From the NCBI GenBank assembly GCA_964549075.1, contig CAZJUB010000006.1:1-64000 (forward strand): DNA of 64,000 bases, given 5' to 3'. Source of the stretch: an uncultured archaeon. Lineage in GTDB: Archaea; Asgardarchaeota; Heimdallarchaeia; Heimdallarchaeales; Heimdallarchaeaceae. The number at the start of each line of letters is the position of its first letter. The stretch's first letter is position 1. Positions 1-64,000 of the stretch are shown here, piece by piece. The notes under the pieces are model-generated. The model was given only the letters and a program-made list of their open reading frames with translations, had not been told where the DNA came from and searched no databases. The translations under genes and the position numbers were made by a program.

Positions 1-438
1 ACACCTTCAGCTGAACTAAGAGGAGATTTAACAAGATTTTCCTTTGAAGGAGTACCTAAATTTGTAAAGGAAACTCAAGATGAAAGAGCTGCTTGTTTCT
101 CTCTAGTGCTCTGTGACTTTTTACCTTTTGATATTCCAGAAATGGTTGAGTTACTAAATTCTGCAACAGGATTTGATTTCACACCTGAGAGTTACTTGAA
201 AAAAGGAGAAAGAATATGGAATATGACTCGGTTATTCAATGTCAGAGAAGGAATGACAGCTGACTATGATGTATTACCAAAAAGATTCTACAATGAAAAG
301 ATGCCAGAAGGACTAGCAGAAGGACAGTATATTTCTGAAGAAGCTTTAGAATCAGCAAAACTAGAATATTACAAACTGAGAGGATGGAATAAAAAAGGTA
401 TTCCAAAAAGAAAAATCTTAAAGAAACTTGGTCTTTAA
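1..438 (+). CDS. aor: Aldehyde:ferredoxin oxidoreductase, C-terminal part (5'-truncated by window edge)
   Basis: Frame 1 is open from base 1 (TPSAELRGD...AACFSLVLCDF). AOR C-terminal motifs GERIWNMTRLFNVREG, DVLPKRF and EYYKLRGW..GIP..L..LGL are present. Confidence 0.88.
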   Translation, partial: TPSAELRGDLTRFSFEGVPKFVKETQDERAACFSLVLCDFLPFDIPEMVELLNSATGFDFTPESYLKKGERIWNMTRLFNVREGMTADYDVLPKRFYNEKMPEGLAEGQYISEEALESAKLEYYKLRGWNKKGIPKRKILKKLGL

Positions 439-460
439 ACCTCTTTTTCTTTTATTTTAT
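439..460 (+). terminator. Oligo-T archaeal intrinsic terminator (putative)
   Basis: T-rich tract (cctctttttcttttattttat) directly after the aor stop codon. Confidence 0.4.
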
Positions 461-532
461 GCAAACTAAGGAATAATATATATATAATAGTCAAGTAAGC
501 TTCCTTCATCATTGATTTTATAGAGGTTTCTT

Positions 533-2047
533 ATGGCAAACGAAAATCTTACAGTTGAACCTAAAAAACAGCGAATTACTGCTCTGGCTATTATCTCTTT
601 ATCGTCTTTTGTAAGCGCATTTATGGGTTCAGCTTTTTCTGTAGCAGCACCAGAAATGACTAATCCTACTAGTAGTCAGTATGTTCCTGGTTTAACAGAA
701 GCAGGGATAGGTTGGGTAATTACAGTTTACATACTTGCGACTGCAATGCTTCAAATTCCTTTTGGTAAGATTTCAGACAATTATGGGAGAAAGAAGATTT
801 ATTTGATAGGAACAATAATCTTCAGTTTAGCTACCTTGGTTTTAGGATTTATGAATAGTGAGTCTACTCTTGTTATCTTCAGATTTATTCAAGGAGCAGG
901 AGCAGCGTTAGTTTTTGCCACAAGTACTGCAATACTAACTTCAATTTATCCGCAGGAAGAAAGGGGAAAAGCCTTTGGAATCAATATTGGATCAGTGTAT
1001 TTAGGACTGACTGTTGGACCTTCATTGGGAGGAGTTATAATAGAACATTTTGGCTGGAGAACTATCTTTTTTAGCGTTGTTCCTTTTGGATTTATCATTA
1101 CTTTATTAGTAATGTTTGTTTTAAAAGGTGAATGGAAGAATGAGAAAACAGAGAAAATTGATTATATTGGTGCAATAATATATATTATCACATTGTTTCT
1201 CTTGTTATACGGATTTAGATCAATCAATACAAATTATGGTTTTTATCTTATTGGCGCGTCAATTCTTAGTTTGATTATTTTTATTTTATGGGAAAGAAGA
1301 ACTGAGATTCCAATTTTAGAACTAAAACTATTTAAGAAAAACAGATTTTTTACTTTTGCTAATTTATCTGCTTTTCTTTTTTATACAGCGACCTCTTCAA
1401 CTGCTTTACTGTTGAATTACTTCCTACAAGATATACTCTATTTGTCTGTATCTGTTGCAGGCCTTATCCTCTTAGCTCGACCTTTTGCTCAAGCAATTTT
1501 ATCTCCAATTGGGGGGCGATTATCAGATAAGATCCAGCATAGAACCATTACAACAATAGGTGTAGCAATGGGATTAATTGGGTTGTCTATATTGCTCTCT
1601 TTAAATCAGCATTCCTCAGTTGTCCTTGTGATATTTGGATTATTATTCGGTGGAATAGGATTTGGATTATTCTCTTCTCCTAACGCAAATTCAATTATGA
1701 GTTCTGTTTCAAGAAAACTATATGGAGTAGCTTCAGCTCTTGTAGGAACCATGAGAACGATAGGACAATCCATAAGCCTAGGTTTTGCAACTTTGATGTT
1801 TTCTGTAATACTTGGAACACCAAATACCTCTACTCAAATTGGATTTAAACATGATTTTGTTATCCCCATTCCCCATTTAATAATCTCTCAACATAATCCG
1901 TTATTATTAACGACTATCAAGATTGCCTTTGCAGTATCACTTGGAATGTGTGTATTAGCTTTGATATCCTCTTATTTGCGTGGAAAAATAAATTTCTCAA
2001 ATAATACTATCTCAAGTTCAGATAATACTAAAAATCAAGAGAATTAA
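533..2047 (+). CDS. MFS transporter, DHA2/EmrB-like (14 TM)
   Basis: Motif A GKISDNYGRKK, FRFIQGAG, GPSLGG, second-half GGRLSDKI; many hydrophobic helices. Confidence 0.92.
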   Translation: MANENLTVEPKKQRITALAIISLSSFVSAFMGSAFSVAAPEMTNPTSSQYVPGLTEAGIGWVITVYILATAMLQIPFGKISDNYGRKKIYLIGTIIFSLATLVLGFMNSESTLVIFRFIQGAGAALVFATSTAILTSIYPQEERGKAFGINIGSVYLGLTVGPSLGGVIIEHFGWRTIFFSVVPFGFIITLLVMFVLKGEWKNEKTEKIDYIGAIIYIITLFLLLYGFRSINTNYGFYLIGASILSLIIFILWERRTEIPILELKLFKKNRFFTFANLSAFLFYTATSSTALLLNYFLQDILYLSVSVAGLILLARPFAQAILSPIGGRLSDKIQHRTITTIGVAMGLIGLSILLSLNQHSSVVLVIFGLLFGGIGFGLFSSPNANSIMSSVSRKLYGVASALVGTMRTIGQSISLGFATLMFSVILGTPNTSTQIGFKHDFVIPIPHLIISQHNPLLLTTIKIAFAVSLGMCVLALISSYLRGKINFSNNTISSSDNTKNQEN

Positions 2048-2057
2048 CACATTTCAG

Positions 2058-2867
2058 CTAAAGTGTAATCCTCAATAATTCTAGAATCTCTTTGTTTCTC
2101 TCAGTTTTGGAAAGTTTCTCTAAAATATATTTAACATCAGGTTCATCAACAGATAATAGTCTTTTCACTATCTCTAATCTAATTTCACTGTTTTTTTCAT
2201 ATTGAACATGTCTTGAAATTGTAAAAAGAATATCTTCATTTTCAATTTTTTGAAGAAGATAATATAGAAGAAGTTTTTTTGTTTCTGTATCTTGATGTAA
2301 TCTGAAGAAAAAGAGGAAGGTTTCCTGTATATATGGATCATCAATTTGATCACTAAGTATTCTAATCATCCATAATTTTATCTGTCTAGATTTCTCAATA
2401 AATTTAATCTGATTTATAATTTTCTCTTGAATTTCTTTAAGACGAATTACTGGTCTTAACGTCCAGATAACCCATAACCGTACTTTTGGCGAGATGTCTG
2501 TTAACTTCTTTAATATAATCTCTCTTATTTCTTCCTCCTCAATCCAATATCCTAAGTTAGAGACAGCTTTTGCCCTACACAAAGGATATTTATCATTCAT
2601 TACTATTTGAATTAGCAATTCTTTGATTTGTTTATTATCGAGATGCTCAGAAATTTGATCGATAATTTTAGTTCTTTCTTTATTTTTGTTAGTATTCTTA
2701 TATCTATCAATTAAATTTTCAATATCTATTTTATCTTCTACTTCTTTTTGTTCTTTAATCTCACTTATTGCTTCTTCTGTTTCTTCGTCTTCTGTCTGTT
2801 TTACTTCAATTTCTTCAACTAAATCAGAAGTTTTAGTGTCTTCATCAGAAGAGTTCTGTTCAGACAT
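2058..2867 (-). CDS. HEAT-repeat protein with acidic N-terminus
   Basis: Repeating units such as D.YPLCRAKAV..LG, D.SPKVRLWVI..L, EKNSEIRLEIV..L. Start placed at ATG 2867 (ORF track extends to 2906). Confidence 0.65.
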   Translation of the reverse strand: MSEQNSSDEDTKTSDLVEEIEVKQTEDEETEEAISEIKEQKEVEDKIDIENLIDRYKNTNKNKERTKIIDQISEHLDNKQIKELLIQIVMNDKYPLCRAKAVSNLGYWIEEEEIREIILKKLTDISPKVRLWVIWTLRPVIRLKEIQEKIINQIKFIEKSRQIKLWMIRILSDQIDDPYIQETFLFFFRLHQDTETKKLLLYYLLQKIENEDILFTISRHVQYEKNSEIRLEIVKRLLSVDEPDVKYILEKLSKTERNKEILELLRITL

Positions 2868-2953
2868 TTCAATCAAGTTAATATGCACATTGAAGTTAAA
2901 AAACATATCATTTTATTCGAAGAGCTTAAAAACCGTTATTTTTCCGGTAATTT

Positions 2954-3598
2954 ATGGGATATAAGATTGAAGTAGAAGAAACTGGAGCTTTAAGAACAAA
3001 TGCTTATCTACTTTATGATGAGCAGACTAAAGAAGCTGCACTTTTTGATATCGGGGGAAAAATAAAGAGGTTGTTAAAAGTTATTGAAGAAAATGATCTC
3101 AGTTTGAAATACATTTTCTGTACCCATTTACACTTTGATCACGTTCAAGGTGTTGAAAAGGTAAGAGAACTCTTTCCAGAAGCTAAATTTGCTTACCATG
3201 AGAAAGAGATTTCTATTTTAGAAAATTCTGGACCTTTTGCAACAATGTTTGGTTTCAATTCTAAATCTTTGAAAGCTCCAGATTTTTATATAGAGGAAAA
3301 TGAAGAATATATCTTAGGTAATATAACTCTAAACACAATATTAGCACCCGGACATACACCGGGAAGTATTTGTTTTTATTTTGATAATGCACTTATCTCA
3401 GGAGATGTCCTATTTCATAGAGGTATAGGGAGAACAGACTTTTTTGGAGGATCATATGAACTTCTTCTAACCTCTTTGGTTAAACTCTTCAAATTACCAG
3501 AAAAAACAAAAGTTTATCCGGGGCACGGAGAATTTACAACTATTGAAGAAGAGAAAAATGAAAATCCTTTCTTCTCTATGCATGATATATCTAACTAA
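2954..3598 (+). CDS. MBL-fold metallo-hydrolase (glyoxalase II/YcbL-like)
   Basis: THLHFDH, PGHTPGS, SGDVLF, GRTD and PGHG motifs. Confidence 0.93.
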   Translation: MGYKIEVEETGALRTNAYLLYDEQTKEAALFDIGGKIKRLLKVIEENDLSLKYIFCTHLHFDHVQGVEKVRELFPEAKFAYHEKEISILENSGPFATMFGFNSKSLKAPDFYIEENEEYILGNITLNTILAPGHTPGSICFYFDNALISGDVLFHRGIGRTDFFGGSYELLLTSLVKLFKLPEKTKVYPGHGEFTTIEEEKNENPFFSMHDISN

Positions 3599-3600
3599 TT

Positions 3601-4251
3601 TTACACAACATTTTCCATCTCTGTTTTTATCTTTTCAAAATCGGAAAAAGTATGTAACCTTTTATCTCCTTGTAATTTATTTGCTAAATCTTCTCCTTCC
3701 TTAGCAAAAATTATGTCTGCTAATTCTTTAGCTGGAAAAATATCTGACAAACCATCACCAATATAAACAATCCTTACATTTTCTGCTTTGAATTTCCTAA
3801 CATGAGAGTATTTGCAGTTTGCACATCCGTGTTCACATTGCTCTGTGAGAAATTGAAGTTTTATTTTATTGTTAATTAAACTCATATCATTAGCTTTTAT
3901 TTGATCCTCTGGGATATCGATTTGATGTTTCCACAAAATTCTCTTGATATATGCTTCAAAACCATCAGAAACTATGATAAAACCTAGTTTATTTTCTTTA
4001 ATCCATTCATAGAATTTTATGAATGATGGATCTATTTTGATGCTATCCACAATCGAATTAATCTCATCTAAAGTAGTATAATCAATCATCCCCCATTGTT
4101 TAACTAAAGCTGCTCGAGTTCCGATACTCCCATTTATTACTAACTTATCATAATACTGCCAATCTTTATCAGTAAGAGCGTTTAGCAACTTTTTGCCTGT
4201 ATCTTGTAAAGTAATAGTACCATCAAAATCACAGAAGATAACATACTCCAT
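3601..4251 (-). CDS. HAD-IB phosphatase, MtnX-like
   Basis: FCDFDGTIT, VSDG, C..GC..CK, YIGDGLSD and FAK motifs. Start placed at MEYVIF (4251). Confidence 0.85.
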   Translation of the reverse strand: MEYVIFCDFDGTITLQDTGKKLLNALTDKDWQYYDKLVINGSIGTRAALVKQWGMIDYTTLDEINSIVDSIKIDPSFIKFYEWIKENKLGFIIVSDGFEAYIKRILWKHQIDIPEDQIKANDMSLINNKIKLQFLTEQCEHGCANCKYSHVRKFKAENVRIVYIGDGLSDIFPAKELADIIFAKEGEDLANKLQGDKRLHTFSDFEKIKTEMENVV

Positions 4252-4352
4252 TGTAAAAGGTTTATTTGAACAACAGAAAAACATTACTGTATCTTCAGTT
4301 TTAATAATTTAGTTAGCTATATATATGTTAAAGATATGAAATTGCAAAAGAG

Positions 4353-5729
4353 GTGTCCACTATCGAAACACTTGAATCCTTGATGAAAATAGCTAATGAG
4401 CAAGGAACTTCTTATACAGATATTAGATGTGGCAAAATAGTCGCTAAGAATATAATAGCTAAGAATGGTTTGATTGTGAACGAGACAAATTGTATAAATT
4501 CTGGCTATGGTATAAGAATACTTTCTGAAGGAATAGAAACCTTTTCTTCTATAACTGATCCAAAATCTGCTGAAAAGGAGATAAAGAAAGCTATTAGTGT
4601 TTCAAAACTTTTAACAAATTGGAAAAAAGGTATTGCTGAATTAGCTGAAGCTCCAGTTTCTGAAGCTGAAGTTATAAGAAAACCTAAAGTTGACTGGGTA
4701 AATCTTGATTCGATAGAAATTAAGGAAAAAATAACAAATCTAAATTCTTACATTGATGAATTTCTCAAAGTAGAGACAGAGATTGAAACAGATGTGCAAC
4801 TGATAAACTGGTCGGAAAGATTTGTCAGTTCAGAAGGTTCAGAAGTCTTCCAAGAATTCCCATATGTTATTCTCACATTAACTGGAAGAGTAAGGAAAAA
4901 CTCAAATCAAGTGAAATATTATAAATCCTTTGGTGGAATGGGAGGACTTGAAATACTTCCTTTTGATCATCTCGATAATACTATCAGTTTCATTGAAGTG
5001 ATAAATAACCTTCCAAAAGCTACCTTAATTAAACCTGGATTATATAATTCTGTTTTGAGCGAAGATATGGCTTGGACTCTAAATCATGAAGTTTTTGGAC
5101 ATTCACTTGAAGCTGATAATGTTCTATCTGGTAGATCTTTTAGTAGTGGATTACAGGGTATGAAAATTGCACCTTCTATAGTTAGTGTAATTGATGATCC
5201 CTATATTGAGTCGTTAGGATATTATGAATTTGATTCTGAAGGAGTTAAGGGAAGAGGAACTCTACTTGTTGATGAAGGTATTCTAACTGATTTTCTGCAC
5301 AGTAGAATAACAGCTGCTGCTATGGGAACAGAATCAAGTTCAAATTATAGAGCATATAGCTTTGAATATTTACCTCAAGTACGTATGAGTAATTTCTTCT
5401 TTGAACCAAAGGATTTCAAGGAAGAAGAATTGTTGGAACATGTAAAAAATGGTCTTTATATTGGAGATGGATTAGGTGGTTCTTCAGAACCTCAAACAGG
5501 AGATTACAATCTAGATGCTCAATATGGTCGAGAAATCAATAATGGAGAACTAGGTAATTATGTTTTACAATTCCAACTCAGCGGAAAAATGTTAGACTCT
5601 TTATCAAAGATTGATTGTATTAGCAATAAGATACTTGCTCAGCCAGGTAGTTGTGTAAAGAATAATCAAAGAATTTTTGTTGGGTCTATCGGACCTAAAA
5701 TCACTGTATCTGAAATGAGGGTGAGTTAA
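4353..5729 (+). CDS. tldD: TldD family metalloprotease (catalytic subunit)
   Basis: HEVFGHSLEAD zinc motif, FDSEGV, RMSN, C-terminal PGSCVK; GTG start. Confidence 0.9.
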   Translation: MSTIETLESLMKIANEQGTSYTDIRCGKIVAKNIIAKNGLIVNETNCINSGYGIRILSEGIETFSSITDPKSAEKEIKKAISVSKLLTNWKKGIAELAEAPVSEAEVIRKPKVDWVNLDSIEIKEKITNLNSYIDEFLKVETEIETDVQLINWSERFVSSEGSEVFQEFPYVILTLTGRVRKNSNQVKYYKSFGGMGGLEILPFDHLDNTISFIEVINNLPKATLIKPGLYNSVLSEDMAWTLNHEVFGHSLEADNVLSGRSFSSGLQGMKIAPSIVSVIDDPYIESLGYYEFDSEGVKGRGTLLVDEGILTDFLHSRITAAAMGTESSSNYRAYSFEYLPQVRMSNFFFEPKDFKEEELLEHVKNGLYIGDGLGGSSEPQTGDYNLDAQYGREINNGELGNYVLQFQLSGKMLDSLSKIDCISNKILAQPGSCVKNNQRIFVGSIGPKITVSEMRVS

Positions 5730-7084
5730 TGTACCAAGATGAAGAAATCAAAGATTTAGCTACTAAAGTTTTACAAAAACTAGAACAAAAAATTAACCTA
5801 ACTGAAGCTGAAGTATATATTCAATCTCTTTCTCATATGCTAGGTGGTAATGAATATAGAACACCAAAGGTATATCAATCTATTAATAGAGAGGGTTGCG
5901 CAATACGTTTTTATAAAAATGACAATCTCTATTTTGCGTGTTTTCCACTTAGAACTGTTTTATCAGATATTGAAAAAATTACATCAATAACAACTTTTCC
6001 TATAGTGTGTAAAAAGTTTGAATTTCCAGAAATTAAGTTGTCTCAGACAGAAATTTCAAAAATCTATGATAAACGAATTGCTTCAATGAATGAAGAAGAA
6101 ATCTATGCTTTATCTTATTCTATGAGTAATACTGATGAAAATATGAAAGACATAATTCTAGATGGAACAATTAGACTCTCATTGGAACGTAAAGCTATAG
6201 CAAATACTACACAATCTATTGCTTTTGAAAAGAGCACTTGGTGTGATATTGATTTGAGAGCTCTTTATCGAGGATATAATATGATTTCCAGTGCTGAAAA
6301 GCATCTTACAAGTAGACAAATTCCTAGTTCTGTTACAAGTATTGTTGAGGATTTAGTTGATGATACAGTACGAAGATCAACTATTAGCAAGAACATATCT
6401 GATTTAGAACTTCCTGTTATATTTTCACCAATGGCTTTATCTCAAATATTCTCTTTTACAATTGTTCCAAAACTATTATCAAAAAGTGAAGAATCTATAA
6501 AAAATCTAGATTTTTCGGAAAATTTCAATCTAGTTGATGATGGAACAGTACCTGGTTTACCTAATTCAACTGCATTTGATGATGAAGGAGTAAGCCAATC
6601 ACGAACAAATATTATCAATAATGGAATTTTCATGACATCTCTAAACAATAGTCAATATACTTTTGGAAGTAATGAAAGAACAGGAAATTCTTTTAGAATA
6701 AAAATGTTTGAGGTTTTTCCAAGAACTTATCAAGCCTATCCTGATGTTTTTCCATCTAATCTTATTGTTGGAGAAGGAGATATACCGCTTGATGAATTTC
6801 TTAGTGATTCTAAAGATTGTATTTTAATTAAGTCAACTCAAGGTTATATGACAGCAGATTTTCATTCTGGTACATTTAAAATATCTGCAAATGATGCATA
6901 TAGAGTCGAAAAAGGAGAAATAGCTGGTGCTTTACCTACATTTGATGTAATTGGAAATATGTACCAGATTTTGAAAGATGATCCTATTTTTCTTAAAGAA
7001 AGGAAAGTCGTAAGACCCGAAAACACACCTTACAGTATTTTAGCTCCTTTCTTTGCTACTGAAAAAACTACAATTTTCCCGTAA
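5729..7084 (+). CDS. pmbA: TldE/PmbA family protein (non-catalytic partner)
   Basis: DDGT...FDDEGV, TGN and SNL motifs; no HExxxH; TAATG overlap with tldD. Confidence 0.82.
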   Translation: MYQDEEIKDLATKVLQKLEQKINLTEAEVYIQSLSHMLGGNEYRTPKVYQSINREGCAIRFYKNDNLYFACFPLRTVLSDIEKITSITTFPIVCKKFEFPEIKLSQTEISKIYDKRIASMNEEEIYALSYSMSNTDENMKDIILDGTIRLSLERKAIANTTQSIAFEKSTWCDIDLRALYRGYNMISSAEKHLTSRQIPSSVTSIVEDLVDDTVRRSTISKNISDLELPVIFSPMALSQIFSFTIVPKLLSKSEESIKNLDFSENFNLVDDGTVPGLPNSTAFDDEGVSQSRTNIINNGIFMTSLNNSQYTFGSNERTGNSFRIKMFEVFPRTYQAYPDVFPSNLIVGEGDIPLDEFLSDSKDCILIKSTQGYMTADFHSGTFKISANDAYRVEKGEIAGALPTFDVIGNMYQILKDDPIFLKERKVVRPENTPYSILAPFFATEKTTIFP

Positions 7085-7119
7085 GAATTTATTTTTAATT
7101 TTATACAGAAAAACAAGTT

Positions 7120-7135
7120 CGAAAAAGTTTAAAAA
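7120..7135 (+). promoter_or_regulatory. Archaeal BRE-TATA promoter of the surface-protein gene
   Basis: cgaaaaagTTTAAAAA; GGTGA RBS at 7179-7183 before ATG 7190. Confidence 0.55.
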
Positions 7136-7189
7136 TGCGGATGAATCTCGAAAACTAATAAGAAAAGCCAAAATACTCGGTGATTTTAT

Positions 7190-8674
7190 ATGAAAAAACA
7201 ATCTATCATAACTTTGATACTACTTACACTTCTATGTAGTGTGAGTTTCATCTCAACTAGTATGAGTAAAGATATAGAAAACCAAACTTACCAGCCAATA
7301 TTAAATGCAACTTACAGACCTATTTTTGCTGGAACAGATGGAAATGCTACAGTAATTTATGACAGGACTCCAACTAATACAAGAGGAGCATTATATCAAG
7401 CAAACATCTATGCTAATGTGACTATTTGGTATAAATATCTAAATGGAGATAATGAATCATCACCTATCTTGTTTATAGATGATGGACTTGGAACCTTCAA
7501 TCCAACTGGGGAACTCATGCATTTTGATGAAGCTAAGACAGTATTAGCACCTGATCCAGGTTATGGTTATTATAACTTCACATTTACAATGAACACAAAT
7601 TTCGTTGTATTTAGAGCAAGATATGGTTTATATGAAGATGATTTTGGATTATATAATATAATTACTGCTGATGGAACAAGAGTTAGATCCTTCTTCTGGG
7701 AACCTTATTATACTCAGCTAGAAGAAATTAGTATGAACTTAACTTACTATAATTATAATATTATCGGGTATGGTTTCAAATATAGAGATGTCACAGAAAA
7801 TTATAATGGTGCGTTTGAAAATGTTACTTTTGCATTAGTCACTAATGGTGATGAAGGAACACTAAATGCTTCATTTTCTCACACATTTGAAAAAGGTACT
7901 GTTGTACAAGTTCAAGCTTTTATTATCCAATATGATAATATGACTGGAACCGGTAGAGTATTTGCAGAAAATTACATTAACACTTTTACAGTAGCTGATG
8001 CAACTCCGGTGATAGAATTATCTGTTCCTAGATACACAAATAAACTTAATGTGAGTTTACTCTGGAGTGCAACTGTATTGAATGGTAATATCACAGCTTT
8101 TGAAATCAATTGGGGAGATTTATCTGGAATACAGATTGTTAATATATCTGTCCATCGATATTATCACGTATATGCAAGTGTTGGTGAATATACAATAAAT
8201 GCTACTGCATATGCAGATTTCTTAGTATCTAACCTCACAGTTAAAGTGCTTATCGAACAGATTAAACCTCTTGGAAGTGTAAAGATAGTCTTACCTAATG
8301 GTACGACAATAATACCTAATCCTCCAAATATTCCAGAAATAGTTGTTGAAGAAAAGCAATTAGATTTCATTTTAAATGCAAACGATACTGGAGGTAGTGG
8401 TATAGAAATGATTATTCTCTCTACAGATGAAGGGAATTCGATAGAAATTTCAGAAAACGGGCAAGTTACAATGAATTTTCTTGAATATGGAATTAGAGAT
8501 ATTACAATCACTGTGATTGATCGTGCAGGAAATGAAATTAGTGAATCATTTTATATCAATCTTGTTATGAAAGAATTACCAGGTGATATTCCTGTGCCAT
8601 TTCCATTCGGAATAACAACTATCCTAGGTTTGTTTTCAGTAGCATTTTTACTTTACCTTAGAAAGAAGAAATAA
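7190..8674 (+). CDS. Secreted, C-terminally anchored surface glycoprotein with PKD/Ig-like domains
   Basis: N-terminal signal peptide, about 17 N-x-S/T sequons, PKD-like INWGD...HVY...GEYTI, Ig-like DRAGN, C-terminal PFPF + TM + RKKK. Confidence 0.78.
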   Translation: MKKQSIITLILLTLLCSVSFISTSMSKDIENQTYQPILNATYRPIFAGTDGNATVIYDRTPTNTRGALYQANIYANVTIWYKYLNGDNESSPILFIDDGLGTFNPTGELMHFDEAKTVLAPDPGYGYYNFTFTMNTNFVVFRARYGLYEDDFGLYNIITADGTRVRSFFWEPYYTQLEEISMNLTYYNYNIIGYGFKYRDVTENYNGAFENVTFALVTNGDEGTLNASFSHTFEKGTVVQVQAFIIQYDNMTGTGRVFAENYINTFTVADATPVIELSVPRYTNKLNVSLLWSATVLNGNITAFEINWGDLSGIQIVNISVHRYYHVYASVGEYTINATAYADFLVSNLTVKVLIEQIKPLGSVKIVLPNGTTIIPNPPNIPEIVVEEKQLDFILNANDTGGSGIEMIILSTDEGNSIEISENGQVTMNFLEYGIRDITITVIDRAGNEISESFYINLVMKELPGDIPVPFPFGITTILGLFSVAFLLYLRKKK

Positions 8675-8703
8675 TCTTTCTTTCTACTTTTTATTCTCTT
8701 TTA
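8675..8703. terminator. T-rich terminator region between convergent genes (putative)
   Basis: tctttctttctactttttattctctttt follows the stop of the surface-protein gene. Confidence 0.35.
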
Positions 8704-8750
8704 ATTATTAAAAAAATAGAAATATCGCATATTCTCATGCAATATTTTTG

Positions 8751-9137
8751 TTACGCTTTCCACGCTGTAGCAGATATCTCAATATCAACATCTTTCGGTA
8801 ATCTTCTAGCTTCAAAAGCAACTCTTGCTGGAGGATCTTCTACAAAATACTGTGCAAAAATCTCATTCATTTTTCCAAATTGCTCTAAATCTTTCAAATA
8901 TACTCTACAACGAACAACATCGGAAAGCGAGTAATCAGCTGCTTCTAAAATTGCTTTGATATTTTCCAATACTTGTTTAGTTGCAGCTTGTATGTCATTA
9001 AATATAATCTCTCCTGTTTTTGGATTGGCAGGTATTTGTCCAGCTACAAACAGAAAATTTCCTGCTTGTATCGCTTGAGAATAAGGACCGACTGGAGCTG
9101 GAGCTTTATCAGTCAGAATAACTTTTTTTGATGTCAT
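8751..9137 (-). CDS. ridA: RidA/YjgF reactive intermediate deaminase
   Basis: [19 protein letters not shown] and LPK.V.IEI motifs. Confidence 0.95.
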
Positions 9138-9174
9138 GGATTTACGATTTTTTTAAATAACATAAAGTTTTTCC

Positions 9175-10062
9175 TTAGGTTGTATGTGACCATATCTCAA
9201 GAATTCTAAAGATTAAACCTACTCCAAAGTTGAGTGCAGTTTTGTTAGTTCTTTCATAACTAATCTCCACAAAATCAACATAATGAGATTTAGGAAGAAG
9301 GATGTTAAGAATATCAACTATTATGCTAGGAGTCAAACCAAAAGGTTCCATGGTCGCTACTGTAGGTACAAATGCTTGATCAATAGCATCAGCATCTATA
9401 CTTAAATAAATTATCTTAAATTTCGAAACAAATTCTTTAATTTTTTCTAAACTTTTATTTTGGTTTGTTAGAATATCTTGTGTAGCAATATAATTAGTTG
9501 TCTTGTTTTTCTTGATTTTTTGATATTCACTAGATGTTATCGTGTATGCATGCCCTCCAATGAACAACAGTTGTTCCTTCTTCAATCCAAGTTTTGCTAT
9601 CAAATTTGTAAAAACTGTACCATGAGATTGAAAGATACCTTGTGGATATTCATCAGCAAGATCTGCGTGAGCATCAATCCATACTAGAGCAACTTCTTTT
9701 CCCCATGGTGCATTAATCAAAGTATCATATGTGATACTATGGTCTCCTCCCAAAACAAGAAGTTTAGAGTTTGTTTTTTTAGCTTTCTCCCAAATTTGAA
9801 TAATTTCTTTTCTTTGTTTTATGGGATTAAAATTTCCAAAATCATAATAATTTGCTTTCTGTTCGGTTATATTGAAATCAGATGAAATGCCACTAAATTC
9901 AATAGATTGTTTCCTGAGTGCATCAGGAGCTTTTCTAGAACCTCTTTTTGTAGCTTTAACTCTCTCAAATGGGATACCTAATAAAAAAACAGATTCTTTA
10001 TCATCTATACTTGCAATATCTTCAACAGTAAAGAAGCCTAGGAAAGTTCTTTTCATGGTCAA
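9175..10062 (-). CDS. Arginase/agmatinase family ureohydrolase
   Basis: G.PF, GSRKAP, GGDHS, DAHAD, SHGT and SIDADAID metal motifs. Confidence 0.88.
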   Translation of the reverse strand: MTMKRTFLGFFTVEDIASIDDKESVFLLGIPFERVKATKRGSRKAPDALRKQSIEFSGISSDFNITEQKANYYDFGNFNPIKQRKEIIQIWEKAKKTNSKLLVLGGDHSITYDTLINAPWGKEVALVWIDAHADLADEYPQGIFQSHGTVFTNLIAKLGLKKEQLLFIGGHAYTITSSEYQKIKKNKTTNYIATQDILTNQNKSLEKIKEFVSKFKIIYLSIDADAIDQAFVPTVATMEPFGLTPSIIVDILNILLPKSHYVDFVEISYERTNKTALNFGVGLIFRILEIWSHTT

Positions 10063-10099
10063 TAATTCTTTTTCAGTCTTCTATTAAATTCTTTTTGAT

Positions 10100-12613
10100 T
10101 TATTGTTCTTTAAGATAATAATCTGGAGAAGTCACATATCTCCTATCATCATCAGTTTCTCCAACTTCAATATCAGTATAGATATCTTCCATTATCTCCT
10201 CATTGCTTATGTCAGCTAAAATCTTCCTTTTATCCACAGAGATGATTCTACTCAATTCTATAGTTTTAGGATTGAATCTTCCTATAGTTTTATTCATCTC
10301 TTCTATGTTGTTGATTTTACCAATTAAATTCATGAAAGTCATAACAATATCTGGCCTTAAAGCAACTTGTGGAGCGATACTTAGTAATTTCCCTATTGAA
10401 ATTGCTAGATTATCAATGAAATTTTGATCATTTTCAAATAATGATGCTGGTCGGTCGTTAATGAAAGAAGCTATTAGTAATAAATCTATAGAAGTCCATA
10501 AATAAAGCATTGGTCTTTCTTTAAGCTGTAGATTATAAACCACACCAATTTCAGTACCTTTAACATTTTCAACTACTTTTCCTTCTAAATCAAAGATCTC
10601 ATTTAATTCAAAAGATGTTCCACCAAAACTGACTTGAATTGAGTTACCAACAAGCTTTACATTTCCTAGAGAATAAAGAATGAACTTGGAGTTTTCCACA
10701 TTATCGGGAAGTATTCCAGTATGTTTTTCTATTAAAATACGTTTTAGCATTTCAATATCCTGAATTTCCTCTTCACTTCGATTATATTCTTCTGATAATT
10801 CCTTAATGATTTTATCCCTCTTCTCAATTGGAGTAAGTATTGATCTAAACAAATGACCTGTTTCTTCATCTTGATGCAAAATGTCATAGATTTGTTTGTA
10901 TAGATTTAACGCAATTTGACTTTTTTCTACAACAAGGAAATAACCTTTCATTGGATGGTAAATAATAGAATGTGCCTTTCCTAACTTTTGATTGAAAATA
11001 TTTCGTACATTAATTTCCTCTTCCTCTGCTATTCTAGAACTGATTAAATTGCTTTCAGTTGGATTAAAGAAAGGGAGTAATTCTCCATTTTTGATTATTT
11101 TTTGACTGTCTACTTTTATCTCTCGTGCTGTTTTTTCAATATAAGTATTGGGAACAAACAGATAATTTTCAGTTTGAGTGATAACATCTTTCAATTCTTG
11201 ATTCAATGGCGATTCTATTCTTCTACAATATTCAATAGCAGCCTCAGGAACTATATAAGTAAAGGACATCTGAGGAATCGTTTTAGGTAGTTCATTCAGT
11301 AAAAACTCCTTCTTTTCTAATTCTGATTCAAGTTCTGCTTCTTTACCAGCTGGTGAAATAATATGATCAAATATACGTCTTATCATAGAAAGTGATATCT
11401 CTCTTTGCTGTTTTATGATAATTCCTGATTCATCATTGAATTGACCAGGTCCTACCACAAATCCTACTAAATCACTTTGTTCATCTACTACTGGTTTACC
11501 AGAATAACGCCAGAGAGCTCTTAACTCGGATAATAATTGATAATCAATATCTCTACTGGATGCACTGGTTGCAATAGATAATCTCTGTTTCAGCTGTTGA
11601 GAACTAATAACCTCACTATACTTTTGAATTCTGGTTTCAATGTTTAAAGTTAAATCCTTGAAATATGGTGTTGTTATCTCTTGAAACTTTAAGTGCTCAC
11701 CATAAATTTGATCCATTGCATCAAGATCTTTTGAATAATCATTTATATCATCGTCAAGAAGTTCTTCATAAATTTCTAATTGTCTTATTCTTCTATTAAT
11801 GTCGTCTTCTTGTGCGTCTGAGAGTCTTTCGTGATAGTTTTCTTTAAAAATTCTGAATTTTTCTCTTTCTTGTTGTATAATCACTTTCCATTTGAGAGTA
11901 TCTTGAGCAGCTTTTTTTAGAATAGGGCGGTGTCTAATGACTCTTTCATTTATGTCATAGATGATTCCCTTTAGCTCTTTTTTATCAGTAACCATTCTCC
12001 TCAGTCTATTGATGTTTTCACTAAGTTCATTATTGAAAAGTAGGAAATTATTGTGAGTGTTTTTGTATAAATGTTCTCGGTTGACAGAAAAAAGTAATTC
12101 TGATAACTTATAGAAGTGTTGAAATACTTTGTGTTGTTTTGCTTCAACTTCATTTTTCCTCTTCATATACTCTTGATCATCAATTTTGTTAATTACATAA
12201 TCTTGCTCTAGTTCCATTTCTTCTTCAAAAGTCCTTGTAGCAGCTTTGATAGCCATATACATAACATATCGTATTTTTAATTCTTCTATCTCAACAGGAG
12301 GAATTTCGTCTAATTCTATTTCGGGGAATTTAACGTCTAGTTTGATTTCTTCTGGTTTTGTTCTAACAATTTCTCCTCTTTCAATTTCCTGAATATCTGT
12401 TTCTGCTTCCGGTAAAATCTGTTGAGTATCCTCGATAGTAACTTCTTCTTGCGAAACTAGACCTGAAGGTAATCCAGATAGAATCTCTTTATATTTATTT
12501 TTAAGAGTTTGATAGGTTCTTCTATCTATAGAACCTCTAATATATCGTAAATCAAGATCCCTGATAAACCTAAGAATCCTTCTTTTCTTTAGAGTAATAT
12601 CATCGTCAGACAT
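10100..12613 (-). CDS. Large coiled-coil protein with CdvA-like helical motifs and three split PRC-barrel-like repeats
   Basis: N-terminal L..Y..G.I....Y motifs (aa ~20-41 and ~135-156). Three repeats begin YSGKPVVDEQSDLVGFV, INVRNIFNQKLGKA and LEGKVVENVKGTEIGVV. Confidence 0.6.
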   Translation of the reverse strand: MSDDDITLKKRRILRFIRDLDLRYIRGSIDRRTYQTLKNKYKEILSGLPSGLVSQEEVTIEDTQQILPEAETDIQEIERGEIVRTKPEEIKLDVKFPEIELDEIPPVEIEELKIRYVMYMAIKAATRTFEEEMELEQDYVINKIDDQEYMKRKNEVEAKQHKVFQHFYKLSELLFSVNREHLYKNTHNNFLLFNNELSENINRLRRMVTDKKELKGIIYDINERVIRHRPILKKAAQDTLKWKVIIQQEREKFRIFKENYHERLSDAQEDDINRRIRQLEIYEELLDDDINDYSKDLDAMDQIYGEHLKFQEITTPYFKDLTLNIETRIQKYSEVISSQQLKQRLSIATSASSRDIDYQLLSELRALWRYSGKPVVDEQSDLVGFVVGPGQFNDESGIIIKQQREISLSMIRRIFDHIISPAGKEAELESELEKKEFLLNELPKTIPQMSFTYIVPEAAIEYCRRIESPLNQELKDVITQTENYLFVPNTYIEKTAREIKVDSQKIIKNGELLPFFNPTESNLISSRIAEEEEINVRNIFNQKLGKAHSIIYHPMKGYFLVVEKSQIALNLYKQIYDILHQDEETGHLFRSILTPIEKRDKIIKELSEEYNRSEEEIQDIEMLKRILIEKHTGILPDNVENSKFILYSLGNVKLVGNSIQVSFGGTSFELNEIFDLEGKVVENVKGTEIGVVYNLQLKERPMLYLWTSIDLLLIASFINDRPASLFENDQNFIDNLAISIGKLLSIAPQVALRPDIVMTFMNLIGKINNIEEMNKTIGRFNPKTIELSRIISVDKRKILADISNEEIMEDIYTDIEVGETDDDRRYVTSPDYYLKEQ

Positions 12614-12698
12614 TATTAAAGTAAAATATACGTTTCATATTCAAATATGTTACTAAAATATCAATCTATAATTTCTTGGTAAAAAGCGATACCCATAA

Positions 12699-12714
12699 GA
12701 AAAAATATATATTT
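12699..12714 (+). promoter_or_regulatory. BRE-TATA promoter upstream of profilin
   Basis: gaaaaaaTATATATT; GGTGA RBS at 12741-12745 before ATG 12752. Confidence 0.5.
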
Positions 12715-12751
12715 AATGTGTTACAAGAAAAAATAGTAACGGTGATTATTA

Positions 12752-13111
12752 ATGAGTTTTCAAGATGAGGTACAAGTGCTCGCTAATGAAGGTACAGTTG
12801 GTGTTGTTTGGCTTTTAGGTGACGATTTGAAATGTTATTATCAATATGGTGACTGGGCTGTTGATCCCACTATCCCATTTAATGCGTGGAAGAATCAAAC
12901 TCCTTCGGTAGATTTTGGTGGTGGATTGAAGTTTACTGTAATCGCGATGACACCTGAGAGATTGATTTCTAGTAATCTTGGAGGTCAAGGACACCTCATA
13001 GTAGCTCGTTGTCCAAAATGGGCAGGTTGTGTAATAACCTGGTCTCCTTCAAATGTTCAAAAAGATTATGCGTATGCATGTGCAGCAAAACTAGCAGCTA
13101 GAGTAGGCTAA
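12752..13111 (+). CDS. Asgard profilin (actin-monomer-binding protein)
   Basis: 119 aa. YQ...W.VD, PSV..GG.KF.VI...PERLI..N.GGQGHLI match the pattern I recall for Odin/Loki-type profilins. Confidence 0.85.
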   Translation: MSFQDEVQVLANEGTVGVVWLLGDDLKCYYQYGDWAVDPTIPFNAWKNQTPSVDFGGGLKFTVIAMTPERLISSNLGGQGHLIVARCPKWAGCVITWSPSNVQKDYAYACAAKLAARVG

Positions 13112-13126
13112 TATTCTGGTGATTTT

Positions 13127-13417
13127 TTGTCTTTCCACCTTTCTATTGAAGAAAAAGGGGAAGATGTTTTTATTACAATTAAAGCACATCCCAATTCTTC
13201 AAAGAAAGAAGTAAAACTCTCTGATTTTGATATTGATGTCTATGTTCATGAGCCTACAGATAAAGGAAAAGCTAACAAAGCAATTATTAAATTACTTTCT
13301 AAAACGCTTGATCTTCCTTCTTCCTCTATAAGTATAGTAAAGGGTATTAAATCTCAAACAAAAATTATACTTCTAAAAGGTATTAAAACCTCCTTAATAT
13401 TTGAAAAATTGGGTTGA
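13127..13417 (+). CDS. DUF167/YggU (UPF0235) family protein
   Basis: I.AHPNS, EP.DKGKAN.AII.LLS, I.IVKG.KS.TK; GGTGA RBS 4 nt before TTG. Confidence 0.9.
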   Translation: MSFHLSIEEKGEDVFITIKAHPNSSKKEVKLSDFDIDVYVHEPTDKGKANKAIIKLLSKTLDLPSSSISIVKGIKSQTKIILLKGIKTSLIFEKLG

Positions 13418-13418
13418 A

Positions 13419-13985
13419 TCAGAGTTTCATTTTTTCAAAAGCTCTGATCAATTCATTTCTTTCTGTGAATTTTTGGTGTAAACTCGCACTTAGATTCATA
13501 AGGTGTGCAATACTTGTTTCAACCGTATCGAGCATCATTTCTTCTAAATTAACTTTTATTTCTGTTATTTTGTCTTTGAATTCTTCTGAATTATCCAATA
13601 TATCGATTTCTAATAGATACAAAATAGAAAGATCTATACCATGTTCTCCTTCAACATCGTCTACGTCGAAAAAAGTACTGTATTTGTAGTCAGTATTTTT
13701 AGCTTCTTTTCTCAGATCACTAATTGTTTTCGAAACAATCCCAGCTGGTCCCCAACTAGTCAGGAGTTGTGAATGTATTAGTAATTCCTGAACTTGACTC
13801 ATCATGTCACTTGTTTCTCTTAGAATATTAACTAACTTGGTTCTAAAGGCTTTATCTGTGTTCTTTCTATATTCTAGAGCTTTATAGCCTAAGTATCCTT
13901 CAATATTTGCTCTGAGAATTTTCAAAGCCTCACTTGGAGCTTCCGATAAAGCTGCATTTGATACATCTTTCTTTTTACCAAACAT
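13419..13985 (-). CDS. Conserved hypothetical alpha-helical protein
   Basis: I.GY.GY...E.R...DK..R motif and helical amphipathic pattern; GGTGA RBS upstream. Confidence 0.6.
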   Translation of the reverse strand: MFGKKKDVSNAALSEAPSEALKILRANIEGYLGYKALEYRKNTDKAFRTKLVNILRETSDMMSQVQELLIHSQLLTSWGPAGIVSKTISDLRKEAKNTDYKYSTFFDVDDVEGEHGIDLSILYLLEIDILDNSEEFKDKITEIKVNLEEMMLDTVETSIAHLMNLSASLHQKFTERNELIRAFEKMKL

Positions 13986-14007
13986 TTGTATTCACCTTTA
14001 TTTTATC

Positions 14008-15780
14008 TTATTGATTTAAATATATTGTGCGTATTTCTTCATTTGAAGTTGCTTGTTCAGGAGGTCTGTCCTCAACTATTCTTCCCGTAAATCTTGGAAA
14101 TCGAAGTGCTAAACCTTCGTTTTCATTTTCAAAGTAACCTCTAGAGCAGGTGTGCATTTGACTTCTAGTTATTTCTGCTCCACTAACCTCTATCACAATT
14201 TTAGGGTCAAACCAGACACTACATTCAATTTTGCTTTCCACTTCTTTTGGTTTATCTCTTTCTAGCGGTTTTAGGATCTTAAGAAAGTATGCAAGGTCTT
14301 CATCAGAAAAACCTGTTGCTACTCTTGTAAAAGTTTGGAAAACATTATCTTCTACATTAAAGCATCCTAATAAGAAAGTACCATATTTTCCGGCTCTTTT
14401 TCCCTTCCCATAGTCAGCACCAAGGATAACTAAATCAAAAGAGTCTGATAACTTATCTACATAATCAGCTTTATATTTTACCCAATTCCAACCTCGATTT
14501 CCTGCTTGATAAACTGAATTATCAGCTATACTTTTACCCATTACTCCTTCACAGCTGTTTTCTAAAGCTTGATGAAAGAAACTATCAATTTCATCTGTGT
14601 TTTCAGCTATTCTTTGATGAGAGAATTTTATATTTTCAGTTTCTTTAATAATTTTATGCAAAACCTCTCTACGTTTAAGATATCCTTCATCAAGAACTGC
14701 TTTATTTTGAGCATAAAGTGCATCAAAAAGGTAAACTCGTACTGGCACTTCTGTAATTTTTTGTTCAATATCATGTTTTCTCTTTCTTTGTGATACCTGT
14801 TGAAACGGTAGAATGCGGTCATTTGTTAGATCATAAGCAACAATCTCACCTTCAATGATAAAATTCTCTTCTTCTGAAGCTGCCTTTATGAACTCAATAA
14901 CGTCTGGAAATTGATCTGTTATGTCCTCCGGTCTCCTAGAAAATAATCTTAATTTATCTCCTTGTTTGTGGATTTGAACTCTTAGTCCATCATACTTGTA
15001 TTCTAAGGAAACTTTTCCATCAAATTTTTCAAGTAATTCATTTGCACTTGATACTCTTTGTGCTAACATGACTTTTATAGGATTCATTACCTTGACATCT
15101 ATCTCTCTGACAGCTTGAACTCCTTCTCTATACAATAATTCTGAAATTGTACCTATATCGGATGTGAGATTATATGCCCTCTCCAAGATACTTTTATTTT
15201 CTCTAGTTCCAGTTTTAGCTTTGGAAAGAGCTTCAAGAAGTAATTGAACTGCAACACCTAAACGTAGTTGACTGACAACCATTCTTATAATATATCTAGC
15301 TTCAAGCGGATTAACTTTGGATATTAATCCTGATAAGATTCTAATTTTCTTATCTGTCGAACCTTCCCCCGTAGTTTGAGCAATAGAATCTAATTTATTC
15401 CAAACATCTAGAATGGTATATTCATTAGTTTCTTTTTGTACTGTGAAAGAAAGAAGTGTTGATTGTGTTTTTCTTTCTAAAAGTGTTTGAGCAGTTTTAC
15501 CTAAATCTCCCACTTCATCTAGCAGATCTGTCACACTTTTCTCATTTTTACCGGTTGAAATAGCTAAAGCTTTTATTGCCATTTTCTCAGCTAACATGAG
15601 TTCGATCCCCACAAAATCAGGGTAGATTTTTCCTAAAGTTAATAATGCTATTTTACCTATTTCCTTCTCTGAAGCTTTAGAGAGAGTATCAGCTAAAATG
15701 TCAACCATTTCCAATTTTTTTTGTGTATCTTCCAATTTAGAATAGCAGTCACTAAGTTCTCTGAATTTCAAGTTTATCAA
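14008..15780 (-). CDS. lig: ATP-dependent DNA ligase
   Basis: EYKYDGLRVQIH adenylation motif, EGE, FD, EGVM.K, W.KYK and LRFPRF motifs. Confidence 0.97.
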   Translation of the reverse strand: MINLKFRELSDCYSKLEDTQKKLEMVDILADTLSKASEKEIGKIALLTLGKIYPDFVGIELMLAEKMAIKALAISTGKNEKSVTDLLDEVGDLGKTAQTLLERKTQSTLLSFTVQKETNEYTILDVWNKLDSIAQTTGEGSTDKKIRILSGLISKVNPLEARYIIRMVVSQLRLGVAVQLLLEALSKAKTGTRENKSILERAYNLTSDIGTISELLYREGVQAVREIDVKVMNPIKVMLAQRVSSANELLEKFDGKVSLEYKYDGLRVQIHKQGDKLRLFSRRPEDITDQFPDVIEFIKAASEEENFIIEGEIVAYDLTNDRILPFQQVSQRKRKHDIEQKITEVPVRVYLFDALYAQNKAVLDEGYLKRREVLHKIIKETENIKFSHQRIAENTDEIDSFFHQALENSCEGVMGKSIADNSVYQAGNRGWNWVKYKADYVDKLSDSFDLVILGADYGKGKRAGKYGTFLLGCFNVEDNVFQTFTRVATGFSDEDLAYFLKILKPLERDKPKEVESKIECSVWFDPKIVIEVSGAEITRSQMHTCSRGYFENENEGLALRFPRFTGRIVEDRPPEQATSNEEIRTIYLNQ

Positions 15781-15783
15781 GCC

Positions 15784-17193
15784 TTAGAAGATTTTTCTTT
15801 TTCCCTTTGATTCTTTTATTTCTAAAACAATTTCACTTATTAAATGTATAAGATTTGCACTTAAAACGTCGACACTATTTTTTAGTTCTCTAATTGCTTG
15901 AATAAGATCTCCCATCATTTGTGATTGTACTGCTGAATTTACACTTGGTTCTACTTTCAAATTTTCCAATCTTTGGTCAAAAATCATAAGATCTTTTTCG
16001 AATTGATCCATTTCTGGGGTTCTAGGTTCAGGAATAGAAGAAATATCAGCTTTTGAACGTTTCCTCTCCTCTCTCCTTTGTGCTTCCCTATCAGATTTTT
16101 CTTTCATTTTTTCTATGTATGGCAGAACTTCGGAGTAATCAATACCTTCTCTCCTTGCCATATCTGTAAGTAGAATATCTCTATATCCTCGATCTTCAAT
16201 TTTTAAAGTATCAATTTCCTTTTCTAGCTCTTGAATAATTGATATTGCTTCATAGATGTCATTTTTAGACATTTTTGGTTCAACCTCTTTAGATTCTGTA
16301 CGTGTAGATTTTACTTCATCTCTCAAAGTTTTCATAGCTTTCATAACTTCAGTTTTTACTTGATCAGTTTCTCCTTTTGATAAAGCTTCTTTGACCATAT
16401 CAATTTTACTTACAGACTCGTAAGGTTCTTTTTCTTGAGCCTTCTCAAATTCAGTAATTTCTTCCTCAAATTCTGTTTCTTCTTCTTCCTCCTCTTCTTC
16501 TCTAAGAGATTCTTCTTCACCTAATGATATAGGAGGTGTACCAACATGAGTAAAGATGTTTTTTGCAAATTTGGCATTATCCTTTAAATCTAATCCTGCT
16601 TTTCTATCAGAAAGCATTAGATAAGAACCACAAACAAAAACTGTTCCCAAACCATAAGAAGTAATTGCAGCTATAGCACTACTTGGTGGATCACTAGAAT
16701 TACTCGTTCTAGCTAGTTCTGAATCTCCTTCGTCAAGCTGTAAAGAACAACTTGAAACAATAACTATTTCTTTCAAACCATCTGTTATTGGATGTTCTTC
16801 GAATTTTGAGATTACAACATTACTCTCTAATCCTAGTTCAAAATTTTCATAATCGAATATTTGGTTCGAAACAATAGACATATTGAAGTGTTTTAATAAT
16901 GTATTCAGATTTGTACTTAAACCATTATCCCCTCCTGCATTAGCAAATATGGCTAAAGCACCTCCTTCATCAACAAATCTGAGTAGAGCTTTTACCTCAT
17001 GTCCATATAATTTGCTTGAATCTGGACAGAGAAGTACAACTATGTCATAATCTGTTATACTGGTATATTTTATCGGGTATGAATCATATCTTGATATTTC
17101 ATGACCTTGATTCTCTAAAAGCTCACTTAACTTCTGAAAATTCTCATGTATTTTTCCTCTTTCTTTCTGGGTTTCGTCAAATAAAATCCTCAT
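15784..17193 (-). CDS. GIFT (GldG/IFT52-like) domain protein with acidic linker and C-terminal coiled coil
   Basis: ILFDETQKE...EVKALLRFVDEGG...GGD....NLN.LL..F, HPIT.GL, YG.G.V...GS; no signal peptide; Glu-rich linker. Confidence 0.7.
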   Translation of the reverse strand: MRILFDETQKERGKIHENFQKLSELLENQGHEISRYDSYPIKYTSITDYDIVVLLCPDSSKLYGHEVKALLRFVDEGGALAIFANAGGDNGLSTNLNTLLKHFNMSIVSNQIFDYENFELGLESNVVISKFEEHPITDGLKEIVIVSSCSLQLDEGDSELARTSNSSDPPSSAIAAITSYGLGTVFVCGSYLMLSDRKAGLDLKDNAKFAKNIFTHVGTPPISLGEEESLREEEEEEEETEFEEEITEFEKAQEKEPYESVSKIDMVKEALSKGETDQVKTEVMKAMKTLRDEVKSTRTESKEVEPKMSKNDIYEAISIIQELEKEIDTLKIEDRGYRDILLTDMARREGIDYSEVLPYIEKMKEKSDREAQRREERKRSKADISSIPEPRTPEMDQFEKDLMIFDQRLENLKVEPSVNSAVQSQMMGDLIQAIRELKNSVDVLSANLIHLISEIVLEIKESKGKRKIF

Positions 17194-17384
17194 ATAGACA
17201 CCCTTATTCTTGCAGAAATATTTCCTTATTTATATAGACAAATTATTTCTATACGTTATTAATCTTATTGATACTATTACTGAATTATACGGATTTTTAA
17301 ACTAAAAGAACTCAATAACTAAAAATAAATAATTGCAGTAAAGCATAAAAACATCTATGTTATTGTGTGTTATCCGGTGATTGA

Positions 17385-18242
17385 ATGTCAAAATTAGACT
17401 TTGATAAGTTAACAGAACTAGCTTCTTCTCGATTAGATATAATTGTTCTCCATTCACAAAAGGGCGGTCCTGGTAAAACAACCTTATCTTGCAACATAGC
17501 CCACGAATTAGCAAGAAGAGGAAATAAGACTGTTCTAGTAGATCTTGACATTGCTCAACCTACAATACAACATATCTTTAGAATAGCAGATAAGAAAATC
17601 AAAAAGACTATTAATGATATCCTTTTAGGGGAGGCAAAAGTAACAGAAGAAGCTTTGATTGAAACAGAAGATCCTAATCTATTTTTGATAGTTGCTAAGG
17701 AGAATGTTGAGTACGGTGAAGGTTTACTGTCTTTACTAGAAGGGATTCAGAAACACTCCTTTTTTGTTATGCACGAAATGACTAGATTCCTTCTAAAAAT
17801 GGGTTTCAAATACGTGGTTTATGATTGTGCTCCAGGTTATAGAATGGAATCAGTAAATGCTGCTGCAATCGCTGATGCAAGATTATTTGTGATTAGACCT
17901 TCAACTTTCAGCTATGAAGGAGCGAAACAAATGCTCACTGATATCTACAAGAAACTTGATATTACGTCTCTTAATTTCTTTTTATTTAATCAAGTTCCAC
18001 CTGAATTAAGTGAAAAAAATCAGAAATTGCTCAACAGCTGGAAAGATGAGCTAATAAAATTATATCTCCCTTACAAGATCTCATTTCTGGATTTTCTTCC
18101 AGTTTCTTTCGAAATCATGGAACTAGGGATAAATGGTGAATATATGTTTCCTACTGATACTATATTATACAATAAATTATCTAAAATTGTAGATGAAATC
18201 ACTTTGAAAATAGACAAAATGAAAGAAGCTAAAAATGAATAG
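17385..18242 (+). CDS. MinD/ParA family ATPase
   Basis: Deviant Walker A KGGPGKTT, VDLD, YDCAPG, FNQV; GGTGA RBS. Confidence 0.9.
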   Translation: MSKLDFDKLTELASSRLDIIVLHSQKGGPGKTTLSCNIAHELARRGNKTVLVDLDIAQPTIQHIFRIADKKIKKTINDILLGEAKVTEEALIETEDPNLFLIVAKENVEYGEGLLSLLEGIQKHSFFVMHEMTRFLLKMGFKYVVYDCAPGYRMESVNAAAIADARLFVIRPSTFSYEGAKQMLTDIYKKLDITSLNFFLFNQVPPELSEKNQKLLNSWKDELIKLYLPYKISFLDFLPVSFEIMELGINGEYMFPTDTILYNKLSKIVDEITLKIDKMKEAKNE

Positions 18243-18301
18243 ACAAAAAAATACGAAAATTATATCAAATCTTATATTAGCTAACGTATACAGTTTTCTT
18301 A

Positions 18302-19288
18302 ATGAGCCTAGTTAAAGAGTATCAATGTCCTCATTGTAATGCTCCTTTGGACATCAACCCAGAAGATGCAATCTTCAATTGTGAATCTTGTGGTCAAGCT
18401 ATTCTAGCAGATGGTTCTGAATTTGATGATCATTATATTCTTAGAAACACCTTGAATAGAACACAGATACATGATATCGTTAAGGGTTTTATTAAGAAAA
18501 AAGGTTTTATGAGGGGAATTCGTGGTTACAAAATAACAAATATAACTCCTACATTAATGCCTTTTTGGGTAGTTACTTCTGATGCATATACTCACTACGT
18601 GGGATATCTCAGATATACTGAAACAAAAACAAGAACCGTAGGTTCTGGAAAAAACACAAGAACAGTGACTGAACATGTGACTGTATACCGTCCAATAGAT
18701 CAAGAGATAAGAGAAAAAAGAGCAGATGTTCTTTTAGGAAGAAGAGGTAGTTCAATCTATGGCTACAATCAAGTTAAAAACATCGTTCGCTCTGAATTCT
18801 CAAACGCTGTTCCTTTTAATCATGATCAATTGGTTGCAACTGATAAAGAATTCGAATATTTATCCTCTGAAATAACTCTAGATGCTGCAAATCAACTTGG
18901 GAAAACAGTTGTTTTTGATGATCATAGGTCAAGAGCTGAACGTGCATGCACTAAGGTTTTTGATTGCGCGACTCAAATAACTTTTTCAGGAACATACTTC
19001 TTGCATGCACCTGTTTGGCAGGTTGAATATGAGTTTAAAGATGAAACTTATCGTATGGCTATTTTAGGAAGTAGTGGTAGAATAATAATAGGTGAAATCC
19101 CAGTTACAACAACTTACCGAATGATATTTTTAACTTTAACATTCTTAACCTTAGGTGTAGCTGGAGTGGTAAGTTATTTCTTTGGTCAAACTGAAGTATA
19201 TGTTCCGATTATAGCTGGAGTAGTTGCTGCTGTTATAGGGTTCTTTACGCTTAAGAATACCTTTAAACCAAAGTCGGTGGTGGATTAA
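18302..19288 (+). CDS. Zn-ribbon membrane protein (2 C-terminal TM), paralog 1
   Basis: CPHC...CESC, LMPFW, HAPVW..Y....Y...I.G.SG....GEIP, two terminal TM helices. Confidence 0.75.
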   Translation: MSLVKEYQCPHCNAPLDINPEDAIFNCESCGQAILADGSEFDDHYILRNTLNRTQIHDIVKGFIKKKGFMRGIRGYKITNITPTLMPFWVVTSDAYTHYVGYLRYTETKTRTVGSGKNTRTVTEHVTVYRPIDQEIREKRADVLLGRRGSSIYGYNQVKNIVRSEFSNAVPFNHDQLVATDKEFEYLSSEITLDAANQLGKTVVFDDHRSRAERACTKVFDCATQITFSGTYFLHAPVWQVEYEFKDETYRMAILGSSGRIIIGEIPVTTTYRMIFLTLTFLTLGVAGVVSYFFGQTEVYVPIIAGVVAAVIGFFTLKNTFKPKSVVD

Positions 19289-19289
19289 G

Positions 19290-20276
19290 ATGAGTAATGT
19301 GAAATCAATTATGTGTCCAAATTGCAATGCTCCATTAGAGATGGAAGCTACTCAATCCCATGTAACCTGTCCGTATTGTAATGTTACAAGTGAATTAAAG
19401 GAAGTTTCTGAATTAGTTGAACATTATATGTTACCAGTAAGTTATGATGTCTCTCAAATAAGAACAGAACTCATTGGAGATATCCTAAAACACCCAGGTG
19501 TTCCTGAAGATTTACATAATTCTCTAGAATTCACTAAAATTGATCTGAAGTTCTATCCATATTACATTGTAACAGTTCATCTTAGAACAGAATACAAAGG
19601 GAATGGAGAATATGCTACTTTCAGTAACAGATACAAATCAGGATATCGTAATATAAGTACACACCTGAAACCAGAACAAGGTGTTTTTGATGATACAAGA
19701 GAATTCATAATTTATTCTGCTGAAGAAGTAAATAATGATTTATTAAATTTTGAAATATCAACTAGAGGAAAAAGATATTTTCAAGCTTTAGAAGCTGAAA
19801 AAGTTAAAGCAGACGTAGTTCCAAGTATTTTCAATCTAGATCAAGCAAAAGAAGAAGCTATATCAAATATGCGAGAGATTCATAAAGGACTGATGATGAA
19901 AGAGCTCGCACAAATTCTTGAAGTAAGAGATAAACCTGATATTGAAGGAGTATATTTATTGCATATACCATTTTATATACTTACATTCAAAGCAGGTAAG
20001 AAAGAATACACTGCTATATTGGATGCTGCAACTGGTAGAACTGTAATTACACAAATTCCGAGAGAAACATCCTATTGGATGCAAGTTGGAGTGTTAACAA
20101 CAATTTTTGGAGCTGTTGGTTTAGCTGGTATTTACTTCGTCATTCAAAATACCCTTAGCCTTGGTTACTTCGGAATTTTTGGTGCAATTGCTGGCTTGAT
20201 TTATGCTGCTCGTACGTTACAACTTGGTCTGAAATCAAGATATACGGAAACTCAGAGAAATAAGAAAAGGAGATAA
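19290..20276 (+). CDS. Zn-ribbon membrane protein (2 C-terminal TM), paralog 2
   Basis: CPNC...CPYC, FYPYY, HIPFY.....Y...LDA.TG; same length (328 aa) and layout as the upstream gene. Confidence 0.75.
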   Translation: MSNVKSIMCPNCNAPLEMEATQSHVTCPYCNVTSELKEVSELVEHYMLPVSYDVSQIRTELIGDILKHPGVPEDLHNSLEFTKIDLKFYPYYIVTVHLRTEYKGNGEYATFSNRYKSGYRNISTHLKPEQGVFDDTREFIIYSAEEVNNDLLNFEISTRGKRYFQALEAEKVKADVVPSIFNLDQAKEEAISNMREIHKGLMMKELAQILEVRDKPDIEGVYLLHIPFYILTFKAGKKEYTAILDAATGRTVITQIPRETSYWMQVGVLTTIFGAVGLAGIYFVIQNTLSLGYFGIFGAIAGLIYAARTLQLGLKSRYTETQRNKKRR

Positions 20277-20306
20277 TTATTTCTTTTCTCTTTTACCTTT
20301 TTATTT
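20277..20306 (+). terminator. Oligo-T terminator (putative)
   Basis: ttatttcttttctcttttacctttttattt after the stop codon. Confidence 0.4.
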
Positions 20307-20333
20307 AAAAATATAAAGAATCTTTAATTTAAT

Positions 20334-21068
20334 ATGAATGAAGAGATTCCTATTTTCTTTGACTTTGGTGGAACTTTAGTGGACACAGTTGAAGTAACTC
20401 GTAGAGCATTTAATGAAGTTTTAGGAACAGATTATTCTACAGAAGATATCAAGAATATGTACAAGGATGCTTCACAAAAAAGACAAAGTATGTCTTTATT
20501 ATTCAAGTATAAGGTTAATCCTGCAAAACTAGCTTTAAGACAGAAAAAACTCAGAGAAATGCAGAAACAACTTTTTTTAGAAACGATAGAACTCAATGAC
20601 CAGTTCAGAGAGATTCTCTATAAAATTAAGAGACTTGATCCAAGAATTAGTTTGATTTTAGTCACCCAAAATCCTATGATGGAAGATGAGGAATATTCTA
20701 GTAAAGCAATGAGTAAATTGTTTGGGGATAGGAACCCTTTCGATTCCATTCTTGCCGGTGAAGATAAGTTTCAACTCATTGTCTATAACTATGATCCTGA
20801 TATACTTGCAAGAGGAGTATTAATAGGGGATTTACCAAATGATGTTTATGTTGCAGAAATGTTAAAGATTCCTTGTTTTGGAGTTACATGGGGATATTCA
20901 GAAGAAGAAGAACTTCAAACACCATTCATTGTTGATAGTATAGATGAGCTGTACGAAATGGTTCAAGATCATATTGAAGATTTAAAAGAAGAAAAGAAAG
21001 CTGAAATAGAAGAAATCGAATTCGAGGATATTGACCTAGATTCTGATGACTTTGAATTAATAAGCTAA
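20334..21068 (+). CDS. HAD-superfamily hydrolase (PGP/NT5-like) with acidic tail
   Basis: FDFGGTLVD, VTQN, IGD..ND and GVTWGY motifs. Confidence 0.82.
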   Translation: MNEEIPIFFDFGGTLVDTVEVTRRAFNEVLGTDYSTEDIKNMYKDASQKRQSMSLLFKYKVNPAKLALRQKKLREMQKQLFLETIELNDQFREILYKIKRLDPRISLILVTQNPMMEDEEYSSKAMSKLFGDRNPFDSILAGEDKFQLIVYNYDPDILARGVLIGDLPNDVYVAEMLKIPCFGVTWGYSEEEELQTPFIVDSIDELYEMVQDHIEDLKEEKKAEIEEIEFEDIDLDSDDFELIS

Positions 21069-21070
21069 AC

Positions 21071-21394
21071 TTAATCTTCTAATTCCAAAACTTCTTTTGC
21101 TACTTTCTCTGCTATTTCTGCAAGTATTTCCTTATTTTTATCAATAATTTCTTGAGCTTGCTTCTTAGCATCTTTAATGAGTCTCTCATATTTACTGCCA
21201 TCTTTTGCTTCTTCTATCCTATGTTTTAATATCTCTCTTGCATCATTTTTAGCGCTTTCTAATCTTCTTACTTTATCACTTTGAGCCTTTTCAATTAATG
21301 TTGCTGCAGCTTTCTCAGCTTCCTTTGTTTTTAATTCAGCATGTTGTTCAGCAACCTTTATTTGCGTTATTATTTCTTGTTCCTTAGATGGCAC
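21071..21394 (-). CDS. atpH: A/V-type ATP synthase subunit H(G), peripheral stalk
   Basis: EII.QIK.AE..A....EA heptad-charged helix typical of subunit H/G; AGGTGA RBS 5 nt before GTG at 21394; adjacent to other ATPase genes. Confidence 0.72.
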   Translation of the reverse strand: MPSKEQEIITQIKVAEQHAELKTKEAEKAAATLIEKAQSDKVRRLESAKNDAREILKHRIEEAKDGSKYERLIKDAKKQAQEIIDKNKEILAEIAEKVAKEVLELED

Positions 21395-22443
21395 AAATTT
21401 CACCTGATATCTCTTTTTTAGTAAGTTATGTGAGAGGTCAGCATGCAAAGTTACTCTCTACAGAAGACTTTGAAAATTTAATAAATAAACCTTACGAAGC
21501 CTTCATCAACGATCTAATGTCTTTTGAAATAGGTGAGATTCTACGATTTATACCATCTTCTAAGTCCCATGAAATAGAACGTTTCCTAACTCGCAGATTA
21601 TTGGATCAATATTCGTTTATCCTAAATAATATCCCAGTAATTTTCCGAAAATTTATCGAAGCTTATACCACCAAATTTGAGGTAATTAATTTACAGAGAA
21701 TTACACGATATTTATTCTCAAAAGCAGATGTTGATCTAAAAGAAGCTATAAATCTCCGTCCTCAAGAGATGCTTGGGAGAACTGCTTTTATTGCTAAATT
21801 GCTCCAATGTAAAGATTTAGGGGAGTTTCTAGATGAATTAACAAAAACAGAATATAAAAATGAAATTGAAGTTGCTGAGAAAATTTACTCAACAGTTGGA
21901 GATATCTGGCCTTTAGAATTTGCTTTTGAAACTTTTTATATTAAAAAAATGCTTCAAGAAGCTAATAAGCTCAAGTATAATAATAAGAAAGATGCATTAA
22001 GATTTGTTTACTCTGAACTCTTAATAATCTTAATCCTTGTAATTCTAAAAGCTGATTTTGTTGAAGTGGATATTAAAGAAGCTTTGCAACTTATACCTAT
22101 TCCAAAAGATTTCCCTTACAAAAGACAAATATCTAAAATGATTTCAGATAATGTTTTAAAAACTGATTTAGAAGTATTAAAATCACTCAAATCGACTAAA
22201 ATAGATGATGGGATTAAAAAATATGAAGATGACAAGATGTTCTTACATATGGAAATTGCTGTTAGAGCTTTTCAGTTAAATTATCATCGTAAATTATTTT
22301 ACAAGGATTTTGGAATACTAAGCATTTTAAGTTATCTTAAACAATATGAAACACAAATACAAGATTTGAATAAATTGCTGTATTTGAAAGAGTACAAGTT
22401 CCCTGTAGAGAAAACAAAGGAACTTATTGTTGATCTAATTTAA
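21388..22443 (+). CDS. atpC: A/V-type ATP synthase subunit C (d)
   Basis: VRG..AKLLS.EDF..L, FEV.NL..I.R, L.KTEY, ILSYL...E..I.DL; 351 aa. Confidence 0.82.
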   Translation: MAQISPDISFLVSYVRGQHAKLLSTEDFENLINKPYEAFINDLMSFEIGEILRFIPSSKSHEIERFLTRRLLDQYSFILNNIPVIFRKFIEAYTTKFEVINLQRITRYLFSKADVDLKEAINLRPQEMLGRTAFIAKLLQCKDLGEFLDELTKTEYKNEIEVAEKIYSTVGDIWPLEFAFETFYIKKMLQEANKLKYNNKKDALRFVYSELLIILILVILKADFVEVDIKEALQLIPIPKDFPYKRQISKMISDNVLKTDLEVLKSLKSTKIDDGIKKYEDDKMFLHMEIAVRAFQLNYHRKLFYKDFGILSILSYLKQYETQIQDLNKLLYLKEYKFPVEKTKELIVDLI

Positions 22444-22446
22444 TCT

Positions 22447-22938
22447 TCAAATCGTTGGAACTGTGACTATATTCAGTAGTATAAAAGCAATTAGTAATCC
22501 GTAAATTGCTAGAGCCTCTCCTAACCCAAGATAAATAAGGTTGGGTGTAAATACTTCTGAGTTTGCTGTAATTGAACCAATAGCAGCTGGTTCACCTTTT
22601 GCTAGTGTAAATGCTGCTCCAAGATTTGAAACAACCATGATGAACATTGCTGCGATGAAAATCCAACCATATTCAGGCCTGAATTCTGTTAGTTCATATG
22701 TTCCATCCAAGAAGGGTTGTATCTTAGTATACATAACAAAAGCAATCAGTAGACCATAAATTGCTAAAGCTTCTGCTAATGCGAGATAAATAAGAATGAA
22801 AATATTCAACCTTTGTTTCTCAGCAACAGCTGCTGCAGCTGCTTGAACTCCTTTAGAAAGAGGAATTCCAGCTCCAAGTATAGTTAACATAGTTCCTGCG
22901 ATACCAATAATCCCTAATATATATCCTTCAACTGCCAT
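22447..22938 (-). CDS. atpK: A/V-type ATP synthase proteolipid subunit K (c), duplicated 4-TM form
   Basis: Two hairpins, each with EALAIYGLLIAF. Confidence 0.92.
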   Translation of the reverse strand: MAVEGYILGIIGIAGTMLTILGAGIPLSKGVQAAAAAVAEKQRLNIFILIYLALAEALAIYGLLIAFVMYTKIQPFLDGTYELTEFRPEYGWIFIAAMFIMVVSNLGAAFTLAKGEPAAIGSITANSEVFTPNLIYLGLGEALAIYGLLIAFILLNIVTVPTI

Positions 22939-24967
22939 ATTTACTCAAATCCATTTTTTTGTTGAAAATGAAGATTGGCTTGTGTTGTATGCCACTACCT
23001 TCATAAAATTTACTGAAAAATTCATAAAAATGTAATCTTAAAGTTTGAACAAAAACCAATAATCCCTCTAGAACTAATACAAAGACATTTCCTATCACTA
23101 ATATTAAAATCTGAAATCCTATAAATGTAACTTGCATAGCTAATGCGTTGATAACACTTAGAAATACAACGTGAGCAACTAACATAGCTAGCATTCTTCC
23201 ATATGATATTGTGTTACTAATGAATGTACTGAAAGATTCTAGTAGATGAATCAAACCCATGCCAATACCACCAAAGAAACTTCGAACAATATTGCGTCTT
23301 CTTTTCTTGAAAAGTATACTAACAATACCTTGACCTAATAAAGCAAGCCCGACTCCAATAGAAACAGAAACCAAACCAACAAGTAGGAATCCTTTATTAC
23401 TAGGATCAATTCCTAAATTCAAAATTCCCAAAGAAGTCAAGAAATACAGAATTGCTGCATATAAGAAAAATTGTGCTGTTGTATCTTTAATTAGTTCATC
23501 AAATTCTTTACGTCTAATTTGATTAATTACTCTTAGAACTAATCCTAATATAACATGAATAGAACCAATGATAAGTGTTAAATTGAATACTTCTACTAAA
23601 TCGTTAACAGGTTCTAAAAACGGATACTTAAGACCAAAAATATACACAGGTCCAGTAATCCCTAGTAAATCTGTTAAATGAGCACCAAATGCTTCACCAA
23701 AAATGAATCCCATAATTGCAGAAGTTATTCCGACCATCATTACAAGGAGAAACATTCTTCTAATTCCTTTTTTAAGTCCTCTTGCAAGAATTCCCATTAA
23801 ACCAATAATAACAAGAATAAGCCCATGCCCTAAATCTCCAAACATGATTCCAAAGAAGATACTAAAGGTAAACACAAAGAAAATTGTTGGATCCACCTCC
23901 TTAGCTGAAGGTAAGCCATATAATCCAACAATGGATTGAAATGAATTCATTATAGGATTTTTTGCTTCAACAAAAGGAATATTCTTTATTTCTTCTTCTG
24001 GTCCATGAACAATTAAAATAGTTTCAGGAAAATCCTCTAAGGATTTTTCTAGGATTGAAAGATCTCTTTGGGCAATCCATCCTTGGATAACTACTGTTCT
24101 ACTAGTTGTTCTTGAAGAAACATATAAACGAAGTAGGTGTCCATAGCTTTCAATAGATAATTTTAATGCTATTATTTTTTCTTTATTATTTATAGCAAAT
24201 TGATTAATAGATTTTTCAAGTCCCTTTTTCTCATTTTGAATCTTTTTACATTCTTTAATTATTTCATCTTCAATCTCTGTTTTACTTAAATAAGCTGGAT
24301 CGTTGAGCTCATACAAGTACCATCTTACGATTGATAGATCTTTCAAAAGTTTTGAAATCTCACCCTTTCGACCTTGAGCAAAAATCATGAATTTGTTAGA
24401 AGCTAACGCTATTACTTCACTTTTTGTAATATCCTTGACAAATTCTTCAGCATCACTTTCTTTTGTTGTAGTAAGCACTCCTACAATTGTGCTCTCATTA
24501 GCTTTTACTTCATAAGGATATTCTTCTTCAAGAAGTCTAAAGCCTTTAGCAAGCAACTCATTCATACTTTCTTCTTCTTTTCTTTTTTCTAGTCTATTCT
24601 TCAAACCTTCAATTCCAGTTTTTAACTCAATTATTTGCTTGGTTAGATTCTCTTCAATTTTATTGATATCCTCCCAATTATCAAATAGCGGTGAAATTAA
24701 TGGCGGTTTTCTATAAGCTCTAGCTATTTTTTGACCAAATTTCTCTTTTGGTTCTGGAATGAAATCCAACAAATCTTTGTATGATATTTCTAAAGATCTT
24801 AATTTTTCTAATCGTGATGTAGGATAATAATCATCTAAATCTTCTACTGAGACATTGTCTTTTACCATCATTTTTTCAGTTTCAGCTATTTTAATGATCA
24901 TTTTTGAAAAGTCTTCTTTAGGACTTATAATTGTAGCTTCTAACATTTTAGCTGGAAACAGACCCAT
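22928..24967 (-). CDS. atpI: A/V-type ATP synthase subunit I (a)
   Basis: YGLP...EVDPT, FFGIMFGD.GHG, SY.R.LA..VAH, LRLHFYEFF.KFY.G.G motifs. Confidence 0.95.
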   Translation of the reverse strand: MGLFPAKMLEATIISPKEDFSKMIIKIAETEKMMVKDNVSVEDLDDYYPTSRLEKLRSLEISYKDLLDFIPEPKEKFGQKIARAYRKPPLISPLFDNWEDINKIEENLTKQIIELKTGIEGLKNRLEKRKEEESMNELLAKGFRLLEEEYPYEVKANESTIVGVLTTTKESDAEEFVKDITKSEVIALASNKFMIFAQGRKGEISKLLKDLSIVRWYLYELNDPAYLSKTEIEDEIIKECKKIQNEKKGLEKSINQFAINNKEKIIALKLSIESYGHLLRLYVSSRTTSRTVVIQGWIAQRDLSILEKSLEDFPETILIVHGPEEEIKNIPFVEAKNPIMNSFQSIVGLYGLPSAKEVDPTIFFVFTFSIFFGIMFGDLGHGLILVIIGLMGILARGLKKGIRRMFLLVMMVGITSAIMGFIFGEAFGAHLTDLLGITGPVYIFGLKYPFLEPVNDLVEVFNLTLIIGSIHVILGLVLRVINQIRRKEFDELIKDTTAQFFLYAAILYFLTSLGILNLGIDPSNKGFLLVGLVSVSIGVGLALLGQGIVSILFKKRRRNIVRSFFGGIGMGLIHLLESFSTFISNTISYGRMLAMLVAHVVFLSVINALAMQVTFIGFQILILVIGNVFVLVLEGLLVFVQTLRLHFYEFFSKFYEGSGIQHKPIFIFNKKMDLSKYGS

Positions 24968-24975
24968 TTTATCAC

Positions 24976-25620
24976 CTACTCAAATAATGATTCATTAATT
25001 TTTGTTCGTATTTTTTCTTTACTAACATCAAGAAGATTTTCTAGCGTATAGTCAATCCTAACCCTCTCTCGAACATCAGTAAGAATGAATCCACCTATTG
25101 TTTTGAGGGAAGATTTGTCTAAAGTACATTTTATCCCTTCATTTTTGAATAAATTATCAATGATTTTTGAGAAAATTTTGTTGTCCCTTTCATCTATGAA
25201 AATCTTAACTTCTTCTAATCGCATGTTTTTTGTGCCACGAAGTAATGTTTTATTGAGAAATGTCTCATATTCTTTTGTTTTTCTAAAATCACCAAATTCC
25301 TTTTCAATAATATCGTATACTTCATCTATTAGCATTTCTTTTGCTTCTATTATGATTTTACGTGCTTCTTGTTGATATTCTGTCTCCGTTCTTTTCTTAA
25401 GAAAATCGATACGAGATGTCTCTTTAGCTAATTCTTTTTCCTTCACTTCTTCAACTAATTTTTGTGTCTCTTTTTCTATCTCTTCAAGTTTGAGTTTAGT
25501 ATTATTTTGAATATTCTCTATTTCTTTATCAGATTCATCTTGAATCTTTTTCAATAAATTAGTTAAAGCTTCATTGCCAAATTTTTCAATTTCTTTTTCT
25601 TTTGTTGGAATCTCAATCAC
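24976..25620 (-). CDS. atpE: A/V-type ATP synthase subunit E
   Basis: N-terminal coiled coil and C-terminal IGGFIL......IDYT...L. The true start may be ATT at 25611. Confidence 0.85.
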   Translation of the reverse strand: MIEIPTKEKEIEKFGNEALTNLLKKIQDESDKEIENIQNNTKLKLEEIEKETQKLVEEVKEKELAKETSRIDFLKKRTETEYQQEARKIIIEAKEMLIDEVYDIIEKEFGDFRKTKEYETFLNKTLLRGTKNMRLEEVKIFIDERDNKIFSKIIDNLFKNEGIKCTLDKSSLKTIGGFILTDVRERVRIDYTLENLLDVSKEKIRTKINESLFE

Positions 25621-25621
25621 C

Positions 25622-26050
25622 TCATACAGGAAACATTAAAACTGGTATATCTGACAATTCAATCACATATCTCACATGATTTTTGATTAACCTTTTTGTT
25701 ATAGATTCTCTTCTTGTTCCCATCACAATAAATTCCACATTTTCCCTTTTTGCAGTTTCAATTATTTTGTCTGCTATAAGACCTTTCAACAATTCAGTTG
25801 TTATATATAAATGAGTGTCAGAGTATTCTAAGATCAATTTTTGCAATATGTTCTCATTTTCATGTTGATTTTCTTCAAGAACTTCTTCCAAGGTTTTTCC
25901 TTTATATATTGCTAATTGTTCAAGATTTTGTTTGTCAATTACATGTAAAAGATGAACCTCTGTTATACAGTCGTCTAAAAATTCTATGAGTTGCTTGATT
26001 AATTCTGAGCCACTTTCAAAATCACCAATAGCAACTAACGCTTTTTTCAT
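25622..26050 (-). CDS. Universal stress protein (UspA family)
   Basis: K.LVA.G, LLHVID, G..ADKII..A....V.FIVMG, V......IPVL motifs. Confidence 0.88.
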   Translation of the reverse strand: MKKALVAIGDFESGSELIKQLIEFLDDCITEVHLLHVIDKQNLEQLAIYKGKTLEEVLEENQHENENILQKLILEYSDTHLYITTELLKGLIADKIIETAKRENVEFIVMGTRRESITKRLIKNHVRYVIELSDIPVLMFPV

Positions 26051-26053
26051 CTA

Positions 26054-26692
26054 CTACAACCTCTTTTGCTTTTTTTCTTTTAATTTTTGTTTTAATTTTT
26101 TAATAGTGTAAATATTCTCTAATTCGTAAGCTTCCAAGGCTTCATCAATATATTTTATGATGTTCTGAAATCTGACCAAGTAAATTTTGTCCAGAGCATT
26201 TAGGTTGAGTTGTATAGATTGAAGACTTCTTATTATTCTATAAGCAAAATTCTCAATTTCAGCAAGTTGAACTAGCAATGTAAATGTGTCCCGAAATTTT
26301 CGAGCAGTTACCCATAATAAGCTAGAAATACCAAAAAATCCGTATGATGGTTCAGGGATTTTTTTCAGGTCTAATTCATTGAATTGAACACCCATATATT
26401 CTACTGGTTTTGTACCTACCTCAACATCTTTAGGGATAGTTTCACTAAATACATTAACCATATCTTTCCCAAGCTCTGATTCTGTTTTAATATATTCAAT
26501 ATATGATTCACTAAGATTTTTTTCCATTCTTTCTCTAAGAGATATAGCTTCAGCTGTAATTATGTGGAGTTTCATAAGTAAAGCTTCATATTTTTCTCTT
26601 AATAATTCATATGCTCTTTTAACCAATTGTAATTTCTTTTTGTATTTCAAAAGATTGTCTTTTGTAGGAGGAACATCTATCATTTGCCTCAT
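26054..26692 (-). CDS. atpD: A/V-type ATP synthase subunit D
   Basis: PTK.NL...K..L....RAY.LL..K, LAE.E, NALD..Y motifs. Confidence 0.92.
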
Positions 26693-28083
26693 GATTCTTC
26701 CTCCTTCATATGAACTAAATAATTTTTTATTAACTCTTCAGAGACTTTATTTAATTCAGACTCTGGTAATTGAGATAATAGAGACCATCCAATTTTAAGT
26801 GACTCCTCTATAGTTCTGTGGCTGTCACCTTGGTTTACGAAGATTTCTTCAAATTTCTCTGAAAAACTAAGTAAAATTTGATCTATACGATTTAATTCTT
26901 TTTTTCCAATAACTTCTGCTAGTTTTCTTTTATCTAAACCTTCAGCGTAGGATGCATAGAGCTGGTCACTAAGTGAAGGGTGATCTTCTCTTGTATAACC
27001 TTTGCCAATTCCATCTTTCATCAATCTTGATAAAGATCCTAAAACGTCAATGGGAGGATAGATTCCTCTATTATGCAAAGATCTATCCAATATGATTTGC
27101 CCCTCAGTTATATAACCAGTTAGATCTGCAATTGGGTGTGTTATATCATCATTAGGCATAGTGAGATTTGCAAGTAAGGTGATACTGCCTTCTGCACCTT
27201 CAACAATACCTGCCCTTTCATATATAGAAGCAAGATCACTATACATATAGCCAGGAAAACCTTTTCTTGAGGGAACTGTTTCTAATGCTACTGATATTTC
27301 TCGTAAGGCTTGACAATAATTTGTTATATCTGAAAGAATTACTAGTACGTGATAATCTTTGTCAAAAGCAAGATATTCTGCAATAGTTAATGCGACTCTT
27401 GGTGTCAGTAGTCTTTCTGCAGCTGAATCACTAGCTAAATTTGTAAACATAATTACTTTGTTTAGGGTACCTGTTTCTTTGAACAATCTCTGGAAATAAA
27501 TGTAATCATCCATAGTTAACCCCATAGCACCAAACACAATAACAAATTTCTCATTTTCTGTCTGTCTTGCTATTTGAGCTTGTTTAACAATTTGCCCTAC
27601 AAATTGATTGTTTGGTAAACCCGCACCTGTAAAAATAGGTAATTTCTGACCTCTTACTAATGTATTCATTATATCAATACTGGAGATTCCTGTTTCGATA
27701 TAATTTCGTGGATATATTCGAGAGGTTGGATTAATGGGCTCACCGTTGACATCTCTATAATCTTCAGAATAAATACTTGGTAATCCATCCAGCGGTTCTC
27801 CCAGAGAATTAAAAATTCTTCCAATCATATTTTCCGAGACAAATAATTGCATTGTTCGACCTGAGAACATAGTTTCAACTTTGTCTTTATCTATCTCATA
27901 TGTTCCTTGATAAAGTAATATGATAACTTTTCCTTCTTCAATTGCTAGAACTCTGCCTTTACGAACAGTTCCATTCTCTAAAATAACTTCAAGGTATTCT
28001 CCCATCTGTATCCCCGAGACACCTTCAACTATTATAAGTGGCCCTCGAATTTCAGATACACCTTTAACCGTTATTCTAGCCAT
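26689..28083 (-). CDS. atpB: A/V-type ATP synthase subunit B
   Basis: [52 protein letters not shown] supports start at 28083. Confidence 0.97.
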
Positions 28084-28090
28084 ATTAATA

Positions 28091-29893
28091 TCACCCTCTA
28101 TTTCCATATTTTGTTCCTAAATCTTCAATTTCGGAATGGATATAATCTTCTATTTTATTTAACTGCATCATGTTGTCGTTAGGAACATCTTCTTTCATTC
28201 TTTTAAGAAGCTTAACAGATTTTAATGAATTAATAAGTGAAATTGGGCAACCGTTCTTTATCAAGATTCTAGCTCGATTATAAAATAAAAGCATAAGATT
28301 CATCATTCTCATCTGTTTATCAATTGGGCAAAAGGAATCTACTGGATGAAAAGCGCTTTGTTGGAGAAAACCTTCTTTGATTATCTCAGCAACTAGAATA
28401 ATAAGTTGCTCATCAGCTGGTAAAGCTTTTGCTCCAATTAACTCAACTATTTGTTGAAGTTCATTATCTTGTTGTAAAATTGTAAACATTTCTTGTCTGT
28501 ATCTTCCCCAATCTTCTAAACCTGTTTCTAGAGCCCATTCCTCTATAGCATTAATATAACCAGAATAACTTGAAAACCAATTGATTGATGGAAAATGTTT
28601 CCTGTTTGCTAATGTTGGATCTAATCCCCAGAAGGTTTTTACAAATCTTTTAGTATTAGAAGTTACAGGCTCACTGAAATCTCCTCCAGGAGGTGATATA
28701 GCAGCTGTAATGTTAATTGAGCCTTCTCTATAAGGAGAACCAATTGCAACAACGTGACCAGCTCTCTCGTAAAAGTTAGCTAATCTAGCACCTAAATATG
28801 CAGGATAACCTTCTTCCACAGGCATCTCTTCCAGTTGTCCAGAAATCTCACGAAGTGCTTCTGCCCATCTAGAGGTGGAATCAGCTGTAAGTAATACATT
28901 GAATCCTTGATCTCGAAAATATTCTGCCATGGTTATTCCCATATAGATTGAAGCTTCTCTAGCTGCAACAGGCATATTCGATACATTAGCAATTAATAGA
29001 GTTCTATCCATCAATGGATTTTTTGTATATGGATCTATTAATTTTGGAAATTCTCTCAAAACATCTGTCATTTCATTGCCTCGCTCTCCACATCCAATGT
29101 ATATTACAACATCAGCGTTACTCCATTTAGATAATTGGTGTTGAATAACTGTCTTACCTGTTCCAAATCCTCCTGGAATTGCAGCTGTCCCTCCTTTAGT
29201 TATTGGAAAGAACATGTCGATAATTCTTTGACCTGTGATGAGCGGTTCATGAACTGGAATTTTTCTAAGAAAAGGTCTAGCAATTCTTACAGGCCATTCT
29301 TGCATCATTGTCAGCTGTCGTTTTATACCTTCTTTTGTCTTTAATGTTACAATAGGATCAATAACAGTATAATCACCTTTATCTTGAATTTCAACAAGTT
29401 CTCCCTGTAAATTTGGTGGAACTAGAATGAGGCTTTCTATAGTCTTTGTTTCTTGTACAACTCCTAGTTTGTCCCCACTATGAATGTGTTCACCTTTCTT
29501 TAGGTCTCCATTTGGGATGAATTCCCATTTTGTATTTCTGCTTAAAGCACTAGTTTGAATACCTCTTTTGATGAAAGCAGAATTTGTGATTTTCTTTATT
29601 GTCTCTAAAGGTCTTTGAATCCCATCAAAAATATTTGATAACAATCCCGGTCCTAACTCAGCAGAAAGAGAATGACCAGTAGGATATATAGGATCATTTA
29701 TCCTAAGTCCTTCTAATGGTTCATAAACTTGGATTGTAGCAATTTCATGTTCAATAGCAATGATTTCTCCAATTAATCTCTCTTCCCCTACATATGTGAT
29801 CTCTCCCATTTTAAATGTGGAAAGACCTTTGACTTGAACAGTAGAACCTTTTATAGAACTTATTCTCGCATTTTCTACTGTTGTTTTACTCAT
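28091..29893 (-). CDS. atpA: A/V-type ATP synthase catalytic subunit A (no intein)
   Basis: GGFGTGKT P-loop, [31 protein letters not shown]. Start placed at MSKTT (29893). Confidence 0.97.
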
Positions 29894-29983
29894 TACAAGA
29901 ATATTTAGTTTGTTAAATAAGTATTTTACTGTACAACTATCCATATCATAAAGCTTTAATTTTATTTAACCAAGTATCACTTA

Positions 29984-30298
29984 ATGCAAGAATCTGACTT
30001 AATCAGTAAAGCTTTCGTTATAGGAGCAAGAGAAACTGTAAGAGGCTTTCATCTGATTGGCGTAGCAGGACAAGAAGCTTTTGAAAAATCAGCGATTCTG
30101 GGAGCTTTAGATTATGCACTTGAACATGACTATGCGTTAATAATTCTTTCTGCTTCTGCAGCATATAAAATAGAGGATACTTTAGAATCAATTAGATTAG
30201 AAACGACTACCCCGATTATTGTAATATCTGATGTCAATCTTAAAGTAGATATAAAGGATTTAGAAAAGAAATTTAGGAAATTTATTGGTATTCATTAA
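29984..30298 (+). CDS. atpF: A/V-type ATP synthase subunit F
   Basis: VIG.RETV.GF.L.GV, ALII, P.IV.I, ..IG C-terminus; 104 aa. Confidence 0.85.
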   Translation: MQESDLISKAFVIGARETVRGFHLIGVAGQEAFEKSAILGALDYALEHDYALIILSASAAYKIEDTLESIRLETTTPIIVISDVNLKVDIKDLEKKFRKFIGIH

Positions 30299-30830
30299 GA
30301 AGCTTTTCAAAGATTCTGTTGAAGATATTATAATCATTTTCTGTAAAAAGCACTACTTGTATAATCTTGAATTTATTATTTTCTTCCTCAAGAAAATGCA
30401 TAAAGCATTCTATCATTATCTCCGCACAACTATCTATCGGAAATCCAGCTATTCCAGTTCCAATGGCTGGAAATGCTATTGTTTCAATTCCAAACTCTGA
30501 TCCTATTCGTAATGAATTCAAAATAGATTTTCTGAGTGATTCTTTAGTAGTTCTACCCCCTAAATTCATAGAAGCAGCATGTATGACCTTTTTTGCTTTA
30601 AGATTTCCTCCTGTTGTTATTGCAGCTTTTCCTAACTCTACTGGTCCAATATCTGAACATTCTTTTTGAATTGATGGACCTCCTCTTTTTCTAATCGCTC
30701 CAGCTACTCCTGCTCCTAAAATTAGTTGCGTGTTTGCTGCATTGACAATTGCATCAACATCACATTCTGTTATATCGCCTTGAACTAAATTTATTGATGT
30801 ACTTCTAATATTCCACATTACTAATCTCAC
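30282..30830 (-). CDS. Macro domain protein (O-acetyl-ADP-ribose deacetylase/ADP-ribose hydrolase)
   Basis: GDIT, IVNAAN, GAGVAGAI, VIHA and AFPAIGTGIAGFP motifs. Confidence 0.95.
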   Translation of the reverse strand: MRLVMWNIRSTSINLVQGDITECDVDAIVNAANTQLILGAGVAGAIRKRGGPSIQKECSDIGPVELGKAAITTGGNLKAKKVIHAASMNLGGRTTKESLRKSILNSLRIGSEFGIETIAFPAIGTGIAGFPIDSCAEIMIECFMHFLEEENNKFKIIQVVLFTENDYNIFNRIFEKLLNEYQ

Positions 30831-31624
30831 TTTATGTTTTGTTTAATACAATCAGTTCCTATTACTTTATCTGTTGTTCGAAAACCCATTTTTTTATATA
30901 TTTTTACTGCTGGAATATTAGATTCTTCTACCCACAATGATATTGTTTCTATACCTTTAGAAAATAATATTTCACACATTTTTGCACTAATATCGAAACC
31001 AAATCCTCTGTTTCTGTATTCTTGAGAAACCCAAACTCCTCTGATAATAGCAAAGGAAAAATTCTCATTTACTATAATGTGAGGTGCAAAGGCAACGCCT
31101 ATGATTTTATCATCTTTAATAATTCCAACCCCACCACCTTCCGAATTTGAAAAAAGAAGTCTCTGTTTGAAACTTAATTCTTTTATTACCGTTTCATCCA
31201 GATTCTGTGCTTCATAAGTGTCTTTTGTTATGAAATTTTCCTGATTTAATTCCATACTCAAAAAAGTATTCATTTCTTTGCCTTTTGCAGATTTATCCAT
31301 TACTTCAAAGCTAGTAAAATTATCCATGACAACTTCCATCCATTCAGGATCAAATGACAAACTTATCTTTCCTACTGGTTCATACATATCCAGAAGTTCT
31401 CTATTTGATGGTCCAAAAAGAGTAGTGTGCAAATCATATGAAAATCTAAAAGAGGAATCCTTTCTTTGAAAGTGACAACTCTCTGGAAATGTGAGAATGT
31501 CCCAAACAGTGTAAGCAAGCCTCGATATTCTATTTTTTCCAACCTCTAGAATAGAATCAAATTGAAGTGGCATTGATATAAAAGTAAAAAACTTCCTTAT
31601 ATCTTCTTCTCTTTTTAAAATCAC
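30827..31624 (-). CDS. GNAT family N-acetyltransferase (C-terminal FR47/RimI-like domain)
   Basis: V.V.QEYRNRGFG acetyl-CoA motif; N.PA..IY.KMGF. Confidence 0.88.
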   Translation of the reverse strand: MILKREEDIRKFFTFISMPLQFDSILEVGKNRISRLAYTVWDILTFPESCHFQRKDSSFRFSYDLHTTLFGPSNRELLDMYEPVGKISLSFDPEWMEVVMDNFTSFEVMDKSAKGKEMNTFLSMELNQENFITKDTYEAQNLDETVIKELSFKQRLLFSNSEGGGVGIIKDDKIIGVAFAPHIIVNENFSFAIIRGVWVSQEYRNRGFGFDISAKMCEILFSKGIETISLWVEESNIPAVKIYKKMGFRTTDKVIGTDCIKQNIK

Positions 31625-32583
31625 ATGTATTTCTGACCATAAAGCTCATTATCAAGCTTGTTAAGGTACTCGCTATATTCACTTTTATTGGATATTTCAA
31701 AAGCTTTCTTAATTCTCTGCGTTCCTTCATATCTTTGTCCCATTCTAATAAGAGCTTGTCCAGACAGAAAAAGTGCTTCATCATCATCTTTGATAAGTGT
31801 CAGTAGTTCGTTGCATAAATTAAATGTCTTTTGTATGTCCCCCTCTGCAAGATAAAGTCTTGCTAATTTATTATATATGCTTCGGTTATCTTTTCTTGTT
31901 CTTTCTTCTACTTGAAGAGCTTGTAGATATTTCTCTTTTGCGATATCTAGATGCCCCATAAAATCATAGAGATCTCCTAATTCTTCATATAATTCTTGGT
32001 TTACTGGATCAATTTCAATAGCAGAATTATATGCATCAATTGCTGATAGGAAATTCTCCATCTCTTTATAACTCTGAGCTAACAATCGCCAAACCTCTAT
32101 GTCCTCTCTATTAATTCTTAGATAGGTTTCAAAACTTAATACTGCTACTTGGTATTCTCCTCTTTGTAAAGCTAGTTTACCTCGTCCTAACCAAGATTGT
32201 ATCGCTCTGGGATTGAGAGAAGTTGCTTTAAAATAGTAATTTTCTGATACGTCTGGTTGATTCCAGATTCTATAAATCTCACCTAAAAGTTCATATGATT
32301 CCCAATGATCAGTATCTTCTGCTATAACTGAGGTTAATGCTTCAACAGCATCTTTAAAGTGCCCCTGTAGATAAAGCACTTTACCTTTTTTAAACAATAA
32401 AGATTTATCGTGGTATTTTTCTGTCATTCTGTCAAGAAATGAAAGAGCTTCATCAAACAAACTATTTTCAATTAGACTATCTATTAATTCTATCTCAAAA
32501 GGCTTCATATCTTGATTAGAATCCAAATTCATGAACCCACCAATATTACTTGTTTCTTCTGTCATTAAAAACTTTTCAGTCAA
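31621..32583 (-). CDS. Tetratricopeptide repeat protein
   Basis: About 7 TPR units (e.g. W..LA..Y......AI.AY..AIEIDP). Start may be ATG 32565. Confidence 0.9.
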   Translation of the reverse strand: MTEKFLMTEETSNIGGFMNLDSNQDMKPFEIELIDSLIENSLFDEALSFLDRMTEKYHDKSLLFKKGKVLYLQGHFKDAVEALTSVIAEDTDHWESYELLGEIYRIWNQPDVSENYYFKATSLNPRAIQSWLGRGKLALQRGEYQVAVLSFETYLRINREDIEVWRLLAQSYKEMENFLSAIDAYNSAIEIDPVNQELYEELGDLYDFMGHLDIAKEKYLQALQVEERTRKDNRSIYNKLARLYLAEGDIQKTFNLCNELLTLIKDDDEALFLSGQALIRMGQRYEGTQRIKKAFEISNKSEYSEYLNKLDNELYGQKYM

Positions 32584-32600
32584 AAGTTTAAGGAGAAAGA

Positions 32601-34217
32601 TTATCTTTTCTCTATTTCTCTTTGAACTAATTCACGTTTTAATACTTTTCCAGCTGCACTTAAAGGTAATTTATCAATAATTTTGAAACTCTTAGGTATT
32701 TTGTATCTAGTTAAAGATTCCTTTAAACAGAATTCCTTAAATTCTTCAGGAGTAGCAGTTTCTCCTTCTTTTAATACAATGAAAGCTTTCCCTACTTCTC
32801 CAAAATAATCATCAGGAACTGGAACAACTGCAACTAGAGAAACCTTCGGATGATTGTAGATTATTTCTTCAACTTCTCTAGGATATACTTTCAATCCCCC
32901 AGAATTGATGATGTCCTTTGATCTATCAACTATAAAGAAATAATTTTCAGCGTCTACATAAGCAAGATCACCTGTTCTTAACCACTTTTCTGGTGTAAAA
33001 ACATTAATAGATTCCATCCCTTTTCCCCAGTACCCTCTCATAACTTGAGGACCATTAATAATTATCTCACCAATTTCTCCAAAATCAACTTCTTCTAATG
33101 TATCAGTGTTAACAACTTTAGCTTGGGTATCAGTCAGAGGTTTTCCTATCGAGTTAAGTTTAGATGCTCCATATGGATTGATATGAGTTACAGGGCTACA
33201 TTCTGTCAAACCATATCCTTCAGTAATACTTACACCAGTAATTTTCTTGAATTCTGAATAGATTTCTTTTGGTAAAGCAGCACCACCAGAAACACAAACT
33301 TTGAGAGATGTTGTATCATATTTGTCTATATTTTGTCTAAGAAGAGCAACGTACATAGTTGGAACACCATAAAATGAAGTAGCTTTCTTTTCTTGGATTA
33401 TGTTTAAAATCTCTTTAGGATCAAATTTTGGTATAATAGCTATTTTTTCACCTCTAAATAATGGCGCAAAGAAACTACATTGTAATCCAAAACTGTGACA
33501 TATAGGTAAAGCTGAAACTACTAATCCAGTATCTTCCTTTGGGATGTTTTTAGCCCATTCATTGAATTGAAGGGCATTAGCTAAAATATTCGCATGAGAG
33601 AGTATTACCCCCTTAGCTAATCCTGTAGTACCTCCACTGTAGAGTAGAAAAGCAATATCATCAGATTTACTCCTATTTTCTGTAAATCTTTCTTCTGATT
33701 CCATTATACTATCCATTACTACAAAATCGCATCTTGATATAAGATCTCTATTTTTCTCTTCATCAAAATCTTCATTTGTTACAATGATTTTTGCTTTAAA
33801 TTGAAATTGCTTAACTACTTCAATAATTGCTTCACATATATTAGTGCTTGTAATTAGAACTTTTGTTTCTGAATCTGTAAGTTGAAATGCTATTTCTTTT
33901 TGTGACAATCTTGGATTAATCAAAGTCACTTTTGCACCAACTTGAAATGATGCAAAAATAGCTACTACAAACCATATCGAATTAGATAAAATTATTGAAA
34001 TTGTATCGTTAGTTTCAACTAAATTTTCTTCAAAGAATTTTGCTAATTTGTTGGACATCTCAGTTATATTTTGTGACGTATAAGATTGGTTATTTTCTTC
34101 AAATAGAATCTTATTTTTTTCAAATTTTTCAGTTATTTCAAGAAAATATCCATAAACTGATTGGTCTGGATATATTATTTTCCATTTATCTGCTTCTGTT
34201 GGGTGTGATGTTTTCAA
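32601..34217 (-). CDS. fadD: Long-chain fatty-acid--CoA ligase (AMP-binding)
   Basis: YSGGTTGLAKG, EGYGLTE, TGD, DRSKD, PLSAAGK motifs. Confidence 0.92.
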   Translation of the reverse strand: MKTSHPTEADKWKIIYPDQSVYGYFLEITEKFEKNKILFEENNQSYTSQNITEMSNKLAKFFEENLVETNDTISIILSNSIWFVVAIFASFQVGAKVTLINPRLSQKEIAFQLTDSETKVLITSTNICEAIIEVVKQFQFKAKIIVTNEDFDEEKNRDLISRCDFVVMDSIMESEERFTENRSKSDDIAFLLYSGGTTGLAKGVILSHANILANALQFNEWAKNIPKEDTGLVVSALPICHSFGLQCSFFAPLFRGEKIAIIPKFDPKEILNIIQEKKATSFYGVPTMYVALLRQNIDKYDTTSLKVCVSGGAALPKEIYSEFKKITGVSITEGYGLTECSPVTHINPYGASKLNSIGKPLTDTQAKVVNTDTLEEVDFGEIGEIIINGPQVMRGYWGKGMESINVFTPEKWLRTGDLAYVDAENYFFIVDRSKDIINSGGLKVYPREVEEIIYNHPKVSLVAVVPVPDDYFGEVGKAFIVLKEGETATPEEFKEFCLKESLTRYKIPKSFKIIDKLPLSAAGKVLKRELVQREIEKR

Positions 34218-34348
34218 ATTCAGACACTAAGCCATATTTTAATAATGCATTAATGAATTTTATTACCTTTACTAGAATGTGTTTTTGTTAAAGCACAAGG
34301 TTGATAAATTAACAACACTCTGTGAGAAAGCAAAGGAAGCAGATGTTA

Positions 34349-37111
34349 ATGTCTTCAGAGAACAATCCAGAAAATGAGTTGTTACAAAGAAAAAACAAAA
34401 CCTCTATCTCTGAAGAAAATTTAATTGATTTTTTCAAAAAATATGGTGTTACATATACTGCAGATTCCGAAGAATTAGCAATTAATCTTGCTTTAAGAGG
34501 GCAACAAGCTTTAAACGACAATGAAATCGACTTAGCTGAAGAAATAAGTAATCTTCTATCAGAGCTCTCTAAGCAATGGAAAGATGGTTTCATAAAAATG
34601 AAATCCCACCTCCTGCAAGCAGAGATTGCTGGTTTTAAAAACGAGGATAAAATTCAGCATTTGAAAAGAGCTCTAAGTTATGCTAAGAAAAATAATGTCC
34701 AAGATGTTGAAATTGGTGTAAGAATCCAACTCGCTTTTGAACAGTTTAAAGAAAGAAGATACAAACAAGTATTGAAAGAACTAAAGATTATTGAAAAACA
34801 TCCTGACTTGTTTGAAGAAAATAAACGAATTATTAAAGAGCTTCGCGCAAGAGTGTTTTGGGATATTGACGATTTTGCTAAAGGATTTGATGCTACCTAT
34901 GCTTGGTATAGCATTTTAAAAAACTCTACAGATGACTTGCATTCACTTTTTATGACTATAGTATATCTCCTTACAGTAATGAATTCAACTCCTTTACCTC
35001 ATTCTCAAAATGAAATAGAAGCTATTAAAACCGATATTACATCTCTACTTACAGAATTAGCTACTTCTGTTCATCTTTTTCCACGAATTCTTCCATTTAT
35101 CGATATATTGTTTGCTAAGTCATTAAAAATGGTTCAACCTGAAATACTATATAATTTTACAGACCTTATTCTTCAAACAGCAAGATGGAATGATGAAGAA
35201 AAGTTTCTATATTTTTGTCAAAAAATTGCAGATGCGTATTATAACATAGATGATTATGATAAAGCAGTTGAATTAGTAGAAAAAGCTATAAAATACACCG
35301 AAGAGAAAAAATACTACAAAGTTAAACAAATTCTGCAGTATAAAAAGACAGAGTTTTCAAGTCTTATCTTTTATTTTATGAATTTTGACTCAATTTTTGA
35401 TCCTTGGATGATTCAAAAAATAAAAATTAACTCAAAAAACACTCCGGAAGAACTCTATTTAGAACCACTTTCTTCAGGTGTAAATACTTTCCCTGCTACT
35501 TCGTATTCACATCTACTTAGAATTTTAGAGAAAGCAAGTGAAAAGTCTGTTGTTGAGAACTCCCTTGAATTAGTTGGTTTAAATGAGGAGGAAGAAAGAG
35601 GTTTTTTTGTTCTTGATATGCAAATAGCTGAGGATAGAATCCGCGTTTTAATGAGAGAGGATTTCAGTGTGGAAACTAAGAAGTTCAAAACACTCCACTC
35701 AACAGTTACTCCTTATTATTCTGTTATAGGTCTAATCTCAAACAAAAGGAAAGATGAAATTGAAGATGTTGAGGAAATAGAAGCAACTTTGTTAAGATTA
35801 CAAAGAGCAATAAATTGTCCTGCTTCAAAGGCAACGATATATCTTACAAAAAAGAAACCATACTTAAACTTGTTTAAATTCTACCTTCAACAAGGCGGTT
35901 TTCGTGATCTTAAAATAAAACTGATTGAATCAGCAAAATCTCTAGGAAGGTACTATGATTTCTCAAAAAGTGATGATTTTCTCCAGATTTTCCAAGCTGA
36001 CCCTATCACAATTTTTGATCTAACTCTAAGAAAATCTCACGAATTACAGCCGCTAACTACTCTAATCAATCAGGCATATAAGCTGAAACTTACCAATAGC
36101 GTTCTTTCAAAATTTCTGGAAGATCTAATGGATCATTTTCTAAAAAGGAGTGATACTAGATTCTGGAGAGAATTTTATTATGAATATGCTTGGTTACAAA
36201 CTCAAGGAGTATTTCTCTCTCTTTCAAATGATGAAAAAGAAGAAAAAAAGCAGACAATTGATGAAGTTTTGTTTTTTGCAGAACATCTCAATAATCCGAA
36301 CAAGATTCTAGAAGGTATTTATTTCCAGACTTATGTGAGCCTTGTAGAAGAGACTGAAGATTTAAAAGATAAAATAGTTCAATTGAAAAAAAAAGCAATT
36401 TCATATGGAAACAAGAAATATGAACTCATCTCAGATATTTTAATGCAGTTACAAGAAACTACTGATTTTTCAACAAGTAACAAAATTGCAGTAATATTGG
36501 CTGATTTCTGCGAATTATGTTCTTTTAGAGATTGGCCTGTAAGTCTAGAACTCTTTATTTATCTACTTAACCAATTACCTCAGTTAACAATTCTATTCGA
36601 AGCTTGTAAAAAACGAGAAGTAAAAGATTCTGGGATTTACTTATATCTACACCTATCGAAATATTTGATTGATATCAAACGTTACGATGAAGCTTTACAA
36701 TTACTACTCTTCATAAAAGAATTATTATCAGAAAGAGAGGATAAATTTACTTTTTCAGAACATACTTGGGTATATCTCAATTTTCTAGCTGAACAATACC
36801 TATATGAAATATATCCACATTTGTCAAAAAAAGAAATCAAAGAGTTTAAGTTAAATAAAGAAAAAATTTTGAAAAATATCCTAATAAAAGATAAATGGAT
36901 TTCTGATCCGATTTATCTGGTACAGATTATAAAAGATTATACTATTTTACTTTTAGATAAATCAGAGTTTTCTATGGGTGAAAAATATTATCATTGGATC
37001 GAACAGCTTATGTTTTATGCATGGGATTTGTTTACTGATGAATCTAATTCTGTTTTACTAAAAGAGATTCAAAATTTGAAAAAACATATTGAAAGTCAAC
37101 ATTTTATTTAA
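34349..37111 (+). CDS. Large alpha-helical (TPR-like solenoid) hypothetical protein
   Basis: 920-aa open frame with TPR-like segments (IADAYYNIDDYDKAVELVEKAI; YLIDIKRYDEALQLL). Start placed at MSSEN (ORF track 34322). Confidence 0.6.
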   Translation: MSSENNPENELLQRKNKTSISEENLIDFFKKYGVTYTADSEELAINLALRGQQALNDNEIDLAEEISNLLSELSKQWKDGFIKMKSHLLQAEIAGFKNEDKIQHLKRALSYAKKNNVQDVEIGVRIQLAFEQFKERRYKQVLKELKIIEKHPDLFEENKRIIKELRARVFWDIDDFAKGFDATYAWYSILKNSTDDLHSLFMTIVYLLTVMNSTPLPHSQNEIEAIKTDITSLLTELATSVHLFPRILPFIDILFAKSLKMVQPEILYNFTDLILQTARWNDEEKFLYFCQKIADAYYNIDDYDKAVELVEKAIKYTEEKKYYKVKQILQYKKTEFSSLIFYFMNFDSIFDPWMIQKIKINSKNTPEELYLEPLSSGVNTFPATSYSHLLRILEKASEKSVVENSLELVGLNEEEERGFFVLDMQIAEDRIRVLMREDFSVETKKFKTLHSTVTPYYSVIGLISNKRKDEIEDVEEIEATLLRLQRAINCPASKATIYLTKKKPYLNLFKFYLQQGGFRDLKIKLIESAKSLGRYYDFSKSDDFLQIFQADPITIFDLTLRKSHELQPLTTLINQAYKLKLTNSVLSKFLEDLMDHFLKRSDTRFWREFYYEYAWLQTQGVFLSLSNDEKEEKKQTIDEVLFFAEHLNNPNKILEGIYFQTYVSLVEETEDLKDKIVQLKKKAISYGNKKYELISDILMQLQETTDFSTSNKIAVILADFCELCSFRDWPVSLELFIYLLNQLPQLTILFEACKKREVKDSGIYLYLHLSKYLIDIKRYDEALQLLLFIKELLSEREDKFTFSEHTWVYLNFLAEQYLYEIYPHLSKKEIKEFKLNKEKILKNILIKDKWISDPIYLVQIIKDYTILLLDKSEFSMGEKYYHWIEQLMFYAWDLFTDESNSVLLKEIQNLKKHIESQHFI

Positions 37112-37371
37112 TTTGTGTTCCTTTGATATATTCAACGAATATCTAATTATTTATGTAAGTGTGAGAAAAAAGTGGCATTACATGCATTAACTGTGTTAGA
37201 ATGTCTTTATAAACAACTATATTCTTCAATAGACCGAGGGTCTCTAATCTCAATTTTTGGGCAAAATTAGCTTTGTATTCCATAACAATCTTTATGAATG
37301 GAATTCTCAATAAATAGTCTGTAAAAATCAAATACAAATGTACCCGAAATTCATACTTGGTGTGTTAATTA

Positions 37372-40080
37372 ATGTCTTCAGAACATAATATAGCAATCAT
37401 AACTGTAGGGTATAAGAACAGCCCTTTTGTCAGGGAGGTACTACGTAATGAGATTATCCCCTATTCTTTAATTGCTAACAATACGAGTGATTTTCAAATT
37501 CATCATGCTGATCCTTCAAAGATACTATATTACAGCCTTGAATTTACTAATCTCATTGAAATGATTGCACAAAAAAGTATGGATTCATTAGCGGTGTTTG
37601 AGACACTGGGACAATTTTTTGAATTCTATAATCCTTTAAATCTCTCTACTTTGAATTACTTGATCTCAAAGTATGCAACTAGTATAAAACCTGGTACGAC
37701 TAATTACTGTGAATCATGGAAAAAAATAACTTCTGCTATATTTGAAGAAGTTTTAATACATCCTCTATTTGATGAATCAAGAATCTTTCATCTGAAGCAA
37801 GGAGCTGTAGAAGTTCCGGTACGTCAATTCTTGATATCAGAAATCTTAGAAAGAAAAAAAGATAATTCTAAGAATAATATAAAATTAAAAGAACAAGTTT
37901 TAGAAGATATAACGGGAATTATAGACCTTGATGCTGTTCCAAAGATGAAAATCTGTACTGATGCTACAAAGAAAATCATATCTGCTTCTGGTGTTATTAT
38001 AGTTCCCTCTGACGTTATCTCGTTATATATTTTATTCCAGTCTGCAGCTTTCAAAGATACTTTACAGAAAACTGATGGAAAGATTGCATTTATCTCACCT
38101 TTCTGGACTGAAACTAAGCTCAATCCCGTTGAGAAAGCTATATTGGAGAAAACAGGATTTGAACCTAGTTTAATAAATACTGTAAAACTTGTTAAAGATT
38201 ATGTAGATGCAGTTATAATCGATGATAAAGATACAGAACTAGTTTCAACTCTTAGAGAAGAAGGAATTACAGTACTAGTAGAGGATTTATTACCAGAAAA
38301 CCAGAAAACAAAGGAATTTCTAGATATGATTCTAAAGACAATAGACTTGTCTTTGGATACAATTGCAATTGAACCTAAAGGTTTGATTGAAGGTTTAGGA
38401 GAAAAATTAGTTAGTTTATTTAAAGCAAAAGAACCAAAGGAAATAAGACCGTCATTTGATGATGAAACAACAGAAATCGAGACTATTGAGGATATTGAGG
38501 ATAAAACAATTTTAGACAGTTTAATTGACGAAGAAACTAGTCAGTCAGTAAAAGTGAAATCGAACTTAGAACAAATAAAAACAGATTCTGCAGAATCTGA
38601 TGAAACAGATACTTTAACAGATGAATTTGAAATGGAAGTTATAGATACACAAAAAGAAATACCCACTATACCTACTCCTCCTCCAAAAGAAAGTTCTGTG
38701 AAATCAGATTTACTTATTCAGAAAGCTAATGGAAATTTTGTTCTTCCAGGAATTGAACAAATTACCCAATTTGAGCTTGAAGAATTAGATTCTCTTGATG
38801 TAGATGAACATATTATAAATTCTTTTATCGAAAGAGCCATGACATCAAATGCAGCAGGTATAGAGGTTGTTTTTTCTGATCTGTTATCCTTACAAAATAA
38901 TCCTCTGTTAATCGACAAAATATATCAAACTCTAATGAAAAAGCTAATAAAAATACGCGAAACAAACCCTGAAGAAAAAATTGCTGATATGATAACATAT
39001 CTATCAGCACATAAACCTGATTTTTATACAGAAAGGTTAACAATTCTATTAGAAGATACAATAAAATCTCAAACAGAAAACGCATTCTACCAGAATTTAA
39101 AAACCACTTCCTTAGTTATTAGAAGCTCATTATTGATTGCTGGTGAGATAATTGAACCTTTCATTATCAAGTATATTGGTACGACAGATATTTATCTTGA
39201 AGATAAGCTGCGAAGGATGATCAATTCATTCAGTGTATCAAACCTTGATATGATGATGTTAATCTCTAAAGTACTTTTGCACATATTTGCCATAGAAATA
39301 ACTAAAGAAGAACAAAATGACGAAATAATAAATAGAATTGTTGCTTTCTTAAGTATGTATGATGGTTTTACTGTTAGTATTGCTTTGATTACTCAAGAAT
39401 CAGATGAGGTAAGAGAGAGCTTTTTAGAAGAAATTTCTGAATTACAAATAGATGTTCCATTTAAAACCATAGTTTCGAAACTACTTGGAATATATTATAA
39501 CTCTACATATGATGAATTAGTACAGGAATTACATGGTCGTACTTTACCTGATACAGTGGAACTAGAAATGCTAAAAAGAAAATACATCAGTAGTCTTTCT
39601 AAGGTTGGTTCTATACCTCTAGAATTATTTGCAGAACAAGTTGGTTTAACTGTAGAAAAAGCAGAAAAAATGATTTATACTATGATTCTAAAAGAAGAGA
39701 TAGCTGCAAGGATAGAGTTGGTTAATGGTAGATTATATATTGTACAAGAAGGAAAAGAACCGATACCAGAAGAAGTCTCTGTCCCAGAAGAAGATGAAAA
39801 AGTATCACAAACTGAAGAAGCGAAGAAAGAGAAAATAAAAGATTCAAAAGAAGTCTCTGAAAAACCTTCTAAAGACGAACCTTCTAAAGACGAACCTTCT
39901 AAAGACGAACCTTCTAAAGACGAACCTTCTAAAGACGAACCACCTAAAGATAAAGCACCAAAAAAAGAACTGACTGAAAAAGTAGAAGAATCTGAGGAAT
40001 ATGTTTGTGAGAAATGCGGTAAAAGTTTCACAACTAAACGGGGTTTATCTATGCATATTAACAGAGTGCATAAAGAATAA
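37372..40080 (+). CDS. Multidomain protein: degenerate CofD/UPF0052-like domain + helical solenoid + PCI/winged-helix + PSKDE repeats + C2H2 zinc finger
   Basis: CofD-like VII.PS, ISP and G.EPS......VDA.IID..D; PCI-like SIPL..FAE..GL.....E..I..MI....I.ARI...NG; terminal CEKC...H....H. Confidence 0.68.
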   Translation: MSSEHNIAIITVGYKNSPFVREVLRNEIIPYSLIANNTSDFQIHHADPSKILYYSLEFTNLIEMIAQKSMDSLAVFETLGQFFEFYNPLNLSTLNYLISKYATSIKPGTTNYCESWKKITSAIFEEVLIHPLFDESRIFHLKQGAVEVPVRQFLISEILERKKDNSKNNIKLKEQVLEDITGIIDLDAVPKMKICTDATKKIISASGVIIVPSDVISLYILFQSAAFKDTLQKTDGKIAFISPFWTETKLNPVEKAILEKTGFEPSLINTVKLVKDYVDAVIIDDKDTELVSTLREEGITVLVEDLLPENQKTKEFLDMILKTIDLSLDTIAIEPKGLIEGLGEKLVSLFKAKEPKEIRPSFDDETTEIETIEDIEDKTILDSLIDEETSQSVKVKSNLEQIKTDSAESDETDTLTDEFEMEVIDTQKEIPTIPTPPPKESSVKSDLLIQKANGNFVLPGIEQITQFELEELDSLDVDEHIINSFIERAMTSNAAGIEVVFSDLLSLQNNPLLIDKIYQTLMKKLIKIRETNPEEKIADMITYLSAHKPDFYTERLTILLEDTIKSQTENAFYQNLKTTSLVIRSSLLIAGEIIEPFIIKYIGTTDIYLEDKLRRMINSFSVSNLDMMMLISKVLLHIFAIEITKEEQNDEIINRIVAFLSMYDGFTVSIALITQESDEVRESFLEEISELQIDVPFKTIVSKLLGIYYNSTYDELVQELHGRTLPDTVELEMLKRKYISSLSKVGSIPLELFAEQVGLTVEKAEKMIYTMILKEEIAARIELVNGRLYIVQEGKEPIPEEVSVPEEDEKVSQTEEAKKEKIKDSKEVSEKPSKDEPSKDEPSKDEPSKDEPSKDEPPKDKAPKKELTEKVEESEEYVCEKCGKSFTTKRGLSMHINRVHKE
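39865..39954 (+). repeat. In-frame 15-bp tandem repeat (CCTTCTAAAGACGAA) x5 plus one degenerate copy, encoding PSKDE
   Basis: Five perfect contiguous copies at 39865-39939, then CCACCTAAAGATAAA. Confidence 0.97.
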
Positions 40081-40139
40081 ATTTGTGAGTAATCTCTGTT
40101 CTTAGATATATTTTTATTGTAAATTAATAATTTTCAACT

Positions 40140-40664
40140 ATGAGAAAAAAGCAAGTTGCAGTGATTGGTTCAGGTACTGTTAACAAGAAGAGTGATAGTT
40201 TTACTTTAGCCATTAAATTAGGTCAACATTTGATAGATTCAGATTACCGAATTTTGTGCGGGGGATTGGAAGGCATTATGGCAGCTGTTTGTAAAGGAGC
40301 GAAATTGTCTGACAATTATAAAGAAGGAATGACAGTGGGGATTATTCCATCTCTTGACAAATCTATAAGCAATCCATATGTTGACATAAGTATCGCTACT
40401 GGAGTTTCATTTGCTAGAAATCAAATCATTATAGCTTCTGCGGATGCTGTAATAGCAATTGGAGGAGGAGCAGGAACTTTATCAGAATTATCTTTTGCTT
40501 GGCAATTGAAGAAACCAATTTTAGCTTTCATTAATGCTGAAGGTTGGTCTAACAAACTAGCAGGAAAACGAATTGATAACTCACGAACTGATGTAATTAT
40601 AGCATGTCAGTCTGTAGAAGCTGCAATAACTCATTTAAGTAGAATTTTTAACAATATTCAATAA
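40140..40664 (+). CDS. TIGR00725 / LOG-like (SLOG) nucleotide-binding protein
   Basis: VAVIGS, CGG..GIM.A, VGIIP, ARN.II, GG.AGTLSE motifs. Confidence 0.9.
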   Translation: MRKKQVAVIGSGTVNKKSDSFTLAIKLGQHLIDSDYRILCGGLEGIMAAVCKGAKLSDNYKEGMTVGIIPSLDKSISNPYVDISIATGVSFARNQIIIASADAVIAIGGGAGTLSELSFAWQLKKPILAFINAEGWSNKLAGKRIDNSRTDVIIACQSVEAAITHLSRIFNNIQ

Positions 40665-40707
40665 GTTGAATCAATAGATTTAAAGCATATCTTCTCAAAT
40701 TTAACTT

Positions 40708-41706
40708 ATGCTAGTATGTCTGTTTAAGTTGGAGGAAATAGGTCCTGACTTGGTTGAAATGGTTTTGGATAAGAACGTTGAATTTTCACAAGAAACAATT
40801 GATAAATTTACATTTTCAGGATCTGTTACTTATTCACTTATCTTTCAAGGTATGCTTACATTAGATGATATGACTACTGAGCTTTATGGTCCTTTTCCAT
40901 TTGCGTTTTCGTCAGGTTTCGTTCAATATGCATTTTCCTTTATTGCAGAAGATAAAACTATGACAGATGAAAGAATGAAAGAAAAAACCTTAGGACTTTT
41001 AATAATGTTAGTACCAGAGATGGTCTCAAAAATTGATACTTTCAGAGAAGAATTAGCTAAAACTCTAATCTATAAATTTCATAAAATCTATAAAATCTCA
41101 CAAGTAGATACACAGTTCCTTAAAGATATAATTACTTCTTACAACGAAATCCTACAAGATTTACTAAGCTCTCAACAAGCTGAGCTTCTTTCGAAACAAA
41201 TCTTAGAGTTCTTGAAATCTACACCAAAACCAAAAAAGAAAGACATACAAAAAATTGCTATTGTCTATCCTGATGAGTTTTCTGGAAATATCAAGAAATA
41301 TTATGCTTCTTTACTCAGTTCTTTACCGTATACAGAAACATCATTCTCAGAAAACAAAGCATATATTCAGACTCCTACCTATGAGTTTAACTTCATTAAA
41401 GATATAGCTGTAACTGAAGATTTTCTTAAATCCCAAAAAGCTATGATTTTATTAGCAGATGTTAAAAATAAGAGGTATAAAAGCGTCTATGATGTTGCAT
41501 CAATGATAAAAAGTCCGATGAAAATTGCTTTGGTAGTCTCTCTTCCTGAAAAGATAGAAAAGGCTAGCACTGAGTATGCTAAGTTCTTTACTGGTTTGCA
41601 AAGATATTTAGGAAGCATGCCTTTCTTTTCAGCAAGCTTTAATTCTAGTTACGAATTTAAAAGTAAAATGCTAGAAGCATTATTTTGGACCTTATCTCCA
41701 GAGTAA
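40708..41706 (+). CDS. Hypothetical protein: longin/uDENN-like N-domain + degenerate small-GTPase-like C-domain
   Basis: N-terminal LF.LEEIGP...LYGP.P...YAF...D...D.R; C-terminal KIAIV, AMILLADV, IALVV, FFSAS follows GTPase strand order without P-loop residues. Confidence 0.45.
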   Translation: MLVCLFKLEEIGPDLVEMVLDKNVEFSQETIDKFTFSGSVTYSLIFQGMLTLDDMTTELYGPFPFAFSSGFVQYAFSFIAEDKTMTDERMKEKTLGLLIMLVPEMVSKIDTFREELAKTLIYKFHKIYKISQVDTQFLKDIITSYNEILQDLLSSQQAELLSKQILEFLKSTPKPKKKDIQKIAIVYPDEFSGNIKKYYASLLSSLPYTETSFSENKAYIQTPTYEFNFIKDIAVTEDFLKSQKAMILLADVKNKRYKSVYDVASMIKSPMKIALVVSLPEKIEKASTEYAKFFTGLQRYLGSMPFFSASFNSSYEFKSKMLEALFWTLSPE

Positions 41707-41709
41707 TGT

Positions 41710-42816
41710 TTAAATCTTAATTTTCTTTATACAATTCTGATCTATCTTATTTTCTAGAATTTCAACTCCAATTCCTGTATCTTTGTTGGGTACAGTAAGA
41801 GTTCCATCTTGGTTTAATTCAAAAATTGGTTTTATAATGTAATCTGTGTAATATCTAGCACTTTCACTTATGTCATTTGGTAGCGTAAAAGTCTTCAAAC
41901 TAGCAACAGCTACATTTTTTGCTCTGCCAATCCCTGTTTCTAACATTCCTCCACACCATAAAGGAATTTTCGTTTCTTCTGCTAATTTGTGTATAAGCAA
42001 AGTTTCAGATATACCTCCAACCCTTGCTGGTTTAACATTTATTATTCTTGTAGCATCAATCTCTATTGCAACTCTAGCATCGTCGACATTTTTTATTGAT
42101 TCATCCAAGCAAATTGGTGTCGAAAGTTCTTTTTGTAAAGATGCGTGATCTATTATATCATAATATTGCAAAGGTTGTTCTATCATCATGAGGTCAAATT
42201 TATCAAGTTTTATGAAAATATCTAGGTCTTTAAGACGATAAGCATTATTTGCATCTACCATGAGAGGAAGATCAGGGTACTGATCGCGAATCTGCTTAAT
42301 AATATCCACATCCCATCCTGGTTCGATCTTAATCTTAACTCTTTGATAATTCTTCATTACTGCTGCTTCTATCTTTTCCAAAAGAATACTGACATTTTGT
42401 TGAATTCCAAGAGAAATTCCAGAAGGAATTTTATCTTTAGTACCTCCAATCAAATTCTGGAGAGTTTTTCCTTTTATCTTACCATATAAATCCCAAATGG
42501 CATCCTCTACACACGCTTTTGCCATTTGATTCCCTTTTATACTCTTAGCAATCCCTTTGAACTCAGTAGGATGGGAGATCTCTTTATCCTTAATCCAAGG
42601 TACAAGATAATCAGAGATTATGTGAATACAAGAAGTTATTGTCTCTCCAGAATACCATGGACCAGCTTCTGAAACGCACTCACCCCATCCTTTAAATCCC
42701 TCAGATTCAAGACAAATAAACAACATCTCTCTGTCTTTTGTTTCCCCAAAACTTGTTCTGAAAGGATATCGAAGATTCATTCGAAGTAAAAATAGATTTG
42801 CATTTTCAATTTTCAT
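41710..42816 (-). CDS. menC: o-Succinylbenzoate synthase / N-succinylamino acid racemase (enolase superfamily)
   Basis: PF.TSFG, KIKI.PGWD, VDAN, IEQPL, CLDESI, KPARVGG, WCGGMLETGIGRA motifs. Confidence 0.92.
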   Translation of the reverse strand: MKIENANLFLLRMNLRYPFRTSFGETKDREMLFICLESEGFKGWGECVSEAGPWYSGETITSCIHIISDYLVPWIKDKEISHPTEFKGIAKSIKGNQMAKACVEDAIWDLYGKIKGKTLQNLIGGTKDKIPSGISLGIQQNVSILLEKIEAAVMKNYQRVKIKIEPGWDVDIIKQIRDQYPDLPLMVDANNAYRLKDLDIFIKLDKFDLMMIEQPLQYYDIIDHASLQKELSTPICLDESIKNVDDARVAIEIDATRIINVKPARVGGISETLLIHKLAEETKIPLWCGGMLETGIGRAKNVAVASLKTFTLPNDISESARYYTDYIIKPIFELNQDGTLTVPNKDTGIGVEILENKIDQNCIKKIKI

Positions 42817-42868
42817 ATCTATAACCTGATGTTGACATCTATTTCGAGAGAATTTAAAATTTTATCTT

Positions 42869-43702
42869 TCAGACTTCAAGAATATGAAAACATCTGATTG
42901 AATCATGAGATTTAAGCACAATAAAATCAATAACCTTGTAATTTAGGTTGAAATATTTTTGAAAAGCAGCTCTAGTTTGAAGTCTCCATTCTATTGCAAG
43001 TTTCTTATTTGCTCTCTTCATTTCAACGAAATTATTGGGAACTTCAATGGAAACAACTGATTCTTTTAAGTCCATATTCATATCCTTAATATAGATATAA
43101 TCACCAACTTGAATTGTTTCAAACACTTGTTTTTTTGAATCTGATATTATATCACTATAATCTGTATAAATCTGATTTATGTGATTATCTACATGCTTAG
43201 ATTGCAGATTCCAATCGCAAAAAAACCTGTCAGTTTCTATACCTTTATTCAACTGATCTTTTAATTCCAACCAATAATTGACTTTGTAGGTATTACAAGT
43301 AGCACCTAATTTGTGAAGATTCAAGTTACAGTTTTTTGTTTGTAATGGATCAAAGACCCATTTAATTAGTTTATATCCATTATTAAGTGCCCATTTCCTT
43401 TGTTCTAATTTTAAAAGGCAACCAATGCTTTTATTCTGATATTCTTTCCTGACTGCATTGTGGTGGGAGTAGATAAATTTACGGAATTGTTTATTATAAC
43501 CAATCCAACCCCAAGTATAACCGATCATTAAATCATCAAGAAAAGCTCCTATTACCATTCCACCACTTTGAGAAGTAGCAAAAAGAATCCTTTTAGGGAC
43601 AATTTCTCTATCTGGAAATCCCCACGAATCTTCCTGAACATTTTCTACCTGACTATATTCTTCAAAACGGTCTAGTACGCGAAATTTTATCTGATTTTCC
43701 AT
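42869..43702 (-). CDS. GNAT family acyl(succinyl)transferase of the NSAR-associated type
   Basis: GG.V.GAF, YSH..AV..EYQ...IG..LK..QR, W.FDPL...N...N..KLGA, TDR...W motifs; directly upstream of menC/NSAR. Confidence 0.85.
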   Translation of the reverse strand: MENQIKFRVLDRFEEYSQVENVQEDSWGFPDREIVPKRILFATSQSGGMVIGAFLDDLMIGYTWGWIGYNKQFRKFIYSHHNAVRKEYQNKSIGCLLKLEQRKWALNNGYKLIKWVFDPLQTKNCNLNLHKLGATCNTYKVNYWLELKDQLNKGIETDRFFCDWNLQSKHVDNHINQIYTDYSDIISDSKKQVFETIQVGDYIYIKDMNMDLKESVVSIEVPNNFVEMKRANKKLAIEWRLQTRAAFQKYFNLNYKVIDFIVLKSHDSIRCFHILEV

Positions 43703-43713
43703 GACTTGACCTT

Positions 43714-45012
43714 CTATTTCTCAAATGAAAGAGATTGAACTGTAGTGTTTTTTAAAAATTCAAATAATATTACTGCGAATGCATAAGCTAAATTGTTTGG
43801 AGTGTACCTATCTCCTTTTGTTAGTCTTCTAATTCTAAAAAGCAATTGTTCGATTATGGTCTGTTTATTTTCTTCTATAAATTCGTGAGGTTCAGATACG
43901 AATTTAGCATATAATCTAATGTCAATTAGTGGTAGTGCCATCTGAGGATATTCTTCAAAAATACTAAACCAAGTTTCAAGTAAATATTGTAAATATTTCT
44001 CCTGGTCTGCTATATCCTGAATTCCAAATTCATCAACTGCCATTCGTCTAAGAACTCTCTCAATATTTCTCTCCAGATTTGTTCTTTTAGTTTCTGTTAT
44101 CTCTTTTCTAAGTTTTAAAGTTTCAAATAACGTTTGTTCAATTGCTGATAAAAGTTGTTCAATTCTTCCATGATCCTTCTTATGTTGATCTAATGCTTGG
44201 AATTCTTTACGCATATCTGCAGTTTCTTCCTCAAATTCTTGATGACGTTTTTCTATGGTTTTATTGAAAGCTTCTTGTAAAATATCATAATATCGGGCTA
44301 TTATGCTATTATTAATTAAATCATATAGAACTATTTCATCATCTCCAAGAGGATAAGAATTAATAAAATCTGAATATAGTTGACCTGTTGATTTGACTGA
44401 ATCTAGTAATTGTTCTTCGAACATAATTTTCTCTAGAGTATAAGCGAATATCGCAGCAATAAATCTTAAATCAACAGTGAACTCACCTACTTCAAAGAAT
44501 AGAAAAGATTCTGTTAAGGCTGGCGTGAAATTTCTCAAATTGAGTATTGTTTTTACAATATCTTCATCAATTTCTAAACTACTAAGTTCTATAAAATGGT
44601 ATACGATATAGTTAATTGAGCTTGTAACTGTTTTCAAACTATTGATAAAAGAAGATAACAATCCTACAAATTCGTCATCAGTACATATCTGTTTCTTATC
44701 TGTTGCTTCTAAAAGAGCAGATATATCTTCTGCATAGAATGGGGCATCATATTTTTTCAAAATATCTTCTGTGACTATAATACCGTAGATAGCAAGTGCC
44801 ATATCCTTTTTCTGTGAAGATAAGAATCCAATATCACTTTTCAATTCCCTTCGTAGTTCACTTAAGAATGTTGGTTGTGTTTGTATAAAATGCTTAATCT
44901 TCGACTCTAAGGTCGAGTATATCTTTCTAAATTCATTTACAATTTCAACAACATCTTTTGGCTCATATTGCAATTCCTCAGTATTAACAATCTCTCTAAA
45001 CATCCTTAACAT
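43714..45012 (-). CDS. Hypothetical alpha-helical/coiled-coil protein
   Basis: Long ORF overlapping the upstream gene by 17 nt; no motif recognised. Confidence 0.6.
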   Translation of the reverse strand: MLRMFREIVNTEELQYEPKDVVEIVNEFRKIYSTLESKIKHFIQTQPTFLSELRRELKSDIGFLSSQKKDMALAIYGIIVTEDILKKYDAPFYAEDISALLEATDKKQICTDDEFVGLLSSFINSLKTVTSSINYIVYHFIELSSLEIDEDIVKTILNLRNFTPALTESFLFFEVGEFTVDLRFIAAIFAYTLEKIMFEEQLLDSVKSTGQLYSDFINSYPLGDDEIVLYDLINNSIIARYYDILQEAFNKTIEKRHQEFEEETADMRKEFQALDQHKKDHGRIEQLLSAIEQTLFETLKLRKEITETKRTNLERNIERVLRRMAVDEFGIQDIADQEKYLQYLLETWFSIFEEYPQMALPLIDIRLYAKFVSEPHEFIEENKQTIIEQLLFRIRRLTKGDRYTPNNLAYAFAVILFEFLKNTTVQSLSFEK

Positions 45013-46213
45013 CTCCTTGGTAGATCTCGTCTATTTCTTTAAAATTCGATATTTTTTCTAACTCCTTACCTTTGATGAATTTAGTTACTTTCCAACCTCT
45101 TAGTTCTGATTTAGATATAACTTGCTCCCAATTGAACTCACCTTTCAAACCATTCTTGATATCTCTCATAATAACAGGAAGAGAAACACTTGATATAAAG
45201 CAGTTATCAGTATATCTTGTATCTGTGATGCAAGCAAAGATGTAGATTTCCTTCTTACCTTTAATTTCATAAATGAAATTAATCTGAATAATATCATTTG
45301 TATCCTTATAGGTAAATATAGCATCAGACGGGATGATAATGTTCTCTCTCATTTTATACTCTCCTAATTGATTCAATAATAATAGCAATTTACGATTTGG
45401 AAACGTTTTATTGATCAAGTTTATCAAACTTTTAGGAGATGACTCTTCTAAATCAGTAATTATATTTTCAATTTCATTAGGAATAACAAATGATATATTT
45501 TCAACTTTTAACATTGGAGGAGCTAATAAGATCTCCCCACCACAATCACATATTACACTTGTATTTTCTTCTAGAGTAGTATAAATCTTACCACACTTAC
45601 CATTACATTGTGAAACATCTGTTAAAACGTAGGCTTTGATTAATACAGCACCTGTAATCATAGGTGTCAAACCTGAAAAATCAGCTCTACCTCTTAAACT
45701 AAGTTCGTCACAAATCTGCCAATGGAGATATTTACCTAATTTATGTAAATCAATATTAATATCTTCAAGTTGTTTTTCCAAATTTATTTCTCCAAGCTCT
45801 CTATAATATTGTGTTCTCTTATAGACGCCTAACAGTGCTTCTGAAATCAACTCAATCTCTTCATGTATACTGTTTAAATCTATATCATAGAAATTAGAAC
45901 TAAGATAATTTAGAAAACTAAAAGTATCGATTTTATGTTTTGTAAGAATTGAATAATTCTGTTTTTTATTAATATCAAATGCATCTAAAACAGTGTATTT
46001 TGAGCCATTCAACATATATTTCGCTTCATCAAAAACATCGTCCAAAGAGAAATTAGCAAGAGCTGCTTTTAATTGCTGTTTACTTGTTTTATCTATGTCT
46101 CCAGATGTGTTTTTAAAGCATTCAAATATGTGTAAAGGTAAATTTGTCTCATTATCCGGAAATTCACCTATATATAAATTAAGAAGATCTGAAGATAAGT
46201 TCTCAATATTCAT
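44996..46213 (-). CDS. Hypothetical protein with a Zn-ribbon-like Cys cluster
   Basis: CNGKC...CDCGG in the middle of the protein. Confidence 0.6.
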   Translation of the reverse strand: MNIENLSSDLLNLYIGEFPDNETNLPLHIFECFKNTSGDIDKTSKQQLKAALANFSLDDVFDEAKYMLNGSKYTVLDAFDINKKQNYSILTKHKIDTFSFLNYLSSNFYDIDLNSIHEEIELISEALLGVYKRTQYYRELGEINLEKQLEDINIDLHKLGKYLHWQICDELSLRGRADFSGLTPMITGAVLIKAYVLTDVSQCNGKCGKIYTTLEENTSVICDCGGEILLAPPMLKVENISFVIPNEIENIITDLEESSPKSLINLINKTFPNRKLLLLLNQLGEYKMRENIIIPSDAIFTYKDTNDIIQINFIYEIKGKKEIYIFACITDTRYTDNCFISSVSLPVIMRDIKNGLKGEFNWEQVISKSELRGWKVTKFIKGKELEKISNFKEIDEIYQGDVKDV

Positions 46214-46324
46214 AATTGATCCTTCTTATAATGGTAATATATTTTCAAATTTATTATTGAAAAAGGGTTTTTCAACTTTTACTTATTCTTCAGTAAAAAC
46301 AAAAAAAATTACAAACATTTTTGT

Positions 46325-46837
46325 CTAGTTTTTAATACCTAACGCAATTTCTATAATTTTACGGAAAACGGGATAAAGATTCTTATCTTCCTTTGCTGAG
46401 ACCTCAAAGTAAGCTGTCTTAAGTTCAGAAGCAACTCTCTCAACATCTTCAAGTTTTACTTCTCGTTTTTCTTCTAAATCAGTCTTATTACCTATAATAA
46501 TAAACGGAATATCTCCAACAGATTCATATAGTAAATCTTTCCAATAACCTAATCTATCAAAACTCTCTTTATTGGTTATATCATAAATAAGTGCTGCAAT
46601 AGCTGAACCTTGAAAATATTTGGGTAAAACTGGTAAAAACCTCTCCTGGGAGCCAGAATCACCAATAATTAGCTTAATATCCTTACCATCGATCATTGTT
46701 TCCCAGATAAGAAAGTTTGCTCCTAATGTTGGTTGGTGAGATACAGGAAAGGAACCTTGAGCTTGTCTTAGTGCAATTGATGTTTTACCTACTCCTGGTT
46801 CTCCGCATAAAGATACTTTTAAGCTAATATCAGTCAT
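46325..46837 (-). CDS. Rab-like small GTPase (Ras superfamily)
   Basis: G1 GEPGVGKT, G2 PTLG, G3 variant DSGSQERF, G4 NKTD, G5 SAK; no C-terminal prenylation motif. Confidence 0.93.
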   Translation of the reverse strand: MTDISLKVSLCGEPGVGKTSIALRQAQGSFPVSHQPTLGANFLIWETMIDGKDIKLIIGDSGSQERFLPVLPKYFQGSAIAALIYDITNKESFDRLGYWKDLLYESVGDIPFIIIGNKTDLEEKREVKLEDVERVASELKTAYFEVSAKEDKNLYPVFRKIIEIALGIKN

Positions 46838-46940
46838 AGTTCACAGTACTACTCTTCTTTTTATTTTAAAGCGTTGTTATTATCCTAAGAATAAAAAGAA
46901 AATAATTTATATTTCTACAATCTCTTTCTTCTGTATTCTT

Positions 46941-47126
46941 ATGAATGAAAAAGAACAATGTGGGGATTATGAAATTTACCAAGATGATGAAGGTTGGTGG
47001 GTAGTAGAGAATTTAAAAGATGGTAAAATTATTGGCAAATTTCTAAAGAAAACTGATGCATTAGATAATATTGCAAGATTTCTGCAAGATGATACAGAAA
47101 GAACTGAACCAGAATCAGTCTGTTGA
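46941..47126 (+). CDS. Small protein (DUF1508/DUF2188-like, or RiPP precursor candidate)
   Basis: 61 aa; YEIYQDDEG.W......GKII..F.KK.DA; stop overlaps the start of the radical SAM ORF. Confidence 0.55.
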   Translation: MNEKEQCGDYEIYQDDEGWWVVENLKDGKIIGKFLKKTDALDNIARFLQDDTERTEPESVC

Positions 47127-48487
47127 TTGTGATGACAAAAGAATTGATGTACCATATTTTTGAGAAAAACAACAGATTCTACTTGGTAGATGCTTATAAT
47201 CAGTTATTCTGGCAAGTAGAACCTAATTCAGATAGTTTTGAAATAATTGAAAATCTTTCAGAATTTGGCTTTTTCAGTGATAGTTTTACCCAGAATAAAA
47301 AACTTAGAAAACCTGAATCTCAGCCTATAACTCATCTTGTAATTAATCCGTCAACTAATTGTAATTTGAATTGTTGGTATTGCTATGCAAAAGAATATAG
47401 GAAAAAAAATTCCAAACACTTGGATTTTGATGATATTAAAAGATCTATTGACATTGTTCTGAATTATAATTACGAAATAGATTCAGCTTCACATCTCTCA
47501 ATTTTTTTTGGATTTACACAAGAAATAACCTTGGATTTTAAATTATTCTTAAAATTGAAGAAATATATCGAGGAGGCTAATAAGAGATACGAATCTCGCA
47601 TTTATTTGTTTCCTCCTTCATCCAATCTACTACATATAACAAATGAATTTGTTAATTACATTGATGAATATGGTTTTCTTATCGTTTCACTAGATCTCGA
47701 AAATGAATATCAAAAGCAAGCTGTGATTGACAATCTAAGTATGTTTAAACAAGATGTAATAAAACAACTAATAATACCTATGAAAGCAGGAATTAGAGAC
47801 CTTTTCAAAATTTATAATGAGTTTTCATTTCATTTTGATTATGTCTCATTGAGACCTGCAAGAGTTTCACTAAATTCCAAATTTCCTTGGAATGAAGAAA
47901 CTATTATGATTACTAAACAGGAAATATCTCTTTTATTCAAAACTTTACTAGAAAAAGATGATGAAGAAATTTTGAATTTTCTTCTATTACTCGGACCTAA
48001 TGATTACATAGGTAGGTATATAGATAGAATAATATCACGAACAAAAGTAATTGAAAGATGCCCAGCAGGAAGGAATGCTTTTACATTAGCACCTAATCTT
48101 GAAATCTATCCCTGCTCAGGTATGATAGGCTATCCGGAATTATTTGTTGGGAAAATTGACTTAGTTTCAAACGAAATTAATTTTCATAAGACTTCTTATA
48201 ACAAAGCTTCAGAAAATAAAACTTGTTTACGTTGCGCAATTCGTTTTTTCTGTGGTGGTAGTTGTCAAGATTGGTTATTCAAACAAACTAATTCAAAGCA
48301 AAAATCTATTAACATATATGAATGTCAATTGAATTTACATATTTTTGAGGAAATTGTTCATTTTCTCTTTGAAATACAGAATAGGCGACCGTTTGTTCTT
48401 GATGAATATATTGAAAAGAAGAATTTGAGGAATGGTCTAAATTATGCGCTCAATTTTGATCAATTTTCCAAATTTTTTCTGTATTAA
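47123..48487 (+). CDS. Radical SAM/SPASM domain protein
   Basis: CNLNCWYC and seven-Cys SPASM (CPAG...YPC...CLRC....FCGGSC...C); N-terminal RRE-like strands (YHIFEKNNRFYLVD). Confidence 0.9.
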   Translation: MIVMTKELMYHIFEKNNRFYLVDAYNQLFWQVEPNSDSFEIIENLSEFGFFSDSFTQNKKLRKPESQPITHLVINPSTNCNLNCWYCYAKEYRKKNSKHLDFDDIKRSIDIVLNYNYEIDSASHLSIFFGFTQEITLDFKLFLKLKKYIEEANKRYESRIYLFPPSSNLLHITNEFVNYIDEYGFLIVSLDLENEYQKQAVIDNLSMFKQDVIKQLIIPMKAGIRDLFKIYNEFSFHFDYVSLRPARVSLNSKFPWNEETIMITKQEISLLFKTLLEKDDEEILNFLLLLGPNDYIGRYIDRIISRTKVIERCPAGRNAFTLAPNLEIYPCSGMIGYPELFVGKIDLVSNEINFHKTSYNKASENKTCLRCAIRFFCGGSCQDWLFKQTNSKQKSINIYECQLNLHIFEEIVHFLFEIQNRRPFVLDEYIEKKNLRNGLNYALNFDQFSKFFLY

Positions 48488-48494
48488 GATTGCT

Positions 48495-48911
48495 TTAATC
48501 ATGATGGTCTAAAACTTGGAACAAATGACTGAGGCAAGAATTACAATCACTATTTCCAAATCCTACAATAGGTATAAAAGATGGTAGGTCAGTTAGTAAT
48601 TGTGATATTTGGCATTCTGTTTTTTTATCTAACATAATTCCTATGCCTTCTATAGAGGAAAATTTTGACATGGTAATTTGGTCTATATGCCAATGTTTTT
48701 TCTTTGATTTACGAATATGTCTGTGCAATCTTGAAGATAAACCTCCCATACCAAAAGCACTTCCAATATATAGGTAATAACCTGGTTTGATTATAGTCTT
48801 TTCCTTAGAAAAGGTTATAGGAATATCTTTGTTAATTCTGATAAAAATGATGTAAGTACCTTTTAAACCTACAGTGAAATTTATGATAGGACCTGGAAGA
48901 ATTGTAATCAC
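48495..48911 (-). CDS. GIY-YIG (DUF123/Uri) endonuclease family protein
   Basis: KGTY...GYYLYIGSA, RL.RH, HWHID, EC and GFG.SDC..C.SHL motifs. Confidence 0.9.
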   Translation of the reverse strand: MITILPGPIINFTVGLKGTYIIFIRINKDIPITFSKEKTIIKPGYYLYIGSAFGMGGLSSRLHRHIRKSKKKHWHIDQITMSKFSSIEGIGIMLDKKTECQISQLLTDLPSFIPIVGFGNSDCNSCLSHLFQVLDHHD

Positions 48912-49942
48912 TCTTTTAAATCAGCAGCTTTTTCCCAGTAGCTAAGAGCTTTTTCTTCCTCTCCTAAGTCTTCATAAATATCTCCAAGCATCTGGTATAT
49001 CTGATAATTATCTTCATTATATCGCAAAGAATCTTTTAGATAAGCTAAAGCTTTATCATTATCTTTTGCAGCCCAAGCGAGAGAAGCTAAAGCTAAGGTT
49101 GCTTCTATAAATGCAGGATCTCTACTCAAACATTCTTCGTAATAACGAGTTGCTTCTTCAATATTAGCGAGTGCTGCATAAATTTTAGCTAAATGAAAGA
49201 AACCTAAAACATTGTCGGGATCAAGTTCAATTACCTTTGAAAAAGCATCTATTGCTTGAATTGAATCTTGTTTTATTTCTAATGATTTACCAAGCTGAAA
49301 CCATGCTGAGATACTTTCTGGATTTATTTTTGTTACTTTCTGATAATAATCGATAGCTCTATCATAATTATCAAGATCAAAATAAGTTTCTCCTATCTGA
49401 AGTAAAATCATCTCATTTTTTGGATCCATTTGTTCAGCTTTCATAAGGTTATTCCAACTTTCAATGTCGTTCCCCATTTTTCTATAAATTACTCCCAATA
49501 AACTGTAAATCTCAATATCATCTTCATATACTAGAAAGTTATCGTAGGCTTGAACTGCCTTAGGATACTCTCCAATCTTATAATACAGATTCCCTATTTT
49601 TTTCCAAATTTTATATCTTTTCTCGTCAATTTCTATTACTTTCTTCCATGCTAATATCGCTTGATTCCAGTCTTTCAATTTAACATAAACATCACCAGCT
49701 AATTCTAAAGAAGAAATATTATCTTGTTCAATTTCTAATGCTCGATTTAAATAATTAAGGGCAGATTGCGGATCTTCGATAAATAAATACAACCTTATCA
49801 AAAAATTAAGAAATAAAACTTCATTTTCAAAATAATCTAAATTCTCTTCTAAAATGTTGATTGCTTCTTGAAATTTGTCTTGATTAATTAATTCCTCAGC
49901 TTCTGATAGAATAACCATTAAATCATTATTACCCTGCATCAA
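48908..49942 (-). CDS. Tetratricopeptide repeat protein
   Basis: About 9 canonical TPR units (e.g. AWFQLG......AI.AF.KVIELDPDN). Confidence 0.92.
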   Translation of the reverse strand: MMQGNNDLMVILSEAEELINQDKFQEAINILEENLDYFENEVLFLNFLIRLYLFIEDPQSALNYLNRALEIEQDNISSLELAGDVYVKLKDWNQAILAWKKVIEIDEKRYKIWKKIGNLYYKIGEYPKAVQAYDNFLVYEDDIEIYSLLGVIYRKMGNDIESWNNLMKAEQMDPKNEMILLQIGETYFDLDNYDRAIDYYQKVTKINPESISAWFQLGKSLEIKQDSIQAIDAFSKVIELDPDNVLGFFHLAKIYAALANIEEATRYYEECLSRDPAFIEATLALASLAWAAKDNDKALAYLKDSLRYNEDNYQIYQMLGDIYEDLGEEEKALSYWEKAADLKE

Positions 49943-50040
49943 TTCTTTTACATTAAATCATACTTAAGAATATTATGTATTAGAAGGAATGATTAAGAAT
50001 AAAGAAAGTTTTAAGTTGAAGAAGTCACTAGGTTATACAG

Positions 50041-50937
50041 ATGTTCCAGGTAATTGCTAGAAGGGATGATAAAGTCGGTTATGATATAATTCTTGCAGAT
50101 ATACCTGAAGACCTGAAAGAGGATTCTATAGTCTTTATGCCTGAATTATCCTCTAAAAAACAAGAGCATATTACTTATGTCTCCAAGTATACTCATGCAT
50201 CTGGGTATATAATTGTAAAACTTGTAAGAAGTGATGGTTTCGATCAATTTGGTAGACCAAAATCCTTATCTCATAGCTTGGTTATTCCATCAGAAGAATA
50301 TTCTTCAAATTCTCTATTATATTATACCTCTCCATTAATCTATACTAATATATTTGATAAAACCGATACTAGTCCGTCAATACTTGGTAAAGACAGTTTT
50401 AGAGATTCTACGAACAATATTCTAGAGAAGATTCAGCTCTCAAAATTGAGAGAAATAATTGTGGCAGCAATGATTAATAGAAAAGTCGTTTTATTTCCCT
50501 CAATAGATAAAAAAGGAATTCTTGAACTCTCAAGCGTTATAGATAGGTCAATACCTTTTGAAGCTTCATATGATTTTTCTTTAATAACATATTCAGATAT
50601 AAGTTGTAGAAAACAACTAGTACATAATATACTATACTTCTTCTCTGAAGAACAGAAAAATGAAGAAGTTGTAGAAATCAAGAGATTAGATTCAAAAGTC
50701 AGAAAGATAGCAAGAAAAGAAAGAAAATATCTTGATGAATATATAGAACTTATAGTTAAAAATGATTTTGAGAAGATTCTTGAAGAACATGCTTCATGGG
50801 TTATTGGAATGTACCACGAAGATCACAAAGAACTCCAGAAGCTATTTACAAGTAGATATCAACTAAATATGCCTTTTTCAACTAGAAACAAGTTTCATGC
50901 TCAGTTGATAAACTACTTATCCAAATTCAATGAATAA
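50041..50937 (+). CDS. DENN-like (GAP1-N2/GAP1-M type) protein
   Basis: GYDII, D.FGRP..LSHSLV, L.EII.AAM..RKVV, IP......FS.ITY motifs. Confidence 0.5.
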   Translation: MFQVIARRDDKVGYDIILADIPEDLKEDSIVFMPELSSKKQEHITYVSKYTHASGYIIVKLVRSDGFDQFGRPKSLSHSLVIPSEEYSSNSLLYYTSPLIYTNIFDKTDTSPSILGKDSFRDSTNNILEKIQLSKLREIIVAAMINRKVVLFPSIDKKGILELSSVIDRSIPFEASYDFSLITYSDISCRKQLVHNILYFFSEEQKNEEVVEIKRLDSKVRKIARKERKYLDEYIELIVKNDFEKILEEHASWVIGMYHEDHKELQKLFTSRYQLNMPFSTRNKFHAQLINYLSKFNE

Positions 50938-50988
50938 CGTTGAAAGTGAAATTTTTTAAATGTTCAAATTCTCATTCCTTTGATTAAA

Positions 50989-51996
50989 TTGCATATGCCG
51001 GATGGAATACTCCCTCTTGAACAAGCAGCTATTTATTTGACAATTTCAATTGTAATTATAGGTATTGCTGTTTGGCAAAGTAAGAAAAAATTAAGTGCTA
51101 AACAAATACCTATCATAGGTGTGCTAGCAGCTGGTTTATTTGCTGCTCAAATGTTTAATTTTCCAGCTATAGGAGGTACAAGTGGACATCTGATTGGAAC
51201 CACTTTGGCTACTGTTTTGGTTGGACCTTGGGTAGCTATTTTAATACTCTCCTCTGTGTTAATTGTGCAAGCTATGTTTGGTGATGGTGGTTTCTTAGCT
51301 TATGGAGCTAATGTTCTTAATATGGCAATAATTGGGGCAATAATTACAATAGCCTTATTTTACTTGCTTCCTAGTAAATGGAGGGACAATAAAACAGCTT
51401 ATTCTATTTTTGCAGGAATAGCTGGATATGTTTCTACTGTAGTTATGGCTTTTGCTGCATCTGTTGAGCTTGTCCTAGCTAAAGCAGGCTCACCAGCTGT
51501 TATTTTCACCTCAATGTTGACCGCTCATGCTTTTATTGGTGCGATGGAAGCTGTTATTACATTTGCTGTTGTCTTTTTCCTATTCAAAGTAGACACTTCA
51601 ATTTTTCAAACAGCAAAAACCATTACTTATGGTGAAATTCAAGTGGACGAATTAAAACCTCAGTTTAAATTTCCAATATGGGCGGTAGTAACTTCTGTAG
51701 GTATTTTTGTTTTAATGTCAGTGTTAGGCTTTGTTCTACCACTTGTTGGAGGAGATAACCCTGATGGATTAGAAGCTACCCTAGAGCAAATTTGGATACA
51801 TGGATCGGACTATACAACTCCAATTTTTAACTTCCCAGAAGGTTTTGGATGGGAGATTTTGCAGATGGCTATTTTGATGGTTATATTATTCGTTTTTCTA
51901 GTAACTGTAAGTTTTTTGATTTATAGGCTAAGAATTTTTCAATTTAATAGACATCATGAATCTGCTAAGTTAGCTTTAGAAGAAGAAAAGAGTTAA
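50989..51996 (+). CDS. cbiM: Ni/Co ECF transporter S component CbiM/NikM fused to a PDGLE (NikN) domain
   Basis: TTG at 50989 gives the metal-binding N-terminus MHMPDG; QMFNFP, GTSGH, GDGG..A.G.N and PDGLE motifs. Confidence 0.92.
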   Translation: MHMPDGILPLEQAAIYLTISIVIIGIAVWQSKKKLSAKQIPIIGVLAAGLFAAQMFNFPAIGGTSGHLIGTTLATVLVGPWVAILILSSVLIVQAMFGDGGFLAYGANVLNMAIIGAIITIALFYLLPSKWRDNKTAYSIFAGIAGYVSTVVMAFAASVELVLAKAGSPAVIFTSMLTAHAFIGAMEAVITFAVVFFLFKVDTSIFQTAKTITYGEIQVDELKPQFKFPIWAVVTSVGIFVLMSVLGFVLPLVGGDNPDGLEATLEQIWIHGSDYTTPIFNFPEGFGWEILQMAILMVILFVFLVTVSFLIYRLRIFQFNRHHESAKLALEEEKS

Positions 51997-52022
51997 AATG
52001 TAACAATTTACTTATACAAACA

Positions 52023-52829
52023 ATGGCAAAGTCATATTTTCTTCTACCATTTAGAGAGACAAGGAATGAATTTAAATTTTTATCTCCCTTAGCTTTGTTA
52101 ATTTTGACTTTAATGACCATTATACTTATGATGGTCTCAGAAATTTTTATAGAAGATTATTTGATTTTAATTCTAAGCATAATTATACTTTATATTATCT
52201 CATTTATTGTGCTAATTTTCTTAAGAGCTTCATTTTTAAGAACTGTAAAATTTGTTTTGGCTGCTTCTATTCTGATTTTTTTCATAGGTATACCTAGCTT
52301 TTTTCTTCAAATAGGAGATGTAATGTATTCAGTAAAAATTGGTAACCACATCCTGAATTTATATCTAGATGGAATTATGAAAGCTGTTTTAATTTGGTTA
52401 AGAGGAATTCTCTCTGTTTCACTTATAACTCTCTATTCGACTACTATTACAATGCAAGAATTTATTCAAGGACTTAGAGGGCTTTTTGTGCCGAACATAA
52501 TGGTGACTATAATTCTACTAATTTTACGATATGCACCATTATTCTTTCAACAAGGAGCAGAAATAAGTGTTGCTCAGAAATTAAGGGGTCTAGAATATGC
52601 ACCAAGAAAAAGAAAAATTGCAGCAGCTGGAGCTCTCATAGGAGGGACACTTATTCGTTCAATAAGTAGAGGGAATGAAGTTTATGAAGCAATGGTGATG
52701 AGGGGAATGGAAGAATCTTTTCTTGTTAGAAGAGAAGAAATCAAAATTTTAGATCCAATAATCCTACTAGTAATAACAGTAGTTTTGAGCTTAGTAAGTG
52801 GAGGAATACTCAAATGCATCATGAAATAG
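52023..52829 (+). CDS. cbiQ: ECF transporter transmembrane T component
   Basis: TT....I.GLR.L.VP, LRY, AQKLRG, AM..RG; operon context. Confidence 0.9.
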   Translation: MAKSYFLLPFRETRNEFKFLSPLALLILTLMTIILMMVSEIFIEDYLILILSIIILYIISFIVLIFLRASFLRTVKFVLAASILIFFIGIPSFFLQIGDVMYSVKIGNHILNLYLDGIMKAVLIWLRGILSVSLITLYSTTITMQEFIQGLRGLFVPNIMVTIILLILRYAPLFFQQGAEISVAQKLRGLEYAPRKRKIAAAGALIGGTLIRSISRGNEVYEAMVMRGMEESFLVRREEIKILDPIILLVITVVLSLVSGGILKCIMK

Positions 52830-53533
52830 AGTTTGAAAACGTTTTCTTTGAATATCCTGATAAATCATTTTCACTACAAAATCTTAATTTCACCATACCA
52901 ATAGGTGAGAAGTTTGCAATTTGTGGAAGAAATGGAGCGGGAAAAACAACTTTACTTCGACTTTTAATGGGATTAGATTTTCATCAGAAAGGTAAAATCC
53001 AAGTACAAGAACTTATTTTAGATAAGAATACAATTAAAGAAATAAGAAAGCGAGTAGGATTTGTTTTTCAAAATCCTGATTCTCAAGTATTTTCTGCTAG
53101 TGTATATGAAGACATTGCTTTTGGCCCAAGAAATTTAGGTTTAACCGAAGAAGAGGTTGATAAAAAAGTTGAATATGCACTTGAAGTGGTTGATATGTTA
53201 GAATATAAGGATTATTCTCCATATAATCTATCTTTTGGACAAAGAAAAAGAATAGCAATCGCAGGAGTTTTAGCAATGGATCCAGCAATCATCGTTTTAG
53301 ATGAACCTTTTGCAAATCTAGATTATCCATCACGAAAATCATTACAAAAATTATTAGAAAAAGATGTGATAGAAGAAGGTAAGACATTAGTATTTACCAG
53401 TCATTCAAGAAAACTGATTCAGGAATGGGCAGATGAAGTTCTATTTCTTGACAAAGGAAAAAAATTATACTCCGGAAGAGCTGAAGAATTATCGAAAATA
53501 AATCAAACAGAACAATTTCTTGGACCAATTTAA
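52814..53533 (+). CDS. cbiO: ECF transporter ATPase
   Basis: GRNGAGKT, FQNPD.Q, LSFGQ, LDEP and SH motifs. Confidence 0.93.
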   Translation: MHHEIEFENVFFEYPDKSFSLQNLNFTIPIGEKFAICGRNGAGKTTLLRLLMGLDFHQKGKIQVQELILDKNTIKEIRKRVGFVFQNPDSQVFSASVYEDIAFGPRNLGLTEEEVDKKVEYALEVVDMLEYKDYSPYNLSFGQRKRIAIAGVLAMDPAIIVLDEPFANLDYPSRKSLQKLLEKDVIEEGKTLVFTSHSRKLIQEWADEVLFLDKGKKLYSGRAEELSKINQTEQFLGPI

Positions 53534-53937
53534 CTGCTGTATTTTTGAATAACTTCAGTATACAGGGCTTGGCATCTTTCTTCTGTTAGATTATTTATAG
53601 CAGATTGCATCCTTTCAGCAATTCTACGGATTAATACATTTAATTTACTCTTTATTTCTTCAGTTGATAAACTAGAATAAATGTACTTGAAACCACCTCT
53701 ATCAAGATTAATTTTGGTCTTTTTAACAAAACCAATACCCATTAATCTTTGAATAGAACGTGTAATGGTTGCTCGATCTTTTGGAATAATTGTACCAATT
53801 GTTTTAATATCAACAGGTTGAGAGTGTTTAATACACATCATAACTTCAAGCTCATTTTCTGAAAGAGCATAAGTAACCTTGATGATATCAAAACAAGTTA
53901 ATTCTTCGCTATCAAAGGAAGAGAGAGAAAAAGACAT
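53530..53937 (-). CDS. HTH transcriptional regulator (TrmB/MarR-like, COG3355 type)
   Basis: Y.LSE.E, DRAT..RS.QRL...G.V.K......GG.KY.Y; GGTGA RBS supports start at 53937; last gene of the sulfur cluster. Confidence 0.85.
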   Translation of the reverse strand: MSFSLSSFDSEELTCFDIIKVTYALSENELEVMMCIKHSQPVDIKTIGTIIPKDRATITRSIQRLMGIGFVKKTKINLDRGGFKYIYSSLSTEEIKSKLNVLIRRIAERMQSAINNLTEERCQALYTEVIQKYSS

Positions 53938-53947
53938 TAGTATCACC

Positions 53948-54316
53948 TTAGAAAGTAAATACAAGATCTGATTCGAGAGCTTCTGTTACGGCATACATTC
54001 CCCCAACAATATCGTCAACTTCATCTACGAAGTCATCTCGGGTTAGTCCGTATCTTTCAAGAGTCGGACTACATACGAATACTTTTACACCGAATTCTTT
54101 AATCTCGCGTATCAATTCTATATAAGGTTGCTTTCCTTCGGCTGATACAATTCTCTCAGCGTTTCCCTTTTTTAACAATAAACCACCTGACATAGTATAT
54201 ATCATCTGTACCTCTGTATCAAGTGTTGCAGACAATGTCGCAAGGTGTATTGGTGGTTCAAGTCTATCAGGAAAATCTTCCCCAAATGTAACCATTATCA
54301 AGACTTTTTGAGTCAT
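53948..54316 (-). CDS. dsrE: DsrE family sulfur-carrier/peroxiredoxin-like protein
   Basis: GV..FVC..T, G....V.EA..SD....F; RBS GGTGA 5 nt before ATG 54316. Confidence 0.85.
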   Translation of the reverse strand: MTQKVLIMVTFGEDFPDRLEPPIHLATLSATLDTEVQMIYTMSGGLLLKKGNAERIVSAEGKQPYIELIREIKEFGVKVFVCSPTLERYGLTRDDFVDEVDDIVGGMYAVTEALESDLVFTF

Positions 54317-54325
54317 ACTTGTCAC

Positions 54326-54799
54326 CTAAATATAAAGAGTAATATCTGCTTCTGATGCAAATTCGAGAAAGGTAGCAGCACCACCAACCTCACATTCATC
54401 AATTAGGTCTTCTCTTTTTATTTTCATAACATCCATAGTCATCTGACATGCTATTAGTTTCACGCCAGCTTCTACAGATAAATCCATTAATTCCTGTAAT
54501 GTTGCGACATTAGCTTTCTTCATCCAACCTTTCATCATCATAGTGGCCATTCCAGTCATACCAGGGAGCATTCCTACAATTTGAGGTATAGGCATTGGCA
54601 TAGCTGTTTCTCCAGCTGGAGTTATTTTTAATTTCTTTAATTTCTTCTTTTTTAGCATATTAAGTCCAAAGAAAGTAAAGAATATGCTTACATCGTAGTC
54701 CATAGCTGCAGCTGTGCTAGCAAGAATCAGTGGAGGGTAAGCTCCAGCTATATCTGCTTTAGAAGCTATTATTGCTAATCTTTTCTTTTTTTCTGACAT
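54326..54799 (-). CDS. DsrE2 (DsrE/DsrF/DrsH-like) protein
   Basis: AYPPLILASTAAAM, FFTFFGL, IACQMTMD, GAATFL motifs. Confidence 0.92.
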   Translation of the reverse strand: MSEKKKRLAIIASKADIAGAYPPLILASTAAAMDYDVSIFFTFFGLNMLKKKKLKKLKITPAGETAMPMPIPQIVGMLPGMTGMATMMMKGWMKKANVATLQELMDLSVEAGVKLIACQMTMDVMKIKREDLIDECEVGGAATFLEFASEADITLYI

Positions 54800-54810
54800 T
54801 TTTTTACCTC

Positions 54811-55050
54811 TTATTTTGTTCGTTCTATTATGTATCTATACACTCCATTATTCTCGGAATGTTCGACAAGTTTATGTCCTGTACTCTTAGACCAAGCTTC
54901 AAAATCTGTAACAGAACCTGGATCAGTAGCTAGTACTTCTAAGTATTCACCAACTTCTATGGATTCTATTGCTTTTTTTGTCTTAAGAATTGGAAGAGGA
55001 CAACTTAGTTTTTTTGCATCTAATGTTTTGCTTATTTTTATATCTGACAT
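54811..55050 (-). CDS. tusA: Sulfurtransferase TusA family protein
   Basis: LDA..L.CPLP, ATDPGS..D..AW; RBS supports ATG 55050. Confidence 0.93.
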   Translation of the reverse strand: MSDIKISKTLDAKKLSCPLPILKTKKAIESIEVGEYLEVLATDPGSVTDFEAWSKSTGHKLVEHSENNGVYRYIIERTK

Positions 55051-55060
55051 TTTTTTCACC

Positions 55061-56203
55061 TTATAAGTATCCTTTAATTAAAAGTCTGAAATAGATAAGT
55101 TTGAAGACTTTTTTGAATAATCCGAAAAGCAAAGTGCTATGTAATCCATATGCCAATGGAGGATGTGAATAATTAAAATGTAGCAACATTGATTTTCTGA
55201 AAGATGTCACTATGAAACATATTGTCAATCCTTTGTATTTTGCTTTAGGTTCTTTTCCTTTAATTTCAGATACAAGGTTTTTAACCAAAATATTTGAAGA
55301 GAAATGAGCTACAGCTCCAGATTTGGATACTGGTAAATCTGTTCCATCTCCTAAAGCATAGATGTACTCGTATTCTTTGTGTTTCAAAGTATATCTGTCT
55401 GTTTTTATCCATCCTTCTTTATCACCAAGACCTGAATTAATGATAATATCGTGTCCGACATGAGGAGGTACTATTACCAAACCAGTATATTCAATTTCCT
55501 CACCTTCTAATGAGTAAACTGTGTTTTTTTCTTTGTCTACATGATCATAATTAAAGAAGGGAGTAAATTCAATTCCTCGTTTTTCGAACAATTTCTCAAC
55601 TTTTTTAGCAGGCTCTACCATTGTAAAAGCTCTTGATAGTGGGTAGAGAAATTTTATTGTTGACTTGTCTCTGAGTTTTCTCTTTCGAAGGTATTTATCT
55701 AAGAGAAAAGTGAATTCTATTGGAGCAGGTGGGCATTTGTAAGGGACTGTAGTAGGAGTAATAACAATTGTTCCTCCATTAAACTTTTGGAGTTGTTCTT
55801 TCAGTTTTTTCACTCCGTCAGGAGTGTAAAAATGACATACATTGTCTCCACAAACAGCTCTTATTTTCTCTTCAGCCATTCTTGCTCCTGTAGCTAAGAC
55901 TAAGTAATCATAATTGAGCTCTTCTCCATTTTTCAGAAGCAATTTTTTCTTATCTAGTTCAATTTTTGTAGCTTCTGTTCGTAACCAATGAACTCCTCTA
56001 CCTAGTAACTTGTTTAAAGGTTTAACCAATTTCGAAAAAGGTTTGTTTGTAAAAGGCCAAAAAACAAAATCTGGTTCGTAGACATTTTCTTCTTTAGGTT
56101 CAATAAGTATAACTTTTGAATCAAGTCTTTTAGTTTTTCTTGCTAAATGATTGGCAGTAGCAATACCTGAAAATCCTCCACCAAGAACTACAATTTTCTT
56201 CAT
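55061..56203 (-). CDS. sqr: Sulfide:quinone oxidoreductase-like FAD-dependent oxidoreductase (type III)
   Basis: GGGFSG, YDYLVLATGA, YKCPPAP.E, GD......K.G, C-terminal ICF. Confidence 0.85.
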   Translation of the reverse strand: MKKIVVLGGGFSGIATANHLARKTKRLDSKVILIEPKEENVYEPDFVFWPFTNKPFSKLVKPLNKLLGRGVHWLRTEATKIELDKKKLLLKNGEELNYDYLVLATGARMAEEKIRAVCGDNVCHFYTPDGVKKLKEQLQKFNGGTIVITPTTVPYKCPPAPIEFTFLLDKYLRKRKLRDKSTIKFLYPLSRAFTMVEPAKKVEKLFEKRGIEFTPFFNYDHVDKEKNTVYSLEGEEIEYTGLVIVPPHVGHDIIINSGLGDKEGWIKTDRYTLKHKEYEYIYALGDGTDLPVSKSGAVAHFSSNILVKNLVSEIKGKEPKAKYKGLTICFIVTSFRKSMLLHFNYSHPPLAYGLHSTLLFGLFKKVFKLIYFRLLIKGYL

Positions 56204-56212
56204 TTATATACC

Positions 56213-56452
56213 TCAGCGGAGTTTCTTGATAATATAACGATCATAACCGTCTTCATAGATTATCTCAATAAGTTCATGTTGAGCTTTTTTCAACCATGCA
56301 GGTACATCATTTCGAGTACCTTCATCTGAACTTAAGAGGGCAAGAATGTCTCCTACCTCAGCTTGTCTAATAGCTTTGATAAGTTCCATCATAGGTCCAG
56401 GACAAAAAGTACCACGAGCATCAACTTCTATAGCATTATCGTATTCAGTCAT
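56213..56452 (-). CDS. tusA: Sulfurtransferase TusA family protein
   Basis: VDARG.FCPGP..EL, SD.G...D.PAW motifs. Confidence 0.92.
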   Translation of the reverse strand: MTEYDNAIEVDARGTFCPGPMMELIKAIRQAEVGDILALLSSDEGTRNDVPAWLKKAQHELIEIIYEDGYDRYIIKKLR

Positions 56453-56496
56453 AATTCACACTTGCTTTCGATTATGACACAGATATGCACAACCCG

Positions 56497-56512
56497 TTTT
56501 TAAGGCTTTTTC
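56497..56512 (-). promoter_or_regulatory. BRE-TATA promoter of the tusA-sqr-tusA-dsrE2-dsrE-regulator operon
   Basis: Minus strand reads GAAAAAGC-CTTAAAAA, about 45 nt upstream of the first ATG. Confidence 0.55.
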
Positions 56513-56617
56513 TCTGGCTAAAAATTTTAGAAAGAAAAAGAGGCTTTACAGAAATATTCATCTTTTGTGCAGTTAAGACTAGTGAGATTTATTAAGGGAT
56601 GCAATAACCTTTTGATA

Positions 56618-58285
56618 ATGAGAAGAAAAGCATCAGCTTTGATTTTGCTATTCATTCTATTAAATTTTCAATTTATGAATGATATAATTAATTCTTCACC
56701 GGCTTTTAGAGAAAAACTTCAAGGTGATGAACAATATGTTTGGTTTTGGCATGAATTAGCTGATGCTCCTGGTCCAATCAATGGGGAGGATGTTGTATAT
56801 TGGGGAGAGGATCTTGGTCCTTATCATAATTATACAGAGATGACCTCCAAATTATTCCTCTTAAGCTCCTTCTATCCTGAATTAGTTGATGTTTTTTCTA
56901 TAGGACAAACTTATCGAGGTAGAGAGATATGGTGTGTGCGTATTACAAATAAGACTATTACAACTGCAAAAACTGAGTATTATATTGTTGGTGCTCATCA
57001 TGCACGAGAAATGATTTCTGTAGAAACTTGTTTATATTTTATTGACTATCTTGTCTATTATTCTTCTTTTGGCATGTTTGACAATTTATTATCAAAATCA
57101 GAAATTTATGTTGTCCCGATGCTGAATCCAGATGGTTTATCCATAATGTATTTCTTTCCAGAACAAAGGAAGAATCTCGATCCTATAGATGATGACAACG
57201 ATGGTGTGAATGACACTAACGGTGACGGTTTTCTGGATGATGAGCTTGAGAGAACCTATTATTGGGACTATCTAACCAATACTTCAGCGATAAGAGAACA
57301 TGATGATGATGGAGATCTGCAAATTGCAGAAGATCTTCCTGGAGGTGTTGACCTTAATCGTAATTATGGCGCTTACTGGAATGGTACAGGTTCTTCAACA
57401 ATCAAAATCGATCCTACTTATAGAGGAGAATCACCTTTTAGTGAGTTAGAAACTCAAGCTATGAGAGAATTTATGCGAGAACATTCTTTCAATTTTGCGG
57501 TGAGTCTTCATAGTGGGATTAAAGCGATTATCCCTCCATGGGCTCATAATGGAACCTTGCCTTATAAAGATAAAACTGAGTATAATGCTCTTTTAGGGGA
57601 GCTCAAAACAACTCTTTCTTACCCTCTTTGGAATGAGTCAGGTATGTATACTTCTAATGGCGCGTGGGACGATTATTGTTATGCAAACCATGATATTACT
57701 AGTTTTACGTTTGAAGTTTATGGATCCACTTGGACTGGCTCTTGGTTTGACTATTATAATCCTGCTGGATCAGGAATACTTTCTGTATGCGAACAAGTCT
57801 ATGATGGTCTTATCTACATGGCTAATGAACCCAGGTTAACTTATTCTAACAATTTACCAAGTATAGAAGTTTCTAATCCTTCAAGAGTTAATCAAGTTTT
57901 TGAAAATTACACTATTAGATGGACTATGTCAGATGCTGATGATGATTCTCTTAATTGCTCAGTTTTTGCTTCAACAAATGGATTGAATTGGGATGTTATT
58001 GCGACTAACATTATTGATGAGTCTTCATATTTCTGGGATGTGCAAGATGTTTCACCAGGTTCTTATTATATCAAAGTAGCTGTTTCTGATGGTAAGGATT
58101 GGATAGCTGATACAAATGAAATCAAACTAAATGTCAATCAAGAAGTAGAAAGTTCTAGATTTGCTTTCTGGATTTTAGCTTCTATTTTTGGAGGTCTAGC
58201 AGCAATTTATCTGTTTTTCAATATTCGAAAATCAAAGGGAATAAGTAAAGTCTGGGGACCAGAACCTTATGATGAAAAGGAATAA
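56618..58285 (+). CDS. Secreted, membrane-anchored M14 zinc carboxypeptidase
   Basis: Signal peptide, HARE, NPDG, GVDLNRN, SLHS, FE; DxDxDG insert; Ig-like domain and C-terminal TM. Start placed at MRRK (56618). Confidence 0.9.
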   Translation: MRRKASALILLFILLNFQFMNDIINSSPAFREKLQGDEQYVWFWHELADAPGPINGEDVVYWGEDLGPYHNYTEMTSKLFLLSSFYPELVDVFSIGQTYRGREIWCVRITNKTITTAKTEYYIVGAHHAREMISVETCLYFIDYLVYYSSFGMFDNLLSKSEIYVVPMLNPDGLSIMYFFPEQRKNLDPIDDDNDGVNDTNGDGFLDDELERTYYWDYLTNTSAIREHDDDGDLQIAEDLPGGVDLNRNYGAYWNGTGSSTIKIDPTYRGESPFSELETQAMREFMREHSFNFAVSLHSGIKAIIPPWAHNGTLPYKDKTEYNALLGELKTTLSYPLWNESGMYTSNGAWDDYCYANHDITSFTFEVYGSTWTGSWFDYYNPAGSGILSVCEQVYDGLIYMANEPRLTYSNNLPSIEVSNPSRVNQVFENYTIRWTMSDADDDSLNCSVFASTNGLNWDVIATNIIDESSYFWDVQDVSPGSYYIKVAVSDGKDWIADTNEIKLNVNQEVESSRFAFWILASIFGGLAAIYLFFNIRKSKGISKVWGPEPYDEKE

Positions 58286-58386
58286 AATGAATTAGACTCA
58301 GAAAGATTACCTGAACAACAACTGTAACAAGTTTTTTAAAACAAAGAAGGTTATATAATTATTAGGAATGGTACGGGGGTACGATT

Positions 58387-59535
58387 GTGATAGACCCAGT
58401 TTATGTTATACTAAAGTATGTTGTTGCAGGTGCATTGTTTGTAGGCGGCTTTAGTGCTATTTACTGGGGGAGAAAAAGGCAAAATCCATTCTATTTATTT
58501 TGGTCGTTGTTTCTGATTGCATATGGTATTTTTCAAATCGTTGACGGATTAAATTACCATTTTGGAGTAATAGACAAATTTTACGGTAATTCATCGAGTA
58601 CTGTTGTGCCAACAGATTTTCTTCTATTTAGAATACTTATGGTAACTCAAGCTATAGCTTTCATATTGTTGTTTGCTGCGAGTCTGGAGCAATCAATGCT
58701 TGTTCCTCCTAGAGCTAGCAGGATAGTTGCTGCAAGTTTGACTGTTCTTGTATTGTATTTTGTTGTTATCCCTCTTGATGATACTGTCTTAATGTTCGGT
58801 TCTTTAGAAATTCAGATTTATAGTGTTCTTACAACCGAATTTTATGGTTTTATCTTTGGTTTTATAGTGCTTTGTAGTGCTTTATTACTGATTGTTGTAG
58901 TCGTACGATATGCTAAAATGTATATTGCATCAAACAATAGACGTATCTTCTGGAAAATGATTATCACTATCTTATTAGCAATATTGTTGATTGGGTTAGC
59001 ATTCTTAACAACAGTAAAACGCAAAGTTAGTGCGAATGGAATGAATCCGGAATCTTTTGCAATATTTGAAATTGTTTACTCCTTTGTAGTTGTATCAGTT
59101 GTTTCTATCTACCAAAGCCAATCTGTATCTCATGGTATTGAGACAATCTTAATAGTTGATAAAGAAGGAAATCCGCTTTTAGGATATTCACCATTTAAAA
59201 AGAAAGTAATTTCCTTTGAAGAAAAAATCATAGCTGCTTCAGGATATTTGGCTGGTTTATTTCATTTTATTCATGATTATGTTGCTACTGCCTCAGATGA
59301 AGAATTTAAAGAAATAAAAACTACAGCTTCAACTTTATCGTTTTATTCTGGTGAAAAGGTTTTTATGATACTACAGTCGAAAATTTCAGGCAATTTAGTG
59401 GATAAAAGCACAAAACTTTCTATTTCGGAAATTGACAACATATTAACAGATTTTCAAGCAAATAAGATGCCATCCGAAGATCAAATTCAACAAATTATTG
59501 AGATTCTGAACAAAAACTTCTATCTCATTTCATGA
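58387..59535 (+). CDS. 7-TM membrane protein fused to a C-terminal longin/roadblock-like domain
   Basis: Seven hydrophobic helices (aa ~5-242), then I..ILIVDK.G.PL...SG.L.GL..F......EIK....L.F......IL. Confidence 0.62.
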   Translation: MIDPVYVILKYVVAGALFVGGFSAIYWGRKRQNPFYLFWSLFLIAYGIFQIVDGLNYHFGVIDKFYGNSSSTVVPTDFLLFRILMVTQAIAFILLFAASLEQSMLVPPRASRIVAASLTVLVLYFVVIPLDDTVLMFGSLEIQIYSVLTTEFYGFIFGFIVLCSALLLIVVVVRYAKMYIASNNRRIFWKMIITILLAILLIGLAFLTTVKRKVSANGMNPESFAIFEIVYSFVVVSVVSIYQSQSVSHGIETILIVDKEGNPLLGYSPFKKKVISFEEKIIAASGYLAGLFHFIHDYVATASDEEFKEIKTTASTLSFYSGEKVFMILQSKISGNLVDKSTKLSISEIDNILTDFQANKMPSEDQIQQIIEILNKNFYLIS

Positions 59536-59575
59536 ATTCACTAAACTTATATCTTAGAACGATTTTATCAATATA

Positions 59576-60892
59576 ATGGCTGATATTGTTTTTGTTGTTG
59601 GAACAAGACCTGAAATCATCAAAATTGCTCCTTTGATTTTCGAAGCTGAAAGACGAGAGATCAATTATACTATTATCCATACAGGACAACATTATGATTA
59701 TAATATGTCTGAACAGTTTTTTACTTCTCTCGGAATAAGAAAACCTGACTTAAATCTTAATATCAAAGAAGATGAAGCTTATGATGTCTTAGGTGAAATG
59801 ATAAAGAAACTTGGGGCAGCAATCTCTAAAATTAATCCTTCAATTGTTCTTGCATTAGGAGATACAGTTAGTGTTTTAGCTACTTGTCTCGCTTGTGTAC
59901 AAAAAGAAATACCTTTTGGCCATCTTGAAGCGGGTCTTAGGTCATATGACTTAACAATGCCAGAAGAGAGAAATAGAAGAATAATAGATAGTATTTCGAG
60001 TTTATATTTCGCTCCATCTGAAAGAGCAGTTACTAATCTCTATTATGAAGGAATTGATCCCGAGAGAATTTTCTTTACTGGTAATACTATAGTTGATGCA
60101 ATCAGGATTTTTAAAGACAGGCTGTCTATTGAAAATACTGAACAAGCAGATGAAATTCTTTCTGAAATTACTAGCAAATTCATTGTTTGTACATTTCATC
60201 GTATTTCAAATGTAGAAAACAAGAATAATCTTGAAGAAATAGTTTCTTTTTTAGCTAATTATAGCGAAATTCCAATAATCTTTCTTATTCATCCTAGAAC
60301 AAAAAAGAAGATTATAGAAATTGGAAAATATGACTTTCTAGAAAAAAATTCTAATCTTCACATTTATGAATCTATTAACTATTTTTCTATTTTAAGAATT
60401 CTAAGTAATGAACGTTGTTTGATGATATTAACTGATTCTGGAGGTTTACAAGAGGAGGCAGCTATTCTTCATAAACCTTGTATAACTCTTCGTCCTAACA
60501 CTGAAAGACCTGAAACTGTTTTATATCAAATTAATACCTTAATTCAACCAGAAGGAAAGAGTATCCTCAAGGGAATACAAAGAATATTATCTGAAGACTT
60601 TGAAAATCGATTTAATCAATTTGGAGAACCTTATGGAAAAGGATACGCAAGTAAAAAAATATTGGAAGTTTTAGACACACATAAACATAAGTTACTGTTT
60701 GACATTCCAATAAATCTTAAACAAGGATCTAAATCTTATCATTTACTTGAGCTAGGATCATCTATGAAGAAGACAGAAATAGAAGATCAATTTTTAAGCA
60801 AGATTACAGCTGTTTATGATGATTATGGTAATCCTGAAGTAGTTCAAGAAAAAATGAAAAAAGGAAATAGGGTTAGGATTTTGAAAGATTAA
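59576..60892 (+). CDS. wecB: UDP-N-acetylglucosamine 2-epimerase (non-hydrolysing)
   Basis: GTRPEIIK, HTGQHYD, GDT, HLEAGLRS, PEE.NR, TDSGG.QEEA, TERPE motifs. Confidence 0.95.
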   Translation: MADIVFVVGTRPEIIKIAPLIFEAERREINYTIIHTGQHYDYNMSEQFFTSLGIRKPDLNLNIKEDEAYDVLGEMIKKLGAAISKINPSIVLALGDTVSVLATCLACVQKEIPFGHLEAGLRSYDLTMPEERNRRIIDSISSLYFAPSERAVTNLYYEGIDPERIFFTGNTIVDAIRIFKDRLSIENTEQADEILSEITSKFIVCTFHRISNVENKNNLEEIVSFLANYSEIPIIFLIHPRTKKKIIEIGKYDFLEKNSNLHIYESINYFSILRILSNERCLMILTDSGGLQEEAAILHKPCITLRPNTERPETVLYQINTLIQPEGKSILKGIQRILSEDFENRFNQFGEPYGKGYASKKILEVLDTHKHKLLFDIPINLKQGSKSYHLLELGSSMKKTEIEDQFLSKITAVYDDYGNPEVVQEKMKKGNRVRILKD

Positions 60893-60898
60893 GCAATC

Positions 60899-61897
60899 CT
60901 ACCAATCAATTACATCTAAAGCGTGTAGTAAAACTCTTATTGCAGCAAATGTCGCTAAGGACCAAAATCCAATTAGAATAACATCAGATTTAATTTTATG
61001 AAGGAATCGAGGAACAATATTAGCCATAATAACAGTACCAGCTGCCATTAAAATCACTATATCCCATTGAATTGAAACAGCACCTGCACCAAACATTGGC
61101 AACGATCGAGTTAGAACTGCAAAAGGAGTCGCAAATAAAATTGTAAACGTAGATGTTGCAACTGCAATTGCGGCTGGTACACCCATAGCCATAGTTAAAA
61201 TTGGTACATAAATTACTCCTCCACCTAATCCAAGAGTAGCTCCAATAAAACCTCCAATAATTGCTATGAATATTCCTGGAATCAATTTAGCTTTATACTT
61301 AAATCCAACATCTCTTTTATCTTTAAAATCTCTATAGAGAACAGTTCTTTTCCATGCTGGTCTAGCCTCTTGTTCTTCATCACACTCAATGTTCATACAA
61401 TCTTCTTCTTTATTTTCAAGATTCCCAGTCCGTTTTTTTACCCAACCCATTGCAATCGTCGTCATTTTATAGAGTGCAATTGCAATCATTGTAGCGCCAA
61501 AAATTATTTGAAAAATATCCTTATTCACATTTTGTGTAACTAACCATTTTGAAAATATTCCTCCAGATAATGCACCTGGAATTGCAAAAATCATGAATCT
61601 TATTGCAACTTGGTAATCTATTCGCTTCTCTCGTATATATGAAATAGAACCACTTAGAGCAGTGAAAACTATAACACCTAAAGATGTTGCACTAGCAGTA
61701 CTTCCTAATAAACTTGGATTCGCATCTACAGCTTCTTGTCCTCCTACCTTATCGATCAACAAACCCTCAAATGCTATTAATAAGATTGGTACATTCAACA
61801 ATCCACCTCCAATACCAAAAGTTGGAGAGACTGCTCCGGAAAGTAAACCTGCGGCAAATAAAGCTAAATAATGCCACCATACAAAATACTCAAACAT
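60899..61897 (-). CDS. TauE/SafE (TSUP) sulfite/anion exporter
   Basis: Two G.GGG...VP.L repeats and A.ATS motifs; multi-TM. Confidence 0.9.
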   Translation of the reverse strand: MFEYFVWWHYLALFAAGLLSGAVSPTFGIGGGLLNVPILLIAFEGLLIDKVGGQEAVDANPSLLGSTASATSLGVIVFTALSGSISYIREKRIDYQVAIRFMIFAIPGALSGGIFSKWLVTQNVNKDIFQIIFGATMIAIALYKMTTIAMGWVKKRTGNLENKEEDCMNIECDEEQEARPAWKRTVLYRDFKDKRDVGFKYKAKLIPGIFIAIIGGFIGATLGLGGGVIYVPILTMAMGVPAAIAVATSTFTILFATPFAVLTRSLPMFGAGAVSIQWDIVILMAAGTVIMANIVPRFLHKIKSDVILIGFWSLATFAAIRVLLHALDVIDW

Positions 61898-62016
61898 ATA
61901 ATCATCTAGTTTTCTTTAACACATTTTAATTCGGTTATTTAAAACTTTAATGTAAGAACAAACAATTTCACAACAAAGGAGAAATTGTTTTAAACATCCA
62001 TTTTAAACAAACTATA

Positions 62017-62874
62017 ATGAATACGGAAAAAGAGGAGTCAATAGCAGAACATTTTCTTTCACTTATAGACAAAAAATCTATATGGGAATTAGAGATTATA
62101 TCCTCTATTCTAAACATTCATCCAGAAGATTTAGCTGAATTTGTACAACAATTTCCTATGGCATATGGATTGTCGATTCAGGGAAAAAGATTGTATGTCA
62201 CTCATGAATTAGTCATTGATGTTTTGGATGAGGTGAAACAGAGGTTTATTGATTGGTACCAAAGTTTTGCACCTCGAGAATATTCACAAGCTAAAAGAGC
62301 AGAAGAAATTAAAAAAGAATATTTTATTGAAGATAAACCTGAGAGAATCTCCCCAAAGATAAAAATAAGTATTTATGGTAACAACTACGTTATTGAGGAT
62401 GTTCTTAACAAGTACCTAGTAAGAGAAGGATTATTCCCTTCTTTCCAATTTACAGGAGGTTACGAACCCTTTGATTTCCAAAAAACTATCGGAAATGAGA
62501 TATATAATTGTCAGTTTTTAATAATTGATTATAGAAGAGATTTGCTATCTCTTGCTCCACTGTTATTTGAAATGCCAGAAGCGTTTGTATTCATTTTTGA
62601 TCCTCTAGACAAACTTCAGATTGATAGACTTGTTAAAATGATTCAAACTCTCATTTCAAAAAGGAAGAAAGAAATCCTTGTATCATTTCTTGCAATAGTA
62701 GATACCGATATTCAAACTTCAGAATTAGATGAAATTTCAAGTACTTTATCTCAATTGGTTGAATATATGGAAGAACTTCCTATTTTCAAGGTTTCCTTTG
62801 CTATCTTATCTTCAGATTCACAAACTGAAAGGAAAATGAATGATCTAATTCAAACAGCTAAGATGACTTTTTAG
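62017..62874 (+). CDS. Hypothetical protein: N-terminal winged-helix-like domain + degenerate Rab-like pseudo-GTPase domain
   Basis: KIKISIYG...LNKY...GYEPF...KTIG.....CQF...D...LSLAPL.F....AFVFIFD follows the Rab sequence order but lacks GKT, DxxG and NKxD. Confidence 0.5.
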   Translation: MNTEKEESIAEHFLSLIDKKSIWELEIISSILNIHPEDLAEFVQQFPMAYGLSIQGKRLYVTHELVIDVLDEVKQRFIDWYQSFAPREYSQAKRAEEIKKEYFIEDKPERISPKIKISIYGNNYVIEDVLNKYLVREGLFPSFQFTGGYEPFDFQKTIGNEIYNCQFLIIDYRRDLLSLAPLLFEMPEAFVFIFDPLDKLQIDRLVKMIQTLISKRKKEILVSFLAIVDTDIQTSELDEISSTLSQLVEYMEELPIFKVSFAILSSDSQTERKMNDLIQTAKMTF

Positions 62875-63586
62875 TTTTCTTCACTGAGCTTTGATTTTTT
62901 TTCTCTTGTGCTTCTTTTAACACTTCTTCTAATGCTTCTGATAATTTTGGATAAGTCCTGAAAGAACTATACAAAGGATAATAACCTGCACCTAATCCTA
63001 TGATTGATAAAGCTATAGTAGCTATCCCTAGGTAAATAAAAACTGTGCCTATAACACTTGAAATAAATCCCCCAACTGTCAGAAAAATGATCCCAAGTGA
63101 TTGAACTAAATATGAAATAAGAATGAAAATATTAGGATATTTTGATATGATTTTCCTGAAGTAATGTTCTTTAAGATCCTTTCTGAACAAATAAAATCCT
63201 AAAGCGATTAATGGTTCTGTTATAATTAGAAGAATAATTCCAATAATTGTAAATATAAACACAACTACACCTTGTTCTTGAAATACTTCAGAAACCATCA
63301 TAATGACTGTAGAAATAAGCAAGGAAACTATTCCTGCAACTATGAAAATGACTGCTTTTTTCGAATGTTTCCAATCAACAATAGGATCATAAGTTAGGTT
63401 ATAAATTCCCCAACATAATCCAAGATAACCTAACAGAATTGGAATTAGTAGAATGTGCTGAGGTATCCATCCAGGTAACAATAAATCGATAAAACCTCTC
63501 GTTAAAACAGCAAGCAAAATATAAAATATATAAATCATAATTAAGCTGTTTGTTATCATTTTGGAATATTGCTGACGATTAAACAC
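62858..63586 (-). CDS. Hypothetical 6-TM membrane protein
   Basis: Six hydrophobic helices; GGTGA RBS 4 nt before GTG. Confidence 0.7.
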   Translation of the reverse strand: MFNRQQYSKMITNSLIMIYIFYILLAVLTRGFIDLLLPGWIPQHILLIPILLGYLGLCWGIYNLTYDPIVDWKHSKKAVIFIVAGIVSLLISTVIMMVSEVFQEQGVVVFIFTIIGIILLIITEPLIALGFYLFRKDLKEHYFRKIISKYPNIFILISYLVQSLGIIFLTVGGFISSVIGTVFIYLGIATIALSIIGLGAGYYPLYSSFRTYPKLSEALEEVLKEAQEKKNQSSVKKTKKSS

Positions 63587-64000
63587 TTATTCACCTTCAT
63601 TAAATTCATCGAGTTCTTGATGATAACTCCAGTTTTGCAAAAGCTTCATGGTTGAAGCTAATCCAAAGAATCCTAAAATGATAAGAAAAGATGCAAATAA
63701 ATAATCATAAAGAGCAAGATTTTCTAGCCAAATCTGAGAACTTGAAACGCCTATATAACCTCCATACCATCCAATTATTTGTGAAATAATGTTTACAAGA
63801 AAACCTAGTGCAAGAAAATATTGTCCTTTCCTTTCAATATAGTCATTTTTAGCTAGTTTATCAATGTCAAATTTAAGAAATAGAAAACCTATTACGAGAG
63901 TTAGAACATAAATAATTAATAATGTGAGATTAAGATAAGCTAACGGGTAAGAAGACCATTCTCCTTTAAAGGAACTCCAAGAAAATATAATATTTATAAT
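63587..64000 (-). CDS. Membrane protein, C-terminal part (5'-truncated), probable paralog of the downstream gene
   Basis: Not in the ORF track. Minus frame is open from 64000 to TAA at 63587 (…LTLVIGFLFLKFDIDKLAKNDYIERKGQYFLALGFLVNII…), resembling LIALGFYLFRKDLKEHYFRKII…ILISYLVQSL of the next gene. Confidence 0.7.
   Translation of the reverse strand: MINIIFSWSSFKGEWSSYPLAYLNLTLLIIYVLTLVIGFLFLKFDIDKLAKNDYIERKGQYFLALGFLVNIISQIIGWYGGYIGVSSSQIWLENLALYDYLFASFLIILGFFGLASTMKLLQNWSYHQELDEFNEGE

Follow-up and report, generated by a model that had tools for sequence, protein, structure and literature searches.

A profilin-linked Asgard protein family with three predicted insert-bearing PRC-type barrels

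The P0001 gene, its homologues and its neighborhood

The window, by which we mean the whole 64,000-nucleotide stretch analyzed herein, corresponds to positions 1 to 64,000 of contig CAZJUB010000006.1 in the assembly GCA_964549075.1 of an uncultured Heimdallarchaeaceae archaeon, and carries on its reverse strand an open reading frame, P0001 (10100..12613), that encodes 837 amino acids plus a stop codon. The ORF is real and conserved, being present as a single copy in its own genome and having 41 full-length or partial homologues with identities of 40-97%. The close family occurs, also in single copy, in 27 of the 28 genomes of one Heimdallarchaeia family (f1) in addition to the window's own, and strongly diverged homologues sharing its domain order were found in at least four further Asgard families. 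Those in the families f6, f9 and f22 retained the order of the N-terminal region followed by modules 1, 2 and 3, at identities of 23-26% for f9 and f22 and of 22% between the window's protein and P0049 of the f6-type family; homologues were found in 11/11 f6 genomes. The Pfam and NCBIfam models gave no match to P0001, including no Pfam family at E≤1, and the family is unannotated and appears to be previously undescribed.

On the forward strand, a gene for a 119-aa profilin (12752..13111) was identified by its matches to profilin chains (5zza_P, E 3.2e-11; 7pbh_A, labelled Profilin, E 2.8e-5), and the 138-bp divergent gap between the two genes (12614..12751) was exactly that given in a preliminary description of this DNA. 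Alignment of the window with 10 related loci revealed two separately conserved AT-rich blocks within this gap, one upstream of the P0001 gene (approximately 12636-12664) and the other upstream of profilin (approximately 12691-12719), which may constitute two promoter (TATA/BRE-like) elements. At 37 bp downstream of the P0001 gene, and on the same reverse strand, lies an arginase/agmatinase-family gene (9175..10062; PF00491, E 8.2e-46), which keeps this downstream position in 22 of the 25 close loci and may be co-transcribed with the P0001 gene.

The synteny with profilin, proposed earlier for comparison across Asgard genomes, was confirmed and extended. Profilin adjoined the P0001 homologue, divergently, in 19 of the 25 f1 loci, and was adjacent in all six of the clear distant loci examined (four f6, one f9, one f22), where its orientation was convergent in f6 (approximately 50-75 bp apart) and f22, and tandem in f9. 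In the f6 loci, profilin was the sole adjacent gene in common with the first 40 kb of the window, the only other window gene being one located about 7 kb away in three of the four loci. The adjacency was lost in one f1 sub-clade, in which unrelated genes occupy the 6 kb upstream in two loci (L018 and L019), and no profilin was present within 710-795 bp upstream in L010 and L024. In f1, f9 and f22, a wider and partly colinear block (DNA ligase, a 188-aa ORF, DUF167, profilin, the P0001 homologue and the arginase-family gene) was also conserved, and the adjacency of profilin may thus be in part inherited gene order. Weak homologue-like ORFs in f5 were located beside DUF167, without profilin. The linkage with profilin in such distantly related lineages hints at a cytoskeletal role.

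Predicted architecture of P0001

An AlphaFold2 model of P0001 (pLDDT 78.2, pTM 0.61, with blocks of aa 361-800 mostly at 85-94), together with the alignments, predicted the domain order to be a helix-turn-helix motif, an acidic linker, approximately 240 aa of helical hairpins, three PRC-type barrels, and an acidic tail with a terminal peptide. The N-terminal helix-turn-helix motif (aa 8-47; 12473..12592, reverse strand), which is modelled as helices 3-25 and 31-47 and bears invariant residues from I13 to Y41, is conserved more strongly than any other part of the protein. It is followed by a poorly conserved acidic linker (aa 48-105; 12299..12472, reverse strand) having variable columns and one short helix, largely of low confidence (pLDDT <50 at aa 51-58 and 82-92), and then by long antiparallel, coiled-coil-like helical hairpins (aa 106-342; 11588..12298, reverse strand) comprising helices 106-140, 146-180, 182-205, 211-263, 266-309 and 323-342. 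Both of the L...Y....I....Y motifs that had been noticed in the N-terminus were found, at L20-Y24-I29-Y34 and L135-Y139-I144-Y149, with invariant or nearly invariant tyrosines; each is placed by the model at a helix-turn-helix junction, the second lying at the turn of aa 141-145 inside the hairpin region. The preliminary description likened them to a motif of the type L..Y....I....Y in the helices of crenarchaeal CdvA. Unrelated small proteins of f17 carry, at their C-termini, a motif resembling the N-terminal one.

The CdvA-like character ascribed to this N-terminus in the preliminary description was not borne out. The CdvA model PF18822 had no match at E≤1 in any of 26 family members, a six-frame search of the own genome with it at E≤10 gave two weak matches, neither of them in the P0001 gene, and PDB sequence searches with the family profiles matched no CdvA chain at E≤10. 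Those searches returned nothing relevant, the matches being a single α-helix (SAH) of myosin-VIIa (E 0.12) and one plant protein (E 0.018), and a search of the ESM Atlas with aa 1-345 yielded nothing usable. The structure matches of the helical region were to generic helical proteins only, and its likeness to the CdvA coiled coil seemed to be of the same generic kind (rank 34). As for other candidates, SHOCT, considered for the N-terminal motif, was rejected because PF09851 had no match in the P0001 gene at E≤10; weak matches to DUF2589 in the coiled-coil region of 7 of the 26 members were all under the cut-off and were taken as noise; and those to GvpG were weak (E 0.0098 in L065 and E 0.44 in one member). 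Of the permuted CdvA/CdpB-type scaffold envisaged earlier, the barrels stood, as supported by the model and the in-register profiles described below, and the CdvA N-terminus failed by the refuting condition that had been set for it.

The three PRC-type barrels and the helical insert that interrupts each of them agreed with the preliminary description in both topology and boundaries (aa 368-502, 533-662 and 675-801), and the three peptides quoted there as terminal strands coincided with the three strands that close each module. In the model, modules 1-3 share a topology of three strands, a helical insert and three short strands, the helical subdomain of 72-81 aa following the third strand of each barrel. 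Module 1 (aa 358-505; 11099..11542, reverse strand) has barrel strands within 374-402 (374-376, 382-392, 395-402) and 484-501 (484-488, 492-494, 499-501), separated by an insert of aa 403-483 (window 11165-11407) with helices at 408-478. Module 2 (aa 518-669; 10607..11062, reverse strand), which gave a pLDDT of 85.4 when modelled alone, has strands within 535-563 (535-537, 543-553, 557-563) and 644-661 (644-648, 652-655, 658-661), and its insert of aa 564-643 (window 10685-10924) has helices at 569-641. Module 3 (aa 670-803; 10205..10606, reverse strand) has strands within 680-710 (680-682, 688-697, 701-706) and 783-800 (783-786, 790-793, 797-800), and an insert of aa 711-782 (window 10268-10483) with helices at 711-779. 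In structure alignments of the predicted models, PRC barrels were superposed on the parts of each module on either side of the insert, and the modules are thus predicted to be small six-stranded barrels that can be superposed on solved PRC barrels over the greater part of the domain.

The Foldseek comparison with PRC proteins suggested earlier gave a divided outcome. The top rows for both models were PRC proteins, including the CdpB-type entries 8onw and 8qzo from A. fulgidus, but none reached E≤0.001; moreover, the gathering score of PF05239 (21.2 bits) was attained by none of the 26 members, four of which had sub-threshold matches (best 16.5 bits, E 0.0089) falling at module starts in the three members where they were located. 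No PF05239 match at E≤0.05 was detected among 13 distant homologues, and a class-specific PRC profile left the P0001 gene unmatched at E≤0.01. BLAST did not detect the repeats, the best pairwise E being 0.024 in a tiny search space, and the full-against-full comparison was without a self-hit. Profile comparison, on the other hand, placed all three module pairs in register (E 2.3e-4 for modules 1 and 2 over 48 columns including the insert start, 0.073 for modules 1 and 3, and 0.13 for modules 2 and 3). Likewise, hhalign against 24 or 20 canonical Heimdall-class PRC domains aligned the barrel start in register, with weak E-values of 0.023 (module 1), 0.094 and 0.13 (module 2) and 0.028 (module 3). 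A phmmer match of aa 580-646 to the RalGDS Ras-association domain (E 0.003) disappeared with the family profile and was judged to be due to chance.

The protein ends in an acidic low-confidence tail (pLDDT <50 at aa 810-837) that contains the conserved peptide YVTSPDYYL (aa 826-834; 10112..10138, reverse strand), in which V827, P830 and L834 are invariant and S829, D831 and Y832 nearly invariant. The peptide is a candidate short linear motif for binding a partner.

Possible roles of the family

Runs of at least four prolines (4-8), FH1-like in appearance, were found in the linker of five of eight f6 homologues, one of which (L074) has up to six tracts of the LPPPPPP type, the other three being free of such runs. 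Among 109 ORFs in eight distant loci, only two had proline runs of this kind, and both were P0001 homologues. In the window's protein and seven other f1 members (eight checked), no run of three or more prolines was present. According to the available text of a study on Asgard profilins, some Heimdall and Thor profilins bind a poly-proline peptide of VASP with weak affinities of 0.3-3.3 mM, the VASP peptide having been used there and proline motifs in Asgard proteins merely listed (PMC8410842).

We suggest that P0001 is an Asgard-specific multidomain scaffold protein, not a CdvA homologue, and that its role, as far as the sequences and models allow, is most likely that of an adaptor which forms oligomers and is linked to profilin and actin; this explanation as a whole is still tentative, and is favored over its main rival, a function in the divisome. 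The helical region would make P0001 oligomeric or elongated, and the three barrels with their inserts would provide protein-binding or polymerizing surfaces, as PRC barrels do in CdpB1/B2 and CdvA, so that P0001 would act with the adjacent profilin in regulating the Asgard actin cytoskeleton. The f6 homologues would probably recruit profilin directly via the FH1-like tracts in the linker. The window's protein has no proline tracts, and therefore any binding of it to profilin or actin would have to involve a different surface.

The divisome reading takes P0001 to be the PRC-barrel part of the FtsZ/SepF machinery in place of CdpB-type proteins, with three barrels per chain and a coiled coil substituting for the heteropolymerization of CdpB1/B2. 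The available text of bioRxiv 10.1101/2023.03.28.534543 reports that CdpB1 binds SepF, that CdpB1/B2 polymerize and that PRC proteins co-distribute with FtsZ and SepF, and the resemblance of the barrels to 8onw and 8qzo agrees with such a function. Furthermore, canonical PRC proteins (PF05239) were detected in none of 30 f1 genomes nor in the own genome, and were present elsewhere (f2, 11/12; f3, 1/1; f4, 2/3; f6, 12/12; f7, 2/2); the class-specific PRC profile similarly gave one marginal match (E 0.0049) in the 30 f1 genomes versus 11 of 12 in f2, with E down to 3e-28. SepF occurred in 28 of the 30 f1 genomes and an FtsZ/tubulin-family gene in the own genome, and the P0001 family is the only PRC-type protein detected in f1, a lineage with SepF and FtsZ. 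However, this complementarity is based on a single lineage and amounts in effect to just one evolutionary event, and f6 holds P0001 homologues (11/11) as well as canonical PRC proteins (12/12) and SepF (12/12), so that the family is not simply a replacement for CdpB. Of 301 Asgard genomes, 240 had SepF, and the P0001 family was absent from the majority of these, which leaves the co-occurrence of the two little informative; besides, no division gene lay beside a P0001 homologue in any locus examined. A complex prediction for the C-terminal half (482 aa) with SepF of the own genome (117 aa) returned scores of 0.00 and 0.00, i.e., no answer, which counts neither way. On balance, we consider a divisome scaffold rather unlikely.

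It is also unlikely that P0001 is a structural scaffold whose partners are unrelated to profilin, division or RNA, the profilin adjacency representing a slow decay of ancestral gene order. The partly colinear block from ligase to arginase-family gene in f1, f9 and f22 would fit such a decay, as would the shifting orientation relative to profilin (divergent, convergent or tandem), because of which co-transcription with profilin is not conserved; in 4/4 f6 loci, however, only profilin remained adjacent, and poly-proline tracts occurred in five of the eight f6 homologues but in none of the remaining ORFs of those loci. The persistence of profilin in f6 despite the change of all other neighbors equally disfavors an RNA- or ribosome-associated factor with PRC barrels as in RimM, for which the position of profilin would be a historical accident. 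Although PRC genes of archaea frequently have genes for translation or RNA processing nearby, as stated in bioRxiv 10.1101/2023.03.28.534520, no such gene was adjacent in any locus examined, the RimM N-terminal domain is absent from P0001, and fold similarity alone does not reveal function, which makes this reading very unlikely. Scarcely credible is a permuted CdvA-type ESCRT adaptor, whose helical region, homologous to the CdvA coiled coil, would template ESCRT-III and whose C-terminal peptide would act like E3B, given the PF18822 and PDB search results above and the differing order and number of domains.

The profilin/actin adaptor may be extended to a more specific proposal, which is unlikely as a whole, that the family is an Asgard-specific factor for actin assembly or anchoring predating and paralleling formins and Ena/VASP. 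A coiled-coil oligomer would then present profilin-actin, recruited by the FH1-like tracts in some lineages and by another surface in the window's, to the three-barrel C-terminal module, which would bind actin filaments, membrane or a division ring. If true, no native poly-proline partner of an Asgard profilin would have been put forward before this one, and scaffolds of the PRC-barrel division type would be tied directly to the actin cytoskeleton. Ideas on the origin of the eukaryotic cytoskeleton center on the profilin and actin of Asgard archaea, and the family offers a concrete native candidate partner of profilin for binding and actin-polymerization assays.

Comparison with known systems

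It has recently become clear that PRC barrels are central to both of the division systems of archaea, in CdpB together with FtsZ/SepF and in CdvA together with ESCRT-III. P0001 represents a new build from them, in which three such barrels in tandem, with one helical subdomain apiece, follow a long stretch of helices. With CdpB1/CdpB2 it shares several barrels acting together (A. fulgidus 8qzo, 8onw). Unlike CdpB proteins, which are small and have one or two PF05239 domains, P0001 has 837 aa, additional domains including the large N-terminal helical region, three barrels with 72-81-aa helical subdomains, and no PF05239 match over the cut-off; the defining traits of the CdpB type are, in the available text, SepF binding, polymerization and mid-cell localization (bioRxiv 10.1101/2023.03.28.534543). 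In the canonical PRC domains of the Heimdall class, strand 3 is followed by a short GGS-x-EE segment, probably at about the site of the large insert of P0001. CdvA of Sulfolobales (9s9g, 9s9i) is composed, according to the available text, of one N-terminal PRC domain, a three-helix coiled coil and a C-terminal E3B peptide (PMC12818579), whereas P0001 has the reverse order, three insert-bearing barrels rather than a single one, and neither a PF18822 signal nor a Cdv operon context. The C-terminal PRC-barrel of RimM (2f1l, 3h9n, 3a1p, 2dyi, 7cq1) shares 16-21% identity with the P0001 modules over aligned residues; P0001 differs from RimM in lacking both the RimM N-terminal domain and a ribosomal gene context, and in having barrels interrupted by inserts.

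In contrast to formins and Ena/VASP, the family has no FH2, EVH1 or EVH2 domain (no Pfam match at all), and the window's protein has no proline tract. The likeness to them is an analogy of layout, not homology, seen in the f6 homologues: a disordered linker with LPPPPPP-type tracts lies between predicted oligomerizing helices and a folded C-terminal module, as in formin FH1 regions and Ena/VASP, and the profilin gene is adjacent.

Predicted PRC-type modules and their distribution

The studied ORF (10100-12613, minus strand) encodes an 837-aa protein that gave zero matches in a Pfam and NCBIfam search even at E<=1. It was modelled with AlphaFold2 from a 26-sequence alignment (pLDDT 78.2, pTM 0.61), and all structural statements on this protein are predictions. 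The blocks across aa 361-800, mostly at pLDDT 85-94, formed three modules (M1, aa 358-505; M2, aa 518-669; M3, aa 670-803) of identical topology, namely three strands, a 72-81-aa helical insert and three short strands, and were in good agreement with the three insert-bearing barrels of the preliminary description in both boundaries and terminal strands. Foldseek returned zero matches at E<=0.001 for both models, and the best-ranked rows, none of which reached this threshold, were PRC proteins too; a fold search with the helical insert gave nothing confident. The sequence-level evidence for the PRC identity of the modules was weak: PF05239 appeared below threshold in 4/26 members, the three locatable matches lying at the start of M2 or M3, and each module aligned with canonical Heimdall-class PRC domains in register but at E 0.02-0.13 in profile-profile comparison. 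Among themselves, M1 and M2 aligned in register with the first insert helices included (E 2.3e-4), and M1-M3 (E 0.073) and M2-M3 (E 0.13) were likewise in register. These alignments suggested that the modules may have arisen by triplication of a barrel already bearing the insert.

A large protein collection contained 41 homologues (identity 40-97%), of which the named ones were nearly all from Heimdallarchaeota/Heimdallarchaeaceae and one was labelled Thorarchaeota, and an exhaustive HMMER search of 1.84 billion cluster representatives retrieved only 11. Among 301 sampled genomes of the phylum, where related genomes are non-independent observations, the close family was single-copy and present in 27/28 genomes of f1, the family-level taxon of the window's genome, as well as in that genome itself; the sole exception was a 1.2-Mb, 76% complete assembly. 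Within the order, it was not found in any of the three sister families (0/11, 0/1 and 0/3). A distant match with 22% identity across the three modules, P0049, pointed to a sister family, and a search with a second distant homologue, P0051, detected the family in f6 (11/11, with frames 1011-1073 aa long), f9 (2/2, E ~1e-33), f22 (1/1, E 9e-27), f15 (1/1, E 1e-10) and, as weak matches, f5 (10/21), whereas neither of the largest two families yielded a match (0/76, 0/68). HMMs of the modules, derived from the f1 alignment, matched the distant proteins with the order N-terminal part-M1-M2-M3 kept, and 0/13 distant proteins scored above the Pfam cut-off. Judged from these matches in several families in the same order, the architecture is old within Asgard archaea, yet highly diverged and patchy.

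Retention of the gene pair with profilin

The divergent 119-aa neighbour (12752..13111, plus strand) matched the solved profilin-type chains 5zza_P (E 3.2e-11), 7pbh_A (Profilin, E 2.8e-5) and 6yrr_A (Profilin, E 0.017); structure entries labelled 'Uncharacterized protein' among its matches are presumably Asgard profilins. The 138-bp gap noted earlier between the two genes was located at 12614-12751, where alignment of the window with 10 related loci showed that two distinct AT-rich blocks are conserved, one ~30-45 nt ahead of each start codon; this pattern would fit a promoter of its own for each gene rather than a single element common to both.

Profilin lay divergently upstream in 19/25 close loci, 18 times at about 145-390 bp and once (L015) at about 1.76 kb. 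It was absent from L018 and L019, whose upstream 6 kb held unrelated membrane and surface genes, and L010 and L024, with 710-795 bp of upstream sequence available, showed no profilin there; L014 and L016 were too short for judgement. The pair belongs to a colinear block of DNA ligase, 188-aa ORF, DUF167, profilin, studied gene, arginase-family gene, RidA and 494-aa ORF, whose colinearity reaches ~45%-identical members in complete Heimdallarchaeum genomes. The 188-aa ORF (13419-13985, minus strand), without family assignment, keeps its position between DUF167 and DNA ligase in f1, and homologues of it can be recognised in loci of f9 and f5 (E 1e-10 to 1e-21). The 494-aa ORF (7190-8674, plus strand), kept at the block's edge in f1, has a signal-like segment at the N-terminus, a hydrophobic anchor at the C-terminus and numerous N-x-S/T sites, and is probably a surface glycoprotein.

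Since such colinearity taken alone would be ordinary synteny, eight distant loci (four f6, one f22, one f9, two f5) were examined. In f6, profilin directly adjoined the homologue in 4/4 loci, convergently and about 50-75 bp apart; besides profilin, no gene from the window's first 40 kb adjoined the homologue in these loci, and the sole other common gene, homologous to the window's 320-aa ORF (31624-32583), lay ~7 kb off in 3/4. The pair was convergent in the f22 locus, with an arginase-family gene, DUF167 and ligase nearby, and in tandem with 138 bp between in the f9 locus. In both f5 loci, an ORF of 653-666 aa with weak similarity adjoined DUF167, and profilin was missing. The two genes have thus remained neighbours despite changes of orientation and, in f6, the loss of all other adjacent neighbours.

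Runs of 4-8 prolines were present in 5/8 f6 homologues, in a disordered linker ahead of M1; the L074 homologue carries six tracts, mostly with a preceding leucine (LPPPPPP-like), and P0051 one run of six. Such runs occurred in two of the 109 ORFs of the eight distant loci, both being homologues of the studied protein. Three consecutive prolines were absent from 8 f1 proteins, including that of the window, and from the f9, f22 and f15 proteins. For one Heimdall LC3 profilin and one Thor profilin, binding to a VASP poly-proline peptide has been published, with KD values of about 0.2-3.3 mM; prior work cited in the same paper saw no binding of this kind with profilins of Loki, Odin and Heimdall LC2, and in its available text native poly-proline partners of Asgard profilins are suggested solely by motif listing (PMC8410842).

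We tentatively regard the studied protein as a profilin-coupled adaptor, a reading to which we give somewhat less than an even chance. The analysis establishes the domain layout, the PRC fold as a prediction, the conservation and the retention of the gene pair; the mode of action is an inference from these. The helical region would serve to oligomerise or elongate the protein, the three insert-bearing barrels could be surfaces for binding or polymerisation, the C-terminal peptide conserved at aa 826-834, behind an acidic tail, might be a docking motif, and the protein may act with profilin and actin.

Division context and other readings

Canonical PRC (PF05239) was detected in 0/30 f1 genomes and not in the window's own, and elsewhere in f2 (11/12), f3 (1/1), f4 (2/3), f5 (5/22), f6 (12/12) and f7 (2/2); a profile built from 20 PRC domains of the class gave one marginal match in 30 f1 genomes versus 11/12 in f2. 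SepF was present in 28/30 f1 genomes. In Haloferax, SepF is bound by CdpB1, and CdpB1/B2 polymerise, as stated in the available part of bioRxiv 10.1101/2023.03.28.534543. It could thus be the studied protein that supplies the PRC component of this lineage's divisome, a reading that we consider unlikely but rank second. The joint presence in f6 of the studied family, canonical PRC and SepF argues against simple replacement, and SepF occurs in 240/301 genomes of the phylum sample. The own genome (89.7% complete) has one FtsZ/tubulin-family gene; SepF was not found in it and is present in 24/24 same-genus genomes; its absence is probably an assembly gap. As to other taxa, f2 is the reverse of f1, with SepF in 0/12, and f5 mostly lacks both (SepF 1/22, weak). 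One same-genus genome (L042, G298:C339:2825-3040) carries a canonical-type SepF of 113 aa (53.7 bits) that has the typical amphipathic start at its N-terminus, in place of the divergent 117-122-aa SepF usual in the family; this could reflect contamination, or the usual one may be missing from the 78%-complete assembly.

A scaffold unrelated to these systems ranks next and is likewise doubtful, and an RNA or ribosome role is improbable.

The N-terminal half was predicted to begin with a short helix-turn-helix (aa 3-47), followed by an acidic linker modelled at low confidence and then by long helices in antiparallel arrangement (aa 106-342). Both proposed L...Y....I....Y motifs were present, at helix-turn-helix junctions in the model. 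The CdvA-like character claimed for this region is not supported, since PF18822, the CdvA helical model, gave zero matches among family members at E<=1, family profiles searched against PDB sequences retrieved no CdvA chain at E<=10, and the N-terminal motif, which recurs C-terminally in small f17 proteins of no relation, behaves like a short, transferable helical element; we consider a CdvA-type ESCRT adaptor highly improbable. In the f17 locus L100, adjacent genes at 1090-1884 and 1891-2184 (both minus strand) encode two proteins, one of 264 aa whose N-terminal part contains membrane segments and one of 97 aa, and both have such a motif (L..L...G.D..tY..Lr.KY) at or near the C-terminus. The own genome gave two weak PF18822 matches, both in genes other than the studied one; the better (G000:C12:44334-44651, plus strand; L026; E 0.017, sub-threshold, model positions 1-106) lies in a 279-aa frame with an additional weak SHOCT match at 44550-44591, which may encode a steadiness-box-type ESCRT-I-like protein.

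Comparison with known PRC proteins

In the titles and abstracts searched, no triple insert-bearing or profilin-adjacent PRC protein was described for Asgard archaea. PRC domain duplications and fusions are widespread, according to the available part of bioRxiv 10.1101/2023.03.28.534520, whose supplementary tables might list the family. Canonical Heimdall-class PRC proteins (L080-L099 and L031-L036, from sister families) are mostly ~200-240 aa with two PRC domains, and bear a 'GGS-x-EE...G...D-x-D-P' segment after the third strand, at about the position of the studied protein's large insert. We judge the fold to be known and the architecture, family and context to be new.

Follow-up and report, generated by a model that had tools for sequence, protein, structure and literature searches.

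A remodelled CofD-fold head joined to a PCI-type module in a protein family of Heimdallarchaeaceae and related archaea

Background

What would a derivative of a coenzyme biosynthetic enzyme be doing at the head of a module otherwise familiar from eukaryotic multisubunit complexes? The question is raised by a gene in the genome of a Heimdallarchaeaceae archaeon (GCA_964549075.1), a member of the Asgard lineage usually placed closest to eukaryotes. It lies within positions 1-64,000 of the forward strand of contig CAZJUB010000006.1, a stretch of 64,000 nucleotides that was analysed as a whole and is called the window below. Its product was originally predicted, from the nucleotide sequence, to be a degenerate CofD-like pseudo-enzyme turned into a metabolite sensor and attached to a eukaryote-like scaffold, an architecture of which no description was known. 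Our search of published article text agrees with the last point, in that it found neither a description of a CofD-fold/PCI architecture nor a paper pairing CofD with a PCI domain. One Asgard work mentions PCI solely in connection with ESCRT-linked kinases and HTH/PCI domains. Homologues of the protein already bear the name "PCI domain-containing protein" at NCBI. Here we follow the protein through its fold, its conserved residues, its predicted self-association and its genomic context, and weigh the functions that these features permit.

Results and discussion

Architecture and integrity of the fusion

The fusion architecture is real, with a CofD-like head, an acidic linker, a helical solenoid, a PCI-type winged helix, repeats and a C2H2 finger succeeding one another in a single chain (Table 1). 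The original prediction had the coordinates of the open reading frame exactly right, and the PSKDE repeats and the terminal finger are likewise where it had put them. Its PCI-like winged helix, placed at about 39585-39740, overlaps a Pfam PCI match of 29.1 bits (PF01399, cut-off 22), which rises to 34.7 bits in the genome scan. The acidic linker varies in length and has a motif conserved within the family alignment (LTDEFEMEVID); the structure models cover the chain on either side of residues 351-451.

Table 1. Features of the fusion gene and its co-oriented neighbours (positions in the window)
Feature	Coordinates	Strand	Basis or remark
Upstream co-oriented helical protein, 929 aa	34322..37111	+	Weak TPR matches only in Pfam
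Whole gene, CofD-fold/PCI/C2H2 fusion, 902 aa	37372..40080	+	Single ORF
Remodelled CofD-fold head, residues 1-345	37372..38406	+	Model, Z scores, hhalign
Acidic linker, residues 346-455	38407..38736	+	Family alignment and composition
All-helical solenoid, residues 456-746	38737..39609	+	Structure model; N-terminal half of PCI module
Pfam PCI match, residues 716-790	39517-39741	+	PF01399
Winged helix of PCI module, residues 747-792	39610..39747	+	Pfam PF01399 and CSN7 likeness
Low-complexity linker, residues 793-876, predicted disordered	39748..39999	+	pLDDT 29-46
PSKDE repeats, 15-bp unit x5.9	39863-39950	+	Tandem Repeats Finder
Single C2H2 zinc finger, residues 877-900 (C879, C882, H895, H900)	40000..40071	+	Pfam PF00096
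Downstream co-oriented protein, 332 aa	40708..41706	+	No family match in Pfam or NCBIfam

Two explanations would make the locus trivial: that the fusion is an assembly chimera, or that it is the organism's own F420-pathway CofD with extra domains. Together they deserve practically no credence. The chimera is ruled out by 59 near-full-length homologues of 40-94 % identity, found on contigs of up to 3.08 Mb, by the presence of the same architecture in two single-contig genomes (G026 and G074), and by contigs from four further runs, in which the identity is at least 99 % and no other joint appears, although they are short and none covers the full gene. The second explanation is ruled out by a canonical CofD elsewhere in the genome (161.6 bits, contig 9, about 1 kb from CofC). 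With the canonical CofD, CofC and a pair of CofE homologues encoded away from it, the fusion gene does not code for the F420 enzyme; and canonical CofD accompanies the fusion in every genome sampled for both, namely 13/13 in the home family (f1), 4/4 in f2 and 7/7 in f5. The only point on the side of either explanation is a partial match to the NCBIfam CofD model TIGR01819, described below.

The architecture recurs in other genomes. Two-domain open reading frames were found in 29 of 30 genomes of f1, the single genome of f3, 10 of 12 in f2, 18 of 22 in f5 and all four of f33. Most genomes sampled from these five related Heimdall-group families contain a protein above the PCI threshold, as a rule in a single copy.

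Descent of the head from CofD

Profile libraries barely register the head. The Pfam CofD model (PF01933) has no match in it at E<=1, TIGR01819 matches residues 188-313 only, with 29.7 bits where 257.45 is the cut-off, none of the other NCBIfam models matched, and the family profile retrieved nothing significant among PDB sequences (best E 0.27). An hhalign comparison of a shallow profile with the genome's own CofD alone was also too weak (25 % probability, confined to the C-terminal 97 columns); recognition of the remote relationship needed a profile of 17 canonical CofDs, to which the head family aligns over 299 columns with 99.7 % probability and an E-value of 2.4e-25. The AlphaFold model of residues 1-350 (pLDDT 80, pTM 0.86) superimposes on FbiA (6uvx_B) with Z 22.2 over 283 residues at 3.7 A and on CofD (3c3d_A) with Z 21.9 over 281 residues at 3.4 A, the first unrelated fold following at Z 9.3, and Foldseek relates it to the CofD fold at E 8.7e-12. 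We conclude that CofD, the 2-phospho-L-lactate transferase that acts in F420 synthesis, is the ancestor of the head. The segments from which this fold had been read in advance, VIIVPS (residues 207-213), ISP (241-243) and GFEPS...VDAVIIDDKD (262-286), are all present.

YvcK/GlmR-type UPF0052 proteins (2q7x, 2ppv, 2o2z, 2hzb) have the superfamily fold in common with the head, and set a precedent for a regulator that has a CofD fold and a nucleotide sugar as its ligand. Judged from the model, the head is nearer to CofD/FbiA (Z ~22) than to this group, for which 2q7x_B gives Z 15.9 over 249 residues at 4.2 A and the UPF0052 structures give Foldseek E-values of 3e-7 to 7e-6. An exhaustive search returned 110 matches. 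The head is the best-conserved portion of the whole protein, and it is an autonomous unit, since in f33 it also occurs as stand-alone paralogues of 366-368 aa. These adjoin the fusion gene in a co-directional string with a gene for a dehydrogenase of the Octopine_DH / NAD_Gly3P_dh_N type.

A pocket kept on one side and rebuilt on the other

The deep family comprises 29 sequences that share 13 near-invariant positions, each common to at least 85 % of them: G13, D40, E57, L79, P131, L132, P149, R151, D214, S217, E254, D279 and G298. Six of these (G13, D40, P131, S217, D279 and G298) coincide with identical conserved positions in the 17 canonical CofDs, and two more are conserved CofD positions at which the residue has changed, D214 standing for the Asn of PSNP and R151 for the Glu of HFQE. 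E57, R151 and D214 are invariant (29/29) in sequences that elsewhere share about 22-25 % identity. Besides a fold extending over some 280 residues, the head has in common with CofD/FbiA, the 2-phospho-L-lactate or enolpyruvyl transferases of F420 biosynthesis (PF01933, TIGR01819), the loop's second Gly, the leading Asp of the DD dyad, the Pro that precedes the acceptor subdomain, the motifs PS(N/D)xxS and ISP, and the Asp and Gly positions further on. It differs from them in falling below both curated thresholds, in its fusion to a PCI module and in a series of lost motifs. The GGxG loop was rightly predicted to be absent: V12-G13-Y14-K15 stands at its place, with G13 alone kept (28/29). SPDxD has gone, and so have the acceptor-side motifs WGxxxDTF, GDxDxxTH and HFQE, which in canonical CofDs are invariant or found in 16 of 17 sequences and which the fusion family has lost. 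In their stead stand FETLGQFFxFYNPLxLSTLNYL, in f1 and f33 only, and, throughout the family, the invariant R151 at the position of the Glu.

The further claim that the D-rich catalytic motifs are lacking holds in part, but not for D40. In the deep profile this residue, kept in 26/29 sequences, aligns to FbiA Asp45, with which the DD dyad begins; the local alignment that carries it (residues 7-46) has 83 % probability, and the shallow profile puts it one position later, at the second Asp of the dyad. According to the FbiA study (PMC7253369), in which the enzyme co-purified with its product, Asp45 and Asp57 are the ligands of the catalytic metal, and CofD Asp46, the counterpart of FbiA Asp57, is important for activity (PMC8498797). 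The position of this second ligand aligns with low confidence to S49 or K50, no acidic residue being confidently aligned to it. E57 lies 7-8 residues further on, in an insertion at the start of a modelled helix (56-69), and may substitute for the second ligand.

The retention of D40 and of the nucleotide-side motifs, together with the invariance of E57, R151 and D214, suggests that the pocket is under selection. As far as the alignments tell, the head appears to retain the nucleotide-binding half of the CofD pocket and D40, one of the two metal-ligand aspartates, to have had its acceptor (Fo) side rebuilt around the new invariant residues E57 and R151, and to be remodelled rather than simply dead. 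That it is a dead pseudo-enzyme after all, ligand-free and serving only as a structural or dimerisation domain, would account for the loss of catalytic-type motifs; we nevertheless consider this very unlikely, in view of the conservation of the head above the rest of the protein, the polar or charged nature of its conserved residues, several of which align to CofD pocket motifs, and its existence as a stand-alone protein. The originally proposed pseudo-enzyme acting as a metabolite sensor is plausible on these residue patterns. The missing Gly-rich loop and acceptor motifs agree with it, but the kept D40, the nucleotide-side motifs and the three invariant residues go against its being an enzyme in name only. 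Invariant charged residues would suit an active enzyme and a sensor equally well, and residual or new catalysis in the head is possible.

One form that such catalysis could take is that of a neofunctionalised transferase, still active, which would use an NDP-activated donor and a new acceptor, possibly a macromolecule, to which the PCI module and tail would deliver it. The alignment of D40 to a metal ligand of FbiA, the nucleotide-side motifs, the three invariant residues and the stringing of stand-alone heads with a dehydrogenase gene in f33 all speak in its favour, as does the geometry of the FbiA reaction, which PMC7253369 likens to the last step of DNA ligation. We still hold this to be unlikely, given that the GGxG loop is lost, that FbiA Asp57 has no confidently aligned acidic counterpart and E57 sits in an insertion, and that no donor-making CofC-like gene occurs among the scanned neighbours.

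The PCI module is predicted to pair through its solenoid

The structure model builds the PCI module from 15 helices and, after them at residues 747-792, a strand-helix-helix-strand-strand unit (pLDDT mostly 75-94). Within it the solenoid (helices H10-H294) has pLDDT mostly 80-94, and its first half resembles MIF4G/HEAT repeats (Z ~10). The same bipartite combination of helical repeats and winged helix is found in the PCI subunits of the CSN, the 26S proteasome lid and eIF3 (for example CSN7, 3chm and 9qo4_G, and the lid chains 9nkg_W and 5gjq_O). Over 138-141 residues the PCI domain of CSN7 matches the module at 3.7-4.0 A with Z 9.8-10.6; the best PCI structural match reaches Z 11.2, and all of these values lie below the caution line, which for helical repeats is drawn at about 13. 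Lid, CSN or initiation-complex chains account for 17 of the 22 Foldseek matches listed at E<1e-3, the other five being designed armadillo proteins; CSN, lid or eIF3 subunits make up 36 of the 50 re-scored structural matches listed. The PF01399 threshold is passed by 11 of 30 related proteins scanned, and the model fires in four of 14 prokaryotic control genomes, in one of them above cut-off. Only one gene of the genome exceeds the Pfam PCI cut-off. Two further weak matches, a 146-aa ArsR-like wHTH protein and a protein with multiple winged-helix-like segments, were rejected as PCI proteins.

Homodimer prediction supports self-binding, with a median score of 0.61 as compared with 0.01 for the best of three controls. 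Of proteins whose solved structure is a pair of one chain, 20 of 30 attain this mark, and of those solved as a single chain, one of 23. The runs have at least 81 % of contacts in common, with a partner pLDDT of at least 77, and place a two-fold interface at residues ~486-723 of the solenoid, with two-fold contacts predicted around residues 618 and 662 and the winged helix excluded. The module is accordingly modelled as a homodimer held together by the solenoid, with its winged helices left free, and such self-association is unlike the winged-helix horseshoe of eukaryotic PCI complexes. The chain beyond the winged helix is predicted to be disordered, with no bundle-forming helix. A eukaryote-like scaffold, as first proposed, is therefore moderately supported: the PCI match above threshold and the prevalence of CSN, lid and eIF3 among the structural matches uphold it, but the Z values under the caution line, the response of the PCI model in control genomes and a predicted dimer of another geometry detract from it.

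A tail confined to the home family

The finger scores 25.2 bits over residues 877-900, exactly the PF00096 cut-off; its pattern can be read from the sequence as C879-x2-C882-x12-H895-x4-H900, it is modelled as beta-beta-alpha with pLDDT ~90, and in phmmer it matches fingers of ZBTB24, ZBTB17 and CTCF (E 0.003-0.03). The 59 homologues end in a C2H2 finger (35), a basic stretch (12), a helix-hairpin-helix (7) or another tail (5). A tail of the C2H2, helix-hairpin-helix or Lys-rich kind was found only in f1, and the deep-family members examined from f2, f3, f5 and f33 lack it; hence tethering to nucleic acid by the tail cannot be the ancestral function.

This restriction is one of the observations that would fit a protein-protein scaffold, an archaeal counterpart or forerunner of the lid, CSN and eIF3 that nucleates a PCI-type assembly, with the head in a regulatory or docking role and nucleic acid inessential. 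The standing of the fusion as the sole gene above the PCI cut-off, the two-domain frames in most genomes sampled from five families, the 36 matches just mentioned and two JAMM/MPN genes in the genome could be read in the same way. A single PCI gene per genome, though, leaves no possibility of a hetero-oligomeric horseshoe, disorder takes the place of the bundle-forming helix in the model, the predicted self-contact runs through the solenoid and not between winged helices, and neither JAMM gene is near the locus, so that we rate such a scaffold as improbable. The family also differs from the CSN, lid and eIF3 subunits in its moderate Z values and in bearing an enzyme-derived head and, in f1, a tail of nucleic-acid type.

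Gene neighbourhoods

Co-oriented adjacency of the upstream 929-aa gene is kept in two genera of the family, in locus L060 of the same genus (63 % identity) and in L049 and L061 of genus g3 (28-29 %), and its product is a possible partner. That of the downstream 332-aa gene is kept in genera g1 and g2 (L060, 79 %; L050, 55 % identity). A SLOG/LOG-like gene at 40140-40664 was discarded as a partner, being absent at the corresponding place in 14 of 14 related loci. An adjacency of JAMM and CofE genes on contig 7, considered as a parallel to the CofD-PCI fusion, was also set aside: it is present in 26 of 28 f1 loci and missing in g3 and in two f2/f4 loci. We found no neighbours conserved across orders; the neighbourhoods vary by lineage and provide no functional anchor.

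Proposed function

We tentatively favour the view that the protein is an adaptor or regulator which dimerises, takes up a nucleotide-linked ligand and contacts nucleic acid. In such a protein the head would bind a nucleotide-linked metabolite other than the substrate pair of CofD, and the helical part of the PCI module would join two chains into a two-fold symmetric dimer with both winged helices exposed. These may then touch either nucleic acid or another protein as partner; within Heimdallarchaeaceae the swappable C2H2, helix-hairpin-helix or Lys-rich tail would assist them, and the occupancy of the head by its ligand could be relayed through the acidic linker. The whole would amount to a large one-component, metabolite-responsive regulator on a PCI-type scaffold. 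By general analogy, prokaryotic one-component regulators may likewise be seen as a ligand-binding domain combined with a dimerising winged-helix module; unlike them, the fusion is a much larger protein, in which a PCI-type winged helix is mounted on a solenoid of about 290 residues and contact with DNA is putative.

Conclusions

A bolder reading, to which we give a rather low probability, is that the family represents an archaeal forerunner of the eukaryotic PCI scaffold, single-copy, homodimeric and metabolite-gated, whose module was later duplicated and freed of a still catalytic or ligand-gated head to yield the lid, CSN and eIF3. If so, the ancestral function of PCI would have been tied to nucleotide-linked metabolism. 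Should the module be related to eukaryotic PCI scaffolds, it would offer a simpler and tractable relative, with one gene and a predicted homodimer, in which one could ask what a PCI module did before the lid, CSN and eIF3. In each of the proteins found, the PCI module is fused to the rebuilt fold of a metabolic enzyme. The head itself appears, from its conserved residues, to be a clear case of the CofD fold leaving F420 synthesis with its pocket under strong selection, and this combination of divergence and selection points to a new ligand or a new reaction.

Recovery and integrity of the fusion

The elements of the original prediction, a CofD-like N-terminal domain joined to a PCI-type winged helix, a repeat linker and a terminal C2H2 finger in one protein, were all recovered at the predicted positions by ORF reading, Pfam and NCBIfam searches and repeat coordinates. 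The encoding DNA is AT-rich (GC ~0.30), and the Pfam CofD model gives no match to the protein at E<=1. The fusion is not an assembly chimera, as it has 59 near-full-length relatives and read-derived contigs are free of alternative joints. A word-indexed search retrieved 60 proteins, all except one of them near-full-length relatives (identity 40-94 %), the majority labeled Heimdallarchaeota or Heimdallarchaeaceae, often named "PCI domain-containing protein" at NCBI and borne on contigs of up to 3.08 Mb. Contigs of four further DNA runs tile most of the gene at >=99 % identity, none covering the whole of it, and contain no alternative joints or loose ends within it.

Positions of the fusion, its parts and the genes discussed in the text
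Feature	Position	Strand	Remarks
Fusion ORF	window 37372-40080	+	single ORF, 902 aa
CofD equivalog (NCBIfam)	residues 188-313 only		29.7 bits, cut-off 257
PCI, PF01399 (Pfam)	residues 716-790		29.1 bits, cut-off 22
C2H2 finger, PF00096 (Pfam)	residues 877-900		25.2 bits, equal to cut-off
15-bp repeat encoding PSKDE	window 39863-39950
929-aa helical protein	window 34322-37111	+	only weak TPR matches
SLOG cluster-4/TIGR00725 (LOG-like) gene	window 40140-40664	+
Ras-family small GTPase	window 46325-46837	-
DUF389 membrane-protein gene	L049:6852-7820
Fusion, dehydrogenase, head paralogue (f33)	L058:5447-10523; L059:8568-13528		co-directional
PAC2-family gene	L053:11109-11870
TIR + SAVED protein	L050:15316-18231	-	972 aa
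Kinase-like, JAMM/MPN and CofE genes	contig 7, L066:138-2934	-	co-directional

The CofD-fold head and its pocket

The model of residues 1-350 (mean pLDDT 80, pTM 0.86; pLDDT <50 at residues 72-93) superimposes on FbiA 6uvx_B with Z 22.2 (283 residues, 3.7 A), on CofD 3c3d_A with Z 21.9 (281 residues, 3.4 A) and on the YvcK-like 2q7x_B with Z 15.9, the best unrelated fold reaching Z 9.3; Foldseek concurs (E 8.7e-12). At the sequence level a plain profile search of the PDB found no match, and a shallow head profile matched a single CofD weakly and only C-terminally. Global hhalign of the head profile against a profile of 17 canonical Asgard CofDs gave 98.3 % probability (E 9.4e-14), rising with a deeper 29-sequence head profile to 99.7 % (E 2.4e-25, 299 columns). 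The predicted CofD-like domain is thus borne out both by the model and by profile homology: the head has a CofD fold and is homologous to CofD.

According to PMC7253369, the catalytic metal of FbiA is liganded by Asp45, Asp57 and the GDP beta-phosphate, and PMC8498797 describes Asp46 of CofD, which corresponds to FbiA Asp57, as important for activity. In the canonical CofD of the same genome, aligned to 6uvx, Asp45 is the first Asp of "ADD" and Asp57 the Asp of "SPD". In the fusion head the canonical GGTG loop is replaced by V12-G13-Y14-K15; deep-profile alignments pair D40 with the first of the two dyad Asp residues and the shallow one pairs it with the second, and the SPD Asp falls opposite S49 or K50 at low alignment confidence. 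The motifs WGxxxDTF and GDxDxxTH are invariant or nearly so in the 17 canonical CofDs, and the alignment provides no counterparts of them in the head. Thirteen positions are common to at least 85 % of the 29 deep-family heads, counted after three rows that were duplicates or truncated at the N terminus (P0076, P0078 and f3_L051) had been left out: E57, R151 and D214 (29 of 29), G13, P131 and G298 (28), L79 and D279 (27), D40, S217 and E254 (26), and L132 and P149 (25). Six of these coincide with conserved CofD positions that carry the identical residue; D214 stands in place of the PSNP Asn and R151 in place of the HFQE Glu. E57, which may take the place of the second metal ligand, lies in the model at the beginning of helix 56-69, right behind strand 51-54. 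By alignment, therefore, most of the pocket's nucleotide side is retained and its acceptor side has been remade around new invariant residues. Such a head would bind a nucleotide-linked ligand. Less probably, the fusion is a still active transferase that has taken on a new acceptor, or a protein-only scaffold.

A role as the F420 enzyme itself is ruled out by the presence in the home genome (89.7 % completeness, 3.4 % contamination) of a canonical CofD (161.6 bits, classical motifs present), a CofC gene ~1 kb from it and two CofE homologues. Canonical CofD was likewise found in all sampled genomes of the home family f1 (13/13) and of families f2 (4/4) and f5 (7/7). Elsewhere in the home genome, on contig 7, a 348-aa kinase-like gene, a gene for a 286-aa JAMM/MPN protease (HxHx7Sx2D motif intact, hydrophobic segment at the C terminus) and a homologue of the F420 ligase CofE form a co-directional string. 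CofE flanks the JAMM gene in 26 of 28 f1 loci, and is absent from the flanks in genus g3 and in the two f2/f4 loci.

The PCI-type module and its predicted self-association

The model of residues 452-902 (pLDDT 74) comprises 15 helices and a winged helix at 747-792, followed by a disordered stretch (pLDDT 29-46) and a confident beta-beta-alpha finger. Among the 22 Foldseek matches listed at E<1e-3, 17 come from the 26S proteasome, the COP9 signalosome or 43S/48S initiation complexes, and the remaining five are designed armadillo proteins. An unbiased VIA-align search recovered the CSN7 PCI domain (Z 9.8, 141 residues, 4.0 A; below the helical-repeat caution line), as well as MIF4G/HEAT-type proteins at Z ~10 that cover only the first half of the module. 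Re-scoring of the top Foldseek chains gave Z <=11.2 (for CSN7, Z 10.6 over 138 residues at 3.7 A), again below that line; of the 50 re-scored matches listed, 36 are CSN, lid or eIF3 entries, one is ambiguous and 13 are non-PCI helical proteins aligned to the first half only. Because these Z-scores fall below the caution line and 4 of 14 prokaryotic control genomes also contain matches to the Pfam PCI model, we assign the C-terminal half to the PCI type with moderate confidence. The fusion is the only gene above the PCI cut-off in its genome; two weaker matches were rejected, one being an ArsR-like wHTH protein and the other containing several winged-helix-like segments.

Co-folding of two copies of residues 456-796 gave a median score of 0.61, against 0.01 for the best of three controls. 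Of 30 proteins whose solved structures are pairs of one chain, 20 reach this mark, as does 1 of 23 whose solved structures are single chains. At least 81 % of contacts recur between runs, and the pLDDT of the partner is at least 77. The module is therefore predicted to dimerise through its solenoid, along a two-fold symmetric interface (residues ~486-582, 607-625, 654-666, 690-700 and 720-723) that leaves the winged helix outside. Eukaryotic PCI complexes, in contrast, are built on a horseshoe of winged helices.

Phyletic distribution and variable tails

When 1.84 billion representatives were searched exhaustively with the profile, no more than 110 proteins were found at E<=0.001. Pfam scans of 30 of these found PCI at E<=0.01 in 16 (above cut-off in 11) and a sub-threshold CofD match in six. 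Across 400 genomes from the phylum, ORFs that match both halves (~730-900 aa) occur within the same class in f1 (29/30), f3 (1/1), f2 (10/12) and f5 (18/22), and in f33 of another class (4/4), where the matches are surprisingly strong (E ~1e-125) and additional copies occur, genome G337 encoding two full fusions. The three f4 genomes show C-half matches only, within 816-893-aa frames, and in 10 of 12 f6 genomes ORFs of 524-637 aa contain the PCI half; matches in all other families were rejected as cross-matches to canonical CofD. Two related proteins from the exhaustive search (P0111 and P0113; 602 and 612 aa), the former also with a weak PRC-barrel match, carry HEAT repeats ahead of the PCI-matching part, where the fusion has its CofD-like head; the module thus appears to be joined to heads of more than one kind.

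The tails of the 59 f1 homologues are C2H2 (35), Lys/Arg-rich (12), helix-hairpin-helix (7) or other (5), the first three all nucleic-acid-binding in kind. In f2, f3, f5 and f33 the protein ends ~10-30 residues beyond the winged helix; a longer, charged tail is present in one member of f4. The tail is an addition at the level of family f1.

Gene neighborhoods

No neighbor of the fusion is conserved across orders in the loci compared. The 929-aa helical protein, encoded directly upstream and co-oriented, could be a partner; this arrangement is kept in the home genus g1 and in g3 (28-29 % identity in loci L049 and L061). Downstream, the fusion is adjoined in both g1 and g2 by a 332-aa protein. 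The SLOG/LOG-like gene lying between the two in the window is absent from the corresponding position in all 14 related loci, that of the same genus (L060) included, and so looks like a local insertion. The sole neighbor common to relatives as distant as g3 and f5 is the DUF389 gene, convergent and downstream (L049, L061 and L054-L056). In f33 the fusion is followed by a 505-aa dehydrogenase of the Octopine_DH/NAD_Gly3P_dh_N type and a 366-368-aa paralogue of the head that stands alone.

Ras-family small GTPase genes lie ~2-7 kb from the fusion in the window and in L050, L053, L057, L060 and L062 (f1, f2 and f33). Asgard genomes are rich in such genes, and the recurrence may be due to chance. 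Immediately upstream of the fusion in the f2 loci (L053 and L062) are a small GTPase-like gene and one of the PAC2 family (proteasome assembly chaperone 2), the orientation of the pair differing between the two loci. In the g2 locus a TIR + SAVED protein, an architecture of the defence-system type, is encoded ~5 kb from the fusion.

Implications

The original prediction knew of no description of this architecture, and our literature search likewise returned no paper joining CofD with a PCI domain. The Asgard literature on PCI found by the search concerns other proteins, and a 2018 paper gives PCI complexes as not known in archaea. In the arrangement we propose, the winged helices left free by the predicted dimer, together with the tails in f1, would touch either a partner or nucleic acid, and the fusion as a whole would act as a metabolite-responsive adaptor or regulator.
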